From Acidobacteriota bacterium (GTDB lineage: Bacteria; Acidobacteriota; Thermoanaerobaculia; Multivoradales; UBA5704): a stretch of DNA of 64,000 nucleotides. The stretch covers positions 224,001 to 288,000 of the forward strand of contig JBDTZG010000001.1 in NCBI GenBank assembly GCA_040005235.1, given 5' to 3'. Made by a program: the position numbers and the translations under genes. The notes under the pieces are model-generated. The model made no database searches. It was not told where the DNA came from and was given only the letters and a program-made list of their open reading frames with translations. This document shows positions 1 to 64,000 of this stretch, one piece after another. How positions within the stretch are numbered: the first letter of the stretch is position 1; each line of letters starts with the position of its first letter.

Positions 1-1262
1 CCACCCTTGCCGGCGGCGATCAACAGCCGCGCGCGCTGGAAAGCCGCGGTGGCCTTGCCGGGCGAATCGTCCTTGAGGTCGGCCGCCGCCTGGAGCAGGT
101 CGGCGGGCGTCTTGCCGTCGCCCGGAGCGACCGTCAAGGCCGCCACCAGCCAAGGTAGGGTGTGTGTCGCCCGCCAGTGTTCGAGCGCCTTGGCGGCCCC
201 CTGCGGGCTCGGCGCGCCGAAGACGTCGATCCACTCGGTGAGCGGATCGGGCTGAGCGGGATGGGCAGCGCGGCGGAGCAGATAGGAATAGTCGACCAGC
301 TGCCGGCCGAACGCCGCCGGTTCGATCTCGCGCGCGGCCAGGAGGCCGGCCAGCTCCGTCGTCCGTTCCGTCGGCCGGGCGCGGATCGCGATCCAATCGC
401 GCAGACGGCCGGCGGCCGGGTGCCACGCGGCGCGGTCCTTGTCCGCGATCAGCGCCGCCAGCTCCTGGTCGGCTTGGGCGAGGCGTTTTCGGTCGACCTG
501 CCCGGGGCTCAAAGAGGCCTGCCGCACGAGCGCCCGGGTCGCAAGATAGGGGGCGATGCCGCTCCAGGGGGAGGACTTCTCCTGGGCGATCGCCTGGAAG
601 CGTGACCGGGCGTCGTCGAATCGGCCGGCGTAGAGGCTCGCCGCCGCCATCTGGTAGCGCCGGTCGGCCACCAGCTCTACCGGCAGGCCGGGCTCAGGCG
701 CCGCGACGGCCGGCGCTTCGCCGCCGTCGACGCAGGAGGCGAACACGGCGTCCTGCGCCTTCACCCAAGAGGCGACCGCGGCGGGGAAACGGGTTCGCCG
801 GTCGGCGAGCGTAGCGATTGCGGTGCGAAACGCATCGGCCGGGCAATTCAGGTAGGGCACGGAGTCGGTGTACGCCTCACCCGATTCGTCGACCGCGGGG
901 ATCTCGACGTAGCGGTCGGTCGAGATCGACACGTCTTCGGCGCCCGGAACGGCCGCCTTCCGCGCCTCCAGCCAGGCGTTCGGCAGAGGCCAGACATCGC
1001 TTTCGTCCGGGCCGGCCGGCGCGAGGGCCGCCACGTCGCCGGCCGGAGTCGCCAAGCCGGAGAGGCGCCGCCAGGCCAGAACCTGCCAAGCCGTTTTGAG
1101 CGACGGGGAGAGCACGTCGAGGTGGCCGGAGAGGAAGCGTGCCGGATCGTCCGGTTCCTTCCTCCGGACGAATTCGGGCGGGCTGAAATCCGGCCCGCAG
1201 GCGGGAAGCGGCAGACTGGCGAGCAGCGTGGCGGCGAGCACGGCACGAAGGGAAACATTCAT
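1..1262 (-). CDS. Large exported helical protein, partner of the DUF3142 gene; 3' end lies outside the window
   Basis: Not in the ORF track because it has no stop in the window. ATG at 1262 overlaps the upstream TGA (ATGA). Reads MNVSLRAVLAATLLASLPLPACGPDF...YLNCPADAF...WVKAQDAVFASC and stays open to base 1. Confidence 0.75.
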   Translation of the reverse strand, partial: MNVSLRAVLAATLLASLPLPACGPDFSPPEFVRRKEPDDPARFLSGHLDVLSPSLKTAWQVLAWRRLSGLATPAGDVAALAPAGPDESDVWPLPNAWLEARKAAVPGAEDVSISTDRYVEIPAVDESGEAYTDSVPYLNCPADAFRTAIATLADRRTRFPAAVASWVKAQDAVFASCVDGGEAPAVAAPEPGLPVELVADRRYQMAAASLYAGRFDDARSRFQAIAQEKSSPWSGIAPYLATRALVRQASLSPGQVDRKRLAQADQELAALIADKDRAAWHPAAGRLRDWIAIRARPTERTTELAGLLAAREIEPAAFGRQLVDYSYLLRRAAHPAQPDPLTEWIDVFGAPSPQGAAKALEHWRATHTLPWLVAALTVAPGDGKTPADLLQAAADLKDDSPGKATAAFQRARLLIAAGKG

Positions 1263-2053
1263 CGATCGATCTCCCGAAGAGCGGATAGCAGAGCATGTCG
1301 CGTCCAGGGGTGCGGAGGGAAGAGGTAAACCGTACGACCGGGGAACTTTCCCGGCACGGGCTCGTCGGTGGCGAGTCCGACGCTGGTGCGGCAGAGGGGA
1401 AGCGAGAAGTCTCGGCCGCGCGCGAAGTGGCTGCGGATCGCCCCGCCTTCCGATCCCATGCGAAACAGCATCGGCACCGCCTCGTCGACGGGAAGGTCGG
1501 CGATCCAGGGATCTCCCAGACACCAGGAGGCGAGCGCGGTGATCGAGAGCGTCGTCTTGGCGGGCAGGCGGCGGCGCAGCTCGGTCAGCAGCGCGCGGTA
1601 GTACGGCCGCTGCAACCTCGTCGCATCGAAGTCGATCTGCAACCCGGTCGCGCGCCAGCGGGCGGGAAGCGGAGCGATCTGGGCGGCGAGGTCGGGGATC
1701 TCCCGCGCGAGGAGTCCGGGACCCGGCAGCAAACCGTGCGCCGCTTCGAGCCGGACCACGGCGAGCCGCGGGACCGCGTCCGGAAGGGCGATCGGCTGGC
1801 GGCGCAGCGCGAGCCGCGCCCCGCCCCGATCGATCCGCACCGTGCCGGCGAGCAGGGCCACGGCCGTGGTGTCTCCGTCGAGGAACAGGAGCCGCTCGGG
1901 ACGCTCCCACGCCCAGAGCACGATCGGCCGGCGGGCGACCCCCTGCGATTCGCCCGGCGCGCGGCAAGCCGGAAACGAAACCAGAGAGGCAACCCAGACG
2001 GCGCCGAAGGCGAGTCCTTTGCGACCTCTTGTCGTCCGAAGCGCCCTTGACAG
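1259..2053 (-). CDS. DUF3142 domain protein
   Basis: LWAWERPE, GLQIDFDA, LSITALASWC and EAVPMLFRMG motifs. The track ORF starts at 1921, but the frame extends upstream through a signal-peptide-like segment (RGRKGLAFGAVWVASLVSFPAC). True start uncertain, possibly CTG at 2053. Confidence 0.75.
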   Translation of the reverse strand: MSRALRTTRGRKGLAFGAVWVASLVSFPACRAPGESQGVARRPIVLWAWERPERLLFLDGDTTAVALLAGTVRIDRGGARLALRRQPIALPDAVPRLAVVRLEAAHGLLPGPGLLAREIPDLAAQIAPLPARWRATGLQIDFDATRLQRPYYRALLTELRRRLPAKTTLSITALASWCLGDPWIADLPVDEAVPMLFRMGSEGGAIRSHFARGRDFSLPLCRTSVGLATDEPVPGKFPGRTVYLFPPHPWTRHALLSALREIDR

Positions 2054-2078
2054 GAAAGAAACGAGGGTGGCCCGCGCT

Positions 2079-3158
2079 TTAGTTGAAGTAGCCCGCGACG
2101 TCCAGGATCACATGCACCGGACCGGTCGATTGGTTCGTCACCTGGATCGAGCCGCTCAGGCTGCCGACGGAGACGATCGCATTGTTGGTCCGCGTTTGGC
2201 CGGCCGAGAAGTTGATCGTGCTGACGTTGCCCGAAGGAGCCACGTCTCCCGCTCCGATCCTGAGGCTTCCCGTCGACGCCGCGCCGGTGACCGTGACCCG
2301 GAGCGCGATCGCCTTGGAGTTGTTGCCCAGGCCGAGGCCGTTGATCGGCAGGCCGCATTCGCCCCCGAGCCCGAACAACCGCGTTTCTCCGGATTGCAGC
2401 ACCGGCCCGCCGAGCGTTCCGGTCGGATTCCTCGTGTCAACCAACCGGCACGGGTTCAGGGTGTAGAAATCGCCGACCGGGATCGAGCAGGCGCGGACCG
2501 CTTTGCCGCTCTTCACGACGAGATTCCCCTCTTCGAGGCCGTTCGTCGTATCGATCGCGTGTTGGATGTAGTAATAGGTGACGCCCGGCGTCACGGTGGT
2601 GTCGGTGATCCCGTTGTTGATCGTGTGAAAGACGATCCGGTTGGCCGGGCCGGGAATGAAATTCGGGGCGGGCGAGCGGTAGAAGTTGTACACCGACGAG
2701 GCGCCGCAGAGCGGCCGCGCGTCGTCCGAAACCAGCACGAGAGCGCATTGCTGCGATTCGTCGTAGATGCCGCCCAGGCCCGGAAAGACCGGCGGAGCGA
2801 CGCAAGGGGCGCCCGATCGCGCCTCGACGCAGGCCGAATGCGGCCCGGGGACCAAAGAATCCTCGATCTCGTAGGAGTAGACCTGCCCGTCGGTGAGGCC
2901 GGTGTCCAAATAGGAGAGCTGGGGATAGAGGTCCACGATCCGCGTCGCGGGACCGGGTGCGCTGCACGGGCCGGCGGCGCGATAGATGCTGTAGAACGTG
3001 CTTTGATTGATCGCGGGGTGCCAGGCGATGCGGATCTGGCCGCTGGCCGGCGAGGCCGCATTCAGGATGGGCGGTAGGATCTGGCCCCGGACCGGAACCG
3101 AGGCGAGGCCGCCCAGAAGGAGAAACGCGAGCTTGGCTCTAATGAACACGATGGGCAT
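2079..3158 (-). CDS. Secreted protein with FnIII-like segments and a C-terminal 'PCRLxDTR...DVAGYF' domain
   Basis: N-terminal signal peptide; YSIYR...YLDTGL...YSYEI FnIII-like pattern; C-terminal domain shared with 37905..41342. Confidence 0.75.
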   Translation of the reverse strand: MPIVFIRAKLAFLLLGGLASVPVRGQILPPILNAASPASGQIRIAWHPAINQSTFYSIYRAAGPCSAPGPATRIVDLYPQLSYLDTGLTDGQVYSYEIEDSLVPGPHSACVEARSGAPCVAPPVFPGLGGIYDESQQCALVLVSDDARPLCGASSVYNFYRSPAPNFIPGPANRIVFHTINNGITDTTVTPGVTYYYIQHAIDTTNGLEEGNLVVKSGKAVRACSIPVGDFYTLNPCRLVDTRNPTGTLGGPVLQSGETRLFGLGGECGLPINGLGLGNNSKAIALRVTVTGAASTGSLRIGAGDVAPSGNVSTINFSAGQTRTNNAIVSVGSLSGSIQVTNQSTGPVHVILDVAGYFN

Positions 3159-3332
3159 AGTTTAGCATCGGAGCCGGAGGTGAGGCCGGATGGCCACAAA
3201 CTTCCAGAGCTCCGCGTTCGGCGTTTCATTTCGAGCCGCGCTCGACATCCCGTTACCGTTAAGATGGCTCCGAAATCCGAGGTTCATTGGCGGCGAAGGA
3301 CCTCGCACTTCCGAAATTGCCGGGGAGGCAGA

Positions 3333-4079
3333 GTGCAAGAGACGAGCAGCGCCCAGACGCCCCACGAGGTCTTACCCGCCTACTACGGCTCTTCCGCGGA
3401 GCGCCGCCCGTTCGTTCGCCGCCTGTTCGACGACGGCGCGCCGTACTACGAGAAGATCAACCGCTGGATGTCGTTCGGGACCGGAGTGTTCTACCGGAAG
3501 GATGCGCTCCGGCGGGCGGGTCTCACCGCGGGGATGAAGGTGCTCGACGTGGCGACCGGCACGGGAGTCGTAGCGCGCGCGGCGCTCGAATTGGTGGGAC
3601 CCGCGGGCAAGGTCATCGGGCTGGATCCGAGCGCCGGCATGCTCCACGAAGCGGAGCGCATCCCCGGTCTCCGCTGTGTGCGCGGCTTCGCCGAAGCGCT
3701 TCCCGTGGCCGATCGCAGCGTCGACTTCCTAAGCATGGGCTATGCCCTTCGGCACGTCGCGGACCTCGCCGCCACCTTCATCGAATACCGCCGCGTCCTC
3801 CGCGCCGGAGGGCGCCTGCTGATCCTGGAAATCGTCCGGCCGAAGAACCGGCTGACGCTCGCCTGGATTCGCTTCTACTTGAAAAGCCTGGTCCCCTGGC
3901 TCACCTCCATGGGATCCCGCGAAGCGCGTACGATGATGGAGTATTTCTGGGACACGATCGATGCCTGCGTCCCGCCGGAAGCGATCCTCCAGGCGCTCGA
4001 ACAAGCCGGCTTCGCCGATGTCCGGCGCGTGGCACAGTGGGGTTTTCTTACCGAGTACCAGGCGCGGCGGGTGGACTGA
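3333..4079 (+). CDS. Class I SAM-dependent methyltransferase, UbiE/MenG-like
   Basis: VLDVATGTG motif I, GLDPSAGML, MGYALRHV, EYRRVLRAGGRLLILE. GGAGG RBS before GTG 3333 (track ORF starts at 3180). Confidence 0.85.
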   Translation: MQETSSAQTPHEVLPAYYGSSAERRPFVRRLFDDGAPYYEKINRWMSFGTGVFYRKDALRRAGLTAGMKVLDVATGTGVVARAALELVGPAGKVIGLDPSAGMLHEAERIPGLRCVRGFAEALPVADRSVDFLSMGYALRHVADLAATFIEYRRVLRAGGRLLILEIVRPKNRLTLAWIRFYLKSLVPWLTSMGSREARTMMEYFWDTIDACVPPEAILQALEQAGFADVRRVAQWGFLTEYQARRVD

Positions 4080-4126
4080 GCTTCCGCTCGAAAGCCCGCT
4101 CAATTTTCTTGCGAACCCCATCGATC

Positions 4127-4157
4127 GAAAGGGCGGCCCGGAGCGGACCGCCCTTTC
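4127..4157. terminator. Hairpin between convergent units, probable terminator
   Basis: GAAAGGGCGG...CCGCCCTTTC perfect 10-bp stem. Confidence 0.55.
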
Positions 4158-4181
4158 CTACTGTTCCATGGGAAGGGTCGG

Positions 4182-4310
4182 TCAAGTCGCGCGGGGGGCA
4201 TCCCTCCGACGCAGGAACAACGTTCCCAGAACGACGAGCAAGAGGATGAGCACTCCGAGGCCCCAAGGTGTTGTTGCGAGAATGTTAGCACGAGAGGTCA
4301 GCTGGACGTA
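4182..4310 (-). pseudogene. Orphan C-terminal sorting-tail remnant (IPTL-CTERM-like)
   Basis: Reads YVQLTSRANILATTPWGLGVLILLLVVLGTLFLRRRDAPRAT*. No start codon upstream of the motif before an in-frame stop at 4382-4380. Confidence 0.5.
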
Positions 4311-4348
4311 GCCGCAACCGGATTTCGGCCTCGGGATCGATCTGCACC

Positions 4349-4395
4349 TTGCACTACTCAGGACGTTGAGTAAAATTACTCAGCGTATTGAGTAA
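4349..4395 (+). promoter_or_regulatory. sigma70-type promoter overlapped by two palindromic operators
   Basis: TTGCAC (4349-4354), 16 nt, TAAAAT (4371-4376); TACTCA-N6-TGAGTA at 4355-4372 and 4377-4394. Confidence 0.7.
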
Positions 4396-4402
4396 TCCGT
4401 CG

Positions 4403-5599
4403 ATGCCCTTCACTCGCCCACAGAGCGCTGTTCTGGCGCGCCGCCTCCGCGAACCGCGCCGATTGGTAATCGTCGTGGCGGGGCCGCGACAGGTCGGGAA
4501 GACCACCCTGGTGCTGCAAGTTACCGAGGCCTCGGGCCTCGTGACGCGCTACGCGAGCGCGGACGAGCCCACGCTTCGGGGTTCGTCTTGGCTGGAGCAG
4601 CAATGGGAGGCCGCGCGTCTCTCGGCCGTCGAGGCCGGAGGGCGCGGCGCCGTGCTGGTTATCGACGAGGTCCAGAAGCTCACCGGCTGGTCCGAGACCG
4701 TCAAGCGGCTGTGGGACGAGGACACCCGCGCCAAGCGCCGCCTTCGGGTAGTGCTTCTCGGCTCGGCGCCGCTGCTGATCCAGCAGGGCCTCACCGAGAG
4801 TTTGGCGGGGAGGTTCGAGACGCTCTATCTACCGCACTGGTCGTTCTCCGAAATGCACGACGCGTTCGGCTGGAACGTCGAGCGGTATATCTACTTCGGC
4901 GGTTACCCGGGTGCGGCACCTCTCGCCCGGGAGCCGCAGCGATGGGCGCGCTACGTCCTCGACTCGTTGATCGAAACCACGATCTCGCGCGATGTCCTGC
5001 TCATGTCCCGGGTCGACAAGCCAGCCCTGCTGCGGCGGCTGTTCCAACTCGGGAGCAGCTACTCCGGCCAGATCCTCTCGTATACCAAGATGCTAGGGCA
5101 GCTCGCGGACGCCGGAAACACCACGACGCTTGCGCACTATCTGGACCTTCTCGGAGGGGCAGGAATGCTGGTCGGACTGCCGAAGTTCGCGGGCGAGGTG
5201 GTGCGGCAGAGAGGGGCAAGCCCGAAACTTCAGGTGCTCAACACGGCACTGATGACCGCCCCATCGGGGCTCTCCCCGAAACAGGTGCGCGCGGACCGCG
5301 AGCTGTGGGGCCGGCTGGTCGAATCGGCCGTCGGGGCACATCTCGCGAACGCCGCCGCAGCGGGGATTTGCGAGCTGTTCTATTGGCGGGAGCGCGATCG
5401 GGAGGTGGACTTCGTCGTCCGGCGCGGGCGATCGCTCACTGCGATCGAGGTCAAGAGCGGCACGAATCGCGAAGTCCCCGCGGGCCTCGAAGCGTTTGCA
5501 GCCGCCTACCAACCGAAGCGCTCGCTTCTGGTCGGCGGCGACGGCATCCCGCTCGAAGAGTTCCTCGGCAAGCCGGTGGAGCATTGGGTCCCGGCCTGA
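4403..5599 (+). CDS. ATP-binding protein (AAA_14 + DUF4143) with C-terminal PD-(D/E)XK-like motif
   Basis: Walker A GPRQVGKT, Walker B VIDEVQ, ESLAGR, GGYP, EVDFVV...IEVKS. Confidence 0.9.
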   Translation: MPFTRPQSAVLARRLREPRRLVIVVAGPRQVGKTTLVLQVTEASGLVTRYASADEPTLRGSSWLEQQWEAARLSAVEAGGRGAVLVIDEVQKLTGWSETVKRLWDEDTRAKRRLRVVLLGSAPLLIQQGLTESLAGRFETLYLPHWSFSEMHDAFGWNVERYIYFGGYPGAAPLAREPQRWARYVLDSLIETTISRDVLLMSRVDKPALLRRLFQLGSSYSGQILSYTKMLGQLADAGNTTTLAHYLDLLGGAGMLVGLPKFAGEVVRQRGASPKLQVLNTALMTAPSGLSPKQVRADRELWGRLVESAVGAHLANAAAAGICELFYWRERDREVDFVVRRGRSLTAIEVKSGTNREVPAGLEAFAAAYQPKRSLLVGGDGIPLEEFLGKPVEHWVPA

Positions 5600-5809
5600 G
5601 CTCCGAGCCTTCGATGTGCTCGATGGCGAACACAAACCGCACCGTGTTGAAACTCAAGAGCGCAACCGCGACTCGAAGAACGAGGCCGGGAACGCCGCGT
5701 GCCGGCGCCCGGAGTTGCGAGGGACCAGCCGAAAACCGCGCACCGATCGGCGGTTTCCGCGCCCCCGTGCGGCGAACGCAGCTCCCGGTCGCCGAGCGCT
5801 GCGATCTGG

Positions 5810-6180
5810 GTGCCGAACGTTGGGCGGCGCAGCGCGAACGCTGCGCACAGGTGCGCGGACGCTACGCACCGGAATTTCGAACGCAAGAAGCGCAACGCAG
5901 AGCGCGAGCGCCGCTCTGCCGAACACAAGTGCTGCTACGCCGAGCGCAAGATGTGGCGCGCGACGTCCCGGAAGCGGTTCGCCGCGCGCGGGGACCCGTC
6001 CCCGGCGTCCGGAACGCAGCGCTTTGTGTTCCCGGCGCGCACGGTAGCGTTCGAAATCCAGGTCGTTGCGTTCGCGCACCTGTGCGTTGCGTCCGCGTAC
6101 CGGTGCATTGCGTTCGTGTCGTGCCCGGTTGCGTTTGGCCACCGGGAAGGTGCGTTCGCGAAGCGGGTCCGGAATGTCGG
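5810..6180. repeat. Degenerate ~21-bp tandem repeats arranged as a large inverted repeat
   Basis: GAACGC/GGACGC recurs on the left and GCGTTC/GCGTCC recurs every ~21 bp on the right. 5834-5884 is an imperfect reverse complement of 6047-6096. Confidence 0.65.
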
Positions 6181-6208
6181 GCAGCGGGCCGTCGTTTTCG
6201 CGTAGCGG

Positions 6209-7405
6209 TCAGCCCACGGCGGCAACCACCTCCCGCACGTTCGCGCCCTCTTCCGCCACCCGATCCAACGCCCGTTCCAGATCGTCCAGCAGGTCGCGCA
6301 CGTCTTCCAGTCCCACCGACAGGCGCAGCAGCTCCGACGTGATCCCGGCCCGCGCTCGCGCCTCTTCGCTCATCGCGGCGTGGGTCATGGTCGCCGGGTG
6401 GGCGATCAAACTCTCCACACCGCCGAGCGATTCGGCGAGGGTGAAACAGGCGAGCCCTTGGACGAAGCGCTCGACCGCGCCCGGGAGGGGATGCAGCTCG
6501 AAGCTCACCATCCCGCCGTAGCCCGCCTGCTGCCGTTTCGCGATCTCGTGCCCCGGATGGTCGGAGAGGCCGGGATAGTGGACCCGGGCGACGCCTGGCT
6601 GCTCGGCGAGGAACGCGGCCACGGCGCGGGCGTTTTCTTCATGGACGCGCATCCGGGCAGAAAGTGTGCGTAGGCCGCGGAGCGTGAGGTAGCTGTCGAA
6701 CGGCGCGCCGGTTAAACCGACCGCATTGGCCCACCAGCCGAGGCGTTCCAGCAAGGCCGGATCTTTCGCCACCACCGCGCCGCCTACGACGTCGCTGTGA
6801 CCGTTCAGATATTTGGTGGTCGAATGGATCACCAGATCGGCGCCGAGCGCGATTGGTTGTTGGAGAGCGGGGGAGAGGAAAGTGTTATCGACGGCCACCC
6901 GGGCGCCGTGCGCATGAGCCAACGCGGCGAGCCGGGTGAGATCGTAGATCCGCAATAGGGGATTGGATGGGCTTTCGATCCATACCCACGCCGGGCGCCG
7001 GGCGAGCGCTTCGCCGAGGGCCGCCGGGTCGCCATAATCGACGAAATCGACGTCGATCCAACCTTTTTCCGCATAGTGGCGCAGCAGGCGATAGGTGCCG
7101 CCGTAGCCGTCGTGCTGGGCGAGCAGCCGATCGCCGGGGGAGAGCAGATGGAGCATCAGGGCCACGGCGGACATGCCGCTCGACGTGACCACCGCGCCCG
7201 CGCCCCCTTCGAGCGCCGCGATCGTCTCGCCGAGCTGGTCGCGGGTAGGGTTCCGGGTCCTTGAATACTCATAGGCGCCGGGCCGTTTGAAGCCGGCAAA
7301 CGCGTAGGTCGCCGAAAGCGTGATCGGCGGCATCACGGCGCCGGTCGTCGGATCGGAACCGATCCCTGCGCGAACCGCGCGGGTGGTCGAACGGAAGGCG
7401 GTCAT
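6209..7405 (-). CDS. metB: Cystathionine gamma-synthase
   Basis: YEYSRTRNPT, SSGMSA, ESPSNP, DNTF, PLP lysine HSTTKYLNGHSD, AESLGGVESL; lies in the met operon. Confidence 0.92.
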   Translation of the reverse strand: MTAFRSTTRAVRAGIGSDPTTGAVMPPITLSATYAFAGFKRPGAYEYSRTRNPTRDQLGETIAALEGGAGAVVTSSGMSAVALMLHLLSPGDRLLAQHDGYGGTYRLLRHYAEKGWIDVDFVDYGDPAALGEALARRPAWVWIESPSNPLLRIYDLTRLAALAHAHGARVAVDNTFLSPALQQPIALGADLVIHSTTKYLNGHSDVVGGAVVAKDPALLERLGWWANAVGLTGAPFDSYLTLRGLRTLSARMRVHEENARAVAAFLAEQPGVARVHYPGLSDHPGHEIAKRQQAGYGGMVSFELHPLPGAVERFVQGLACFTLAESLGGVESLIAHPATMTHAAMSEEARARAGITSELLRLSVGLEDVRDLLDDLERALDRVAEEGANVREVVAAVG

Positions 7406-8415
7406 CGCGCCACCTCCGCGAGATCCGAGCGGACGATCGCGCCGATCGTCTCCTCTTCTTTGAGGAACGCGTCGTGGCCGTAGCGCGTATCGATTTCGAT
7501 CAGTCGAACCGGTCCGGCGATCCGCCCCGCCAGATCGCGGATCTGCTCGACCGGCACCAGCTCGTCGGACGTGGCGGCGACGAGCGTGACCGGTGAGCTG
7601 ATCTTTTCCGGTTCTACCCTATGCAGGTCGATCGCGAGCGACAGCGAGAGGAACGCCTCGGGGAAAAAGCGCGAAGCGAAATCGCGACCGCGCGCTTCGA
7701 GATAAGACTCCACCGCGAAACGCGCCCTGCCTTCGAGCACCGTCGGCGGATCGGTGAACCGCTCGGCCAGCTCGCGCCGGCTGCGATAGGTGGTGAGCGC
7801 GAGGCCGCGCGCCAGCTCCAAGGCTTCCGGCCCTTCGCCGTGCCGGCTTCCCAGCTCGACGATCCGCCGTTGAATGCTCCGCCAGGCGGAGGCGTGCGGA
7901 TGGCTCTCATGCGCCGCGGAGATCGCCGTCACGCCGCGGAGCCGCTTGGGGGTGAGGGCGGCAAACGCCAGGCCCACCATGCCGCCGTACGAGGCGCCGA
8001 CGAAGCGATCGATCGTTTCGATTCCCAAGTCGTCGAGCAGCGCGAGCAGCGCCCGCGCCTGGTCTTGGGACGAGACGATCGGAAACTCGCTCGATGAATC
8101 CGCGCCCCGCGCCGGCCCCGAGGAGGCGCCGATTCCGCCGAGCCAGTCGGTCGAAAGAACCCGACAACGGTCGGTGTCGATCGCGCGTTCCGGGCCAACC
8201 ACCCCCTGCCACCAGCCCGGGGAAGGATCAAGGCTCGTTGCGGTGACGTGGCGGCCGGCGGAGATCCCTCCTTGCACCACCACCAGCGGCGCGTCGGGCG
8301 GCCCGGTCAGCTCGAACGCGAGCAGCCCGGAACGGAGTGCGCCGCCATGCTCGAGCGGAAATTCGAGCGGCAGATGGTACAGGCCGGTTCCCGCCGTGAT
8401 CTCGACCGCGCTCAT
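7402..8415 (-). CDS. metX: Homoserine O-acyl (succinyl/acetyl) transferase, alpha/beta hydrolase fold
   Basis: GGISA, GWWQ, nucleophile GASYGGM, YGHDAFLKE; ATG 8415 overlaps the upstream stop. Confidence 0.9.
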   Translation of the reverse strand: MSAVEITAGTGLYHLPLEFPLEHGGALRSGLLAFELTGPPDAPLVVVQGGISAGRHVTATSLDPSPGWWQGVVGPERAIDTDRCRVLSTDWLGGIGASSGPARGADSSSEFPIVSSQDQARALLALLDDLGIETIDRFVGASYGGMVGLAFAALTPKRLRGVTAISAAHESHPHASAWRSIQRRIVELGSRHGEGPEALELARGLALTTYRSRRELAERFTDPPTVLEGRARFAVESYLEARGRDFASRFFPEAFLSLSLAIDLHRVEPEKISSPVTLVAATSDELVPVEQIRDLAGRIAGPVRLIEIDTRYGHDAFLKEEETIGAIVRSDLAEVAR

Positions 8416-9560
8416 GCGACACCTCCCGCCACGACGGTCTCGAAGCTTCGCGCCGATGCTCGGCCCAAACCGCGAGCCAAGGCGAGCACGTCGGCCAGAA
8501 GCGCCTCGGCCGTCCCCTCCGGCCCCAGGCCGGAGCCGACGTGAACGCGCAGGCCGCGCCCGGTCTTGTAGGCATAGACCACACGATCCGAAGGAACCGC
8601 GAGATGGCTGCCGCGCGGGATCTCTTCGTAGGCGAGGCTGAAACTTCCGTCGCGCGAGGCGCGGCCGATCAACCGCGTGGTGGACCGGCGATCCCGCCGC
8701 TCGCGAAGCAAGTCGGGATCGAGCGCGTGGAGATTCAACTTCGCAACGTCTGCAGGCGAGAGCGGGAAACCCCACAACGCGCGCACGACGATCGAGAGCT
8801 TCACCGCCGCGTCCGAACCGTCGAGATCCTGTGCCGGATCGGTTTCGAGCAGCCCGCGCCGGGTGGCGGAAGCGATCCCCTCTTGGCGGCTCCGGCCCGC
8901 TTCGATCTCTTCGATCAACGCGGTGGTCGAGGCATTGCCTACTATCTCCACTGCGGTACAGGTCGCGCGAAGGTCCGCCATCTCGGCGGTGAGATGCGCC
9001 CCCGTGCCGCCGAGCACGGCGTTCAATCCGACCCGCGAATGATTCCGCGGAGAGAGGAGATCCTCGCCGGCAAAGCAGAGGGCGTCTTTGGCGGCGAGCG
9101 CCAACCGCGCGCCACGGTCGAGGATCGAGCGGCAGCGGCTGGCGGCGATCTCGGGTTGGGCGAGATCGGTCGGAGTCGCATCGATCACCAAGTCGGCGCC
9201 GACCAACGCAAGCCCGTCCTCGGTCGAAATCGCGAGCCCGCCGTGATGCGGCCCGAGCGATCCGCCGCGCGATTTGAAAGCCGCGACGGCGCGCGGCTCC
9301 AGGCCGCGGGGATCGAACAGGGTGCCGGTCGAATCGGAGACGGCGAGCAAGCGCAGCGGCAGGCGGGCGATCCGTTCGAGGAACGCGCGTCCCACTTTGC
9401 CGGGACCGAGAAGGTGGAGCGTGGGAATCGAAGAGGGCGAGTACGTCGAGGCTAAGGATGGGTGAAGCGTCTCGGCAGAGGCGGCCGAAATGGGCGAAGT
9501 GGGCGAGCTTCCCGAACAGGTGAATCCGGAGGAGGGCGAGGCGGAGGCGGCGGTCGTCAT
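8412..9560 (-). CDS. hom: Homoserine dehydrogenase, stand-alone and divergent
   Basis: LLGPGKVG Rossmann motif, IDATPT, AAKDAL, ETDPAQDLDGSDAAVKL; first gene of the met operon. Confidence 0.8.
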   Translation of the reverse strand: MTTAASASPSSGFTCSGSSPTSPISAASAETLHPSLASTYSPSSIPTLHLLGPGKVGRAFLERIARLPLRLLAVSDSTGTLFDPRGLEPRAVAAFKSRGGSLGPHHGGLAISTEDGLALVGADLVIDATPTDLAQPEIAASRCRSILDRGARLALAAKDALCFAGEDLLSPRNHSRVGLNAVLGGTGAHLTAEMADLRATCTAVEIVGNASTTALIEEIEAGRSRQEGIASATRRGLLETDPAQDLDGSDAAVKLSIVVRALWGFPLSPADVAKLNLHALDPDLLRERRDRRSTTRLIGRASRDGSFSLAYEEIPRGSHLAVPSDRVVYAYKTGRGLRVHVGSGLGPEGTAEALLADVLALARGLGRASARSFETVVAGGVA

Positions 9561-9698
9561 GGCGAAATCTCCTTTGAGTCTCGACGCACGAACGCGTCGA
9601 GGGCAATTCCGGAGATCGCGGGGGTAAAGCGTCGTCGGGGAAAGCGTCCGGCGGTACTAACTAGAATTGAGGGCGAAGACCCCCATGCACCGTTCGGA

Positions 9699-9839
9699 CT
9701 CATCTTCCGGCGAACCGCTCGACCCGGAGCAAAAAATCTCCGGAGGGTTTCCGTTGGATTTGGCACCACTGCAAGGGATTTCTCCCTCGAAGGTTGCCCC
9801 GGCGTCTGCGGGCCAATTCCCTCAGCCGGTCTCGATGAG
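9699..9839 (-). ncRNA. SAM-I riboswitch (S-box)
   Basis: Minus strand reads CTCATCGAGA..GGCTGAGGGA.TTGGCCC...GCAACC...GGTGCCAAATCC...GGAAGATGAG with P1 CTCATC/GATGAG; lies upstream of hom-metX-metB. Confidence 0.93.
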
Positions 9840-9885
9840 CAGGCGGATTGTGCGGGGAAGGGACGGAGTTGTCAAACGGTGGTCG

Positions 9886-12800
9886 CTACTTTCCCCCTGC
9901 CCAGACCCCCGGCAACCCAGCCCCCTGGGCCTGCCGGTCGAGGGCCGCGACATCTCCCGAGATCAAACCGTCCAGCTCGGCAACATCCTTGTCGAGCTCG
10001 GCTTTTTCCCGGGCGTACTCTTCGCGCATGCCTTGGGTCGGAGCTCCGTCGCCTCCCTTGACGGTATCGAACAGCGGCGCCAGGCGCGAGTAGAGCTTCG
10101 CTCCTCCTTCGAAGGCGAGGATGTCGTAGATCACGGTCGCTTTCGGATTGTGGAGCTTGCCTTCGAGCGCGTCGAGCTTGGCCACCGCGGCCTCAGAAGC
10201 TTTGACTAGGGCAGCTTTCGAATCGTCCTTGCGGATCAGATCGGCGCGGGCGGCGACTTGTCTTTTGACCGAGCGCAGTTTTTCGACCGTGCGGGTGAGG
10301 CGGGTGAGGTCGTCGCGGACGGCGAGCGAGAGATCGAGCTGCGCCGCGAGGTCGGCGGTGACGGCGGGGAAGCGCGGGTCGGGGAGGACCTTGGCGGTCA
10401 TGCTCTGGCTCTGTCCGTCGACACTCAGTTTGAACGTGTAGGTTCCCGGCAGGGCGGTCGGACCGTAGAGAGGATAGCCGGCGTCCAGAATGCCGCCGGG
10501 GACCATTTCAGCGCCGTCCCAGAGGAGGTCCCAGGAAGCGAGGTTGAGCCCCAGCTCCTTGCCCAGCACCCGGTCTTTGAGGCCGTCCACCTCGTCCTTC
10601 ACGTACTCCGTGCTGCCGGTCGCTTCGGCCGCCTTGCTGCTGCGGCGGGCGACCAGGCGGCCGGAGTCGGTGTAGACCTCCAGCGCCACGTCGCCCTTCG
10701 GCGCCTTGCCCAGCCAGTAGGCGACGCGCACGCCGCGGTCGGGGTTGCTAGCGGTCCACACCCCTTGGCGGGCCACCCCTTCGCGCAGCGTCCAACGGAC
10801 CGCGTCGGGCCCGGGGAAAAGATGCAGGTCGCCCTTTCTCGCCTCTTCCGACAGCTGGAACAGGAGCGAGGTGTCGTCCAGCATCCACATTGAACGGCCG
10901 TGAGTGCCGACCACCAGGCTGTTGCCCGAGACCGCAAGGTCGTGAACCGCCACGGTAGGCAGGTTCAGCTTGAGCGAGCGCCAGGTGGTTCCGTCGTCGG
11001 TCGAGAAGAGGACGCCCCGCTCGGTCCCGAGATAGAGCACCCCCGGCCGCGCGGAGTCGGCGCGGACGGCGTGGAGGTAGACGTCGCGCCGTAGGCCGGA
11101 GGCGGGCTTTCCGCCCATTCCCAGCCGCTTCCAGCTTTTGCCGAAGTCGGTCGTCTTCCAGAGATAGGGCGCCATGTCGTCCATCCGGTGGTTGTCGACC
11201 ACCAGATAGGCGGTCCCGGCGTCCTTTGCCGAGGGCTCGATCATCGACACCGTGCCCCATTCCGGAAAGCCGGGCACCGCGGCCGTGACGTTGTCCCAAT
11301 GGGCGCCGCTGTCGCGGGTGATCTGCACCAGACCGTCGTCGCTACCGGTCCAGATCGTACCCGCGGCGACCGGCGACTCGGCGACTGCGAAGATCGTGGC
11401 ATAGGTCTCCACCCCGGTGTTGTCGCCGGTGATCGGCCCGCCCGACCACTTCTGCGTCGACTTGTCGTTGCGCGTCAAATCCGGGCTGATCGCCTCCCAA
11501 GTCTGCCCCGCGTCGCGGGTGCGGAAGAGGACGTTGCTCCCGTGATAGACGGTCTTCGGATCGTGCGGCGAGGTAGCGATCGGCGCGGTCCACTGGAAAC
11601 GGTAGAGGAGATCCTCGCCGCCATGGCCGGAAGGGTTGTCCGGGTAGATGCTGACGTTGCGGGTCTGGCCCGTCTCGCCGTTGTAGCGGGTGATCGTCCC
11701 GCCGTACTCCCCGGCGTAGATGATGTCCGGATCGGCGGTGTCCGAGGCGACGAAACCCGCTTCGCCCCCCCCCACTCCGCGCCAGTCGACGTTGCGGATT
11801 CCGGTGTGGGCGAGGGTGTCGGACGGCCCCTGCGCGGTGCCGATGTCCTGGAGCGCGCCGGCCACCCAGAACGGCCTGCGGCTGTCGATCGAGGCATGGT
11901 AGAACTGGCCGATCGGCAGTGACGGCGAGCTCCAGTTTTCGCCGCCGTCGAACGAGACGTCCACCCCGCCGTCGTTGCTCGCGATCATTCGCTTCGGATT
12001 CTTCGGATCGAACCAGATGTCGTGGCAGTCGCCGTGGTGCAGCCCCTCGACGAAGTCGAAGGTCTTGCCGCCATCGATCGACTTGAGCATCGGCACGTTC
12101 GGGCACCAGACCTCGTTCGGGTTGGTCGGATGGACGGCGAGGGTCGAGTAATACCAGGCGCGCTGCCGGATGCGCCGATCGCCGGAGACGAGCGTCCAGC
12201 TCTCGCCGCCGTCGTCGGAGCGGAACAGGCCGCCTTTCTCGTTCTCGATCAGCGCGTAGACCCGCCGACTGTCGGACGGCGCCACCGCCACGCCCACCTT
12301 CCCCCAGATGCCGTCGGGCAGGCCGCTGCCGGTGAGCTGCTTCCAGGTGTCTCCCCCGTCGCGCGACAGCCAGAGGCCGCTGCCCGGGCCGCCGCTGGTC
12401 ATCTCCCAAGGGCGCCGCCGGGCCTGCCAGAGGCCGGCGAACACGAGGTTCGGATTGTTCGGATCGAGCGTCACCGCGGAGGCGCCGGTCCATTCGTCTT
12501 TTTTGAGCACCTGTATCCAAGTTCGGCCGCCATCCCTCGTCCGGTAGACGCCGCGCTCCGGATTCGGGCCGAAGGCATGGCCGAGCACCGCGGCGTAGGC
12601 GATGTTCGGATCACGCGGATCCACCGCCATCTGGCCGATCTGCCCTGCCTGGTTCCAGACGTGGTTCCAGCTCTTGCCCGCGTCGGTCGACTTATAGATG
12701 CCGTTTCCCGCCGCCACGTTGCCGCGGATGTTCGCCTCGCCCGAGCCGACGTAGATCACGTTCGGGTCGGACGGCGCGATCGCGAATGAGCCGATCGAGG

Positions 12801-13137
12801 AGATCGGCTGGTCGTCGAAGATCGGCGAGAAGGTCTTGGCGCCGTCGGTCGATTTCCAGACGCCGCCGGAAGCCGCCGTGAAGTAGAACAGGTTCGGGTC
12901 GCCGGGGACCCCCGCCGCGCGCGTCGTCCGCCCGCCCCAGGCCGGGCCGAGCAGCCGGTACTTCAGCCCCTTGACGCCGGGAGGATCTTCGAGCTTGACC
13001 TCTTGGTCGACCTTCTGCGTGCCGTCTTTCGGCGGGGCGTCGCTCGAAGGCGGGGCGCCCGCGGCCAAGGGACCGGTCCACAGGAAAAGCGCGAGTGCGA
13101 GGGTCGAGAGATGGATCAGGCGGCGGATCGAGTGCAT
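9886..13137 (-). CDS. Secreted BNR/Asp-box (VPS10/sortilin-like) beta-propeller glycosyl-hydrolase-like protein
   Basis: Signal peptide from MHSIRR; many SxDGGxTW Asp-boxes; YRFQWTAPI; GTHGRS. Confidence 0.88.
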   Translation of the reverse strand: MHSIRRLIHLSTLALALFLWTGPLAAGAPPSSDAPPKDGTQKVDQEVKLEDPPGVKGLKYRLLGPAWGGRTTRAAGVPGDPNLFYFTAASGGVWKSTDGAKTFSPIFDDQPISSIGSFAIAPSDPNVIYVGSGEANIRGNVAAGNGIYKSTDAGKSWNHVWNQAGQIGQMAVDPRDPNIAYAAVLGHAFGPNPERGVYRTRDGGRTWIQVLKKDEWTGASAVTLDPNNPNLVFAGLWQARRRPWEMTSGGPGSGLWLSRDGGDTWKQLTGSGLPDGIWGKVGVAVAPSDSRRVYALIENEKGGLFRSDDGGESWTLVSGDRRIRQRAWYYSTLAVHPTNPNEVWCPNVPMLKSIDGGKTFDFVEGLHHGDCHDIWFDPKNPKRMIASNDGGVDVSFDGGENWSSPSLPIGQFYHASIDSRRPFWVAGALQDIGTAQGPSDTLAHTGIRNVDWRGVGGGEAGFVASDTADPDIIYAGEYGGTITRYNGETGQTRNVSIYPDNPSGHGGEDLLYRFQWTAPIATSPHDPKTVYHGSNVLFRTRDAGQTWEAISPDLTRNDKSTQKWSGGPITGDNTGVETYATIFAVAESPVAAGTIWTGSDDGLVQITRDSGAHWDNVTAAVPGFPEWGTVSMIEPSAKDAGTAYLVVDNHRMDDMAPYLWKTTDFGKSWKRLGMGGKPASGLRRDVYLHAVRADSARPGVLYLGTERGVLFSTDDGTTWRSLKLNLPTVAVHDLAVSGNSLVVGTHGRSMWMLDDTSLLFQLSEEARKGDLHLFPGPDAVRWTLREGVARQGVWTASNPDRGVRVAYWLGKAPKGDVALEVYTDSGRLVARRSSKAAEATGSTEYVKDEVDGLKDRVLGKELGLNLASWDLLWDGAEMVPGGILDAGYPLYGPTALPGTYTFKLSVDGQSQSMTAKVLPDPRFPAVTADLAAQLDLSLAVRDDLTRLTRTVEKLRSVKRQVAARADLIRKDDSKAALVKASEAAVAKLDALEGKLHNPKATVIYDILAFEGGAKLYSRLAPLFDTVKGGDGAPTQGMREEYAREKAELDKDVAELDGLISGDVAALDRQAQGAGLPGVWAGGK

Positions 13138-13786
13138 GCGGCGTCCTCGCGAAAGGGAGGTTGGGGGAGTCCGGGGTCCGAAGAGCCTAGCCCATGGTGG
13201 CGCTCCAGGCCAGGCCGGCCGGGAGGAGGATTTGCGCGAGGAAGGCTCCGGGCGAACTGAAGCCCGGAGGAAAGGAGGGGGGGATGCGGAGGGTGAAAAA
13301 CGGCGCCGATCTTTTGGGGAGACGGGGCACCGAGGGAACGGTAAGAAAACGAAAGGAAAGATTAAAGCTGCGCGGCGCGAGCCGAAACGATCGCCGAGAG
13401 GAGCGGAAACGATCGCCCCGGCTTCGCGCCGCGGGATCTCGGACGACCCGAGATCCAACGCCGGGGAGAGTACGGCGCCGGACTCGGGGGGTGCTATCGA
13501 AATCTTGACTGTTTGTATACCGCTTGGTCGATCGTGAAATCGGCAACCCTACCCGGCGCGTCGGCGACACGTCGCCGACGCGTCGGTTCGGCGCTCTCGG
13601 ACTTCTAGATTGCGAGCCGATGGAGTCGACCGCCATCAGGGGAAAACTGAATTTCGCCTCCAAAAAAACTAACCTCAGTTGCAACTCGCACGAATGAAAG
13701 CGTTTCGATTTGGAGCGGCATGCTTCTTGAAAATAGTTCGTTCCCGAACCACGATCAGCGGGTATAGTTATTGAAAATTCCAGACA

Positions 13787-15067
13787 ATGTCCGGCGCCGG
13801 TAGCAGGGCGACGGCAAGAAGGAAGGAGGGCGATGAGGTGATCGCTCCAGGTTTCGCTGCCGTCGGCGAGGACCCGAGGGTTCTGCGTATCCTGATCGCC
13901 CATGCCGACGCGGCGACCCGGCGGGCGATCGACCAGGCGCTGCGTCGAACCGCCCTCGGTCCGGTCGCGATCTACGAGGCCCCTTCGCTGCTGGACGGCT
14001 TGCGCAACGTCTCGCGGATCGATCCTCACGTCGTCCTCGTTGATCTCTCCGAAGACCGCGACCTGGCGCTCGAGCTGGCCCGCGAGGCGCGGCGCCCGGG
14101 CCGGCTGATCGTCGGCCTGTACAGCCCGCTCGCGGTGCAGGAGCGCGAAGGCGACCTGTTCCGTCGCGCCGCGCGGGCCGGCTTCGGCGATTTCGTGCCG
14201 CTGCCCGCGGCGGAGGACGAGCTGGCGGCGGCGCTTCGCGCGGCGCAGGTCGGACACGGTGCGGCCGCCTCGCCCGCCGGAGAGCGGGCGGAGGGGCGGG
14301 TGGTCGCCTTTGTCGGTCACAAAGGGGGAGTGGGCACCTCGACGCTGGCGGTCAACACGGCGCTTGCGCTCGCGGCCTCCGGGCGGGTCGCCTCGGGCGT
14401 CGCGCTGTGCGACGCCGCGCTCCAGTTCGGCTCGGTCGCGGCGCTGCTCGGGCTGGTGCCCGAGGTCGACCTCGCCGACCTGGTCCGCGATCTCGACGAA
14501 CCCGAAGCGCTCATGAGCTATCTGACGTTCGAGGGGAAGACCCGGCTCGCGGTGCTCGCCGGACCGCGCGATCCGCGCGCGGCGGAAAGGATCTCGCCGG
14601 AGGACTTGGGGCGGGTGCTGATCGCTCTGCGTCGCCGGTTCGGCCTGGTGGTGGTCGACACGCCCGTCCTCCTCGACCTGCTGAGCCTCGCGGTGCTCGA
14701 CCTGGCCGAGACGATCGTCCTGGTCACCGAGGCGCTCGCCCCGACGGTGGTGGCAAGCGCGATCTGGCTCGACCTGTTGGCCGAACAGGGATTCGCCGGC
14801 GATCGGTTTCGCGTTGTGCTCAATCGGCATTCCTCGGCCGCGGGAACTCTGTCGGAGCGGACCGTCGCCGAGCACCTGGGGCGGTCGATCGACCTGATCG
14901 TGCCCGAGCACGAGGCGGTGCGCCCGGCGGGCGCCACCGGCTCGCCGATGTTCCTCGCCCAACCGAAAACGGCGTTCTCCCAAGCGGTGGGCCGGCTCGC
15001 CGAGGCGACACTCGCCGGCGCGGCGCGAGCGGGTTCGGCGCCCGCGCTCCGGAGCCTCTTCGGATGA
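13787..15067 (+). CDS. cpaE: Tad pilus assembly protein CpaE/TadZ (receiver-like + MinD/ParA-like)
   Basis: Degenerate receiver domain, KGGVGTST deviant Walker A, LQFG, VVVDTP, VVLNR; adjacent to cpaF. Start may be GTG 13838. Confidence 0.85.
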   Translation: MSGAGSRATARRKEGDEVIAPGFAAVGEDPRVLRILIAHADAATRRAIDQALRRTALGPVAIYEAPSLLDGLRNVSRIDPHVVLVDLSEDRDLALELAREARRPGRLIVGLYSPLAVQEREGDLFRRAARAGFGDFVPLPAAEDELAAALRAAQVGHGAAASPAGERAEGRVVAFVGHKGGVGTSTLAVNTALALAASGRVASGVALCDAALQFGSVAALLGLVPEVDLADLVRDLDEPEALMSYLTFEGKTRLAVLAGPRDPRAAERISPEDLGRVLIALRRRFGLVVVDTPVLLDLLSLAVLDLAETIVLVTEALAPTVVASAIWLDLLAEQGFAGDRFRVVLNRHSSAAGTLSERTVAEHLGRSIDLIVPEHEAVRPAGATGSPMFLAQPKTAFSQAVGRLAEATLAGAARAGSAPALRSLFG

Positions 15068-16467
15068 CCGACTATCGCGAGCTGCTGCGCGCCGGTTGGC
15101 GCCATCGCAAGAACGACGACGACGATCGGCGCGGCGCGCCGGCCGAACGGACGGTGGGGGTGCTCGGCGGGGACGCGGCTACGAATGAGAGCGCGCCGCG
15201 GCGCCAACGGCGGCAGGTCCTCGAACTGTTTTTAAAGAGCGTCGACCAGAGGAACAGCACCGCCCAGATCGGCTCGCGCGAGGCGCGCCACCGGGTCGGA
15301 CGGCTGGTCGACGACGCGGTCTCCTCCGGCGGGATCGCGCCGCTCGACGCGCGCGAGCGCGTCAAGCTCGAAGACCAGGTGGTCGCCGAGATCCGCGGCC
15401 TGGGGCCGCTCGAGCCGCTGTTTTCCGATCCGACGGTCTCCGACATCCTGGTCAACGGCCCCGACGAGGTTTGGGTTGACCGCTTCGGTCGGCTCGAACG
15501 GACGCGGATCCGCTTCGACGACGCGGCGCACCTCTCCCGCATCCTCGGTCGGCTGGTCGGCTCCCAAGGCCGGCATCTCGACGAGGCGTCGCCGCACGTC
15601 GACGTCCGCCTGCCCGACGGCAGCCGGCTACACGCGCTGATTCCGCCTCTCGCGGTCGCCCCGGTGGTGTCGATCCGTCGCATGCGTCCGGTGCCGTTCC
15701 GGCTCGAAGAGCTGGCCGCGAGCGGCGCGATCAGCCCGGAGGTGGGGGCCTTTCTTTCCGCCGCCGTTGCCGGCCGGTTGAACATCTTGATCTCCGGCGG
15801 CACCGCATCGGGAAAGACCACGCTGTTGAACGTGCTCGCGGCGCTCATCCCTCATCAAGAGCGGGTGATCACGATCGAAGAGACCGTCGAGCTGCGCTTC
15901 GCCCATCCACACGTGGTGTCGCTCGAAGCGCGGCTGCCGAACATCGAAGGCACCGGCGAGGTGTCGCTGCGCGCGTTAGTCAAGAACGCCCTGCGCATGC
16001 GCCCCGACCGGATCCTGGTCGGCGAGGTGCGCGGGCCCGAGGCGTTCGACATGTTGCAGGCGATGAACACCGGCCACGAGGGGAGCTTGACGACGGTCCA
16101 TGCGAACAGCCCGGAGGACGCCCTGCGGCGGTTGGAGAACCTGGTGCAGATGGGCGGCTTCGAGCTACCGAGCGCGGCGATCCGCGAGCTGCTCGGCGCG
16201 GCGTTCGATCTGGTGATCCAGATGAACCGGTTCCGCGACGGCTCGCGCCGGGTGACCGGCGTGCGGGAAGTGCAGGTCGTGGCGGGGCAGTTGGTCACCC
16301 GCGAGCTGTTCCGGTTCGAGGCCGACGGCGGAGGCCGGGAGCGGGGCGCGGGGCGGCACGTCGCGACCGGCATCCGACCCGCGTTTCTGCCCCGACTGGT
16401 GGGGATTCCCGGGTTCTCGGAGGCTTTGTTCGTGCCTGCCGGCGAACCGGTGAGGGAGAGGACCTGA
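15064..16467 (+). CDS. cpaF: Tad pilus assembly ATPase CpaF/TadA
   Basis: [47 protein letters not shown]; ATG 15064 overlaps the cpaE stop. Confidence 0.95.
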
Positions 16468-17426
16468 TGCCGGCCTGGGCCGAAAGCCTGCTGTTGCTCG
16501 CCTCCGCCCTGGTGGTCGCGGGGGCGGCGGCCGACTATCTGCGCGCGGGTTTCGCCGAGCGGCGCGATCGGCAGTTTCTGGATCGCCTGGCGGAGCGCCA
16601 GGGCGAGCGCGGCGGTCGCGAGCTTCGCTCCGCGGGGGCCGGAGACGCCGTGGGCACCTCGGAGGCCGAGCGGCGCGAGGAGGTGCCGGCGTTGGAACGA
16701 AAACTGCGCGCCGCCGGGCTGCCGATTGGCCCGATGACCTTTGTGGCAGCGGTGCTGCTAGGGCTGGTGGCGGTCGTCGTTTTCCTGCTCGCCGAGTTTC
16801 CCAATTTGGCCGTCGCGGCGTTTGCCGGCGGCGGGCTCGCCCTCTACCTTCCCTGGGCTTGGCTCGGCTCGCTCGGACGCTGGCGCGCCCGGCGTTTTGA
16901 GGCGCGCCTGGGCGAGGCGCTCGGCTTCATGGTCGGCTCCCTCCAAGCGGGGGAGAACCCGACCCAGGCGTTCGCCAGCGTCGCCGAGGCTTCGACCGGC
17001 GCGATTCGCCGGGAGTTCTCCGAGGTCGCCCACCGGCTGGGATTGGGCATGCCGATCCGGCGGGCGCTCTCGAGGATCACCGAAGGGTACGACGCCGAAG
17101 GGGTGCGCCTGTTCGCCCAGAGTCTGATCGCCAAGTGGGAGGTTGGCGGCGATCTCGCGCCGCTGCTCGAATCGGTGGGCCGGATCGTCCGCGATCGGAT
17201 CCAGGTGCGGCTTCGCTTGCTGTCTCAGCTCGGCGGCGCGAGGGTGACTGCTGTGGCGGTGGCGCTCCTTCCCTACGCGGTGATCCCGATCTTCCTGTGG
17301 AAGCTGCCGAGCATGATCCACCGCCTGTTCGACCATCCGCTCGGACCGTCGCTGATGGTGGTCGCGGTCCTGCTTCAGATCGTCTCCTGGATGTGGCTCG
17401 GGCGGATCTTGAGGATCGAGCTGTGA
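16467..17426 (+). CDS. tadB: Tad inner-membrane platform protein TadB (T2SSF family)
   Basis: TM helices, [13 protein letters not shown]; follows cpaF. Confidence 0.88.
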
Positions 17427-18313
17427 GCGGGCTCGACGCGCTGCTCGCTGTGGCGTTGATCGCGGCCGTGGTCTGGCTGGTGCGGACGCGGCCGGTCGGG
17501 TCGTTGGGTTCTCTCGGCTCCCTCCATGCGCTCCAGGGCTCCGGCGCCGTGGCAAGGCCGGGGGCGGCCCCCGCCGAAGGGTGGCGGGAGCGGGCCTCGG
17601 CCCGGGTACAGGGCTATTTCCCGACCGTGGCGCGCCAAGCGGGTTATGACCCGGCGGCGCTCTCCGGTTTCTTCCTCGCGGCGCGCCTGATCTTCGCCCT
17701 GCTGTTTCCGTCGCTGCTGATCGAGCTGCTCGCCCCTTGGGGGGCGGTGCCTGCGTCGCTCACGGCCGCCTGGCTCGTCGTGCCGGCGTCGATCGGATTC
17801 GTCTTGCCGGATCTCTGGCTACTGGGTGTGCGGCGGCGGCGCAAGGCGAAGGTTGCGCACGGGCTGTCGTTCTTCGCCGACCTCCTGGTCGCCTTTCTCC
17901 ATTCCGGCTTGAGCCTCGAACAGGCGTTCCGGCGCGCCGGGCGCGAAGGGTTTTCCCCTTCGCATCCGCTCGCCCGCGAGGTGGCGACCGTGGGGGTCGA
18001 GCTCGACGCCGGGCAGGATCCCGCGATCGCGTTCCGGGCGCTCGCGGAGCGCACGGGGGTGGCCGAGCTGCGCGGCATCGCCTCGGCGCTCCAGCTCGGC
18101 GCCCGCCTCGGCACGCCTGTCAAGACGACGCTCGCGGCGCACGCCGAGCTGCTCTGGACCAAGCGGCGCGAGAGTGCGCTCAAGAAGATCAACGCCGCCG
18201 CGGTAAAAGTGACGTTTCCGGTGATGCTCGCCGGTTTTCCCCTGTTCTTCCTGCTCACCTTCTTCCCGGCGATCCTGGAGCTGCTGGATGAAGTGCGAGC
18301 CGTTCTCGGTTGA
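17423..18313 (+). CDS. tadC: Tad inner-membrane platform protein TadC (T2SSF family)
   Basis: GFVLPDLWL, DLLVAFLHSGLSLEQA, ALAERTGV, VKVTFPV; GTG 17423 overlaps the tadB stop. Confidence 0.88.
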   Translation: MSGLDALLAVALIAAVVWLVRTRPVGSLGSLGSLHALQGSGAVARPGAAPAEGWRERASARVQGYFPTVARQAGYDPAALSGFFLAARLIFALLFPSLLIELLAPWGAVPASLTAAWLVVPASIGFVLPDLWLLGVRRRRKAKVAHGLSFFADLLVAFLHSGLSLEQAFRRAGREGFSPSHPLAREVATVGVELDAGQDPAIAFRALAERTGVAELRGIASALQLGARLGTPVKTTLAAHAELLWTKRRESALKKINAAAVKVTFPVMLAGFPLFFLLTFFPAILELLDEVRAVLG

Positions 18314-18339
18314 CGTTCGACCCTAAGGAGAGGTGCGAA

Positions 18340-20088
18340 GTGAATCTGACGGAAGAGATTCGGAATCCGGTGAGCGACCTGGCGGCGGCGAGCCCTGACG
18401 ACGAAACCTGGGCTGCGCCGCGCTGGGCGTTGGGCGCTCGGGCGACGGTCCTTTGGGGCCTCGCGGTGCTCGGCTTTCTGCTGCTCTGCTATCGGCCGCT
18501 CGATCCAACGGAGTTGATGGCGCATCTTTCGTACGGGGACTGGCTGCTCCAACACCGGGCGCTGCCGGCCGCCGATCCGATTCAGCCGCTCGCCGCGGGG
18601 ATGCCGATCCTCGATGCCTCGTGGCTCGCGCAAGCGGTTCTCGCGACGGTTGAACGGGCGGGTGACGGGGCGGCAAGCCACGCGGGCGCCGGCTGGCTCG
18701 CGGCACTGTTCGCGCTGCTTCGCCTGGCTGGTGCCGCGCTGCTGCTCTCGGCCTTTCGCCGCGTCTCGGGAAGCTGGGCTTGGGGCCTTGTCGGCCTTGC
18801 CCTGGTGCTCGCTTTCGCCGGAGGGGCGGGAGGGCCTTGGGAGACCTTGGGGCCGGCGACGTTCGGCGCGCTTTGCATGGCCTTCCTGCTCCGACGGATC
18901 GCGAGCTTCGAGGCCGACCAACAGGGCCCGCCGACTCCCGGCCGGGGAGCTTTCAAGGAGCTGGCGGCGGCGGCCGGTTGGGTGGTTCTGTTCGCGCTGT
19001 GGGCGAACCTCCACGTCTCGTTCGTGCTGGGGTTGGCGGTTCTGGCGCTCGGTGCCGCGGGCAAAGGGCTCGAAGCTCTGTCCCGCCGCCGCGAGCGTCC
19101 GTCCAGCGCCTGGCGTTCGCTGGTGATCGATCGCCCTTTCCGACGCTGGCTGCTGTTCGCCGAGCTCGCCGCGGCGGCGACGTTGATCAACCCGTACGGC
19201 ATCGAGCTCTGGCTTCACGTCTGGCGCCTGCGCTCGAACCCGAACCTCGCCGGCATGCCGGCTTGGCAACCGCTGTCGGTCGAGAAGGCCGGGGGCTGGG
19301 CGTTCGCCCTGGCGATCGCGGTGTTGCTCTGGGCCTTTCTCCGGGGCTCCTCGCGGCGCCGGCCGATCCCCGTCGCACAGGCCCTGTGGGGGATCGGGCT
19401 TGGGCTCGCTGCGCTCGCGGCGGCGGGTCTGCTCGCCCCGTGCGCTCCGCTGTTCGTCCTGATCCTGCTCCCTCAATTCGCGGCGCTGTTGGACGACCTG
19501 ACGTCCGGCCTTCGCGCCGAAGGTGCTGCCGGCCGCTTCGGACGTTGGGCGTCGGGCGCGCGGGAACGGTTCGGGTTTCTCGCCGAACCGTCCTGGCACA
19601 AATCGGTGCTCGCCTTGGCGCTCCTCTGGGCGGCGTTCGTCCTGTCGCCGGTCGGCGCGTCGCTGCTCCGCGGCGAGGCGCGACCGCCCGAGCGGGCGTT
19701 TTCCGCGAGCGCGCCGGTCGCTCTCGCCGGCTATCTCGCCGCCCATCCTCCCCGCGGCCTGACGTTCATGCCGACCGTTTGGGCGGACTGGCTGGTGCGG
19801 CAAGGGCCACAGGGGCGCGATCGGCTGCGGCCGTTCGCCACCACGGAAATAGAGGGGCTGCCGACGGAAGTCTGGCAAGACTATCTGCGGATCGCGGGCG
19901 GCGCCTCCGACTGGCAACGGGTGCTCGACCGGTATGGCGTGCGCACCGCGATCTTCGACCGCGAGGCGCAACACGGACAAATCCAATCGCTGCGCTATGC
20001 CGAGGATTGGCGCCTCGCCTACGAAGACGACCGGAGCTTCGTCTTCGAGCGGACGGCCCCGACCTCGACGAAAGGAGGCAAGTTATGA
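18340..20088 (+). CDS. Multi-pass membrane protein, putative GT-C fold glycosyltransferase
   Basis: More than 10 TM segments; AHLSYG, LWANLH, LINPYG motifs; C-terminal soluble domain ending LDRYGV...WRLAYED; AAGGAG before GTG 18340. Function is inferred. Confidence 0.65.
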   Translation: MNLTEEIRNPVSDLAAASPDDETWAAPRWALGARATVLWGLAVLGFLLLCYRPLDPTELMAHLSYGDWLLQHRALPAADPIQPLAAGMPILDASWLAQAVLATVERAGDGAASHAGAGWLAALFALLRLAGAALLLSAFRRVSGSWAWGLVGLALVLAFAGGAGGPWETLGPATFGALCMAFLLRRIASFEADQQGPPTPGRGAFKELAAAAGWVVLFALWANLHVSFVLGLAVLALGAAGKGLEALSRRRERPSSAWRSLVIDRPFRRWLLFAELAAAATLINPYGIELWLHVWRLRSNPNLAGMPAWQPLSVEKAGGWAFALAIAVLLWAFLRGSSRRRPIPVAQALWGIGLGLAALAAAGLLAPCAPLFVLILLPQFAALLDDLTSGLRAEGAAGRFGRWASGARERFGFLAEPSWHKSVLALALLWAAFVLSPVGASLLRGEARPPERAFSASAPVALAGYLAAHPPRGLTFMPTVWADWLVRQGPQGRDRLRPFATTEIEGLPTEVWQDYLRIAGGASDWQRVLDRYGVRTAIFDREAQHGQIQSLRYAEDWRLAYEDDRSFVFERTAPTSTKGGKL

Positions 20089-21353
20089 GCGGGATCGCCA
20101 CCTCGGGACCTTCGACCCGCGCGGCGCGCTTCGGTGGCCTCTCGCTCGGGCTGCAACTGGCGCTGCTGGCCGGTGCGGCGTCGTGGGGCGTCTGGCAAGC
20201 GCGGGCGGATCTCGGCTCCCGGGCGCTGCCCCCTTTACGGACGCAACCCTACGCCGTGCCGCCGCTCTACGACGATCCCGCGGTGGTCGCGGATCAGGAT
20301 CTCGCCCGCGTCCTGCCGCGCCTCGGCCTGCGCGGCAAGGGCGCGCAAACTGTGATCGGCCACGTCGAGCACGGCCTGCGCGCCTGGGGGCCGGGCGTCC
20401 AGTTCGCCGATCCGGGTTTCCTTTCGGGACCCGACATGATGCACGTGCTGCTCAACAACTGGCGTTTCGTCAGCACCTACGGACCGAGCCAGCGGTCGCT
20501 GCTCTACGCCGGCAGCGACGGCCGGGCGACCGGCAGCATCGGACGGCAGGACGAGCCAGGGGTGCGCGTGCGGGTCCTCGAAGGGGTCGCGAGCAGCCCG
20601 CACGTCGATCACCTGCTCGCCACACTCGGGGAGGTGGGCACGACGCTCGACACCTCGATCGTCGCCCCGGGCCAACCGACCTCTCTGCGCGCGGTGCTCG
20701 AACAGTCGCTCCGGACCTTCGACCTGAATCAGGCGGAGTACGAATGGTCGTCGCTCGCTTACGCGCTCTACCTGCCGCCGACCCATGCCTGGCGCACCTC
20801 CGAAGGGCGCGAGATGACGTTCGACCGACTCGCCGAACGCCTGATGCGCGAGGAGCTGCCGCGCGGGGTCTGCTCGGGGAATCATCGCCTTCATGCCCTG
20901 GTGGTCTTCCTGCGCATCGACGACCGGATGGCCAAAGAGGGAGCGCCGCGGATCCTGTCGCCCGCTTCCCGCCGCCAGGTCATCTCCTACCTACGCGAGG
21001 TGACCGCGATGCTGGTGCGGCACCAGCACCCGGACGGGTTTTGGAACGGCGATTGGCCGACCTCGGCTCCAGCTCAGGCGGAGCCGTCCGGACGGATCGG
21101 CGACCGGCTGAGCGACCGGCTCATCGTCACCGGGCACGCGCTCGAATGGTGGTCGCTCGCGCCGCCGGAGATCTTGCCGCCGCGCGCGGTGCGCGCCGCC
21201 GCCGGACGCTGGTTGGTGCGCACGATCGACGGCATGTCGGCGGATCAGATCCAGGCCAATTTCTCTTTTCTGTCGCACGCTGCACGCGCCCTCGCCCAAT
21301 GGCGGGGCAGCACGCCCGCCGAGATCTTGGCGCGCGGTGCGGCGAAAGGGTAG
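20085..21353 (+). CDS. Membrane-anchored exported protein with alpha/alpha-toroid (prenyltransferase-repeat-like) motifs
   Basis: N-terminal TM; HVDHLLA, EYEWS, GVCSGNH, QHPDGFW, TGHALEW; AGGAGG RBS; overlaps the previous stop. Confidence 0.7.
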   Translation: MSGIATSGPSTRAARFGGLSLGLQLALLAGAASWGVWQARADLGSRALPPLRTQPYAVPPLYDDPAVVADQDLARVLPRLGLRGKGAQTVIGHVEHGLRAWGPGVQFADPGFLSGPDMMHVLLNNWRFVSTYGPSQRSLLYAGSDGRATGSIGRQDEPGVRVRVLEGVASSPHVDHLLATLGEVGTTLDTSIVAPGQPTSLRAVLEQSLRTFDLNQAEYEWSSLAYALYLPPTHAWRTSEGREMTFDRLAERLMREELPRGVCSGNHRLHALVVFLRIDDRMAKEGAPRILSPASRRQVISYLREVTAMLVRHQHPDGFWNGDWPTSAPAQAEPSGRIGDRLSDRLIVTGHALEWWSLAPPEILPPRAVRAAAGRWLVRTIDGMSADQIQANFSFLSHAARALAQWRGSTPAEILARGAAKG

Positions 21354-21395
21354 GGCTCGGCACGGCAAGACCTTTCGTATGGAGGGAGTGGTACC

Positions 21396-22157
21396 ATGAG
21401 GGAATCCAACGGCATGAGGTCTGAAGTCGAGATGTACAGCGTTCGACGAGTGGAGAACCATCGCGCTCCCGCCGAGCCGGCACCCTTGGGGTCCGCCGAT
21501 CGGCCGGTGCCATCGCTCTCAGCGCAGCTCGCCCTGGTGCAGGAGCGAGAACGGCGGCGGATCGCCCGCGGCCTGCACGACGTCGTCGGCCATTCCCTCG
21601 CCCTCGCCCGGATGCAGCTCGCGCAGCTGCTCGCCACGGAACCGTGTGCAGAACGGCGCCGGGCGTTCGAACAGGTGGGCGAGCTGTTGGGTTGCGCGGT
21701 CGAGGAGACCCGTTCGCTGACCTTCGAGCTCAGCTCGCTGGTGCTCTGCGAGCTGGGGTTGGAGCCGGCGCTGCAAAGCCTCGGCGAACGGGTCGCCGGT
21801 CTGCAAGGTTTTCGTTTCGATTTCACCACCGACCACCTGCAGAAACCGTTGTCCGAGGACGCAGAAACGATTCTTTACCGGGTGGTCGAAGAGCTATTGG
21901 TCAACGCGGCGAAACACTCGAAGGCGCGGGCGATCGAGCTGATCGTGCGGCGGGCGGAGGATCGCGTCCAGATCGCGGTCGAGGACGACGGCGTCGGGTT
22001 CGACGCTTTGGCGATCGGGCCGCAGCCCACCGGGCTCGGCCTTCCTGGGGCGCGTCAGCTTCTCCGCCATCTCGGCGGACGTCTGGAGATCGATTCCGCC
22101 CGCGGGAAGGGCAGCCGCATGGTGGTGACGGTGCCGGTTCGGAGCAACCCGTCATGA
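21396..22157 (+). CDS. Histidine kinase (HisKA_3 + HATPase) without a sensor domain
   Basis: ERRRIARGLHD H-box, ELLVNAAKHS N-box, DDGVGFD, GLGL, GKGS. Confidence 0.9.
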   Translation: MRESNGMRSEVEMYSVRRVENHRAPAEPAPLGSADRPVPSLSAQLALVQERERRRIARGLHDVVGHSLALARMQLAQLLATEPCAERRRAFEQVGELLGCAVEETRSLTFELSSLVLCELGLEPALQSLGERVAGLQGFRFDFTTDHLQKPLSEDAETILYRVVEELLVNAAKHSKARAIELIVRRAEDRVQIAVEDDGVGFDALAIGPQPTGLGLPGARQLLRHLGGRLEIDSARGKGSRMVVTVPVRSNPS

Positions 22158-22807
22158 GCATCCGCATCCTGATCGCCGACGATCACGAGATCATGCTCGA
22201 CGGCTTGCGCGCGCTGCTGGAAAAGCAGGCTGATTTTTCCGTCGTCGGTGTGGCAAAAGACGGCAAGGAGGCGGTCGACAAATCCTGCTCGCTGGCGCCG
22301 GACGTCGTGGTGATGGATATTTCGATGCCGGGATTAAACGGCATCGACGCGACCCGCCAGATCACGGCGAAGCGGCCCGAAACCAAGGTGCTCTGCCTGT
22401 CGGCGCACGCCGAGCCCCGGTTCGTCGAAGCGATGCTCGAAGCGAACGCCGCGGGCTACCTGCTCAAGGAGTACTCCCAGGAGAGCCTGGTGCAGGCGAT
22501 CCGCCACGTCATCGCCAACGAGGTCTACATCTGTCCGCGCGTCGGCTACGCCGTGGTCCGTGCGCTCAAGGCCGAACGGCCGAGCGCGGCCTCGACCGTC
22601 GAACCGCTCACCGAACGCGAGCGCGAAATCCTGCAGCTGATCTCGGAAGGGCATTCGACCAAAGACATCGCCGAGCGGCTGTTCCTGAGCATCAAAACCG
22701 TCGGCACCCACCGCGAGCACCTGATGGACAAGCTCGACATCCACTCGATCGCCGGCCTGACCAAGTACGCGATTCGTGAAGGCCTGACCGACGCCGCGCT
22801 CGGATAG
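22154..22807 (+). CDS. NarL/FixJ-family response regulator
   Basis: IADDH, DVVVMDISMP, GYLLK, LTEREREIL...SIKTVGTHR LuxR HTH. Confidence 0.93.
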   Translation: MSIRILIADDHEIMLDGLRALLEKQADFSVVGVAKDGKEAVDKSCSLAPDVVVMDISMPGLNGIDATRQITAKRPETKVLCLSAHAEPRFVEAMLEANAAGYLLKEYSQESLVQAIRHVIANEVYICPRVGYAVVRALKAERPSAASTVEPLTEREREILQLISEGHSTKDIAERLFLSIKTVGTHREHLMDKLDIHSIAGLTKYAIREGLTDAALG

Positions 22808-23019
22808 CGCCTCGCCTCCGAAACCGCCGTCTGCCGGCGGTAGAAGCAAACCGGAAGAATCAGGTTTTTCGGTGGGCAGAATCAGTCGCCCGCCGATGGC
22901 ATTGGTCGCGCCGGTTCCCTACAGTCTTCCTAAGATTACAGCGCTGCGGTGCCTTCAAGTGGAAGAAGGCGAGAGAAAGCCGGAGGGAAGAGTTTCGTTC
23001 CATTTCGGGGAGACCACCC

Positions 23020-23673
23020 ATGAGCATCCGCATCCTGCTGGCCGACGCGCAACAGATCCTGCTCGACGGCTTGTGCGCTCTGCTCGAACGGGAGCCCGGC
23101 TTCGAGGTGATCGGCGTCGTGCGGGACGGCCGGGAAGCGGTCGAGCGGGCCATGGCGGAGACGCCCGACGTGGTGGTCATGGACACCTCCATGCCGGGTC
23201 TAAACGGCGTCGATGCGACACGCCAGATCACGACGAAACTGCCCGCGGTCAAGGTGCTCTGCCTCTCTGCTCACGCCGAGCCCCGTCTCGTGGCGGCCAT
23301 GTTCAAAGCCAATGCCTCCGGCTATCTGCTCAAGGATACCTCGCACAAAGAACTGGTGCGGGCGATCCGTCACGTCATGGCGGGGGAGGCCTACATCTGC
23401 CCGCAGGTCGGCGCCGCCGTGGTCCAGGCGCTCAAGGCGGAGAAAGCGCGGACGGCCTCGACGATCGAGCCGCTCTCCGAGCGCGAGCGCGAGATCCTGC
23501 ACCTGATCGCGGACGGCATTTCGGCCAAGGGGATCGCCGACCGGCTCCATCTGAGCCTCAAGGCGGTGGGATCTGAGCGCGAGCAGCTGATGACGAAGCT
23601 TGACATCCATTCGATCGCCGGCCTGACCAAGTACGCCATCCGCGAAGGCCTCACCGACGAGGCTTCCGCATAG
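23020..23673 (+). CDS. NarL/FixJ-family response regulator, tandem paralog with degenerate acidic pocket
   Basis: Closely similar to 22154..22807, but LADAQ replaces IADDH and SLKAVGSER replaces SIKTVGTHR. Confidence 0.9.
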   Translation: MSIRILLADAQQILLDGLCALLEREPGFEVIGVVRDGREAVERAMAETPDVVVMDTSMPGLNGVDATRQITTKLPAVKVLCLSAHAEPRLVAAMFKANASGYLLKDTSHKELVRAIRHVMAGEAYICPQVGAAVVQALKAEKARTASTIEPLSEREREILHLIADGISAKGIADRLHLSLKAVGSEREQLMTKLDIHSIAGLTKYAIREGLTDEASA

Positions 23674-23679
23674 TGTCGA

Positions 23680-23773
23680 TGCCGGCGGATTCGGAAACCC
23701 CAAGAATCAGTTTTTTTGCACCTCAGTTTCAGACGCTTGCCGATAGCCTCGGCCTAGGCCGATCCCCTACAGT
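23680..23773 (+). promoter_or_regulatory. Duplicated promoter block upstream of the pilins (paralog at 22832-22925)
   Basis: Both copies share TGCCGGCGG, AAGAATCAG.TTTTT, TCAG-N7-CCGAT and a -10-like TACAGT. Confidence 0.55.
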
Positions 23774-23909
23774 TCAACTTGTCAAAGGCAACATCGCTCT
23801 CGGGCTCATTGGTAGGCTCGTCCTCGACTAGAGCGGGAGTCGAGAGCCGGGCGGAGGGTGTTCTCCAAATTGGAGCTTTACCCGCAGACCTAAGAAAGGA
23901 GTTGGCACC

Positions 23910-24260
23910 ATGGTACGAAGGGGAAAGAAGGGGCAGGCCGGATTCATCGTCAGCGCCGAGATCATTTTCATCTTGACGATCATGATCTGCTGCGTGGCGA
24001 TCGGGTGGTCCTCGATCAGCGCCAAGATCATCGGCGAGATCGGCGACCTCGGCTCGGCGATCGGTTCGCTCAACCAGAGCTACAGCATGAGCGGCATGGC
24101 GGTCGGCCATCCCACCGATCCGGTCCATCCGACGGACATCGCGTTCTGGCGCGGCAGCAGCTTCGAGGATCACCAGGACTTCTGCGATCAGGGTGGCACC
24201 TGCGGCGTTCGGATGTGTATCCCGCCGGCCCCCGAGTGCACGCCGCTGCCAACCCCGTAA
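23910..24260 (+). CDS. Atypical Flp-like (type IVb) pilin 1, Cys-rich
   Basis: Basic class III leader ending QAG|FIVSAE, hydrophobic helix, GDLGSAIGSLNQSY; AAAGGAG RBS; lies in the Tad locus. Confidence 0.75.
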   Translation: MVRRGKKGQAGFIVSAEIIFILTIMICCVAIGWSSISAKIIGEIGDLGSAIGSLNQSYSMSGMAVGHPTDPVHPTDIAFWRGSSFEDHQDFCDQGGTCGVRMCIPPAPECTPLPTP

Positions 24261-24374
24261 CTCCGGGGAAGGGTCTGAGCTTCGCAGAGAAGATGAATGG
24301 ACTCCGAAAGCCTTCGCTCTCGGAGTCCTGTGACACTTCTCGGGGCTCGAGCAGCACGAAAGGAGCCGACACCC

Positions 24375-24728
24375 ATGATGCGAAAAGGAAAGGAAAAGCA
24401 GGCCGGCTTCATAGTCAGTGCCGAGATCATTTTTATCCTGACGATCATGATCTGTTGTGTAGCGATCGGCTGGTCTTCGATCTGCGCCAAGATCATCGGC
24501 GAGATCGGCGACCTCGGCTCGGCGATCGGCTCGCTCAACCAGAGCTACAGCATGAGCGGCATGGCGGTCGGCCATCCCACCGATCCGGTTCATCCAACGG
24601 ACATCGCGTTCTGGCGTGGCAGCAGCTACGAGGATCACCAGGACTTCTGCGATGCGGGCGGAACCTGCGGCGTTCGGATGTGCATACCGCCGACCCTCGA
24701 GGGAGCGGTCGTCGTCGATATCCCGTGA
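24375..24728 (+). CDS. Atypical Flp-like (type IVb) pilin 2, Cys-rich
   Basis: Near-identical to pilin 1 except the leader and C-terminus; AAAGGAG RBS before ATG 24375. Confidence 0.75.
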   Translation: MMRKGKEKQAGFIVSAEIIFILTIMICCVAIGWSSICAKIIGEIGDLGSAIGSLNQSYSMSGMAVGHPTDPVHPTDIAFWRGSSYEDHQDFCDAGGTCGVRMCIPPTLEGAVVVDIP

Positions 24729-24906
24729 TCGACGAATTGCCGCTAAGGGTCGCCAAAGTTGAAAAGAGTCGAACGGCTCCGAGGGCTACGGCTCTCGGGG
24801 TCCACTTTCGTGCCGCAGCCTGCTCTCAGGTGCCGGCTTGGACTTAGCAGCCTTCCACACGACGCATCCGAAACGCTGGGGTGTGATGACCTACAAGGAG
24901 ACCGAG

Positions 24907-25755
24907 ATGAGCGACGCAATCCAAAGCAGTCCTGAGACGACAGGTAGCCCCTATTTGCCGCTGCTTCTGGCCGGGCTACTTCTTTGCGGAGTGCTCCTGC
25001 CGTTATCCGTCACCACCGCGAGCGCCGCCGGGCTGGACTGGAACACGGCGGCATGGACGCCAAACGGCACCCTGGGGCCGAAGACGTTCGTGTTGAGCAA
25101 CGGCATCAGCGTCACGATCACGGTGATTCAGCCGGGAGGAACCACGGGGATCTTTTCGAATGGCACTCCGTCAGAGGACTGTGACACTACGATGTCGATA
25201 CCGCCGGGTCAGTGCCCCAACAACAACTTCGGCACCGCCCACGACCTGGGGATCGAGTTCAATCCCGCCGCTGGAACTCCCCCGGTCACCTCGCCGATTC
25301 TCATCCAGATGGATTTTTCCCCGGCGATCAATGCCTTGAACTTCGACATCTCCGACATCGACTATTCGCTCGGCTCGACGCTCGGCGTCGACTTCCGGCG
25401 GGACCAGGTCGTGCTCTCGAGCGTACCTGCGGCAACCCCCACGCTCACGTTCAAGAACCCGATGCTGGCGACCCACACGTTCAGCATCAACAACGCTACG
25501 TCTACGGCGACCGCCAACTGTAACCCCCCCGCAAGTCCAGGCGTCGAGGACTGCAACAGTTCGCTGGACACGGCCAATCCCAACACGGACACCGGGACGC
25601 TCAATATCAATTACCCCTTCCCCCAGGCCCTGACGCGGGTGACCATCACCTACAACGAAGCCGGGAGTGGGAGCAACCCGTCGAGCCGCGGCATTGGATT
25701 GCTGGCCAACCTCGTGGAGACTCCAGTCGAGCTCACCAAATTCACGATCGAGTGA
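24907..25755 (+). CDS. Secreted Thr/Pro/Asn-rich beta protein ending in TPVELTKFTIE
   Basis: AAGGAG RBS; signal peptide ending ASA; two Cys pairs; C-terminal PVELxxF motif. Confidence 0.8.
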   Translation: MSDAIQSSPETTGSPYLPLLLAGLLLCGVLLPLSVTTASAAGLDWNTAAWTPNGTLGPKTFVLSNGISVTITVIQPGGTTGIFSNGTPSEDCDTTMSIPPGQCPNNNFGTAHDLGIEFNPAAGTPPVTSPILIQMDFSPAINALNFDISDIDYSLGSTLGVDFRRDQVVLSSVPAATPTLTFKNPMLATHTFSINNATSTATANCNPPASPGVEDCNSSLDTANPNTDTGTLNINYPFPQALTRVTITYNEAGSGSNPSSRGIGLLANLVETPVELTKFTIE

Positions 25756-25806
25756 CCTCTCCCCGCGCCGCGTGGAAAGGGCGTGGAACAGAAAGCTGGA
25801 TCGGTC

Positions 25807-28437
25807 ATGTGGATTAGGCTCGCGGCCGCTTTCATGGCGCTTCTCGCGCCGGCCGCTGCGACCGCAGCGGTCGCGCGACCGACGTTCAAGATCGCTGTCG
25901 AAGAGACGGCTGCCTATCGCGTGCGCTTCGAGGATCTCGCATCGGCGGGGCTCGGCAGAAGGCTGCCCAGTGGGGGCTTGGTTCTCACCTGCGCCGGTTT
26001 GCCGGTGCCCCTCTGGGTGGAGGACGGCGGCGACGGAACCTTCGGCCCCGGGGACCACCTGGAGTTTCTCGGCCGACGCCTGGCCGGAGAGGTCTCCACC
26101 CTCAACGAGGACACCCGCGAGAACGTCTACGTGCTGCGTACCGACGCGACCCATCCGGCGCGCGGCAGCATCGCCGCCCCTCCTGCCTCCGGTCCCCCGC
26201 TCGCACTCTTCACGGCGCGCCACCTAGAGCAGGACCTCTTGATCTTGCGCCTGCCGCCGCCGGTGGACGGCCGGCGCGACGAGCTGTGGTACTGGGCCAA
26301 GCTGACCCAGGATCAGGAGCCCTGGAGGCAGACCCTCGACCTACGCGATCTGGCGTCCGCTTCGGTCGGCAAGGCCGCCCTCTCGCTCCAGTTTCGCGGC
26401 TGGTCGCAGCCGCGCGAGAAGGCCGATCCTGGCGATGCCGACCATCGGGTCGAGGTCCTTCTCAACGGGGCGGTGATCGCGAGCGCGGCCTGGAACGGCA
26501 CCGACCTCTACCGGCTCGACGTTCCCGGCCTCGCGCTCGACGCCCTGGTGCCGGGAGACAACATCGTGGAGCTCAAAGTTCCGCCTCGGGCTGCGAATGC
26601 GGCCGGCACGCCGCTCGTCGACGTGGTGATGCTCGACTGGATCGAGATCTCCTATCCGCGCTCGGCGTGGATCGGCGACGAACAGGCGCGGCTCACGCTG
26701 GTCGCCGCCGGCAAACCGGGTCCGCTGCGCATCCGGAGCGATAAGAACAAGGCGGGCCAAGGGCTCCTGGTGTTCGGCGACGGAGGTTGGCGCGGCGTGG
26801 CGCGCGCCGTGGGGGATGCCACCTGGGCCGTCGATCCGCCCCCCGGCGAACGCGCCGTGATCGTCACTCCCGCAACCCGCCTCGCGGCCCCGGCCGCCAT
26901 CGTGCTCGACCGCCCGTCCCGGCTGGCCGATCCCGGCAACCGGGCCGACTACATCATTATCGCCCACTCGACGCTGATCGATGCCGTCCGGCCGCTCGCC
27001 GAGCTCCACCGGGCACGGGGGCTCCGGGTCATGGTCGTCGACGTCGAGGACGTCTATGACGAGTTCAGCCATGGCATCGCCGGCCCGCGCGCCCTGCGCT
27101 CGTTTCTCGACTTCGCCTGGCACCATTGGGCGAGGCCGGCGCCGCGGTCCGTGCTGCTGGTCGGCGACGCGAGTTGGGACGCCAAGAACGCCCACGCCGA
27201 AGACGCAAACTACCCCGATTCGATCTACCGGCCCGGGGAGTCGGAGCCCTTCGCCAAAATCCCCAGCACTCCTTATGCGGTCGAGGCCGGTCTCAACCAC
27301 CGCAATCTGATCCCCACCTGGATCCACACCACCCGGGACGGGCATTCGGCGAGCGACAACTGGTTCGTCGCGATCGACGGCGACGACGACCTTCCCGACC
27401 TGGCGATCGGCCGGTTTCCGGTCGTCGAGCCCGCGGAGGTGTCCGCGATCGTCGAGAAGATCCGGCGCTACGTCACCGCTCCCGAGCCCGGTTCGTGGCG
27501 GCGCGACGTCCTATTGGTCACCAACGACGAGCCGAGCTTCCAGGCCGGCAGCGACGGCCTCGCCCGGTGGGTTGCGACGATGGGTTACGCCACCGAGAAG
27601 ATCTATCCGGCCGCCGCGGAAGTGAGCAACGAGCGGAACACCCAAAACCTTCTGGCGGCCTTCGATCGAGGCGCGGCGATCGTTCATTTCTTTGGCCATG
27701 GCGGCCGCTACATTTGGCGCACCGGACCTCCCGACCTGGTGAAGAACCAGGACCTGTTCACGCTCGCCGACCTCGACGGGCTGCAACCGACCGGCCGGTT
27801 ACCGGTGGTCCTCAGCATGACCTGCTACTCGGCTCCGTTCGACCACCCCAACGCCGATTCGATTGGCGAGAAGCTGCTGCGGATCCCGGGCAAGGGCGCC
27901 ATCGCGGTGCTCGCCGCCTCGTGGCGCAACGCTTCTTCGGCGTCCTGGGGGCAGGCTGTGATCGCCGAGTTGACCCATCCCGGAGCGACGATCGGCGAGG
28001 CGGTGATGCGGGCCAAGTACCAGATCCAGGACCCGGATTTCGTCGCCACTTACAACCTGTTGGGCGACCCTGCCATGCCGATGGCGCTGCCGTCGGGCGC
28101 CATCGCGCTCTCCACCGCGGACCGAGAGGCTGGGCGGATCATCCACGTCGGTGGGGAGGTGAGGATCAGCCATTTTTCAGGTCGGATCGCGATCGATCTC
28201 GTTGGCGAGCGAGGCGAGATCCTCGGGAGCGCCGCGCTGGACCTTCCGACGCCCCGCTTCGTCGCCGACCTGCCCGTCTCCGAGGAGGAATTCCTGGCCG
28301 TACGCGGGGTCCGCGCCTACGCCTGGAATGCCGGCCGGGGCCTCGATGCGACGGGGGGCATCGAGTTCACCGACAACCTTGCACGGCGTGCCGCTCTCGC
28401 CACGGCGGCGGCTGTCGCAGAAGGGCCCACCCCGTGA
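25807..28437 (+). CDS. Peptidase C25 (gingipain/PorU-like) cysteine protease
   Basis: Signal peptide; ADYIIIA, DVEDVYDEFS, VLLVGD, SDNWF, DLAIGRFP; catalytic His in FFGHGG (27697) and Cys in MTCY (27823); YNLLGDPA. Confidence 0.9.
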   Translation: MWIRLAAAFMALLAPAAATAAVARPTFKIAVEETAAYRVRFEDLASAGLGRRLPSGGLVLTCAGLPVPLWVEDGGDGTFGPGDHLEFLGRRLAGEVSTLNEDTRENVYVLRTDATHPARGSIAAPPASGPPLALFTARHLEQDLLILRLPPPVDGRRDELWYWAKLTQDQEPWRQTLDLRDLASASVGKAALSLQFRGWSQPREKADPGDADHRVEVLLNGAVIASAAWNGTDLYRLDVPGLALDALVPGDNIVELKVPPRAANAAGTPLVDVVMLDWIEISYPRSAWIGDEQARLTLVAAGKPGPLRIRSDKNKAGQGLLVFGDGGWRGVARAVGDATWAVDPPPGERAVIVTPATRLAAPAAIVLDRPSRLADPGNRADYIIIAHSTLIDAVRPLAELHRARGLRVMVVDVEDVYDEFSHGIAGPRALRSFLDFAWHHWARPAPRSVLLVGDASWDAKNAHAEDANYPDSIYRPGESEPFAKIPSTPYAVEAGLNHRNLIPTWIHTTRDGHSASDNWFVAIDGDDDLPDLAIGRFPVVEPAEVSAIVEKIRRYVTAPEPGSWRRDVLLVTNDEPSFQAGSDGLARWVATMGYATEKIYPAAAEVSNERNTQNLLAAFDRGAAIVHFFGHGGRYIWRTGPPDLVKNQDLFTLADLDGLQPTGRLPVVLSMTCYSAPFDHPNADSIGEKLLRIPGKGAIAVLAASWRNASSASWGQAVIAELTHPGATIGEAVMRAKYQIQDPDFVATYNLLGDPAMPMALPSGAIALSTADREAGRIIHVGGEVRISHFSGRIAIDLVGERGEILGSAALDLPTPRFVADLPVSEEEFLAVRGVRAYAWNAGRGLDATGGIEFTDNLARRAALATAAAVAEGPTP

Positions 28438-28578
28438 ACTGTGTCGCACAATCCTGCCGCCGAGGTAAGGAATCCGAAAGGCTTCCGAGGGACTCGCGCC
28501 GGGGGCGTCTTCTTGGATCCGGCGGCTTGGCCGCCCCGGGCGCTGTTTGGTGATTTCCGCTAAACTGCGCGCCACGCC

Positions 28579-29424
28579 ATGATGCGCAGGGAAACCTTTC
28601 GGAATGCCGCGGAAAAACCCTGGGCGCGAATCGCGGTCCTGGCGGTCGCGTTGATCCTGGTCGCCGTTTTGCTGTACCGCCAGGTTCAACGTTTTCGCGG
28701 TGATCTCGAAGTGTGGGTCGCCGCCTCCGACCTGGCTCCCGGAGCCGAGGTCGGCAAGACGAACTTGAAGGCGCTGCGGGTCCGCGAAAGCGAGGTGCCG
28801 GGCACGGTGTTGCGCGAGCAGAGTGCGATTCTCGGCAAGCGCCTCGCGCGGGCCAAGCGCGCGGGCACCCCGTTCTTCAAGGCCGACTTCGCGCCGCCCG
28901 ACCAAGGACCGGGGCTCGCCGGCATCCTGCCCGAGGGGCGGGTGCTGGTGTTCCTGCCGCTCGCGAGTCTGCCGTTGGCCGAGCTGGTCGAGCAGCTCCG
29001 CTTCGGCGACCGGTTCGACGTGGTCGCATTCGGCGCGTTGCGCAGCGGCGGCCAGGGCGCGGTGCCGTTGGTCCATGATGCCTTCTTCGTCGGCTGGGTG
29101 GCGGAACGGCCGGCCGCCGAGGGAGCCAAGAAAGCCGACGGTCTCGGCGGCCAGATCGCCGACGCGCTCGCCAGCTCTTCCGGTCAAAAAGGTGGCGGCG
29201 CAGCCCAGTCGCCGCTGCTCCTGGCGGTCCATCCGTGGGAGGCGATGCCGCTCGCCGAGGCGCAGGCCTCGGGCGCGCCGCTCTCCCTGGTGCTTCATGG
29301 TCGCGCCGAAGTCGAAAAGGGCAAGATTCTCACCCTGCCGATGCCGCGCTTCGGCGAGGTCGAAGTGATTACCGGTGGCAAACGCGAAAAGATCACCTTG
29401 GCCGGAACTGCTCCGCCACAATGA
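28579..29424 (+). CDS. cpaB: Tad pilus assembly protein CpaB/RcpC (SAF domain)
   Basis: TM anchor, VWVAASDLAPG SAF motif, LRFGDRFDVV; precedes the secretin. Confidence 0.8.
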   Translation: MMRRETFRNAAEKPWARIAVLAVALILVAVLLYRQVQRFRGDLEVWVAASDLAPGAEVGKTNLKALRVRESEVPGTVLREQSAILGKRLARAKRAGTPFFKADFAPPDQGPGLAGILPEGRVLVFLPLASLPLAELVEQLRFGDRFDVVAFGALRSGGQGAVPLVHDAFFVGWVAERPAAEGAKKADGLGGQIADALASSSGQKGGGAAQSPLLLAVHPWEAMPLAEAQASGAPLSLVLHGRAEVEKGKILTLPMPRFGEVEVITGGKREKITLAGTAPPQ

Positions 29425-31235
29425 GTGTCATGAGAATGAAAACGGCGATCGTCCTGGGACTCGTGGCGCTGTGCGGCGCAGTGGCCCTCGCAGGGGGCGC
29501 ACAAGGCGCACCCGACCTTCAGACGGTCGAGAGCCGCGGCACGCTCCAAGCCATGATCGGCATCGGCCGGCTGGTCACCTTGCCGCTCGACCTCGAACGC
29601 CTGGCGCTGGCCGACGAAGGGCTCGCCCGGCTGCAGGTGGTCTCTGGGCGCGAGGTCCTGCTCACCGGCCTGCGCACCGGCAAGAGCACGCTGTTCGTTT
29701 GGCTGGCCGGGGGGCAGCGGCTGCGCTACGAGGTCGAGGTCGAGCGCGACCTGTCGTTCCTCAAGAAGGTGCTCTTAGAGCTCGATCCGAGGATCAAGGC
29801 CGAGGCGAGCGAGGACGGTTCGTCCGTGGTTCTCTCCGGCGAGACCGCCGATCGGGAGACCTCCGAGCAGGCCGAACGGATCGCGACCAACATGCTGCGG
29901 GCGGAGGGGACGGCCGCCGCGGGTGGGGGCGCCGTGCAGGTGGTGAGCTTGCTCCACGCTCCGATTTCCTCGGCGGCTCCCGACCTCTGGCTGGACGAGG
30001 CGCTCCGGGCGATTGATCCGCGGATCAGGCCGCAACGCATTCAGGTCGGTCCGGAGCCCAATCCCGAGCGCGACTCCTACATCCTCAAAGGGAGGGTCAA
30101 GAACGTCCAGGCGCTCACGCGCGCCGTGATCCTGGCCGAACGCCAGCTCGGCAACTCGGGCGTCCGCGTCTCGTCGCCGGCCGGCGGCTTGAGCTTCGAG
30201 CGCAACCAGAACTTCTCGGGCGGCGGAGCGGGCGGCGGAGCCGCCGGATCGCTCGGGGGCTCCAGCAAACTTCAAGGCGGCCTGGCCGGGCAGATCGCGC
30301 GCGGCCTCGCGATCACCAGCGAGTCGGGGCGGGTGCTGTCGATGCTCGAAGTGGACGAGCTGCCCCAGGTGATGGTCTCGATCCGCGTCCTCGAAGTCGA
30401 CCGGGCCAAGGCGAAGAAAGCGGGCGTCAACTTCCGGTTCGACGCGGATCACCTGTCGCTCGGCAGCGCCCCCGGCCCGCAAGGGCGCCCGCCGCGCCAG
30501 CTCGGCGGCACTCCCGACGTCTCTTCGGTGGCCGGAAGCCTGGTCGGCAGCTTCGTCGATCGAACGCTGTCGATCATCTCGGCGATCGATTTCCTGGAGG
30601 ATCGCGAGCTCGCCCGCTCGGTCTCCCAGCCGAACATCCTCACGCTCTCAGGGGAAGAGGCCTCGGTGCTGGTCGGCGGAGAAATTCCGATCCCGATCAC
30701 CACGCTCTCGCAGGTGAATTCGGTGCAGGGTTTTTCGTTCCAGGATTTCGGCGTCCGGCTCGACATCCGCCCGACGGTAGGCGAAGACGGGGTGATCGCG
30801 CTCGAAGTGGCGCCGAGCATCATCCGCCCTTCCCCCAGCCTCGGAGTCGGCGGCGTCCCCGGGTTCCAGGTCCAAAGCGTCCAGACCACGGCGCGCGTCT
30901 CGGCCGGCCAGAGCCTGGTGCTCGGCGGGCTGCTCAGCTTCGAAGAGGGTTTCGATGAGTCGCGCCTGCCCGGACTGGGCAAGTTCCCGTTGTTCCGCTG
31001 GCGCCGGAAAAGCCGGCAGCAGCAGGAGCTGCTGTTCGTGATCACGCCGCGCCTGGTGGCCTCGGGACCTACCCCGACCGGGCCGGTCGAGCCGGCGCGC
31101 GGCGAGAAGATCGATCTGCCGCCCCTCGATTGGCGGGATCCACAGCACGCGCCGAGTTGCGCCGAGCCGGATCCCGCGCTGGACGAGACCGGGCTGCCGC
31201 CCGCCTTCCGTCGCGATCCCCCCGAGCCGCGGTAA
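29421..31235 (+). CDS. cpaC: Tad secretin CpaC/RcpA
   Basis: T2SS-T3SS_pil_N-like start; QVMVSIRVLEV, PNILTLSGEEASVLVGGEIPI, FGVRLDIRP, GQSLVLGGL, ELLFVITPRLV. Confidence 0.92.
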   Translation: MSVMRMKTAIVLGLVALCGAVALAGGAQGAPDLQTVESRGTLQAMIGIGRLVTLPLDLERLALADEGLARLQVVSGREVLLTGLRTGKSTLFVWLAGGQRLRYEVEVERDLSFLKKVLLELDPRIKAEASEDGSSVVLSGETADRETSEQAERIATNMLRAEGTAAAGGGAVQVVSLLHAPISSAAPDLWLDEALRAIDPRIRPQRIQVGPEPNPERDSYILKGRVKNVQALTRAVILAERQLGNSGVRVSSPAGGLSFERNQNFSGGGAGGGAAGSLGGSSKLQGGLAGQIARGLAITSESGRVLSMLEVDELPQVMVSIRVLEVDRAKAKKAGVNFRFDADHLSLGSAPGPQGRPPRQLGGTPDVSSVAGSLVGSFVDRTLSIISAIDFLEDRELARSVSQPNILTLSGEEASVLVGGEIPIPITTLSQVNSVQGFSFQDFGVRLDIRPTVGEDGVIALEVAPSIIRPSPSLGVGGVPGFQVQSVQTTARVSAGQSLVLGGLLSFEEGFDESRLPGLGKFPLFRWRRKSRQQQELLFVITPRLVASGPTPTGPVEPARGEKIDLPPLDWRDPQHAPSCAEPDPALDETGLPPAFRRDPPEPR

Positions 31236-31255
31236 CCGGCACTGGGAGTCTAGAG

Positions 31256-33295
31256 ATGCCCCGGCGCATCCGCCTCCTCGCGCTGCTCCTCACCCTCCCG
31301 CTCGTTGCCTGCCGGCCGGCGGAGCGCCGGCATTTCGAACGGGGACTCAAAGCGGATCGAGCCGATCGGCGCCAAGAGGCCGAGCAGGAATATCGCGCGG
31401 CGCTGGCCGCAAACGCTGATTTCGCTCCCGCCTATCTGAAGCTCAGCCGCCTACTGGTCCGTTCCGGCCGGCTCACCGAAGTGCTCGCCGTCGCGCGAGA
31501 AGGGGTGCGGCGGTTCCCACGCGAGCCGCAGCTCCGCTCCTGGTATGGCGACGCCCTGCTCCGGCGCGGCCGTCTCCCCGAAGCCGAGCGCGAGCTGCGC
31601 CAGGCGCTCGTTCTTCCCGGGGCGGGCGCCTATCCCCTCTACACGCTTGGGCTGGTCTATCTGAAGCAGGGGCGGAACCGCGAGGCGCGCGAGCAGCTGG
31701 AGCGGGCCACGGCGCTCCAGCCGAGCGCGCCGGAAGGGTGGTATCAGCTGGCGAACGCCTGCGATCGGCTGGGCGATCCGTCGGCGCGGGAACGGTCGCT
31801 CGCCCGTTTCGCGCCGCTCTATTCGCCGCCGCCATCTTCAGCCGCCGCCAACGTTGTGGTCCCGCCCGCCAAGGCGGCAGCGGAAGCGGCAACGCGTTCC
31901 GCCGCCAAGCGCCCGAACCTGATCCTGATCTCGATCGACACGCTGCGCGCCGATCGGCTCGGCTGCTACGGCGGACCTCATCCGGCGAGCCCGGCGATCG
32001 ACGCGATGGCGCACGAAGGAACCCGCTTCGCGAACGCCTATGCGGCCGCACCCTGGACTCTTCCCTCGCACATGACGATGATGACCGGCCTCTACCCGTC
32101 GGCCCACGGCGTGAATCCCGACCGCCGGCAGTTCGCAGGAATCCAAAACTCCAGCGAGCGTTTCCAAATCCGCGGCTCAGACAAGCTAGCGACCCTCGCC
32201 GAGCGCTTGAGCCGGCTCGGCTATCGCACCGCGGCGATCACCGAAGGGGGCTGGGTCGCCGCGAAGTTCGGTTTCGATCAGGGGTTTGACCGCTACGTCG
32301 CCCATGACGACGACAATCTGGATCAAGGCACCCAGAGGCTCGCTCTCGAATGGCTCGCGACCCAGCCCGAGACGAGCGAAAAACCAGGGAGTGACGCGCG
32401 GCCGTTCTTCCTCTTCCTCCACACCTATCAAGTCCACCAGCCCTACCATCAGCCGCCGCCGTACGACGCACTGTTCGTGGCACTCGGCCATCGTGGGTAT
32501 GCGCTGCCGAACGTGTCGCTGCCGCTCGCGGTCCTCGACAAATTCAAGGACGGCTCCTTCCCGCCGACCGCGTCCGACGTCGAAGCCTTCCGCGCCCGCT
32601 ATGACGGCGAGGTCCGCCACTCCGACGCGTTCGTCGGGCATCTGGTCGAACTTCTCCAAACGACCGGCCTCGAGAAAGACACGATCGTCCTCCTCACCTC
32701 CGACCACGGCGAAGAGCTGTTCGATCACGGCGGCTTCGACCACGGCGAAACCCTTTATGACGAGGTGCTCCACGTGCCGATGATCCTCTGGGGACCGGGG
32801 CGCATCCCGGGCGCGAAGATCGCCCAAGGGCCGGTCGGTTCGATCGACATCCTCCCTACCCTCGTCGAGCTGGCAGGAGGCACGACTACCGGCCCGAACG
32901 TCCCGCCGGTCCAAGGCGAGAGCCTGGTCCCGCTGCTCCTGGGCAAAAGCGCCCCGCCTGCCGGCCGCCTTCTGTTCGCCGAAGGCTTCACCACCGCCTT
33001 CCACCACACCCTCGATACCGACGCCTCGATTCCACTCGCCGCGGTGCGCGAAGGGGGGAGTGAGCTAATCCTTCACGCCTCGAACCCGGAATCCGTCGAG
33101 CTGTTCGACCTAACCCACGATCCGGCCGAAGCGCACAATCTGGCGGCAGAACGCCCCGAAGCCGTCGCGCGCCTGCGCCAAGCGATCGCCGCCTGGCAAA
33201 GCGAAAGCGCCCGCCTCCACGCGCAGTTCGGAAACGCCACCGAAAAACTCGACCCGGAAACCGAGAAGCGTCTTAAGGCGCTCGGGTACCTCTGA
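31256..33295 (+). CDS. Lipoprotein with N-terminal TPRs fused to a sulfatase-like (alkaline phosphatase superfamily) domain
   Basis: LVAC lipobox; about 5 TPRs; PNLILISIDTLRAD, WTLPSH, TSDHGE, LFDLTHDPAE, LKALGYL. Confidence 0.85.
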   Translation: MPRRIRLLALLLTLPLVACRPAERRHFERGLKADRADRRQEAEQEYRAALAANADFAPAYLKLSRLLVRSGRLTEVLAVAREGVRRFPREPQLRSWYGDALLRRGRLPEAERELRQALVLPGAGAYPLYTLGLVYLKQGRNREAREQLERATALQPSAPEGWYQLANACDRLGDPSARERSLARFAPLYSPPPSSAAANVVVPPAKAAAEAATRSAAKRPNLILISIDTLRADRLGCYGGPHPASPAIDAMAHEGTRFANAYAAAPWTLPSHMTMMTGLYPSAHGVNPDRRQFAGIQNSSERFQIRGSDKLATLAERLSRLGYRTAAITEGGWVAAKFGFDQGFDRYVAHDDDNLDQGTQRLALEWLATQPETSEKPGSDARPFFLFLHTYQVHQPYHQPPPYDALFVALGHRGYALPNVSLPLAVLDKFKDGSFPPTASDVEAFRARYDGEVRHSDAFVGHLVELLQTTGLEKDTIVLLTSDHGEELFDHGGFDHGETLYDEVLHVPMILWGPGRIPGAKIAQGPVGSIDILPTLVELAGGTTTGPNVPPVQGESLVPLLLGKSAPPAGRLLFAEGFTTAFHHTLDTDASIPLAAVREGGSELILHASNPESVELFDLTHDPAEAHNLAAERPEAVARLRQAIAAWQSESARLHAQFGNATEKLDPETEKRLKALGYL

Positions 33296-33316
33296 GCCGG
33301 GACGAGGGGGTCGGCG

Positions 33317-33652
33317 GCCGTTGCCGGAGTTTCGACGGTCATCGCCGACTCAATGGCGGCCGTCGCCAACCCAACGGCGGTCGTCGCCGGTCTATTGGCG
33401 GTCATCGCCGACCCAATAGCGGCCGTCGTCGACCTATTGGTAATCGCCGCCGACCCAATGGCGGTCATCGCCAACCCAACGGCGGCCATCGTCGACCTAT
33501 TGGTAATCGCCGCCGACCCAATGGCGGTCATCGCCAACCCAACGGCGGCCATCGTCGACCTATTGGCGGTCGTCGCCAACATATTGGGAGCGGTCGGCAA
33601 CCTATTGGTGATCATCGCCGACTCTCCGGCAGCGAGCGTCGACCGATCATCG
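33317..33652. repeat. Intergenic 21-bp tandem repeat (~16 units) with 63-bp higher-order repeat
   Basis: Units such as GTCATCGCCAACCCAACGGCG, GCCATCGTCGACCTATTGGTA and ATCGCCGCCGACCCAATGGCG. Confidence 0.9.
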
Positions 33653-33744
33653 GCCGGAGGCGAAGTTGGCCCCGGCCGCCCCGCACGCTACAATCGGAGC
33701 GAAACAGACCAAGCGACGCTTGCGCTCTACGCGAGGATCTCGAA

Positions 33745-34878
33745 ATGGCCGAACGCCGTCCATTCAAGTTTACCGAGCCCGTCACCACGTCGGGCTTCAG
33801 CAAGACGTTGTCGCTCAGGGTGGACGACTATTTCCAGAGCCGCGGGATTGGCCGGCACGCGAACCTGGAGATGATCACCAAGACCGTCCTCGGTCTCGTC
33901 CTCTGGATCGCCACCTACATCTGGCTCCTGACCGGCAGGTTCTCGCCGCTCCAGGTGGTCGGGGTCTACGTAGTGCACGGGCTCGCGCAGCTTCACATGG
34001 CGTTCAACATCGCCCATGACGCAAACCACGGCGCCTACTCGCGCAGCAAGAGAGTCAACCGCATCCTCGCCTGCGTCTTCGACGGAGTCGGCGCAAGCTC
34101 CTACATGTGGCGGCTGATGCACAACGACTCGCATCATTCTTTCGTCAACGTTCGCGAGGCCGATTCGACATTCGCGTCGGGCAACATCTTTCGCTTTTCC
34201 CCGCGGGACGAGATCAAGCCCTACCACCGCTACCAGCACCTCTACGCTCCGCTGATCTATTGCCTGACCACCCTCGACTGGACCTTGACCAAGGACTTCC
34301 GCTGGTTCTTCCGAGAGCGGCGATTCGGCAATCGGAAAGTGATCCGCCACCCGCTCTCGGAGGTGATCCTCCTGTTCGGGGGCAAGGCTTTCTACTTCAC
34401 CTACATGCTGGTCCTGCCGTTGCTCGTCCTCCACGTCCCCTGGTATGCGGTCGTCGCCGGCTTCGTCGTCATGCATCTCCTGCTCGGTTTTTCGCTCGCC
34501 TTGATCTTCCAGCCCAACCACTTCAACGAGGACGCGACGTTCCCCGAAGCGAACGAAGAAGGCCATATCTCGAACAATTACATCCGCCACATCTTCGACA
34601 CCACCTCGGACTACGCCCGCGGCAACCCGTTCGCGAACTGGATTCTCGGCTGCCTGAACCTCCACGTGATCCACCACATGTTCCCCTCGATCTGCCACGT
34701 CCACTACCCCGCGTTAACCCGGATCCTCAAGGAAACGGCGGACGAATACGGCCTCAACTATCGAGAGAACCGCACCCTCTCGGGAGCCTTCCTGGCCCAC
34801 TTGCGGTGGCTGCGGGTGCTCGGGCGAGGGGAGGAGCGGCAGGGCTTCGGTTCGATCTACGGCGTGAACGCTAAGTAG
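33745..34878 (+). CDS. Membrane fatty acid (acyl-CoA) desaturase
   Basis: His boxes HDANH, HNDSHH, HVIHH; TM segments. Confidence 0.9.
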   Translation: MAERRPFKFTEPVTTSGFSKTLSLRVDDYFQSRGIGRHANLEMITKTVLGLVLWIATYIWLLTGRFSPLQVVGVYVVHGLAQLHMAFNIAHDANHGAYSRSKRVNRILACVFDGVGASSYMWRLMHNDSHHSFVNVREADSTFASGNIFRFSPRDEIKPYHRYQHLYAPLIYCLTTLDWTLTKDFRWFFRERRFGNRKVIRHPLSEVILLFGGKAFYFTYMLVLPLLVLHVPWYAVVAGFVVMHLLLGFSLALIFQPNHFNEDATFPEANEEGHISNNYIRHIFDTTSDYARGNPFANWILGCLNLHVIHHMFPSICHVHYPALTRILKETADEYGLNYRENRTLSGAFLAHLRWLRVLGRGEERQGFGSIYGVNAK

Positions 34879-34952
34879 GAACCAGTCGCCCACCTCGCTA
34901 CAAGGGACTCGGGGGCGAAACCACGTCCGTGCCGTAGAATGCGCGCAACCTT

Positions 34953-37730
34953 ATGGCGAGCGTGTTCATCTCCTACAGTCACCTGGACGAGGCTTGGAAG
35001 GATCTCCTCGACCGGCACTTCCGTGTCTTCAAGCAGCAAGGGCTCGCGGTCGAAGCGTGGCACGACCGCAGGATTCCGGGAGGCGGGGATTGGGAGGCCG
35101 AAATCCAAAAGGCCATGGCCGAAGCGGACGCGGCGATTCTGCTGATCTCGGCCGATTCGCTGGGTTCCAAGTTCATCAACGAGAGGGAAGTGCCGTTCCT
35201 GCTCGGGCGGAGCAAGGCCGACCTCTTGCCGGTCGTGCCCGTCGTGGTGCGGCCCTGCACTTGGAAGCTGGTTCCTTGGCTGACGAAATTGAACCTGCGC
35301 CCGAGAGACGGACATCCGCTGTCCGCGGGGACCGAGCACGAGATCGAGGCCCAGCTGGTGGCGATCGCGGAGGAAGTTTTTCACCTCGCGAAGAGGCGCG
35401 CGGCTCCTGAGCCCGAAGACGATCTGAAGCGAAGCTCCGCCTCCCGTGCCGAGTGGCTCCTCGCCCACCCTTACGGCATGCCGCCGAATTTCACCGGCCG
35501 AGCGGCCGAGCGTGGCCGGCTCACCGAATGGCTGGAGAAAGAAAACGGCCCCGCCCTCTTGGTACTCCGAGCGCTCGGCGGTTTCGGCAAAAGCGCGCTC
35601 GTCTGGCATTGGCTTATGGAGGACCTCGATCCCGCGCTCTGGCAGCGGGTGGTCTGGTGGAGCTTCTACGACGACCCCTCGTTCGATGCGTTTCTGGGCG
35701 AAGTGTTGAATTACCTCGGCCTGGACGCGAAGACTCTTACGGTCCGAGACGGGCTGCTCCTGTTGCTCGATGCGCTCCGCCGCTCGCGAATCCTCCTCGT
35801 CCTCGACGGCTTCGAGCGAGCCCTGCGGGCGTTTGCGCAGTTAGATGCCGCCTACCATTTGGACGACGAAGAAAAGCGTCTGGGCAGGGAGGAAGAACGA
35901 GACTGCGTGAGCCCGGCGGCGGAGGCGTTCCTGCGCGCTGTGTCCTCCCTGCCGGGCCTCGCGGGGCGTGTGTTGCTCACCACTCGCCTGCGTCCAAGGC
36001 CGGTCGAAACGCGCGCGGGCGAGATTCTCGCCGGTTGCCGGGAGATCGAGCTGACGGCGTTGAGCAAGGCCGACGCCGTGGACTTCTTCCACGCGGAGGG
36101 CATCCAGGGCACGCGAGCCGAGATCGAGACCGTGTGCGGGCATTACGGGTTTCACCCGCTGAGCCTTCGGCTGCTGGCGGGGATGATCGTAAAAGATCTC
36201 CGGAATCCGCGGGATATCTTGGTCGCCCAGCGATTGGACGTTTCGGGCGATCTGGTGCAGCGCAAGCATCACGTGCTGGATCAGTCGTACGCGAGCTTGC
36301 CGGTCGAGGGGAGACGGCTCCTTTCGCGCATCTCTTGCCTCCGCGGGGCGGTGGATTACAAGGCGCTCTGCGCGGCGTCGGGAGGGCTCGCCGAGAACGA
36401 GGTCGAAGGCCAGCTCCAAGATCTCGTCGAGCGCGGTTTACTCCATCGCGACCAGCGTGCCGGCCGGTTCGACCTCCATCCCATCGTGCGGCGCTATGCC
36501 TACGACCGTCTGGGAAAGGAAGAAAAGGAAGAGGCCCATCGGAGCCTCCGCGACTACTTCGCCGCGGTGCCCCCGATCGAGAAGGTACAAACCCTCGCCG
36601 ACCTGGCTCCGGTGATCGAGCTCTACCACCACATGGTGCGGGCCGGGGAGCATGAGGCGGCGTGCGATCTGTGCTACGACCGGCTCCACAATGCGATGTA
36701 CTACCAGCTGGGCGCCTGCGAATCGCTCATCGAACTATTGCGCGCCCTCTTCCCCGACGGCGAAGACCGCCCGCCCCGGCTTAGGAAGGAGAGCGACCAG
36801 AGCTGGACCCTCAACACCCTCGCCAATTCCTACGGCCTCTCCGGCCAACTGCGGCGGGCGGTGCCGTTGTTCGAACAAGCGGCTGTGATCGATGAGCGCC
36901 GTGACGATAAGAATGCCCTCGCCATCGGCCTCGGGAACTTGGCAACCCCGCAAGTCGTGATCGGCGGCCTGCGTTCCGCCGAGGCCAACCTCCGGCGGTC
37001 GATCGAGATCTGCCGGGAGATCGACGATGCGTTTTGGGAGGCGGTCGCCCACCGAGAGTTCGGCCGGTTGCTCGGAATGCGGGGCCGATGGGAAGAGAAC
37101 GAGGCGGAGCTGGCGGCGGCGCTGGCGGGATTCGAGAAAATGGATCACGTCCAAAGCCAAGGCATCGTCTAGGCCTACCGCGCGCTCCTTCACCTGCTGC
37201 GCCTCCGCGCCAGAGAAGCCCTCGATCCGGCGAACGATCGTGAGAACGCCCTCGCCGCCGCGCGTCGCGCCCTGGAGCTGGCGGACGAATATGCCCGAAC
37301 GGACTACCCGGTCGAGCGCGACTATGTCCGCGCCCATTGGCTGCTCGGCGCGGCCTGGCGCGAGAGCGGAGACCTGGAGCAAGCCGAACGGCACCTGACC
37401 GAGGCGCTGGAGCGGTGCCGGCGAATCAACCTCGTCGAGTTCGAGGCCGACATTCTGATCGACCTCGGCCGCTTGCGACGGGCGCAGGGCGACGCGGCCG
37501 AAGCACGGCGGCTGGGAGTGGAGGCCATGACGGTCGCGGAGCGCTGCGGGTACGTGCTCAAGGGGGCGGACGCGCACCTGCTTCTTTCGGAACTGGATCG
37601 CGCGGAGGGAAAGACCGCCTCGGCCCGCGAGCATGCCTTGGCGGCGCGCCGGCTCGCGACGTGCGACGGGGACGACTTTATGTACAAGGTGGCTTACGAG
37701 GAGGCGGAGGCGATTCTGGGGGGCTTGTAA
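34953..37730 (+). pseudogene. TIR + STAND NTPase + TPR (NLR-like) gene interrupted by an in-frame TAG at 37170-37172
   Basis: VFISYSH TIR motif, GGFGKS P-loop, LLVLDGFE. After the TAG the same frame continues with TPR-like sequence to TAA at 37730. Confidence 0.8.
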
Positions 37731-37781
37731 AGGCTCCCTCGGTGTCGGCCTCGACGCCAAGGTCGTTTCGTCCTCGGGCTC

Positions 37782-37867
37782 CCTGGGACCGCCGGCGGCC
37801 TCGCCGGCTTCGACGAGGCGGAAACGTCGGCGCTTCGAAGGCCGGCGGGGACGCCGGCGCTCCCAGG
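37782..37867. repeat. REP-like inverted pair between convergent genes
   Basis: CCTGGGACCGCCGGCGGCCTCGCCGGC ... GCCGGCGGGACGCCGGCGCTCCCAGG imperfect inverted repeat. Confidence 0.55.
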
Positions 37868-37904
37868 ATCCCGTAGGGAAAGCCGCTCGGCGACTCGTTC
37901 CCTT

Positions 37905-40900
37905 CTACTCAAAATACCCCGCCACATCCACGATCACATGCACCGTCCCCGATCCCAACACGAACGCCGAGGCCGCGTAGCTTCCGCTGCCGTCGGTCGC
38001 GAGTTGAACCAGCGCGTTGTTCGTGCGGGTCTGGCCGGCGCTGAAGTTCAGTGTCGCGACCCCCGGGGCGGGGAGGTCGCCGGGGTAGAGGGTGAGGAAG
38101 CCGAGTGAAGTCGGTGCCGTCACCGTGACGTTCGCCGCGATGGCGGTCGCGGTCGTCGGCACGCCGCAGAGTCCGTGGGCGGCTCGGATGCGGGGCACTC
38201 CTGAGGCGAGCGGTCCGGCTCCGTCGCTGCGACTGTCGTAGAGCCGGCAGGGGGTCACGGTGAAGTACTGGCCGAGGTTCGCGTTTTTGGCGGCGAAGAC
38301 GTCGGATGCGCGGTTTCGGTCGTCGGCCACCAGGTCGCTCGACGTCGAGGCGAACACCACGACGCTGCCGTCGGCGCTGATCTGCGGGTTCGCGGAGGCC
38401 CCGCTCGGCCCGGGCGTCGGACCGGCGAACGGCCGGCTCACAAGCGCGTTCGTGGCGTGGAGGCGATCGAAGAGAAAGACGTTAGTCCGTGCCGGCGAAC
38501 CGGCGGCGAGCGCCGCGCCGCTTGCGTAGGCGAAGAATCGGCCGTCGCGGCTGATGGACGGCGGGCTCGCCGCGTCGATGCTGAACGCGAGCAGGGGATT
38601 GCCCACCGCGTGGCTGATGAGGGTGCTGGTTCCGGTCAGCCGATCGAACAGGAAAAGATCGGAGATGCCGTTGCCGTCGCTTTGCCCCGTCACCAGGTCG
38701 GTCGCCCGGCAGGAGTAGGCGACATAGCGTCCGTCACCGCTCGGCCGCGCCTCGTCGCAGGGGGCGTTGCCGGTGGTGGCGGGGGTTCCGGCTTTGCGGC
38801 TCACCAAGACGTTGACCGTCGTCGTCCGATCGAAGAGGAAGACGTCATCCCCGCCATTGCCTTCGACCTGGCTCGAAACGACGTCGAACGCATCGCTGCG
38901 AAACGCGACCCATCTTCCGTCGGCGCTGATCTCCGGCGCATGCGAGGTTCCGACCACCGGGCCGTTCGGGGTGTCGAAGGAGCGGCTCGCCAAGTCGGCG
39001 ACGCCGGTCTGGGCGTCGTACACGAAGACGTCCAAAAATCCCTGGTTGTCGAACTGCCCGGGAGAGACGTTCGAGCCGAGGCTTTCGAAGGCCAGATAGC
39101 GACCCGAGGCGTCGAGCGAGACGTGTCCGGACGGGGCGTTCGCCGCGGTGGTGGTGGAGCTGTTGTCGTGGCTTGCGAGGACCGTGGTTCCGGCGACTCG
39201 ATCGAACAGGAAGACGTCCGGCCCGTTGTTGGTATCGATCTGCCCGGACACCAGGTTGATCGCGCCGCTCACGAACGCGAGGAATCGCCCATCGGCCGAG
39301 ATCGCATGGGGCGCCGGGTCGTCGAACAACGCCTTGCCGGCGGGCGAGATGGCGATCCTCTGCACCGAAGCGGCGACGCGGTCTTCGAGGTAGAGACCGA
39401 CGGTGCCCGGCGGCAGAGGCGTGGCGACGAGGTCGGTCGCCGCGCTCCAGAACGCGAAATAACGGCCGTCCGCGCTCGCGATTCCGGCGTCTGAAAGATC
39501 GCTTCCTCCGGCGAGCGGAGCGCCCGAGGCATGGCTCACGATCGCGGACGTCGCCGCCGTCCGATCGCGTCGGTAGACCTGGGTCGGGCCGGCGAATCCG
39601 ATCTGCCCGGCGACCAGCCCGATCGCGCTGCTGGTGAAGGACACGTACCGACCGGTCGCGTCGAGCGCGGCGATCGGCCGGCCGAGCACGTAGCTCGCTC
39701 CGCCGTTGGTCGCCGAGGGACGGTCGGCCGCTCGGCGGGTGATCAGGTGGTTGGTCGTCTGATCCCACTCGAACAGCTCGGAGGTGCCGTTCGTATCGGT
39801 GATCCCCGCGACCAGATCGACTGCCGGGCTCGAGTAGACGACCGCCGTTCCGCTACTCGAGATCGCGAGAGCTCGTTCGCCGAACTGGGGGAGGCCGGCC
39901 CGGTTGGCCGCACCCGCGGCATGCGAGATGAGGGTCAAATCTCCCGTAAGGCGGTCGTACAGAAAGACGTCGGAACCGCCGCCGGTGTCGACCTGACCCG
40001 TCACCAGCCCGGGATCGGGACTCGCGAACGCCACCCATCGCCCGGCGCCGGCGCGAGAGATCGCCGGGTGTGTGGCGTTGGTCCCTCCCACGCTGAAATC
40101 GCCGCTCTTGTGGCTCGCGAGCGCTATGCCGCCGCTCTGTTCGGAAAAGAGGAAAACATCGCTCGTCGTCGGGTCGGGATCCCCCGCCCCCCCGATATGG
40201 TTTCTCCCGAAACCCGCAAAGGCGACCCAGAGAAAAGCTTTGTCGCCCGTCATCGAAAGCTCGGTGACGCCGCCATCGCCCGTGGTCGTCGGCGAGACGG
40301 CGGTGTGGCTCACCAAGATCGTCGAGCCGCTCGGCCGGCGCCAGAAGAAAGCGTCGGCCGCGCCGTTCGTGTCGGTTCCGCTCGCCACCAGATTGGTTGC
40401 AGTCGAAAGGAAGGCCACCGCATCGTCGGCGATCGCGAGCCGGCCGGTGGCGCTGCCGTTGCCCGCCGTCACCAACGATCCGGCAGCGTGACTCACTAGC
40501 GCGGTCGTGTCGCTCGCCTGGTCCCAGTGGAAGACGTCGGCCTCGCCGTTGGTGTCGATCTGGCCGGCCACCAGGTCAGCGGCAAAGCTAAGGAAGGCGA
40601 CCCTGCCAAACGAGTGCGCCGGAGAAAACGACGGCCCAGCGCCAGTCTTCGCAGGGTTGCCGGCGACGTGGCTGACGAGAGTGATGATTCCCGAATCTCG
40701 GCTCCAGAGGAAGACGTCGGTTTCACCGTTGGGATCAACCTGGCCGGCGACCATGTCGGTCGCTGCGCTGGCGAAAGCCACCCAGGCCCCATCGCCCAGG
40801 AGCGTCGCGGAGACGACTCCTCCGTTGCCGGTGGTGGCGGGGAAACCCGCGGCGTGGCTGACCAGGACGTTGGTGCCGGCGGTGCGATCCCAGAGATAGA

Positions 40901-41342
40901 CGTCGTAACCGGAATTGGCATCGGTGACCCCGGCCACCAGGTCCGACGCTCCCGACAGATACGCGACGTAGCGACCGTCGTCGGAAATCTCCGGATTTCC
41001 GGAAGTCCCCGCGGCCGCCGTCGTGGCGCCGCCCACCGTGTGGCTCACTAGCGTCGTGGTTCCCAGGGTGCGGTCCCACAAGAAGACGTCCGCACCGTCG
41101 TTGCCGTCGATCTGCCCGTCCGCAAGGCCGATCGAATCGCTCGAATACGCGACGTACCGGCCGTCGAGGCTGGCCGCGGGCCGTAGGTCGAAGCCGGCCC
41201 CAGGTACCTCGCCGATGGCGGTATCCGAAATCGTCGCGGCGCGCGAGATCAGCTCGACCTGAGGCAAGAGGGCGGCGGGGAAGAGGAATACGGCAAGGAC
41301 CGTCATGCGGAGAAGGGTGGCGGCCGGGGGCGTCGTTATCAT
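37905..41342 (-). CDS. Large secreted TolB/PD40-like beta-propeller repeat protein with C-terminal 'PCRLYDSR...DVAGYF' domain
   Basis: Signal peptide; many ~70-aa repeats of ISxDGRxVAFxSxAxxLV...DxNxxxDVFLxDR. Confidence 0.85.
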   Translation of the reverse strand: MITTPPAATLLRMTVLAVFLFPAALLPQVELISRAATISDTAIGEVPGAGFDLRPAASLDGRYVAYSSDSIGLADGQIDGNDGADVFLWDRTLGTTTLVSHTVGGATTAAAGTSGNPEISDDGRYVAYLSGASDLVAGVTDANSGYDVYLWDRTAGTNVLVSHAAGFPATTGNGGVVSATLLGDGAWVAFASAATDMVAGQVDPNGETDVFLWSRDSGIITLVSHVAGNPAKTGAGPSFSPAHSFGRVAFLSFAADLVAGQIDTNGEADVFHWDQASDTTALVSHAAGSLVTAGNGSATGRLAIADDAVAFLSTATNLVASGTDTNGAADAFFWRRPSGSTILVSHTAVSPTTTGDGGVTELSMTGDKAFLWVAFAGFGRNHIGGAGDPDPTTSDVFLFSEQSGGIALASHKSGDFSVGGTNATHPAISRAGAGRWVAFASPDPGLVTGQVDTGGGSDVFLYDRLTGDLTLISHAAGAANRAGLPQFGERALAISSSGTAVVYSSPAVDLVAGITDTNGTSELFEWDQTTNHLITRRAADRPSATNGGASYVLGRPIAALDATGRYVSFTSSAIGLVAGQIGFAGPTQVYRRDRTAATSAIVSHASGAPLAGGSDLSDAGIASADGRYFAFWSAATDLVATPLPPGTVGLYLEDRVAASVQRIAISPAGKALFDDPAPHAISADGRFLAFVSGAINLVSGQIDTNNGPDVFLFDRVAGTTVLASHDNSSTTTAANAPSGHVSLDASGRYLAFESLGSNVSPGQFDNQGFLDVFVYDAQTGVADLASRSFDTPNGPVVGTSHAPEISADGRWVAFRSDAFDVVSSQVEGNGGDDVFLFDRTTTVNVLVSRKAGTPATTGNAPCDEARPSGDGRYVAYSCRATDLVTGQSDGNGISDLFLFDRLTGTSTLISHAVGNPLLAFSIDAASPPSISRDGRFFAYASGAALAAGSPARTNVFLFDRLHATNALVSRPFAGPTPGPSGASANPQISADGSVVVFASTSSDLVADDRNRASDVFAAKNANLGQYFTVTPCRLYDSRSDGAGPLASGVPRIRAAHGLCGVPTTATAIAANVTVTAPTSLGFLTLYPGDLPAPGVATLNFSAGQTRTNNALVQLATDGSGSYAASAFVLGSGTVHVIVDVAGYFE

Positions 41343-41438
41343 GGGGGGCTCGCGATCGGTAGAGGGACGGAGGATGGCCGGATCTTATCCGTCCGCGCTA
41401 TCCTTCGGCTCGCCCCTTCCTTTCTTGGAGTCCTTGCG

Positions 41439-42479
41439 ATGGCTCAGATCAGCCGCTTTCTCTTCCTCCGCCACCTGCGCGCGGAGCCGAACCAGACGAT
41501 CCTCCATTTCCATCGCGGCAAGCTTGCGCGGAGCGGGCCGGGCATCGCCTACTGGTTCCATCCGCTGTCGGCCGCTGTGCTCCAGGTGCCGGTGGAAGAC
41601 ATCGCGAGCACGTTCGTGCTGCGGGAGCGTTCGGCCGACCTCCAGGAAATCGCGGTGCAGATTACCCTCGCCTATCGCGTGGCGGACGCCGAAAAGGCCG
41701 GCCGGCGGATCAACTTCACCATCGGCCTCGGCACCGGCGCCTGGCTCGAACAGCCGCTCGAACGGCTCGCCGGCCTCTGGTCGCGCTGGGCGCAGGAGCC
41801 CGTGCGCGAAACCCTGATGCGCTTGGCCCTGGTCGACGCCGTGCGCACCGGAGCCGCGACGATCCGCGCGGCGCTCGATCCGGCGCTCCGCGGCAACGTC
41901 GAAGCGGCGGAGATGGGGCTCGCGCTGGTGAGCGTCCAGGTCGACCAGGTGGTGCCGAACGCGGAGAACGAGAAAGCTCTCCAGACGCCGACCCGAGAGG
42001 CGATCCAGCAGAAAGCGGACGAGGCGACGTTCCAGCGTCGCGCGATGGCGGTTGAAAAAGAGCGGGCGATCAAGGAGAACGAGCTCGCGACCGAGGTCGA
42101 GCTGGCGCGGCGGCAGGAAGAGCTGATCCGCCAGGAGGCGTCGAACCGGCTGCTCTCGGTCCGCGAGGACGCCGGGGCGCAAAGGCTGGCGATCGAGGCG
42201 CAGGCCGAGCGCGAGGGGATCGCCGCCGAGGCGGCTTCGCGTGACGCGAAAACCCGCGCGGCGGGCGAAGCGGAAGCCAAGCGCCTGCTGCTCGACACCG
42301 ATCTCGCCGCCGAAGCGCGACGGGCGGAAATCTGGTCCGTCGCGCCGCCCTCCGTGCTGCTCGGCTTCGCGCTTCAGCAGTTCGCGGGCAAGATCGGCTC
42401 GATCGAGCATCTGAACGTCACGCCCGATCTGCTCGGCGACCTGCTCCAGCGCTTCGCCCTGCGCCAGTCTGGGGAGTAA
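41439..42479 (+). CDS. SPFH/Band 7 domain protein
   Basis: SADLQEIAVQ; ALQTPTREAIQQKADEATFQRRAMAVEKERAIKENEL coiled coil; IEHLNVTPDLL. Confidence 0.88.
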   Translation: MAQISRFLFLRHLRAEPNQTILHFHRGKLARSGPGIAYWFHPLSAAVLQVPVEDIASTFVLRERSADLQEIAVQITLAYRVADAEKAGRRINFTIGLGTGAWLEQPLERLAGLWSRWAQEPVRETLMRLALVDAVRTGAATIRAALDPALRGNVEAAEMGLALVSVQVDQVVPNAENEKALQTPTREAIQQKADEATFQRRAMAVEKERAIKENELATEVELARRQEELIRQEASNRLLSVREDAGAQRLAIEAQAEREGIAAEAASRDAKTRAAGEAEAKRLLLDTDLAAEARRAEIWSVAPPSVLLGFALQQFAGKIGSIEHLNVTPDLLGDLLQRFALRQSGE

Positions 42480-42485
42480 GCGCAC

Positions 42486-43409
42486 GTGGCGCACGCGCCG
42501 TCCCGCAGCCGGCCGCGGGTCGTGTTGGTGACCCGCAAGACCTCCCTCGAAGGTCTGCGCGAGTCGCGGGGCACGCTCGATCAGGTGCGCTTCTACCTCG
42601 CCTCGCGCGGCCAGGACATCGCCTGGCACCAAGAGGCGCACGACCGCTTCGTCGCCGCCTACGCGCAGGTCGAGGGCGCGATCCCCGCCGACCAGCGCCG
42701 GGTGCGGATCGACCGCGGCGACCTCGATCGGTTCCTGTTCGCGCCCGACGATCTGATCCTTGTGGTCGGCCAAGACGGCCTGGTCGCGAACGTCGCGAAA
42801 TACCTCTCGGGCCAGAGGGTGATCGGCATCAACTCCGACCCCGAGCGCTTCGACGGCGTGCTCTGCCGCCACCCGCCCGGAATGGCGCCGATCCTGCTCC
42901 ACTGGGCGGCGGGCGGCCCCGGCGGCCCCTTCCGGATCGAAACCCGCACGATGGCGCTCGCCGAGCGCGAAGACGGACAGACGCTCTTGGCGCTCAACGA
43001 GGTGTTCGTCGGCCATCGCACCCACCAGTCGGCCCGCTACACGATCGAAGTCGGCGGGAAAAGCGAGCGCCACTCCTCCTCCGGAGTCCTTTGCGCCACC
43101 GGCACCGGAGCGACCGGCTGGGCGCGCTCGATCTGCGAGCAGCGGAAGGTGAAGAAAAAGCTGCCGCGCGCGACCGACCCGCATCTCGCCTGGATGGTCC
43201 GCGAGCCGTTCCCCTCCGTCTCGACCGGCGTGGCGCTCGACTTCGGACTGCTCGCCTCGGGCGCCCGGCTGGTGCTCCATTCCGAAATGGCCGAAGGGGG
43301 GGCGATCTTCGCCGACGGCATCGAAAGCGACGCGCTCGAATTCTTGGGAGGGCAGAGCGTCACCGTACGCCGCGCGGACGAAGCGCTCCATCTGGTGGTG
43401 CCGGCCTAA
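42486..43409 (+). CDS. NAD kinase-like protein
   Basis: VVGQDGLVANVAKY, ALNEVF, SSSG, TGTGATGW (variants of the GGDG, NE and TxxGSTxY motifs). Confidence 0.82.
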   Translation: MAHAPSRSRPRVVLVTRKTSLEGLRESRGTLDQVRFYLASRGQDIAWHQEAHDRFVAAYAQVEGAIPADQRRVRIDRGDLDRFLFAPDDLILVVGQDGLVANVAKYLSGQRVIGINSDPERFDGVLCRHPPGMAPILLHWAAGGPGGPFRIETRTMALAEREDGQTLLALNEVFVGHRTHQSARYTIEVGGKSERHSSSGVLCATGTGATGWARSICEQRKVKKKLPRATDPHLAWMVREPFPSVSTGVALDFGLLASGARLVLHSEMAEGGAIFADGIESDALEFLGGQSVTVRRADEALHLVVPA

Positions 43410-43467
43410 GGCGGCCGAAAAGAAAGACCCGCCGGGCTAAAAGGCCGCCAAGCCCGGCGGGCTGTCG

Positions 43468-43683
43468 CTAGCAGGCCTGCCCAGAGACGCAGCCGGTCTG
43501 CGTCACGCAGGGGCTGACGACGGTGGCGCAGTTGACGTTGCTCTTGCAGGTGAAATACAGCGTGTTGCAGCCCGAGGTGATGCAGCCCGGGACGGTCGTG
43601 GCGCCGACGGCGCCTTCCAGCTCGCCTTCGAGCGCCCGAACCGTTTCCCGATTGAGATTGAGCTTCTTGATCGACTTGCGCAT
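43468..43683 (-). CDS. Lanthipeptide-like RiPP precursor, 71 aa
   Basis: AAGGAG RBS; leader MRKSIKKLNLNRETVRAL...AVGA; core with 7 Cys and 12 Ser/Thr. Confidence 0.75.
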   Translation of the reverse strand: MRKSIKKLNLNRETVRALEGELEGAVGATTVPGCITSGCNTLYFTCKSNVNCATVVSPCVTQTGCVSGQAC

Positions 43684-43799
43684 GGGTGTCTCCTTCTTCC
43701 GAGAGAGCGCCGCCCACACCGCGGGCTCGATGCTCGCGGGCAGGCGTTGCGGTTCTGACGCAAGAGGCGGAAGACGAGGAGAAACGGGGCCAGGCGGTC

Positions 43800-44217
43800 C
43801 TACGACCGAAGCGGAGCCACCTGCATCGAGACCCTCTTCGTTCCGGCTCCCGTCGGCTGCTGGCCGACCTCCCGAAAGCCGAATTTCGCATGGAAGTGGT
43901 GAGACCCTTCGTTCGGCGGCTCGACGTCGATCTCGCACGTCACCCGCGGCACTCCGATCTCGCGCGCGTAGGCGAACAGGTCGCATGCCGGGTAGTCTCG
44001 CGGCCCGCTCGCCCGCCTCCGATCTCGCGCGCGTAGGCGAACAGGTCGTCATACAGGAGAGAGCCGAACCCCTTGCCTTGAGCCGTGCCGGCGACCACCA
44101 CGCGGTCGACGTAGAGAAAGCTCGCGTAGCGCTCGACATCGGGCTCAAGAAGTGCTCGGACTCCAAATTGAGCGCGAGGATCGTCTCGAAGTCGGCGGGG
44201 GTGGCGTTGCGGATCAT
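43800..44217 (-). pseudogene. GNAT acetyltransferase pseudogene
   Basis: Separated pieces MIRNATPADF..LSPM / FLYVDRVVV..QGKGFGSLLY / TCEIDVEPPNEGSHHFH..FGFREVG joined by frameshifts; 32-bp direct repeat at 43952-43983 and 44017-44048. Confidence 0.8.
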
Positions 44218-44282
44218 TTTGGAGGCTTGGCTCCCAGGGAATGTCGGTCAACGATACCAGGCGCCCTTTTGGATCGGAATGA

Positions 44283-44368
44283 AGGGCGGCCACGGGGGGC
44301 CGCCCCTACACAGATTTTCCCTTCGCCACCTGAAACCCGATGTAGGGGCGGCCCCCCGTGGCCGCCCT
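44283..44368. repeat. GTAG-type REP doublet (REPIN-like)
   Basis: Perfect 28-bp inverted repeat TGTAGGGGCGGCCCCCCGTGGCCGCCCT with a 30-bp spacer; each arm is itself an imperfect palindrome. Confidence 0.8.
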
Positions 44369-44470
44369 GGGCTCACGACATTCTTTGACCCGGGGTGAAA
44401 AAACTGGCAGCATTTTGCCCCGAGTCCTCCTTTGATGCCGAAGCGAAACCAACGCTAGAAAGCAGGCACT

Positions 44471-47011
44471 TTGCGTAAACCACCCTCAGACGACGCGCCT
44501 TCGCGGCGCGCGCCGAAGGAATCTTTCGGTGTCCCCCAGAACGCCGTCGTTTCTGCGGCGCCGGCCGCGGGCCCGGGAGCCGACCGGTTTGTCTGCATCC
44601 ACGGGCACTTCTATCAACCCCCGCGGGAAAACCCCTGGCTCGAAGCGATCGAGCGGCAGCCTTCGGCGCGGCCGTACCACGATTGGAACGAGCGGATCAG
44701 CGCGGAGTGCTATGCCGTCAACGCGCGGGCTCGGGTGTTGGACGAACGGGGACGGCTGGTGCGGCTGCTCGACAACTACTCGCGGATCAGCTTCAACTTC
44801 GGCCCGACGCTGCTCGCCTGGATGGAGCGGGCCGATCCGGAGACCTATGCCGCGATCCTTGGCGCCGACCGGAAGAGCGTCGAGCGCTCGGGGCACGGCG
44901 CGGCGCTCGCGCAGGCGCATGGCCATTTGATCCTGCCGTTGGCGAACACGCGCGACAAGCGGACGCAGGTACTCTGGGGGATCGCTGACTTCCGTCATCG
45001 GTTCGGCCGCGCTCCCGAGGGGATGTGGCTCGCGGAGACCGCGGTCGACGTCGAGACGCTGGAGGTGCTCGCGGAGTGCGGCATCAAGTTCACGATCTTG
45101 GCTCCGCATCAGGCGGCCCGGGTGCGCCCGACGGGGGAGAAGACCTGGCGGGAGGTGCCGGGCGCCTCGATCGATCCCTCGCGCGCTTACTCTGCGGTGC
45201 TCCCTTCGGGGCGCGAGATCGCCTTGTTCTTCTACGACGGGCCGCTCTCCCGCTCGATCGCGTTCGAGGGGATGCTCCACAGCGGCGACCTGTTCGCCGA
45301 GCAGCTGGCCGGGGCGTTTCCCTTGCGGGGTGGGGCGAAGCTGGTCCATGTCGCGACCGACGGCGAGAGCTACGGCCATCACCATCGGCACGGCGAGATG
45401 GCGCTCGCCGCCACTCTGTTGCGTCTGGAAGGGCGCGGTCTCGCGCAAGTGGTCCATTACGGCGAATTTCTGGCGCTTCATCCGTCGGAGTGGCAGGTCG
45501 AGATCGTACCGAACACCTCGTGGAGCTGCGCCCACGGCATCGAGCGGTGGCGCTCGGATTGCGGCTGCAACGCGGGGGGCGGCCCGGGATGGAACCAGAC
45601 CTGGCGCGCGCCGCTGCGCCAGGCGCTCGACGACCTGCGCGACCGGTTGGCGGTGCGCTATGAGCGCGCCGCGGTCGACCTGCTTTTCGACCCATGGCGG
45701 GCGCGCGACGCTTATATCGACGTCGTGCTCGACCGCTCGGAAACAACGCTCGACCAGTTCCTCGCGGCCCAAGCGCGCTGGCCGCTCAAAGCGGCCGAGC
45801 GGGTGCGGGTGAGAAAGCTCCTTGAGCTGGAGCGCCAGGCCATGGCGATGTTTACCAGCTGCGGCTGGTTCTTCAGCGACCTCGCCGGGATCGAGACGCG
45901 CCAGGTGTTGCTCCATGCCGGGCGGGCGATCGAGCTGGCGGAAGAGCTATTGGGCGAGCCGTTCGAGCCGGAGTTTTTAGCGGCCCTCGCCGCCGCGCGG
46001 AGCAACGACCCGAAGTTCGGCGATGGGCGGGCGATCTATCAGGCATCGGTCAAGCCGGCGCGCGTGGCGCTTTCGGCGGTCGCCGCCCACGATGCGATTG
46101 CCGCGCTGTTCTCTCGCCCCGCCGAGGCCGCCGAGCCGGGGTTGGAAGAAGGGCGGATCTACGCCTTTACCGTCGCCCGCCGGATCTTGAGGCGCGGCAA
46201 CGGCGGGCCGCTCAAGCTGCTGCTCGCCGAGGTGGACGTCACCTCCGAAATCACCGGCGAAAGCGGCGGGTTCACCTACGCGGCGTTCGCCTGGGGCGAC
46301 CCGAACGTCCAAGTAGGGGTTCGGCCGCGCCTCGGACCGGCGCTCGAGCCGCAAGAGATCGCCGAGGTCGAAGAGGCGCTCCGGCTGGCCGATCCGGCGC
46401 AGGTGGTGCGCTGGCTCGACCGGCGGTTTCCGGTCCAGCACGCGCTCGACGCCCTGTTCGGCGACGACCGCGAGCGGCTGCTCGAGCGGATCCTGCGCGC
46501 GACGATCGAAGAGGTGGAAGGCCAGGGGCGCGAACAGTTCGAGCGCCACGCCCCGCTGATGCGCCGGCTGGCCGGAGTGGGTCTCGCCTTGCCCGGTGCG
46601 CTCCGGAGCGCGGCCGAGATGGCGATCTACGCCGAGTTGAAGCACGCCTTGCGCGATGCGGGGAGCGATCTCGCCGAGATCCGCCGTCGGCTGATCGAGG
46701 TACGCGATTGGGGTCTGGCGCTCGATCGCGAGGGGGTGCGCTACCTGCTGGAGCCGGCGATGACGGCGCAAGCCGAGCGGCTGCGTCGCGATCCACTCGA
46801 CGCCGGGGCGGCGATCCGGCTGGAGGCGCTGCTCGACCTGGCGGGCGCGCTGCCGTTCGCGCTCGACCATCTGCCGACCCAGGTCGCCCTCTATCGGCTG
46901 TTCGAGGAGCGCGCCGACCTGCTGGTCGAGCGGGCGGAGGAGGATCGGGAGGGGGCCGAGGCCCTCGCGCGGCTGGAGCGGTTGGCCGAGCGGCTGGCGA
47001 TTCGACTTTGA
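44471..47011 (+). CDS. Glycoside hydrolase family 57 with DUF3536
   Basis: HGHFYQPPRENPW, SFNFGPTLL, GMWLAET, ATDGESYGHH, SWSCAHG, MFTSCGWFF. Confidence 0.9.
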   Translation: MRKPPSDDAPSRRAPKESFGVPQNAVVSAAPAAGPGADRFVCIHGHFYQPPRENPWLEAIERQPSARPYHDWNERISAECYAVNARARVLDERGRLVRLLDNYSRISFNFGPTLLAWMERADPETYAAILGADRKSVERSGHGAALAQAHGHLILPLANTRDKRTQVLWGIADFRHRFGRAPEGMWLAETAVDVETLEVLAECGIKFTILAPHQAARVRPTGEKTWREVPGASIDPSRAYSAVLPSGREIALFFYDGPLSRSIAFEGMLHSGDLFAEQLAGAFPLRGGAKLVHVATDGESYGHHHRHGEMALAATLLRLEGRGLAQVVHYGEFLALHPSEWQVEIVPNTSWSCAHGIERWRSDCGCNAGGGPGWNQTWRAPLRQALDDLRDRLAVRYERAAVDLLFDPWRARDAYIDVVLDRSETTLDQFLAAQARWPLKAAERVRVRKLLELERQAMAMFTSCGWFFSDLAGIETRQVLLHAGRAIELAEELLGEPFEPEFLAALAAARSNDPKFGDGRAIYQASVKPARVALSAVAAHDAIAALFSRPAEAAEPGLEEGRIYAFTVARRILRRGNGGPLKLLLAEVDVTSEITGESGGFTYAAFAWGDPNVQVGVRPRLGPALEPQEIAEVEEALRLADPAQVVRWLDRRFPVQHALDALFGDDRERLLERILRATIEEVEGQGREQFERHAPLMRRLAGVGLALPGALRSAAEMAIYAELKHALRDAGSDLAEIRRRLIEVRDWGLALDREGVRYLLEPAMTAQAERLRRDPLDAGAAIRLEALLDLAGALPFALDHLPTQVALYRLFEERADLLVERAEEDREGAEALARLERLAERLAIRL

Positions 47012-47077
47012 TGCCGCGCCAAAAACCGGCGTCCGGCCAATCCGGCAGGTCGGAAAGCGCGCCAGAAAGACATCCAG

Positions 47078-47108
47078 AAACGAGAAGACCCCCCTCGGAA
47101 GGGGGGTC
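47078..47108 (-). terminator. Intrinsic terminator-like hairpin
   Basis: GACCCCCC-TTCCGA-GGGGGGTC followed by TTCTCGTTTCT on the minus strand. Confidence 0.65.
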
Positions 47109-47274
47109 GATACGGGGTTGGTTCCGTCTCTCCGGTGGGATTTTTGGCTTCACCCCTGTAGACAAGGGGAATTCGGAGGACTGTGAGACGGGGTGAGATC
47201 GTGAGATCTCTTTTTTAGGTGGGATGGTAGTTGGTAGGTCGGTTCCTTCCCCGTGGGATATCTCGTTGACTGAC
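47078..47274 (-). ncRNA. Candidate sigma54-dependent small RNA
   Basis: Bounded by a consensus -24/-12 promoter and a terminator hairpin; no credible ORF; six RTCYCAC motifs. Confidence 0.55.
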
Positions 47275-47284
47275 TTTCACTAGA

Positions 47285-47300
47285 AGCAAGCGGTGTGCCA
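47285..47300 (-). promoter_or_regulatory. sigma54 (-24/-12) promoter
   Basis: Minus strand TGGCAC-ACCGC-TTGCT matches the TGGCAC-N5-TTGCW consensus. Confidence 0.7.
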
Positions 47301-47328
47301 GGTCGATTCGCCGCTTCCGAGGGTCTCT

Positions 47329-49032
47329 TTACTCCCGACGGGACAGCAGGAATCGGACCAGGAACCCTGCCGACAGCGCCCCGGGCAGCAGCGCCCATAG
47401 ATTGCCCGCGGTGCCCAAAAGGGCCGCCGCGATGGCCAGGCTCCCGGCCAGAACGGCCCAACTGAGGCGCTGCATCACTTTCTCCATCCGCACGGCGATG
47501 CGGCGCGCCTCCCGGCCGGGCTCGCTGCGGATCTGGAGGGCGCCCCTTTCCGCGCGCGCCAGGAAGGCATCGAGCCGGCGCGGCAGACCGAACGCCGACC
47601 GTGCGCCGGCCCAGACCTCGGCAAGTTGGGCGGCAAAATCGCGCGATATCTCTTCTTTGGCGATCCGCTCGGCGAACGGCAGCGCCTCGGCCCAGGGGTC
47701 GAAATCGGGATCTAGACCGGTGGCGAGCCCTGCCAGCAGCCCCACCGCGCGCGACACGAACAACAGCTCCACCTGCACCTGAAACGGCATTTCGTACAGT
47801 AGGTCGCGGTACTTCCGCAGAAAATACCGAGCTTCGGACATGGCGACGTCGCGCAGCTTGCCGACGCTCACGCCCCAGAACCGGGCGAACAGCTCGGCGT
47901 GGACCTCCTCCAATCGGTCGAGGTCGGCGTCTGGCAGCAGCACGCCCGCCGCGGCGTAGGACTGGACCAGTCGCGCGGCGTCCCGCGTGCCCAGGGCGAT
48001 CGCGTATTCGCGGAGCGCGCCGCGCAGGTGGGACGGGACGGTCGCCATCATGCCGAAGTCGATGTAGATGATCCTGAACGGCCGTCCCGTGCCGGTCTCC
48101 GGCGGCGGATCGTCATCGTCGTCTAAAGGCCGGACGAACAGATTGCCCGGGTGGGGGTCAGCGTGGACGAACGACAGCTCGAAGATCTGGCGCATGGTCG
48201 AGCGGAACAGCCGGCGCGCGACTGCGGCCGGATCGATCCCGGCCTCGATCAGCCCGGCGCGGTCATTCACCTTGAGTGCGGTGACGTTCTCGGCCGCGAG
48301 CACCCGGCGGGACGACGCTTCGCGAAAGATTCGCGGCGCGCCAATCCCGGGATCGGCGGCGAACAGCTCGGCGAAGCGTTCCGCGTTGTCCGCCTCCTTC
48401 ACGAGGTCGAGTTCCGCGCGCGTGGTGGTCGAAATCTCCTCGGCGAGCCGTTCGAGGTCGACCCGGCGGCGGATCTTCCGGGAGGCCCGGAGCAGGCGGA
48501 TCGCAAGCGCCGCCGCCGCGAGATCCGTCTCGACCAGGATCTCGATCCCAGGACGGAGCACCTTGACCACCGCGGCCCGGCCGTCCAAGAGGGTCGCCGG
48601 ATGGACCTGAGCAAGCGACGCGGCGCCGAGGACTTGCGGCGAGACCTCGGAAAACGGCGAGCGGCCGGGAAACTCTTCCTCGATCCGCGCCTGGATGGCG
48701 GCGAACGGGGCTGGAGGCACCTCGTCCTGGAGCCCGGCCAGCTCCGCGGCGATCTCCGCGGGGAGGATGTCCACCCGGGTGCTCAGGAATTGGCCGATCT
48801 TGATCAGCACCCCGCCCATCTCGGCCGCGAGCCCGCGATACCTCCGGGCGATCGCCAGCCAGCGCTCGGCGGGAGAGCGGCGCAAGGGGGCGAGCGGGGG
48901 AAACGCCAAAATCACGTCCCACCAGAACGCATGGACGAACGTCCGCAGCACGAACCGGCGCAACTTTCGATACCGGCGCCGATCGCGGGCCGGCGGGGGA
49001 GAGGGCGAGGGATCTGAAATTGTCGGGGTCAA
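47329..49032 (-). CDS. ABC1/UbiB (AarF) family atypical kinase
   Basis: IKIGQFLSTRVD, LQDEVPP, AASLAQVH, VVKV, HADPHPGN, IDFGM. Confidence 0.92.
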   Translation of the reverse strand: MTPTISDPSPSPPPARDRRRYRKLRRFVLRTFVHAFWWDVILAFPPLAPLRRSPAERWLAIARRYRGLAAEMGGVLIKIGQFLSTRVDILPAEIAAELAGLQDEVPPAPFAAIQARIEEEFPGRSPFSEVSPQVLGAASLAQVHPATLLDGRAAVVKVLRPGIEILVETDLAAAALAIRLLRASRKIRRRVDLERLAEEISTTTRAELDLVKEADNAERFAELFAADPGIGAPRIFREASSRRVLAAENVTALKVNDRAGLIEAGIDPAAVARRLFRSTMRQIFELSFVHADPHPGNLFVRPLDDDDDPPPETGTGRPFRIIYIDFGMMATVPSHLRGALREYAIALGTRDAARLVQSYAAAGVLLPDADLDRLEEVHAELFARFWGVSVGKLRDVAMSEARYFLRKYRDLLYEMPFQVQVELLFVSRAVGLLAGLATGLDPDFDPWAEALPFAERIAKEEISRDFAAQLAEVWAGARSAFGLPRRLDAFLARAERGALQIRSEPGREARRIAVRMEKVMQRLSWAVLAGSLAIAAALLGTAGNLWALLPGALSAGFLVRFLLSRRE

Positions 49033-49072
49033 GGGCTTAAGGCTCGCTACCGTTGTGGCAGGATTGTCGCCG

Positions 49073-49927
49073 ATGTTCGCTCCGCCAACGACCGCCGCAG
49101 GCCCTCGGGGTGACGCGCCGTCCTCTCGAGATGACGGGCTCGTCCTCCGCTCGCTCGATACGCCGGAAGATTTTCACGCCTGTGTCGAGCTGCAACGCGC
49201 GACTTGGGGGCTGCATTTCAGCGACTTGGTTCCGGCGAGCCTGCTCAAGGTGAGCCAGAAGGTGGGAGGGCTCGCCATAGGAGCCTTCGATCCGTCCGGG
49301 GCGATGCTCGGTTTCCTGTTCGGCCTCTCCGGCGTGGTCGGCGGCCGGCCGGCGCACTGGTCGCACATGCTGGCGGTCGTTCCCGCCGCCCGCGACCGGG
49401 GTCTCGGAGTTCGGCTCAAGCGCCACCAGCGCGAAGTCCTGCTCGAACAGGGGGTCGAGGTCGTCCGCTGGACCTTCGATCCGCTCGAGGCGAGAAACGC
49501 CCACCTGAACCTCGACCGCCTGGGCGCGGGCGTCGAAAGCTACGTCGAAGAGATGTACGCGGGCGAAGAAGGCTCCGACCTCGCCGAGGGGATCGGCACC
49601 GACCGCTTCATCGTCCGCTGGGACCTCGCCTCGAAACGTGCCGAAGAGGCGCTCGCGGGCCGGCTGCCGAAAGACCCGGAGCGCTACGCGGACTCAGCCG
49701 TCGTCTCACCGGAGAACGGGATGGACGATCCGCTCCCCGAAGCGCTCCATGTCCGGATTGAAGTTCCGCGCTCAATCCAGGATCTCAAAGCCGCCAACCT
49801 CGACCGCGCCGCCGCCTTCCGGACCTCCACCCGCCGGGCCTTCGAGCACTACCTCGCGGTGGGCTATCGGGCGGACACGCTGCTCGCCGAAGGGGATCGG
49901 CGATTTTATGGATTGGTGCGGACGTAA
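49073..49927 (+). CDS. GNAT-superfamily N-acyl (succinyl) transferase
   Basis: WSHMLAV, RDRGLG, WTFDPLEARNAHLN, TDRF; directly upstream of the NSAR/OSBS gene. Confidence 0.8.
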   Translation: MFAPPTTAAGPRGDAPSSRDDGLVLRSLDTPEDFHACVELQRATWGLHFSDLVPASLLKVSQKVGGLAIGAFDPSGAMLGFLFGLSGVVGGRPAHWSHMLAVVPAARDRGLGVRLKRHQREVLLEQGVEVVRWTFDPLEARNAHLNLDRLGAGVESYVEEMYAGEEGSDLAEGIGTDRFIVRWDLASKRAEEALAGRLPKDPERYADSAVVSPENGMDDPLPEALHVRIEVPRSIQDLKAANLDRAAAFRTSTRRAFEHYLAVGYRADTLLAEGDRRFYGLVRT

Positions 49928-49938
49928 GATCCACCCCT

Positions 49939-51072
49939 ATGCGCCTCACCTCCCTCCATCTCCGCGAGATCCGGATGCCTCTTATCGAGCCGTTCCGCAT
50001 CTCTTCGGGCGTTCAGGCGATGCGGCGGATTCTTCTGGTCGCGGCAACGGATGAGGACGGCCGGGTCGGTTGGGGGGAATGCACGGCGGGGGAGGAGCCG
50101 AACTACAGCTCGGAGACGATCGATACGGCTTGGCTGGCGATCCCGGAATGGGTGGCTCCTAGGGTCTTGGGGCGCGAGATCGGCGGACCGTGTTCGGTGC
50201 GGCCGCTTCTGGAGCACAACTTCCGTGGCCATTCGATGGCTAAGGCTGCCGTCGAGGTTGCAGTTTGGGATCTGGAGGCGCAGCGGCGCGGGCTGCCGCT
50301 CGCCGTGCTGATGGGCGAAGGCCGGGGAGAGATCCGCAAGGAGATCGAAGTGGGGATCTCGCTCGGCATTCAGGCGAGCCCGCGGGATCTGGCGGAGAAG
50401 GCGGCGGCTTGCCTCGCGCGTGGTTATCGAAAGATCAAGATCAAGATTGGGCCGGGGGAGGACCTGGACTACCTGGCCGCGGTACGCGAGGCGCTGGGGA
50501 GCGAGGCGCCGCTGATGGCCGACGCCAACAACGCGTACGGCCGCGCCGATTTCGACCGGCTGGTGGCGCTCGACGAGTTTGACCTGATGATGATCGAACA
50601 GCCGCTCGCCTGTGATGACCTATTGCGTCATGCGGAGCTGCAGAAGCGGCTTCTAACCCCCATCTGCCTGGACGAATCGATCACCAACCTTGACCGGGCG
50701 GAAGACATGGTGGCGCTCGACGCGGGCCGGATCGTCAACATCAAGGTCGGGCGCGTCGGCGGCATCGCCTCGGCCCTTTCGATCCACGATTTCTGCCGCT
50801 CCCGCGGCGTCCCGGTCTGGTGCGGAGGCATGCTCGAATCGGGGATCGGCCGGGCGGTGAACGTCGCCCTCGCGGCGCTTCCCGGATTCACCATACCAGG
50901 TGACATCTCGCCGTCTGAGCGCTACTGGGAGCGCGACGTCGTCACCCCCGAATGGACGATGGACGGGCACGGCCGCATCCGCGTACCCGCCCGGCCGGGG
51001 CTCGGGGTCGCGGTCGACCTCGACCGGATCGAAGATCTCACCGCGCGCGCCGAGGTGCTCCGAACGACCTGA
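49939..51072 (+). CDS. menC: o-succinylbenzoate synthase / N-succinylamino acid racemase (NSAR/OSBS)
   Basis: Enolase superfamily: KIKIKI, DAN, EQP, DES, NIKVGRVGG, WCGGMLE, PGDIS. Confidence 0.88.
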   Translation: MRLTSLHLREIRMPLIEPFRISSGVQAMRRILLVAATDEDGRVGWGECTAGEEPNYSSETIDTAWLAIPEWVAPRVLGREIGGPCSVRPLLEHNFRGHSMAKAAVEVAVWDLEAQRRGLPLAVLMGEGRGEIRKEIEVGISLGIQASPRDLAEKAAACLARGYRKIKIKIGPGEDLDYLAAVREALGSEAPLMADANNAYGRADFDRLVALDEFDLMMIEQPLACDDLLRHAELQKRLLTPICLDESITNLDRAEDMVALDAGRIVNIKVGRVGGIASALSIHDFCRSRGVPVWCGGMLESGIGRAVNVALAALPGFTIPGDISPSERYWERDVVTPEWTMDGHGRIRVPARPGLGVAVDLDRIEDLTARAEVLRTT

Positions 51073-51126
51073 ATGGGGGAGAGGCGACGTGGGGCGAGGC
51101 ATGCCTCGCCCCCGGTCTTGCCGACC

Positions 51127-53856
51127 CTAGAAGTTGTAACGGAAGCCGAGCCGGAACTGGCGCGGCGCGTTGTAGGTGAGAGGGCTGTTGAAGTTCGAGC
51201 CGTCGCGGGTTTCGACCGTGACCGCCCGCCCCTGGTTGGTCGCGTTGAACACGTCCAGGATGATCCCCAGCCGGTCGCCGCCGATCTTCGGCTGCCACTC
51301 GGCGCGAAGGTCCACTTCGTTGCGCGCGGGCAGCCGGCGGCTGCCGCGGCGTTCGCCGTAGTAGCGGAACGCCCCTTGCTCGAAGTCGAAGCACTCGCCG
51401 TCGACCAGCAGGCAGTTGCTGCGCAGGGTGTAGGCCGTTCCTGTGAGGAAGGTGTAGTTGCCCGACAGCGACAGGTTCAGCTTCGGGATCATGTAGGTCC
51501 CTTGGATCTTCACCTGGTGCGTGTTGTCGTTGGTCAAGGCGCCATCGGCGTTGACCAGCGAGTTCGGCGTGTCGAGGAAGGCTCCCGGTCCGCCATTGCC
51601 GCCGCCGGTGCTCGAGAAGCTGACGTTGTCGATCGTTCCCCGCGATTTCGAGTAGACGTAGGAGGCGAGCAGCTGCCAGTTGTCGCGCAGCCGCCGGGTG
51701 AGGGTGACGGTCGCGGCCTTGTAAGTGCGCTTGAGGCCCTTGGGGTTGGTAATCAGGAGGACGTCGTCGGCCGAGTTCAGGTAGTTGTAGAGCGTCACTT
51801 GCTGGCCGGTGCTCACGCGGTCGCCGGTCGCCGGATCGCGCACCCCGACGAAGCCGGTCACCGGCACGAAGACGCCGTCGCGGCTGACCGTTTCGATGAA
51901 GTCCTTGTTCTCCCGGTAGACCAGCGAGGTCGAGAGGGTGAGCCCGGGAGTGAGCTCGCGGTCGTAGCCGATCAGGTACTGGTCGAGGTAGGGGTGCTTC
52001 AAGTCCTTGTCGATCGCGTATCGGCCACCCGCCCCTTCGACGACCAGATCGGTAAAGCCACTTGGGAAGATCCGCCTTTGGTCGATGCCGTGGAACGCGT
52101 CGGGATCGACCCAGTAGAAGTAGGTGCCGAACAGCGCCTCGTAATAGCGGCCGTAGTGCGCTTTGATCAGGTTCTTGCCCGAGCCGGTGACGTCCCAGGC
52201 GATGCCGATCCGCGGGGCGATCGGGTTGGTCGAATAGACGTTGCCGTTGGTGACGTCGCCGCGGTTCAGGTCGATCCGGACGCCGGGGTTGATCGTCAGG
52301 TTCGAGGTGATCCGCCAGGTGTCCTGGGCATAGGCGGAAACGCGCTTGTTGGTCGCGTGGACATCGTAGTCGCCGCCGAAATAGCCAAGGGTGTACGGGA
52401 CGTACTCGTCCGAGCCGGTCCCCGGATCGGGCGCCGTGCCGTAGTTGTCGTAGAACCAGGCTCCCGTAGTGTAGCCGTAGCGGCTGCGCACCGTCGAGCG
52501 CTCGATCTCCATGCCGAACTTGAAGTCGTGATCGCCCTTCAAGAAATCGGCCGCGTGGTGGCTGACCGAGGCGTTCGCCTGCTGGCGGTCGCGATCGGCC
52601 TTGTAGTAGTAGTAAGAGTTGTCGGAGAAATTGGTGCCGTCGTAGCGGCCGGGGATGTTGTATCCCTCGTTCGGATCGAGGTAGTAGTAGCCGGTAAAGC
52701 CGCCGTAGGCGAAATTCCAGATGGTGTCGGACGAAGTCACCTTGTGCGCCGAGAAGTTCCAAACGATCTCCGGCGCGTCTTCGGTCACCGTCGCTTCAAG
52801 CGGCGTCTGCGCGTCGCCGCCGCGGCCGGTGACGTCGAAGCGATCCCACTCGCTCCAGCCGTCGACGCTAAATGACTCGCTCGGCGCCCACGAGAGCTTG
52901 CCGAACACCCTGGGGTCGCGCTCGGTGCGGATCGGTCCGCCGTCCGACGTGTCGTCCGCGACGTACTGGCCGGAGAGGAAATACCAGAGCCGGTCCTTGG
53001 TGATCGGGCCGCCCCACTGGACGTTCGTGTCGTACGACTTGTCGGTCGTCGGAGTGAGCCCGGGGACGTCCGAGTTGTTGCCGGTGAGCGCGTCGTTCGT
53101 GAAGTAGCTCTCGACGCTTCCTTTGATCCGGTTGCCGCCGCTCTTGGTGATGCTGTTGAACACGACCCCGGTAAAGCCGCCGTATTCGGCCGGCGCACCC
53201 AGGCCGACCAGCTGGGCCTCCTCGACGATGTTGAAGTTGACGAACGCCCAGGCGGTGCCCCCTTCGGGGTCCGAGACGTCGACGCCGTCGAGCTGGTAGG
53301 CATTGGCCGAGGAGCCCCCGCCGCCGAACGCGGAGTCGTTGTTGATCCCGGGCGCCAGGTTGATCACGTCGACCTGAAAGCGGCTCGCCGGAATGTTTTC
53401 AAGGTAAGTGGTCGGCAGGTTGGTGCTGGTGCCGGAGCTTTGGACGTCGATCGTCGGCGCTTCGCCCACGACCACGAGGGTCTCTTCGAGAGCTTTGATC
53501 CCGAGCTTGATCGGCAGCTCCGTCGAGGAGCCGAGCGACAGGGTCACCCCTTCGCGCCGGACGCTCTGGAAGCCTTCGAGCGAAGCGTTGATGGTGTAGA
53601 CGCCCGGTGCGATCTCGGGGAAGCGGAAGCGGCCGTCGGAATCGGTGATGGCGGTGCGGGCGCCGCCGATCAACGCGGGGCTGGAGATTTCGACCGTCAC
53701 GCCGGGCAGGGCCTCGCCGTCGTCTCCCGCCACGCGGCCGTTGAGCGCGCTGGTGGTTTTGCTCTGAGCCCACAGATTGCCCGAGGCGCCCGCGATGAGC
53801 AGCAGAGCGGCTGCGGTTCGGGCCAATGTTTTTCGGTGCCGCGACAACATCGACAT
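51127..53856 (-). CDS. TonB-dependent receptor (Oar-like, with carboxypeptidase-regulatory-like N domain)
   Basis: LPGVTV, GVYTI, AEYGGFTG, ITKSG, YAQDTW, APRIG; C-terminal RLGFRYNF. Confidence 0.9.
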   Translation of the reverse strand: MSMLSRHRKTLARTAAALLLIAGASGNLWAQSKTTSALNGRVAGDDGEALPGVTVEISSPALIGGARTAITDSDGRFRFPEIAPGVYTINASLEGFQSVRREGVTLSLGSSTELPIKLGIKALEETLVVVGEAPTIDVQSSGTSTNLPTTYLENIPASRFQVDVINLAPGINNDSAFGGGGSSANAYQLDGVDVSDPEGGTAWAFVNFNIVEEAQLVGLGAPAEYGGFTGVVFNSITKSGGNRIKGSVESYFTNDALTGNNSDVPGLTPTTDKSYDTNVQWGGPITKDRLWYFLSGQYVADDTSDGGPIRTERDPRVFGKLSWAPSESFSVDGWSEWDRFDVTGRGGDAQTPLEATVTEDAPEIVWNFSAHKVTSSDTIWNFAYGGFTGYYYLDPNEGYNIPGRYDGTNFSDNSYYYYKADRDRQQANASVSHHAADFLKGDHDFKFGMEIERSTVRSRYGYTTGAWFYDNYGTAPDPGTGSDEYVPYTLGYFGGDYDVHATNKRVSAYAQDTWRITSNLTINPGVRIDLNRGDVTNGNVYSTNPIAPRIGIAWDVTGSGKNLIKAHYGRYYEALFGTYFYWVDPDAFHGIDQRRIFPSGFTDLVVEGAGGRYAIDKDLKHPYLDQYLIGYDRELTPGLTLSTSLVYRENKDFIETVSRDGVFVPVTGFVGVRDPATGDRVSTGQQVTLYNYLNSADDVLLITNPKGLKRTYKAATVTLTRRLRDNWQLLASYVYSKSRGTIDNVSFSSTGGGNGGPGAFLDTPNSLVNADGALTNDNTHQVKIQGTYMIPKLNLSLSGNYTFLTGTAYTLRSNCLLVDGECFDFEQGAFRYYGERRGSRRLPARNEVDLRAEWQPKIGGDRLGIILDVFNATNQGRAVTVETRDGSNFNSPLTYNAPRQFRLGFRYNF

Positions 53857-54027
53857 ACACGCCTCCTCGAAATGGCTCCCGCCCCCCGAAGGGCCGGGTC
53901 CGCGCTTGGGTGGCAGACGAAGAAACCTGGAGCGATCGTAACAGAATCGTCGCGCGAAGGAGGCGGGATGGGACGAGCGGCGAGCTGGCGGGCGGAGGCT
54001 GCCGACTCTGAGCGAAGGGCCTTCTCG

Positions 54028-55254
54028 TCAATCCTTATACGGGTCGAATTCGTCCGCCCCTGCCATCGCCACGATCAGCGGCCGCAGCGTCGCCTGAACC
54101 TCGATCGTCAAGCCTTGGGCCGCCAGCACGTCGGGCAGGCGGCGGTAGGCGTGGGGCGATTCGTCGAGACCGCCGCCGCGCAGGATCACGCCTTTTTCTT
54201 CCAGCCACTGCGCCATCATCTGGGGAGTGACCAGCCCGGCGCGGATCAGCTCGCCGGTCTTGCGGTTTCGTTTCCCCGCGGCCTGGGTGCGCGACATCAC
54301 GCGGCCGGCGCCATGGACGGTTGAGTAGAGCGACTGTTCCTGGAGTGCGCGCACTTGGGGATCGTCGCTGGTCCGTCCGACCAAGATCACCGAGTCGTCG
54401 CCCATGCTGCCGCCGACGAAGCCGCGCTGGCCCGGAAACGCCGGGGTCGCCCCTTTGCGCACGACGATCCGCTCCTCGCCGTCGTGGGTTTCGCGCCAGG
54501 CGAAATTGTGGTGGTTGTGGACCAGGTCGGTCTCTGTCCCGCCGAGGATCGACACGGTTTTCCGCGCCACCCATTCGCGGCCGGCGTAAGCGTAGCGACC
54601 GGCCAGCTCCATCAGGTGGTAATAGGCGTCGCCCGCGGGGGAGTCGAGATCGAACAGCACCTCGGTCTCCGGCACCCGGGTGCCCCAAGCCTCTCCCGCG
54701 CCGATCGCCAAAAACCCGGAGGCGACGGTATGACCGAAGCCGCGCGAGCCGAAATGGACGCCGACCCAAAGGAAACCGTCGTCGTCCACCAGCACGTCCA
54801 CATAGTGGTTGCCGCTGCCGACCGTGCCGAGCTGGGCGCGCGCCTTCTCTTTGAGGTTGCTGCGATGGTGCGCGGGAATCCCCTCCCACGCCGGATCTTC
54901 GAACAGCGGATGGCCGACCGGCGCGTCGTCCGAGTGGTTCTTGCGGCCGACGCCGAACGAGATCTCGGCCGCGATCTCGTCGGCGAAGCGGGTGAGGTCG
55001 CGCCGCTCGAACCGCTCGGCGAGGAGATCGGTCCGGATCGCGCAGTTGCCGCAGGCGATGTCGAACCCGACACCCACCACCGAGACCCGGTTCTTATACG
55101 CCGCGACGCCGCCGATCGGCATTACGTAGCCGAGGTGGCCGTCGGCCATCAGGGCGACCCGCTCGGCATGGACGGCGACATCGCGCAACTGATCCAGGGT
55201 CTTCTCTTCATGGACGCCGAACACGGCGCCGATTTTCGGGTTCACCGCCTTCAT
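54028..55254 (-). CDS. rtcB: RNA-splicing/repair ligase RtcB
   Basis: MADGHLG, DIACGN, GSGNHY, HFGSRG, HNHHN, RKGATPA, HGAGR. Confidence 0.93.
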   Translation of the reverse strand: MKAVNPKIGAVFGVHEEKTLDQLRDVAVHAERVALMADGHLGYVMPIGGVAAYKNRVSVVGVGFDIACGNCAIRTDLLAERFERRDLTRFADEIAAEISFGVGRKNHSDDAPVGHPLFEDPAWEGIPAHHRSNLKEKARAQLGTVGSGNHYVDVLVDDDGFLWVGVHFGSRGFGHTVASGFLAIGAGEAWGTRVPETEVLFDLDSPAGDAYYHLMELAGRYAYAGREWVARKTVSILGGTETDLVHNHHNFAWRETHDGEERIVVRKGATPAFPGQRGFVGGSMGDDSVILVGRTSDDPQVRALQEQSLYSTVHGAGRVMSRTQAAGKRNRKTGELIRAGLVTPQMMAQWLEEKGVILRGGGLDESPHAYRRLPDVLAAQGLTIEVQATLRPLIVAMAGADEFDPYKD

Positions 55255-55288
55255 CGCACGAGTTTAGTACCGATGGCCCTTTCCTTCG

Positions 55289-55966
55289 TCATCCGAGCCC
55301 GGCGGCTTGCGCGATCAGAAATAACCCCGAAACAATTACGACGGCCCCGACGGCACGCGCAACGCGCTCGCCGGACGGGGCGAGGCGCTCAAGCGTAATC
55401 GCCGCCGTCACGACCGCCATCGCGCGCAGGTCCATGACTCCGAGGACCAGAAGGAGCACCGTGAGAGGAGCGCAGCAGTGGAAGCACCTAAGCCCGAGGT
55501 GCAGGCCGTGCCGCCAGGCCGTGCCGGCGTCGGCCGGCAGGGTGCGACCGTGCCCGGGCTCCTCCCGACAGCAGGCGAGTTGACGCGCCTTCCACGCGGA
55601 AAGCTGGAGAAAGCCGGCGAGGAGGACGACAATGCCGATCGCGATGCGCGCGAGTGCCGGCAGCTTCATCGCGATCGTCGCGAGGGCTGCCCCGAGTGGA
55701 AATACTGCGATTCCGAACGCGGTCCAGACGAAGAAGTACCCCACGCCCACGAGCGCGGTCAGCCGGCCGAGGCGCTCTTCGCCGGTTCTTTCGGCGGCCT
55801 GGCGATAGCGCCACAGCATCGGAACCAGGGACGGCAGCATCATCGCCACCATCATCACGACCCACATGCCGAGAAACGAAGCCGCGGCGCCCGGCCAGGT
55901 CTGGCCGGGCATCCGCATCCACGCCATCGACATCGTCCAGCCGCCGGGCATCGGCATCCCGCCCAT
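55289..55966 (-). CDS. DUF2182 metal-binding integral membrane protein (possibly N-terminally shortened)
   Basis: WVVMMVAMMLPS, KARQLACCR, GLRCFHCC, LGVMD. Confidence 0.82.
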   Translation of the reverse strand: MGGMPMPGGWTMSMAWMRMPGQTWPGAAASFLGMWVVMMVAMMLPSLVPMLWRYRQAAERTGEERLGRLTALVGVGYFFVWTAFGIAVFPLGAALATIAMKLPALARIAIGIVVLLAGFLQLSAWKARQLACCREEPGHGRTLPADAGTAWRHGLHLGLRCFHCCAPLTVLLLVLGVMDLRAMAVVTAAITLERLAPSGERVARAVGAVVIVSGLFLIAQAAGLG

Positions 55967-55969
55967 CGC

Positions 55970-56734
55970 TCAGGCCGCCTTGTACTCGTCGTGGCGGCGC
56001 CACCAGACGCCCGTGTCGTTGCGCCCCTTGGGAGCGCGATCGAGCCATTGATACATGCCCCAGATCCCGTCCACCCCGCGCGAGTAGGCGGAGTAGGTGT
56101 GGTACACGACGCCGTCCTCCAGTACGAAGGCGCTCACGCCCGGCCTCTCGCGCATGTACGTGGCCGCGTCGACTCCGGACCCTGCCGCCATCTCGGCCAC
56201 CGGCCCTGCGGCCTCGGCATCCGGGGCCAACGGGCGGGCGCGGCGGTAGTTGTATTCGATGCCCCCTACGTGCTGTTGCTCCTCGGTGAACCCGACGCTC
56301 CAATCGAAGTTGAAGTCGCCGCCGAACGACGACGCCCACGGGAACGTCCAGCCCATTCGCTTCTGATAGGCCTGCAACTTCGCCCATGGCGCCCGCGACA
56401 CGGCGGCCAGCGTGACGTCGTGATTCGCGAGGTGGACCACGGTGCCGTCGAACCCGTCGGCGATCGCCGAGCAGGACGGGCATCCCGCCGCAAAGTCGGG
56501 TCCGAACATAAAGTGATAGATCAGGAGCTGCGAGCGCCCATCGAACAGATCCGCCAACGTTGCCGTCCCTTTGGCGGTTTCGAATCGGTATTCCTTGTCG
56601 ATCCGCACCCAGGGCAGCTCCTGCCGCCGCCGCGCGAGATCGTCGCTCTGCCGCGTCAGCTCCTTTTCCGCTTCGAGCAGCTCGAGCCGCGCGTCCAACC
56701 ACTCTTTTCGGGTTCCGATCTTGTGAGTCGTCAT
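55970..56734 (-). CDS. DUF899 thioredoxin-like protein
   Basis: LADLFDGRSQLLIYHFMF, GCPSCS, VSRAP, LDRAPKGR. Confidence 0.9.
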   Translation of the reverse strand: MTTHKIGTRKEWLDARLELLEAEKELTRQSDDLARRRQELPWVRIDKEYRFETAKGTATLADLFDGRSQLLIYHFMFGPDFAAGCPSCSAIADGFDGTVVHLANHDVTLAAVSRAPWAKLQAYQKRMGWTFPWASSFGGDFNFDWSVGFTEEQQHVGGIEYNYRRARPLAPDAEAAGPVAEMAAGSGVDAATYMRERPGVSAFVLEDGVVYHTYSAYSRGVDGIWGMYQWLDRAPKGRNDTGVWWRRHDEYKAA

Positions 56735-56832
56735 CGTTCGATTCTCCTTCCACCCCGGGGTGGATGTTGGTCTTGCGATAGCCTAGGCGCCGGGGTTCGA
56801 GCGGTGGGAGTGACAAATGTGACGGGATTTCA

Positions 56833-58059
56833 ATGGACTCGTTGATCACTGCCGCGGCGCATGCGCTCGCCGCGGGCGATCCGCTCGGCGCCTTGAAGCG
56901 GGTTGCCCTCCGCGACGACGCGCCGGGTCTGGCGCTGCGCGGCCTCGCGATGGCGCAGCTCGGCGATCTCGCCCGGGCGAGGTCGCTCTTGCAGAGGGCC
57001 GCGCGCGCCTTCGGTTCGAAAGAGGCCGTGGCCCGTGCCAAGTGCGTCGTCGCCGAGGCCGAGATCGCTCTGGTTTCGCGCGACTTGGGTTGGCCCGAAA
57101 GGTCGCTCGACGCGGCGCGGGCGACGCTCGAAAGGTCTGGCGACCGGGCCAACGCGGCGCACGCGCGGGTTCTTGGAATCCGCAGAAACCTTCTCATCGG
57201 GCGCCTGGACGAAGCGGAGCGCGCTCTCGCCGTTCTCGATCCGGCACCCCTGCCCCCCGCACTCCGAGCCGCTCACGAACTGGTGATCGCGGGAATCGCG
57301 GTGCGGCGCTTGCGGATTGAGGTCGCGCGCACCGCCCTTGCCCGCGCCGAACGGGCGGCGCGCGAGGCGCGCATCCCCGCGCTCTTGGCGGAGGTAGAAA
57401 GCGCGGCCAACGTTCTCCAAATGCCCGCCGCGCGCCGGATCGCCGACGGTGAGGAGCGGCTGCTCCGGCTCGATGAGGTCGAGGTGCTGCTCGCGTCGGA
57501 CGCCTTCGTGGTGGATGCGTGCCGTCACGCGGTCTATTGCGCGGGCGCGGCGGTCTCGCTTTCGACCCGGCCGGTGCTGTTCGCGCTCGCTCGCGCGCTT
57601 GCCGAAGCGTGGCCGGGAGACGTCGGGCGGGACGCGCTGATTTCGCGCGCCTTCGGCTCGCGGTTCGTCGACGAATCGCATCGCGCGCGGCTGCGGGTCG
57701 AAATCGGACGGCTCCGCGCGCTGCTCGGCGAAGCGGCCGAGGTGAGGGCCACGAAGCTTGGTTTCTCTCTCGCGCCGCTCAAGGCACGCGCGGTCGTCGT
57801 CCTCGCGCGTCCGGTCGAAGCCGAAGGGGAGCACGCGGAGGTGCTGGCCTTTCTCGCCGACGGCGAATCGTGGTCCAGCTCAGGCCTCGCCCTCGCGCTA
57901 CAGACGAGCCAGCGCACCGTGCAGCGGGCGCTCGACTCGTTGTCGGCATCCGGCAAGGTGCAGGCGGTGGGCGGCGGGCGCGCCCGACGTTGGATGACCC
58001 CTCCTACCTTGGGATTCACGACGACTTTGTTACTCCCGGCTCCTCTGTCGATTGACTAA
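56833..58059 (+). CDS. Helical-repeat + HTH transcriptional regulator, divergent from the DUF899 gene
   Basis: MDSLITAAAHALAAGDPLGAL start; RARLRVEIGRLR OmpR-like wHTH; WSSSGLA..SQRTVQRAL HTH. Confidence 0.8.
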   Translation: MDSLITAAAHALAAGDPLGALKRVALRDDAPGLALRGLAMAQLGDLARARSLLQRAARAFGSKEAVARAKCVVAEAEIALVSRDLGWPERSLDAARATLERSGDRANAAHARVLGIRRNLLIGRLDEAERALAVLDPAPLPPALRAAHELVIAGIAVRRLRIEVARTALARAERAAREARIPALLAEVESAANVLQMPAARRIADGEERLLRLDEVEVLLASDAFVVDACRHAVYCAGAAVSLSTRPVLFALARALAEAWPGDVGRDALISRAFGSRFVDESHRARLRVEIGRLRALLGEAAEVRATKLGFSLAPLKARAVVVLARPVEAEGEHAEVLAFLADGESWSSSGLALALQTSQRTVQRALDSLSASGKVQAVGGGRARRWMTPPTLGFTTTLLLPAPLSID

Positions 58060-58068
58060 GATCCGGCC

Positions 58069-58713
58069 ATGAGCACTTCCACTGCCGAGATCGTTCGTGA
58101 GTACGGCCCGTTTCCGGGGGCCGACCGCGTGCATGGCGTCACCTACGACGGCGAAAACGTCTGGTTCGCTACGGGAGATCGTTTGCAGGCCTTCGATCCC
58201 GAAAGCGGAATGCCGCTGCGCTCCCTCGACGTCGCCGCGCATGCCGGAACCGCGTTCGACGGCGAGCACCTGTTTCAGCTCGCGGAGGACCGCATCCAGA
58301 AGATCGATCCCCAGACCGGCCGCGTTCTAGCGACGATCCCGGCACCCGGAAAAGGCGGCGACTCGGGCCTTACCTGGGCCGAGGGAACGCTCTGGGTGGG
58401 GGAGTATCGGGACCGGAAGATCCATCAGATCGATCCCGAATCCGGGGCGATCCTGCGCACGATCGAATCCAACCGCTTCGTCACCGGCGTCACCTGGCTC
58501 GACGGCGAGCTTTGGCACGCTACCTGGGAAGGGGACGAAAGCGACTTGCGGCGCGTCGATCCTCAGACGGGTGAGGTCCTGGAGAGGCTGGAGATGCCGC
58601 CCGGCATCAACGTTTCGGGGCTTGAGTCCGACGGCGTCGACCGGTTCTTCTGCGGCGGGGGAGGAAGCGGAAAAGTGAGGGCGGTCCGCCGGCCCGGTTC
58701 CGCGACCCGGTAA
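58069..58713 (+). CDS. Glutamine cyclotransferase-like / Vgb beta-propeller protein
   Basis: HGVTYDG, AGTAFDG, SGLTWAEG, GVTWLDG, SGLESDG repeats. Confidence 0.8.
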   Translation: MSTSTAEIVREYGPFPGADRVHGVTYDGENVWFATGDRLQAFDPESGMPLRSLDVAAHAGTAFDGEHLFQLAEDRIQKIDPQTGRVLATIPAPGKGGDSGLTWAEGTLWVGEYRDRKIHQIDPESGAILRTIESNRFVTGVTWLDGELWHATWEGDESDLRRVDPQTGEVLERLEMPPGINVSGLESDGVDRFFCGGGGSGKVRAVRRPGSATR

Positions 58714-58763
58714 TTGCAGCAGGCGCAGCGGGTACAGCGGGCGCTGCTACGATATCGACCTCC

Positions 58764-61259
58764 ATGGCCCGATCTCGCCCGCGCGTCCCGCCTCCCGCAG
58801 CGCCTCCCGTTGCGGGCGTTGCGCCGCGCAACTCCCGCCCCTTCCGTCCCTTCCGCTCGCGCCGGGCGATCGTCTTGGCGGCCGGGGTGGTGCTCCTTCT
58901 CGGTATCGCCGCCTGGTTCGGGCTTCGGCGTTCGGGGCCGCTCGGCGGCCTGCCGCGCGGTCTCGCCCCCGGCGACTTGAACGTCCTCCTGATCACGCTC
59001 GACACCACGCGCGCGGACCGGCTCGGCTGCTACGGCGCCTCGGGGGTGGAAACCCCCAACCTCGACGCGCTCGCCGCGCGGGGCACGCTGTTCGAGCGGG
59101 CGATCTCGCCGGTTCCTCTGACGTTGCCGGCGCATACCTCCCTGATGACCGGCGAGCTGCCGGCGATGCACGGCGTGCGCGACAACGGCGGGTTTCGCGT
59201 CGGGCCTGAGAAGGTCACCCTCGCCGAGGTCCTCGCTGCCCAAGGCTGGGCGACCGGCGGTTTCGTCTCGGCCTACGTGCTCGATCACCGGTGGGGGATC
59301 GGCCAGGGCTTTGGTACCTATTACGACGACTTCGATCTCGCCAAGTTCAAGACCATGAGCATGGGGGACATCCAGCGCCGCGGCGACGTGACGGTCGAGC
59401 ACGCCCTGCAATGGATCGGCGAGCGGGGGGAGGGGAAGAAATTCTTCGCCTGGGTCCACCTCTACGACCCGCATTCGCCCTACGACCCGCCCGAGCCGTT
59501 CGCGACGCGCTACAAGGGGCATCCCTACAACGGCGAGATCGCCTGGACCGACGAGCTGGTCGGCCGCCTGCTGGAGGGTCTCGAAGCGCGCGGTTTGGCC
59601 GAGCGGACGCTCGTCGCGGTGATCGCCGACCACGGCGAGAGCCTGGGCGAGCATGGCGAGCATGGTCACGGCTTCTTCCTCTACGAGCCGACCACCCACG
59701 TGCCGCTGCTGCTCGCGGGACCGTACGCCGGCCTCGCCGGGCGGCGGATCGCCTCGGTGGTGCGCAATGTCGACCTCGCCCCGACGCTGCTCGACCTGCT
59801 CGGGATCGGCGGCCCGGCCGGTTCCGGCGGTTCTGGCGGTGCCGGAGAACGCCTCGTGGGTCAGGGCCGGAGCCTCGTGCCTCTGCTCTCGCAATCCGCC
59901 CCCGCGGACAACCCGCCCGGCTACAGCGAGGCGTTCTATTCCCGGTTCCACTATGGCTGGAGCGAGCTGCGTTCGATCCGAACTAAAGAGTGGCACTTCA
60001 TCGAGGCGCCGAAGCCGGAGCTGTACGACCTCACCGCCGATCCGGGCGAGCTGAAAAACCTGGCGGCCGACGATCGCCGGACGGTCGCCGAGCTGCGCGG
60101 CCGGCTCGCGGCGCTCGACCGCGAAGTGGACGCCGCGATCGAGAAGGAGCGCGCGGCGCACCCCGCCGGATCGAAGTCGGGGGCGGGGGCGCCGGTCGAA
60201 GAGGACGAGGAGACGCTCCGCAAGCTCGCGGCGCTGGGCTACGTCGGCTCGATGGGCGACGCCGCGGCGGGCAAGATCTTCCGCGAGCTGCCCGACCCGA
60301 AAGACCGGCTGGACGTCTACAACCTGATGAACCAGGCGCGCGAGCAGCTCTCCGCCGGCAAATCCGACGAGGCGATCGCCACCTATACCCAAGTGCTCGC
60401 GCTCGATGGCCAGGTGATCGACGCCTGGTTCGGGCGCGGCAACGCGAAGTTCCAGAAACAGCAATGGGCGGCGGCGGCGGAAGATTTCCGCCAGACGCTT
60501 AAGCGGCGGCCCGACCACGACTACGCGATGATCGGCCTCGCCGACACGCTGGTGGCGACAGACCGGATCGACGACGCCGTGCTCGGCTATCGGAAATTCC
60601 TCGACCAGGACCCGGACAACGGCCAGATCTCCTACCGCCTGGCGCAGGTGCTGCTGGACGCCGGACGAGATGACGAGGCGGAGCGCTGGTTCGCCCGCAC
60701 GCTCGAAATCGAGCCGGGCACCGCGCGCGCCGAGGTCGGCCGGGCGGTGGTGGCGTTTCGCAAAAAAGACTTCGGCGGCTCGGAATCGGCGCTCGGCCGA
60801 GCGCTCGCGATCGACCCCAAGGCGCGCCACGCCCGCTACAACCTGGCGCTGGTGAAAGAGTCCGAAGGCGACGTCGGTGGCGCCGAGGCGGCCTACCGTG
60901 CCGAGGTGGCCGATTACCCCGACGCCTACAAGGCGTGGTTCAACCTCGGACGGCTGCTCGCGCGGCGGGGCGACGTGCGCGGGGCCGAAGCGGCGTTTTC
61001 GCGCACCGTCGCCGCGGATCCGGATTTTGCGGTCGGTCGTTTTTACCATGCCCAGGCGCTGCTCGAAGCCGGCGATGTAAAGGGCGCCGAGGCCGAGGCG
61101 CGCCGAGGCCTGGCGCTCGATTCAGATTCCTCGTTCGCGGCGCTCGGGCATTACGTCCTCGCCGACCTGTTGAAACGCGCCGGGCGCGGGGCGGAGTCTG
61201 CGGCCGAGCTGCGCCGCGGCCAGGCGCTCGAAGCGCGCGGCCTGGGCCGAAAGAGATAG
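58764..61259 (+). CDS. Membrane-anchored sulfatase-like protein with C-terminal TPRs
   Basis: TM anchor; LLITLDTTRAD, LTLPAH, HLYDPH, ADHGE, LAALGY; multiple TPRs. Confidence 0.88.
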   Translation: MARSRPRVPPPAAPPVAGVAPRNSRPFRPFRSRRAIVLAAGVVLLLGIAAWFGLRRSGPLGGLPRGLAPGDLNVLLITLDTTRADRLGCYGASGVETPNLDALAARGTLFERAISPVPLTLPAHTSLMTGELPAMHGVRDNGGFRVGPEKVTLAEVLAAQGWATGGFVSAYVLDHRWGIGQGFGTYYDDFDLAKFKTMSMGDIQRRGDVTVEHALQWIGERGEGKKFFAWVHLYDPHSPYDPPEPFATRYKGHPYNGEIAWTDELVGRLLEGLEARGLAERTLVAVIADHGESLGEHGEHGHGFFLYEPTTHVPLLLAGPYAGLAGRRIASVVRNVDLAPTLLDLLGIGGPAGSGGSGGAGERLVGQGRSLVPLLSQSAPADNPPGYSEAFYSRFHYGWSELRSIRTKEWHFIEAPKPELYDLTADPGELKNLAADDRRTVAELRGRLAALDREVDAAIEKERAAHPAGSKSGAGAPVEEDEETLRKLAALGYVGSMGDAAAGKIFRELPDPKDRLDVYNLMNQAREQLSAGKSDEAIATYTQVLALDGQVIDAWFGRGNAKFQKQQWAAAAEDFRQTLKRRPDHDYAMIGLADTLVATDRIDDAVLGYRKFLDQDPDNGQISYRLAQVLLDAGRDDEAERWFARTLEIEPGTARAEVGRAVVAFRKKDFGGSESALGRALAIDPKARHARYNLALVKESEGDVGGAEAAYRAEVADYPDAYKAWFNLGRLLARRGDVRGAEAAFSRTVAADPDFAVGRFYHAQALLEAGDVKGAEAEARRGLALDSDSSFAALGHYVLADLLKRAGRGAESAAELRRGQALEARGLGRKR

Positions 61260-61350
61260 GATCGAATCTTGGCCCGATGATGGCGGCGGAAGTGTGAGGT
61301 TTCGGACTTCAACGGTCGGCTTGTCCCCTGGCGCGCAAGAGGATTTGAGG

Positions 61351-62943
61351 ATGCGGAAGGAAGCGGTGGATTCCCTTGCGCCGGAGGAAGGCGACCGGCG
61401 CGCCGCCGCGGATTCGTGGGGCGCAGCGGCTCCGATCCGTCGCATTCTCGCGGTCGACGACCATCCGGACATTCTGCTGCTGGTCGAGCTGACGCTGCGC
61501 CGCGCCGGCTTCGAGGTCGAGACCGCCTCCCATCCCGGCCGGGTGGAAGCGCTGCTCGATCGCCACGCGTTCGACGCCGTGATCCTCGATCTCTCGCTGC
61601 CCGAAATCTCCGGCCTCGAAGTCTTGCGCCGCCTGCGCGACTCGCCGCGCCATCGCGACCTGCCGGTGATGATCCTGTCCGCCCATGGCGAGAGCGCCGA
61701 TCGGGTACGCGGCCTGCGCGAAGGGGCCAACGACTACCTGGCGAAACCGTTCGAGCCGGAAGAGCTGCTGCTGCGGGTGAAGAACCTGGTCACCGGCCGG
61801 CCGGCCGCCCAGGCGGCCGCAGCACCGCCGACTCACCAGCTCTCGGGCTCGCTCGATGGCTATCCGCTCTGGGACCTGTTGCAGTCGCTGGAGCGCTCCG
61901 CCCGCTCCGGGCGGATTTCGATCGAGCGGGCCGGACAGACGATCGACCTGATTCTTCGCGAGGGGGGCCTGGTCCACTCCCAAGTGAGCGTGCGCGGCAG
62001 CGTTTCGCTGGTCGGTGAAGAAGCGGCGATAGTGGCGCTCACCAGCACCGAAGGGACGTTCCGCTTCTTCGACGAAGCGCCCCGCGTGCCGGCCGAAGCG
62101 CGGCCGGTCGACGTGGCGCACCTGCTGATGACCGCGGCCTGGCTGTCCGACGAGATGGCGAACCGTGCCCCCTTTCTGGTCGACTGGGACGAGCCGATCC
62201 GGCTGGGTGATCGCAGTGCGGTGGAGATCCCTCCAGAGCTGTTGAGCCCGGGGGGCGAGCGGGTGCTCGGCACGCTGGTCGCCGAAGCGAGCACCACCCG
62301 CCGGGCGCTCCACGATCGGGGGCTCGCGGCGCCGGTGACGATCGATCTGCTGCTCGCCACCCTCGCCCAGCACGGCGCTCTGATCTCGCTCGATCCCGTC
62401 GCCACCAGCCGGCGGGAGCAGGTGCGCGCGCTCGCCGCGGTCGATCGGCTCCACGGAGGCGCCCGGGGTCTCGCCTCTACCCACATCCTGCTGCTCGCGT
62501 CGGCCGGCGCCTGGCACCGTTTCATCGCCCAGCTCGGCGCCTGGGTGCCGCCGGTCGAGGGTTGGTGGGAGCGCCTGGAATCGATCGCCCGCGAGCGTGG
62601 CGGCAGCATCAAGCTCGTAAGCCCGGGGGGCGAAGTGGCGCTCCACCTTTTGGCCTTCGACGCCTCGACGCTTGCGCGAGCCGAAAACGTCCTGCCGCTC
62701 TGCCTCGGCGCCGGCATCTGGTGGGGAGACGACGACCCGCAGCTGGCGTCAGGGCTCGTCGAACGGGCGGAACGATCGCCCGGTTTCCTGGCCGGCGTCT
62801 GGATCCCGATCGAGCAGGTCCCGAGCGAAAAAACCGCCGCCGGAGCCGATCCCGTGACCCCGGTCCTCGCCGGCCGAGAGCGGTGGTGCCGGGTCGCCGA
62901 TTCGCCGCAAAATCTCTCTTCGTTCTTGGAAAGTCTCCTCTAG
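61351..62943 (+). CDS. Response regulator with DUF4388 (PATAN-like) domain
   Basis: ILAVDDH, ILDLSLP, GANDYLAKPF, then LSGSLDGYPLWDLLQ...SGRI...GTFRF. Confidence 0.85.
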   Translation: MRKEAVDSLAPEEGDRRAAADSWGAAAPIRRILAVDDHPDILLLVELTLRRAGFEVETASHPGRVEALLDRHAFDAVILDLSLPEISGLEVLRRLRDSPRHRDLPVMILSAHGESADRVRGLREGANDYLAKPFEPEELLLRVKNLVTGRPAAQAAAAPPTHQLSGSLDGYPLWDLLQSLERSARSGRISIERAGQTIDLILREGGLVHSQVSVRGSVSLVGEEAAIVALTSTEGTFRFFDEAPRVPAEARPVDVAHLLMTAAWLSDEMANRAPFLVDWDEPIRLGDRSAVEIPPELLSPGGERVLGTLVAEASTTRRALHDRGLAAPVTIDLLLATLAQHGALISLDPVATSRREQVRALAAVDRLHGGARGLASTHILLLASAGAWHRFIAQLGAWVPPVEGWWERLESIARERGGSIKLVSPGGEVALHLLAFDASTLARAENVLPLCLGAGIWWGDDDPQLASGLVERAERSPGFLAGVWIPIEQVPSEKTAAGADPVTPVLAGRERWCRVADSPQNLSSFLESLL

Positions 62944-62999
62944 TCCGGCCCCTCGGCCGGCCGGCTTTCAAAGACCTAGGGCTCGCGAAAGGGCGATAC

Positions 63000-64000
63000 G
63001 TGGAGCGGCAGACCCTGCTCGTCATCGATGCGCAAGAAGAGCGGCGCCGCGCTCTCGCGACCGGTCTTTCCGAGCTCGCCTACGAGGTGATCCCCGCCGT
63101 CACGCTCGACCAGGGGCGGGCGTTCGCCGCCGGCCTCGATCCGCAGGTGCTGGTGCTTGCCGGAGCGCCGGCCGAACCGCCCGAGTCGTACGCCGATCTG
63201 CTCGCCCGGGCGGAGACCCCCGGCATCACCGTGCTGTTTCTCGCCGCCACTCCGGCGCAGGAGGCCGCAGCGCCCGATCGCACGTTGATTCTGCCCCTCG
63301 CCGTCGCCGCACCCGCCCTGCTGCTCGAACGGGTCCGCCTGCTGCTGCTCGGTCGCGAGTTGCTCCTCGACGCCGACGTCGAACAGGGCGCGCTCGTGGG
63401 CGACGTCTCGCGCTGGCCCTTCTTCGCCCTTCTGCCGCGCCTAGAAGGCGCCAAGGCGCGGGGCCGGCTGGTGCTGCCGGCGGGGGAGATCGTTCTCGAT
63501 CGGGGAGAGGTGGCGTCCGCGCGCGCGGGCCAGGCGACCGGCTTGAAGGCGTTCTGCCGCCTCGCCGCACCCCGGGCCGAGGGGATCTTTCGCTTTTACC
63601 CCGAAAGCACGCCACCCGAGCGGTCGATCGACCTGCCGACCCGCGAGCTGCTCGCGCGCGCGATCGAAGACAGCCTGGGCGAGGCGCCCGATCCGCGGAC
63701 GCGAATCGAGCTGAAGCTCGGCCGCGCCCTATTCGACGCGACGCTCACCCCGCTGCAACGGGAGATTCTCTCGATCGTGGGCGAGGGGATTCTGGTCGGC
63801 CGCCTGCTCGACGGCCTGGCGGCGCCGGACGGCGAGATCGCCCGCGAGATCCGCTCGCTCGAAGCTCGCGGCCTGGTCGAGGTCCGCCTGTTCCGCGAAC
63901 GGGTGGCGATCGTCACCGACTCCTCCGCCGACCTGCCCTACGCGGTGCTCAAGCGCGAGGGCATTCACCTGGTGCCGCTGTCGGTGATCTTCGGCCATCA
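63000..64000 (+). CDS. Pseudo-receiver + DUF4388 + DegV (FakB-like) fusion, truncated by the window end
   Basis: Not in the ORF track. GTG at 63000 reads ERQTLLVID..., LVGDVSRWPFFALL..GLKAFCRL..GIFRF, then VAIVTDSSADLP...IHLVPLSVIFG. Confidence 0.8.
   Translation, partial: MERQTLLVIDAQEERRRALATGLSELAYEVIPAVTLDQGRAFAAGLDPQVLVLAGAPAEPPESYADLLARAETPGITVLFLAATPAQEAAAPDRTLILPLAVAAPALLLERVRLLLLGRELLLDADVEQGALVGDVSRWPFFALLPRLEGAKARGRLVLPAGEIVLDRGEVASARAGQATGLKAFCRLAAPRAEGIFRFYPESTPPERSIDLPTRELLARAIEDSLGEAPDPRTRIELKLGRALFDATLTPLQREILSIVGEGILVGRLLDGLAAPDGEIAREIRSLEARGLVEVRLFRERVAIVTDSSADLPYAVLKREGIHLVPLSVIFGH

Follow-up and report, generated by a model that had tools for sequence, protein, structure and literature searches.

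The window, i.e. the whole 64-kb stretch of DNA that was analysed, contains a gap between two convergent genes (Table 1). Into this gap a sequence-only reading had placed a gene for a sigma-54-dependent small RNA (sRNA) on the minus strand which carried six copies of a 7-nt motif and was taken as protein-sponge-like. The convergent arrangement was as claimed, and the proposed promoter, transcription start and GC-rich terminator hairpin were all recovered. The interval is indeed lower in GC (0.55 for the sRNA compared with 0.63-0.71 in the window). As stated before, it contains no credible open reading frame. AUG is absent from the RNA, and 1-nt indels among congeneric genomes argue against a coding frame. 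The mechanically listed open reading frames which overlap the gap are out-of-frame extensions of the flanking genes. The predicted transcript is C-rich (69 C, 53 A, 40 G and 35 U).

Table 1. Features of the sRNA locus and its neighbours (positions in the window; motifs of minus-strand features are given in the sense of that strand).
Feature	Position	Strand	Evidence and remarks
GH57 + DUF3536 gene	44471-47011	+	Context, convergent with the sRNA; Pfam PF12055 290 bits, PF03065 62 bits
Predicted primary transcript, ~197 nt	47078-47274	-	Start from promoter geometry, end from terminator
Intrinsic terminator hairpin, then UCUUCUCGUUUCU to ~47076	47087-47108	-	Terminator scan: 9 pairs, 7 G-C
Core matching the covariance models of the RNA family	47108-47269	-	R1 201.5 bits, R2 153.1 bits
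CC[ACU]ACC box 4, CCAACC	47116-47121	-	3' strand of closing region; in 7/8 congeners
Small hairpin H7, CCG-GAGAGA-CGG	47124-47135	-	Invariant in genus; 66.8% of cells paired across the RNA family
CC[ACU]ACC box 3, CCCACC	47134-47139	-	5' edge of H7; column 234, in 73/94 copies
Hairpin H6, CCCCU / loop / AGGGG	47153-47169	-	Predicted on model-fitted and independent alignments
CCUCC, anti-Shine-Dalgarno-like	47175-47179	-	Unpaired
Hairpin H3, GAGAUC / 4-nt loop / GAUCUC	47195-47210	-	Alignment of 93 distinct sequences
CC[ACU]ACC box 2, CCCACC	47218-47223	-	Unpaired, immediately 5' of H3; column 71
CC[ACU]ACC box 1, CCUACC	47233-47238	-	Unpaired; conserved across the RNA family, columns 43/47
Sigma-54-type -24/-12 promoter, TGGCAC-ACCGC-TTGCT	47285-47300	-	Exact match to TGGCAC-N5-TTGCT
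ABC1 atypical kinase-like gene	47329-49032	-	Context, same-strand upstream neighbour; Pfam PF03109 189 bits

The promoter sequence is the sole match to the sigma-54 consensus in the window, even with one mismatch allowed. By itself this is not significant because 0.75 matches are expected at up to one mismatch. The spacing GG-N10-GC with GG at -24 and GC at -12 is satisfied, and counting GG as -24/-25 reproduced the predicted +1 near 47274. In all nine close homologues the same element was located at a fixed distance. Across the RNA family characterized below, GGCA[CT]N5TTGC[AT] was present within 75 nt upstream of 88 out of 94 copies from 11 genera; a relaxed form of the pattern preceded 92 of them. 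The controls were virtually blank, i.e. 0/94 for the reverse complement, 0/94 inside the RNA and a mean of 0.01 in shuffled sequences. In the other families of the order, too, a -24/-12 element was located upstream of 8/8 copies. This conserved sigma-54-type promoter bears out the earlier claim of an independent minus-strand sRNA gene. The required sigma factor is at hand: rpoN is present in the genome as a 541-codon frame with a Sigma54_DBD match of 221 bits. Among the 25 Sigma54_activat matches in the genome, 19 score at least 132 bits, i.e. there are about 19 strong genes for enhancer-binding proteins (EBPs). On the contig of the window the closest one is 238 kb away. Similarly, in 20 genomic contexts of the RNA no EBP, rpoN or hfq gene was found within 10 kb. 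In the 270 nt upstream, which are ABC1 coding region, no enhancer site was recognised and an alignment of eight congeners displayed coding-type conservation only. In a different genus an AT-rich conserved element precedes the first copy; it is missing from the window's genome. From the sequence comparisons we consider sigma-54 dependence of the RNA gene to be very likely.

The extent of the gene was apparent from the eight congeneric genomes. In this genus the sequence is conserved only from the promoter onwards, i.e. from a point about 2 nt ahead of the -24 element, up to the terminator U-run; on both sides the flanks diverge. The terminator stem is kept in 8/8 congeners despite changes of the loop and base. 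The U-run is broken in the window's genome, and UUUU directly follows the stem in five congeners. RNA libraries from four soil studies were consulted next to these alignments. Each of the four libraries had a single mapping contig, which was located on the RNA only, inside 47111-47302. Two of the contigs, 152 and 156 nt long, are wholly inside 47112-47272, and one ends at 47272, near the predicted +1. In these four libraries contigs did not cover 46900-47110 or 47303-47500. This does not indicate that the flanking genes are silent because the data are contigs and the filter omits records. One contig (X4) extends to 47302, across the promoter, and another one (X6, 408 nt) continues for 272 nt past 47111 into sequence unlike the window; these extents may reflect read-through or DNA in relatives. 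A total of 24 matching sequencing runs from 21 studies was listed, 21 of which are on record as RNA, with matches to 0.08-0.21 of a 601-nt stretch; the 20 runs outside the four examined do not count as evidence for either expression or habitat. Because the contigs are unstranded and RNA libraries can contain DNA, they are a hint of transcription of the RNA in soil. On the whole, a real, independently transcribed RNA gene which runs from 47274 to 47078 on the minus strand appears to be highly probable.

The predicted transcript has a minimum free energy of -68.2 kcal/mol (z = -3.77). In the consensus fold over 93 distinct copies 83.3% of cells were paired. The covariation score was 0.182 compared with 0.106 in shuffles, none of which reached it (0/500), and slid partners scored 0.03-0.08; these pair counts and covariation scores derive from an alignment fitted to the covariance model. 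An independent MAFFT/RNAalifold alignment of 26 diverse copies recovered 10 pairs only, H3 and H6 included. Hairpin H3 had 99.3% of cells paired in the 93 sequences and double changes in four of its six pairs; in the independent alignment it was predicted again, with double changes in three pairs. Among congeners the H3 loop varies (UCAC, UUCG, CUCG, UUCC, ACGA). In a distant copy (L079) both arms of H6 are altered and complementarity is retained. Across the RNA family H7 is weakly supported by the alignment, as are the helices apart from H1, H3 and H6 in general. A plus-strand terminator-like site at 47195-47210 followed by T6 was considered and rejected. It is the complement of H3 plus the preceding A-run, and this A-run is limited to the window's genus.

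How widely is this RNA distributed? In covariance-model searches the core was the only real copy in the window's genome. In the same taxonomic family 90 out of 92 genomes and all 11 genera had a match. In the order the model matched 106 of 151 genomes (the unpublished genome G333 included) and 49 of 63 genera, and each of the 12 families had at least one match. Within the order, matches were sparse in families f7 (2 of 21) and f8 (1 of 21) and absent from genera g17 (0 of 8) and g18 (0 of 19). In other orders of the class no match was obtained (0/114 genomes). The expected failure to find the sRNA in Rfam was confirmed with the 4227 models of Rfam 15. At gathering thresholds the whole window contained only a SAM riboswitch at 9697-9841. 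With E-values up to 10, the segment 46900-47450 yielded five unrelated families with 13.7-18.1 bits compared with thresholds of 37-81; CrcZ, Qrr and GlmY were not among these weak sub-threshold matches. Twenty loci with diverse family members also were without an Rfam match. Judged by these searches, this is a previously uncatalogued RNA family across an order of mostly uncultured soil Acidobacteriota.

In most genera outside that of the window, the dnaA-mutY interval houses one to three copies per genome in tandem. A separate sigma-54 promoter precedes each of them, and the majority also possess a terminator-like hairpin with a T-run. A T-run within 70 nt downstream was present in 74 of 94 copies and absent in 20. 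The RNA was located between dnaA and mutY in 18 out of 20 contexts of 20 kb; five of these 20 carry rimK and a Zn-protease gene as an insertion. The next gene directly downstream on the same strand is mutY in 47 of 58 loci, 11-270 nt past the end of the model. The window's genus has a single copy which was relocated away from dnaA-mutY; the ABC1 neighbour is next to the RNA in eight of the 58 loci, all from this genus. A tree of the 94 copies (about 160 columns, no support values) grouped them mostly by array position, which suggests old paralogue types.

The position ahead of mutY raised the question whether the element is a cis-acting leader or a promoter with an attenuator, i.e. a long 5' untranslated region which puts mutY under sigma-54. 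The same-strand arrangement with mutY would fit, as would the copies which lack a T-run, some of them proximal ones, and contig X6, which continues beyond the 3' side of the RNA. However, in tandem arrays the upstream copies precede the promoter of another copy and not a gene. In the window the strong terminator hairpin is followed by a convergent gene and a same-strand downstream gene is absent. Further, the region upstream of mutY in the window's genome contains no copy; the best score was 8.1 bits, on the wrong strand. For the window the mutY leader was rejected on these grounds, and as a general explanation it is very improbable.

The neighbourhood of dnaA also brings up a DNA element in place of an RNA, i.e. 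a part of the replication origin with DnaA-box-like ATCCCAC and GATC or an array of protein sites. The ancestral position adjoins dnaA, copies have 2.27 GATC sites on average and RUCYCAC, the repeated motif in RNA sense, resembles a DnaA box (consensus TTWTNCACA). Yet DnaA boxes with up to one mismatch amounted to 0.096 per copy compared with 0.13 in shuffles, and the window's copy has none. A turn of the GC-skew was not seen near 47 kb, and in the window's genus the element no longer adjoins dnaA. A transcript would account for the oriented promoter and terminator, for the base changes which preserve pairing and for the RNA-library contigs. An origin or a cluster of DnaA boxes was rejected because boxes are not enriched and a skew turn is absent; any kind of DNA element is extremely unlikely.

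A third possibility is a structured RNA which acts by its fold as part of a ribonucleoprotein, as a ribozyme-like or ligand-binding RNA or, in keeping with its ancestral dnaA-mutY position, as a regulator of replication or repair. This could explain why the H3 and H6 stems are conserved in sequence and pairing across the order, and it would give a meaning to the dnaA-mutY position in 18/20 contexts and to the direct proximity to mutY in 47/58 loci. Beyond these sequence-conserved stems, however, neither a sign of a catalytic or ligand-binding core nor an Rfam match was found. In the window's genus the link to dnaA and mutY is lost and the RNA is retained. The rimK and Zn-protease insertions speak against this reading as well, and the synteny may just mark an old insertion site. 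We consider an RNA acting by its fold to be quite unlikely.

The repeated motif turned out differently from the promoter. GTGRGAY (RUCYCAC in the RNA) was confirmed on the plus strand at 47135, 47183, 47193, 47201, 47219 and 47253. Its total number in the window, 24, corresponds to chance (24.7 expected); six of the 24 are clustered within 125 nt of a single strand, compared with about 0.02 expected there from the window-wide density. The copy at 47201-47207 comprises the loop of H3 with some of a stem arm and exists in one of eight congeners, this genome only. The one at 47193-47199 largely coincides with the 3' arm of H3, and that at 47183-47189 is kept in four of eight congeners. Across the RNA family RUCYCAC averages 0.96 copies per RNA, and at least four copies are present in only seven of the 94. 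By this count the motif as written is specific to the window's genus. Thus, the promoter part of the sequence-only reading held up in relatives whereas the six-copy motif did not. The family-wide repeat is CC[ACU]ACC, with 2.93 copies per RNA compared with 0.68 in dinucleotide shuffles. It is present at least once in all 94 copies, at fixed alignment positions and mostly unpaired. In the eighth congener the position of box 4 reads CCACCC. Because the copies are related, the enrichment over shuffles denotes conservation and not independent gain.

The protein-sponge-like reading drawn from six RUCYCAC copies found no support: the motif is genus-specific, two of the six copies belong to one hairpin, and neither GGA nor ARN is enriched. 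For a Csr-type sponge, no CsrA gene was detected although the genome is rated 100% complete, and GGA occurred 3.16 times compared with 4.46 in shuffles. For a CrcZ-type sponge of Hfq, (ARN)x3 runs, the Hfq distal-face motif, amounted to 0.38 per RNA compared with 0.61 in shuffles. Since a conserved CC[ACU]ACC repeat exists, a decoy for some other partner is possible. Three to five unpaired boxes between hairpins would titrate an RNA-binding protein, tandem copies would raise the dose and sigma-54 control would time release or capture of the protein. The fixed positions of the box in every one of the 94 copies and the one to three tandem paralogues per genome agree with this, and CrcZ, which is reported to sequester Hfq (PMC4063720), provides a precedent. 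Four conserved copies of one box suit a decoy equally well as a pairing RNA with several seeds. On the other side, no candidate protein emerged, and the box enrichment reflects relatedness of the copies. A protein decoy is unlikely.

The likeliest reading is that of a trans-acting, probably base-pairing RNA. In this scheme a signal would activate an enhancer-binding protein, sigma-54 RNA polymerase would then transcribe the sRNA from the -24/-12 element and transcription would stop at the terminator hairpin. The RNA would act in trans and post-transcriptionally. Its unpaired CC[ACU]ACC boxes, in this genome along with CCUCC, would pair with G-rich stretches around the ribosome-binding sites of targets. 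Probably, Hfq would assist by binding to the terminator and U-tail. The genome carries an Hfq gene (C49:18368-18556, 61.9 bits), and together with a terminator with a U-rich, albeit interrupted, tail this corresponds to traits of Hfq-linked sRNAs. We searched for complements of the boxes, using a crude gene call which covers 65% of the genome. The complement (CGGAGGA) of UCCUCCG, a 7-mer which includes the CCUCC box, occurred in 79 out of 3672 crude initiation windows vs 24 of 3672 coding-region controls, and that of UCCCACC in 24 vs 7, again of 3672 each. This 3-4-fold excess is mostly a generic enrichment of Shine-Dalgarno-like G-runs. We put the chance that base-pairing is the mode of action at somewhat below even; the whole explanation, i.e. 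a sigma-54 sRNA gene, present as a relocated single copy, whose product is a trans-acting base-pairing regulator, is about evenly balanced between right and wrong.

Acidobacteriota are an abundant, mostly uncultured soil phylum. Searches of the open-access full-text literature retrieved no description of a comparable regulatory RNA from Acidobacteriota, and nothing on this particular RNA either. New are a well-delimited, order-wide RNA family for which a covariance model exists, a promoter signature of unusual clarity which would place the family under sigma-54 control, and hints of abundance of the RNA in soil metatranscriptomes. The RNA provides an entry point to sigma-54 signalling and post-transcriptional control in Acidobacteriota. 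With its tandem paralogues and one relocation event it is also a natural case for the evolution of sRNA genes. A more far-reaching proposal is a new sigma-54-gated decoy system in which one to three tandem RNAs would use their CC[ACU]ACC boxes to capture an order-specific RNA-binding protein or a G-rich RNA. We regard this as quite doubtful. If true, these RNAs would form a global switch of the Csr/Crc type which uses other components, and from the ancestral dnaA-mutY location one might suspect that replication or mutation avoidance is controlled when the inducing signal is present.

Sigma-54-driven sRNAs with paralogues have precedents in Pxr, Qrr, NrsZ and CrcZ. Therefore a specialist will find the RNA useful and not startling, unless the decoy reading is right. 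From Pxr, NrsZ, Qrr and GlmY the sRNA was set apart by their descriptions. Qrr1-5 of Vibrio and GlmY of enterobacteria are sigma-54-dependent sRNAs, Hfq-linked or acting as decoys. Qrr RNAs are about 100 nt long, with several dispersed paralogues and a shared seed; GlmY acts by mimicry for RapZ. The RNA described here resembles Qrr in having several paralogues, yet these are in tandem and not dispersed. CrcZ and CrcY of Pseudomonas, the analogy behind the sequence-only reading, are sigma-54-dependent as well and contain repeated unpaired A-rich (ARN-type) motifs by which Hfq is sequestered. By contrast, the boxes here are C-rich, and ARN runs remain below shuffle level.

NrsZ of Pseudomonas aeruginosa is induced via RpoN and NtrB/C, an enhancer-binding two-component system, and acts post-transcriptionally on the rhlA mRNA. 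One transcript is processed into three similar modules, of which the loop motif ACAGGCAG is active (PMC4253122). RpoN-type control, predicted here, and repeated similar units are shared features. Unlike the NrsZ modules, the units here are separate genes with their own promoters, and the box CC[ACU]ACC is short and mostly unpaired.

Parallels also exist to Pxr of Myxococcus and Cystobacter (PMC5568312). Pxr is about 108 nt long and encoded directly downstream of nla19, a gene for a sigma-54-dependent response regulator. It is confined to one lineage, mostly as a single copy; some genera have tandem paralogues, each with a sigma-54 promoter, and paralogues within a genome diverge more than orthologues between species (PMC5568312). 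The RNA of the dnaA-mutY locus differs by its length of about 160-200 nt, its location and its host phylum, Acidobacteriota and not Myxococcota, and in contrast to the nla19 neighbourhood an EBP gene was present within 10 kb in none of the 20 contexts. Like Pxr, it is lineage-confined and has tandem paralogues with sigma-54 promoters of their own, and the tree of its 94 copies, albeit without support values, groups mostly by position in the array.

The predicted RNA lies on the minus strand in a gap bounded by two stop codons, those of a GH57/DUF3536 gene and an ABC1 kinase-like gene. When the GG of the promoter is counted as -24/-25, transcription would start at about 47274 and yield an RNA of approximately 197 nt. 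The sequence-only reading had reported convergent neighbours, a minus-strand consensus promoter, a +1 near 47274 and a GC hairpin terminator in an interval of lower GC. All were recovered; GC is 0.55 in the RNA vs 0.63-0.71 around it. A credible ORF had been denied, and this held: the RNA has no AUG, and 1-nt indels among congeners within a conserved block argue against a reading frame. The terminator scan also returned a plus strand hairpin with T6 (47195-47216), the complement of hairpin H3 (GAGAUC-loop-GAUCUC, 47210-47195) plus a genus-specific A-run of the RNA. As a weak stop working in both directions, it could end the GH57 gene transcript.

Features of the gap and soil RNA contigs aligned to it (window positions)
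Feature	Position	Strand	Remark
GH57/DUF3536 gene	44471-47011	+	stop codon faces gap
ABC1 kinase-like gene	47329-49032	-	stop codon faces gap
TGGCAC-N5-TTGCT, exact	47300-47285	-	sigma-54-type promoter
C-rich stretch without AUG	between promoter and hairpin	-	
9-pair hairpin, then U-rich tail	47108-47087	-	terminator scan
CC[ACU]ACC boxes	47238-47233, 47223-47218, 47139-47134, 47121-47116	-	
CCUCC	47179-47175	-	unpaired
X1 contig, 152 nt	47112-47263		entire contig
X2 contig, 156 nt	47117-47272		entire contig
X4 contig, 185 nt	47137-47302		then 19 unlike letters
X6 contig, 408 nt	47111-47246		remaining 272 nt unlike window

A BLAST search of 41 related genomes located the stretch in all seven remaining genus members and in a single genome from a second genus. 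In an alignment of eight congeners, near-identity sets in some 2 nt ahead of the -24 element, lasts as far as the U-run of the terminator and is lost on either side; the promoter, for which conservation in relatives had been proposed as a check, is part of this block. Nine sequences served to build a first covariance model (R1), which matched 90 of the family's 92 genomes and 11/11 genera; many genomes carry two or three copies, spaced 250-400 nt apart, and the two in which R1 found nothing have completeness values of 93% and 88%. For a second model (R2), 94 copies were used. Of 151 genomes sampled across the order it matched 106, a tally which includes one unpublished genome (G333), and these matches spanned 49 of 63 genera. 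At least one match was present in each of the 12 families, two of them being nearly empty (2/21 and 1/21), and none in 114 genomes of other orders of the class. The window's genome has one true R2 copy. Elsewhere in it, a weak partial R2 match of 17 bits (G000:C118:315424-315514, minus strand; L069:1501-1591; E = 0.34 genome-wide, 0.0015 in a small search) may be due to chance or a degenerate fragment. Rfam 15, which had been suggested for comparison, has no family matching either the window's copy or any of 20 diverse loci. The window's only Rfam family at gathering level is a SAM-I (S box) riboswitch at 9697-9841 (minus strand; 64.5 bits, threshold 44.4).

For the promoter, 94 copies from 50 loci were compared: in the 75 nt upstream, GGCA[CT]-N5-TTGC[AT] preceded 88 copies, and 92 with a slightly relaxed pattern. 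It was absent from the reverse complement of the same windows and from the RNAs (shuffle mean 0.01); four downstream matches were promoters of the next tandem copy. The element also precedes 8/8 copies from other families of the order. Because the consensus alone is not rare in the genome (TGGCA[CT]N5TTGC[AT], 16 matches vs about 7 expected from composition), the argument rests on conservation. Three of these 16 matches fall within 5.4 kb (G000:C18:197361-202771) and may mark a sigma-54-controlled gene cluster. RpoN, on which the sequence-only reading depended, is encoded in the window's genome, as are about 19 strong enhancer-binding proteins. Comparison of these genomes shows a self-contained unit of predicted sigma-54-type promoter, structured RNA and terminator conserved across the order. 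With family-wide promoter conservation, rpoN present and no Rfam match, the call of an undescribed sigma-54 sRNA was right: this is a small RNA family of Acidobacteriota, most probably sigma-54-dependent, that had not been catalogued before and belongs to a kind itself already known.

At 47 of 58 loci a same-strand mutY-like gene (HhH-GPD + NUDIX_4) directly follows the RNA or array, and in 18 of 20 contexts of 20 kb the gene order is dnaA, RNA(s), mutY. A convergent cNMP-binding gene follows mutY in 17 of the 20; rimK and a Zn-protease gene are inserted in five. The frequent mutY neighbourhood would fit a mutY leader. However, the ABC1/GH57 setting is confined to the window's genus (8/58 loci), and on another contig, at G000:C16:1681-4897 (L082), this genome has dnaA (+), mutY (-) and the cNMP-binding gene together as in other genera, but the interval from dnaA to mutY bears no sign of the RNA (best score 8.1 bits, wrong strand). 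Since dnaA and mutY are still adjacent there without it, the single copy was relocated in the genus with its own promoter and terminator. Such a unit is self-contained, which argues against an obligatory leader function, and we consider a mutY leader very unlikely. That the stretch acts as a DNA element is extremely improbable; a replication-origin element was rejected because DnaA boxes are not enriched and the GC skew has no turn here. In a quick tree without support values, copies cluster mostly by array position and not by genome, which suggests that they may represent old paralogue types.

The window's RNA has a minimum free energy of -68.2 kcal/mol (z = -3.77). On an alignment fitted to the covariance model, 93 distinct copies had 83.3% of cells paired, changes on both sides in 24 of 34 pairs, and a covariation score of 0.182 vs 0.106 in shuffles (0/500 reached 0.182) and 0.03-0.08 with slid partners. 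An independent MAFFT/RNAalifold analysis of 26 diverse copies recovered only H3 (three double-change pairs) and H6 (CCCCU/AGGGG, 47169-47153). Support is strongest for the closing helix, H3 and H6. A fold-dependent role of some other kind than those discussed here is rather improbable.

Among congeners the H3 stem is constant and its loop variable (UCAC, UUCG, CUCG, UUCC, ACGA). This bears on the repeated motif RUCYCAC (GTGRGAY on the plus strand), from which the sequence-only reading derived a protein sponge. Its six copies all lie where that reading placed them (47135, 47183, 47193, 47201, 47219 and 47253) and, on one strand within 125 nt, far exceed the window density; the window in total, with 24 copies vs 24.7 by chance, shows no excess. 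Yet two belong to one hairpin: 47193-47199 is mostly the 3' arm of H3, and 47201-47207 comprises 3 nt of its 5' arm plus the loop and is found in the window's genome only. The copy at 47183-47189 is retained in 4/8 congeners, the three AUCCCAC copies in 7/8. Nor is the motif family-wide, with a mean of 0.96 per RNA and at least four in only 7 of 94 copies. Signatures of known sponge RNAs are lacking: across the RNA copies GGA is depleted against shuffles and ARN runs are not enriched, and a search of the window's genome found no CsrA gene. A decoy for some protein is unlikely, and the evidence does not support a sponge.

The family's conserved repeat is CC[ACU]ACC, at 2.93 per RNA vs 0.68 in dinucleotide shuffles and at four or five fixed, mostly unpaired alignment positions; as the copies are related, this enrichment reflects conservation and not repeated independent gain. 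Quite possibly, the RNA acts by base-pairing of these unpaired C-rich boxes with G-rich ribosome-binding regions, where Hfq, which is present in the window's genome, would assist at the terminator. Compared with coding-region controls, 3672 crude initiation windows contained complements of UCCCACC and UCCUCCG 3-4x as often, a generic SD-like enrichment that singled out no target. Transcription would require sigma-54 and an activated enhancer-binding protein, so the RNA would report one specific signal. No enhancer was recognisable upstream of the window's RNA and no enhancer-binding protein gene lay within 10 kb in 20 contexts. One other genus (L029, L031, L033-L036, L038-L041, L043, L044, L046-L048, L067, L068) shows strong conservation of an AT-rich element (TGTAGAAATG, about 22 nt, TTTGTACGAA) that precedes the -24 element of the first copy by 110-130 nt and lies between the array and divergent Zn-protease/rimK genes. 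It might serve the RNA as an enhancer or the divergent operon as a promoter/operator; a search of the window's genome did not find it. At many loci (e.g. L031, L034, L043) GGAAT recurs in mutY-proximal copies, preceding the -24 GG by about 9-10 nt; the congener alignment of the window's genus has neither this spacing nor this conservation.

Words of a 601-nt stretch were shared by 24 public runs, and contigs of four RNA libraries from four soil studies were aligned. Each library gave one contig on this stretch (4/4), each on the RNA and with UUCG-type loops of relatives. The contigs hint at an abundant short RNA with a 5' end near 47272-47274, though they are unstranded, RNA libraries are open to DNA contamination, X4 crosses the promoter and X6 continues beyond the 3' side.

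CrcZ, Qrr and GlmY are likewise under sigma-54 control. None of these, nor Pxr or NrsZ, was among the Rfam hits. CrcZ is reported to sequester the protein Hfq (PMC4063720). NrsZ is reported to share sigma-54 control with the Acidobacteriota RNA (PMC4253122). Among known cases, Pxr of myxobacteria comes closest. It is reported to have a sigma-54 promoter and several stem-loops, to occur in one lineage only and to form tandem paralogues each with its own sigma-54 promoter (PMC5568312), and in all of these the Acidobacteriota RNA resembles it. Pxr differs in that it adjoins its activator gene and is half as long.
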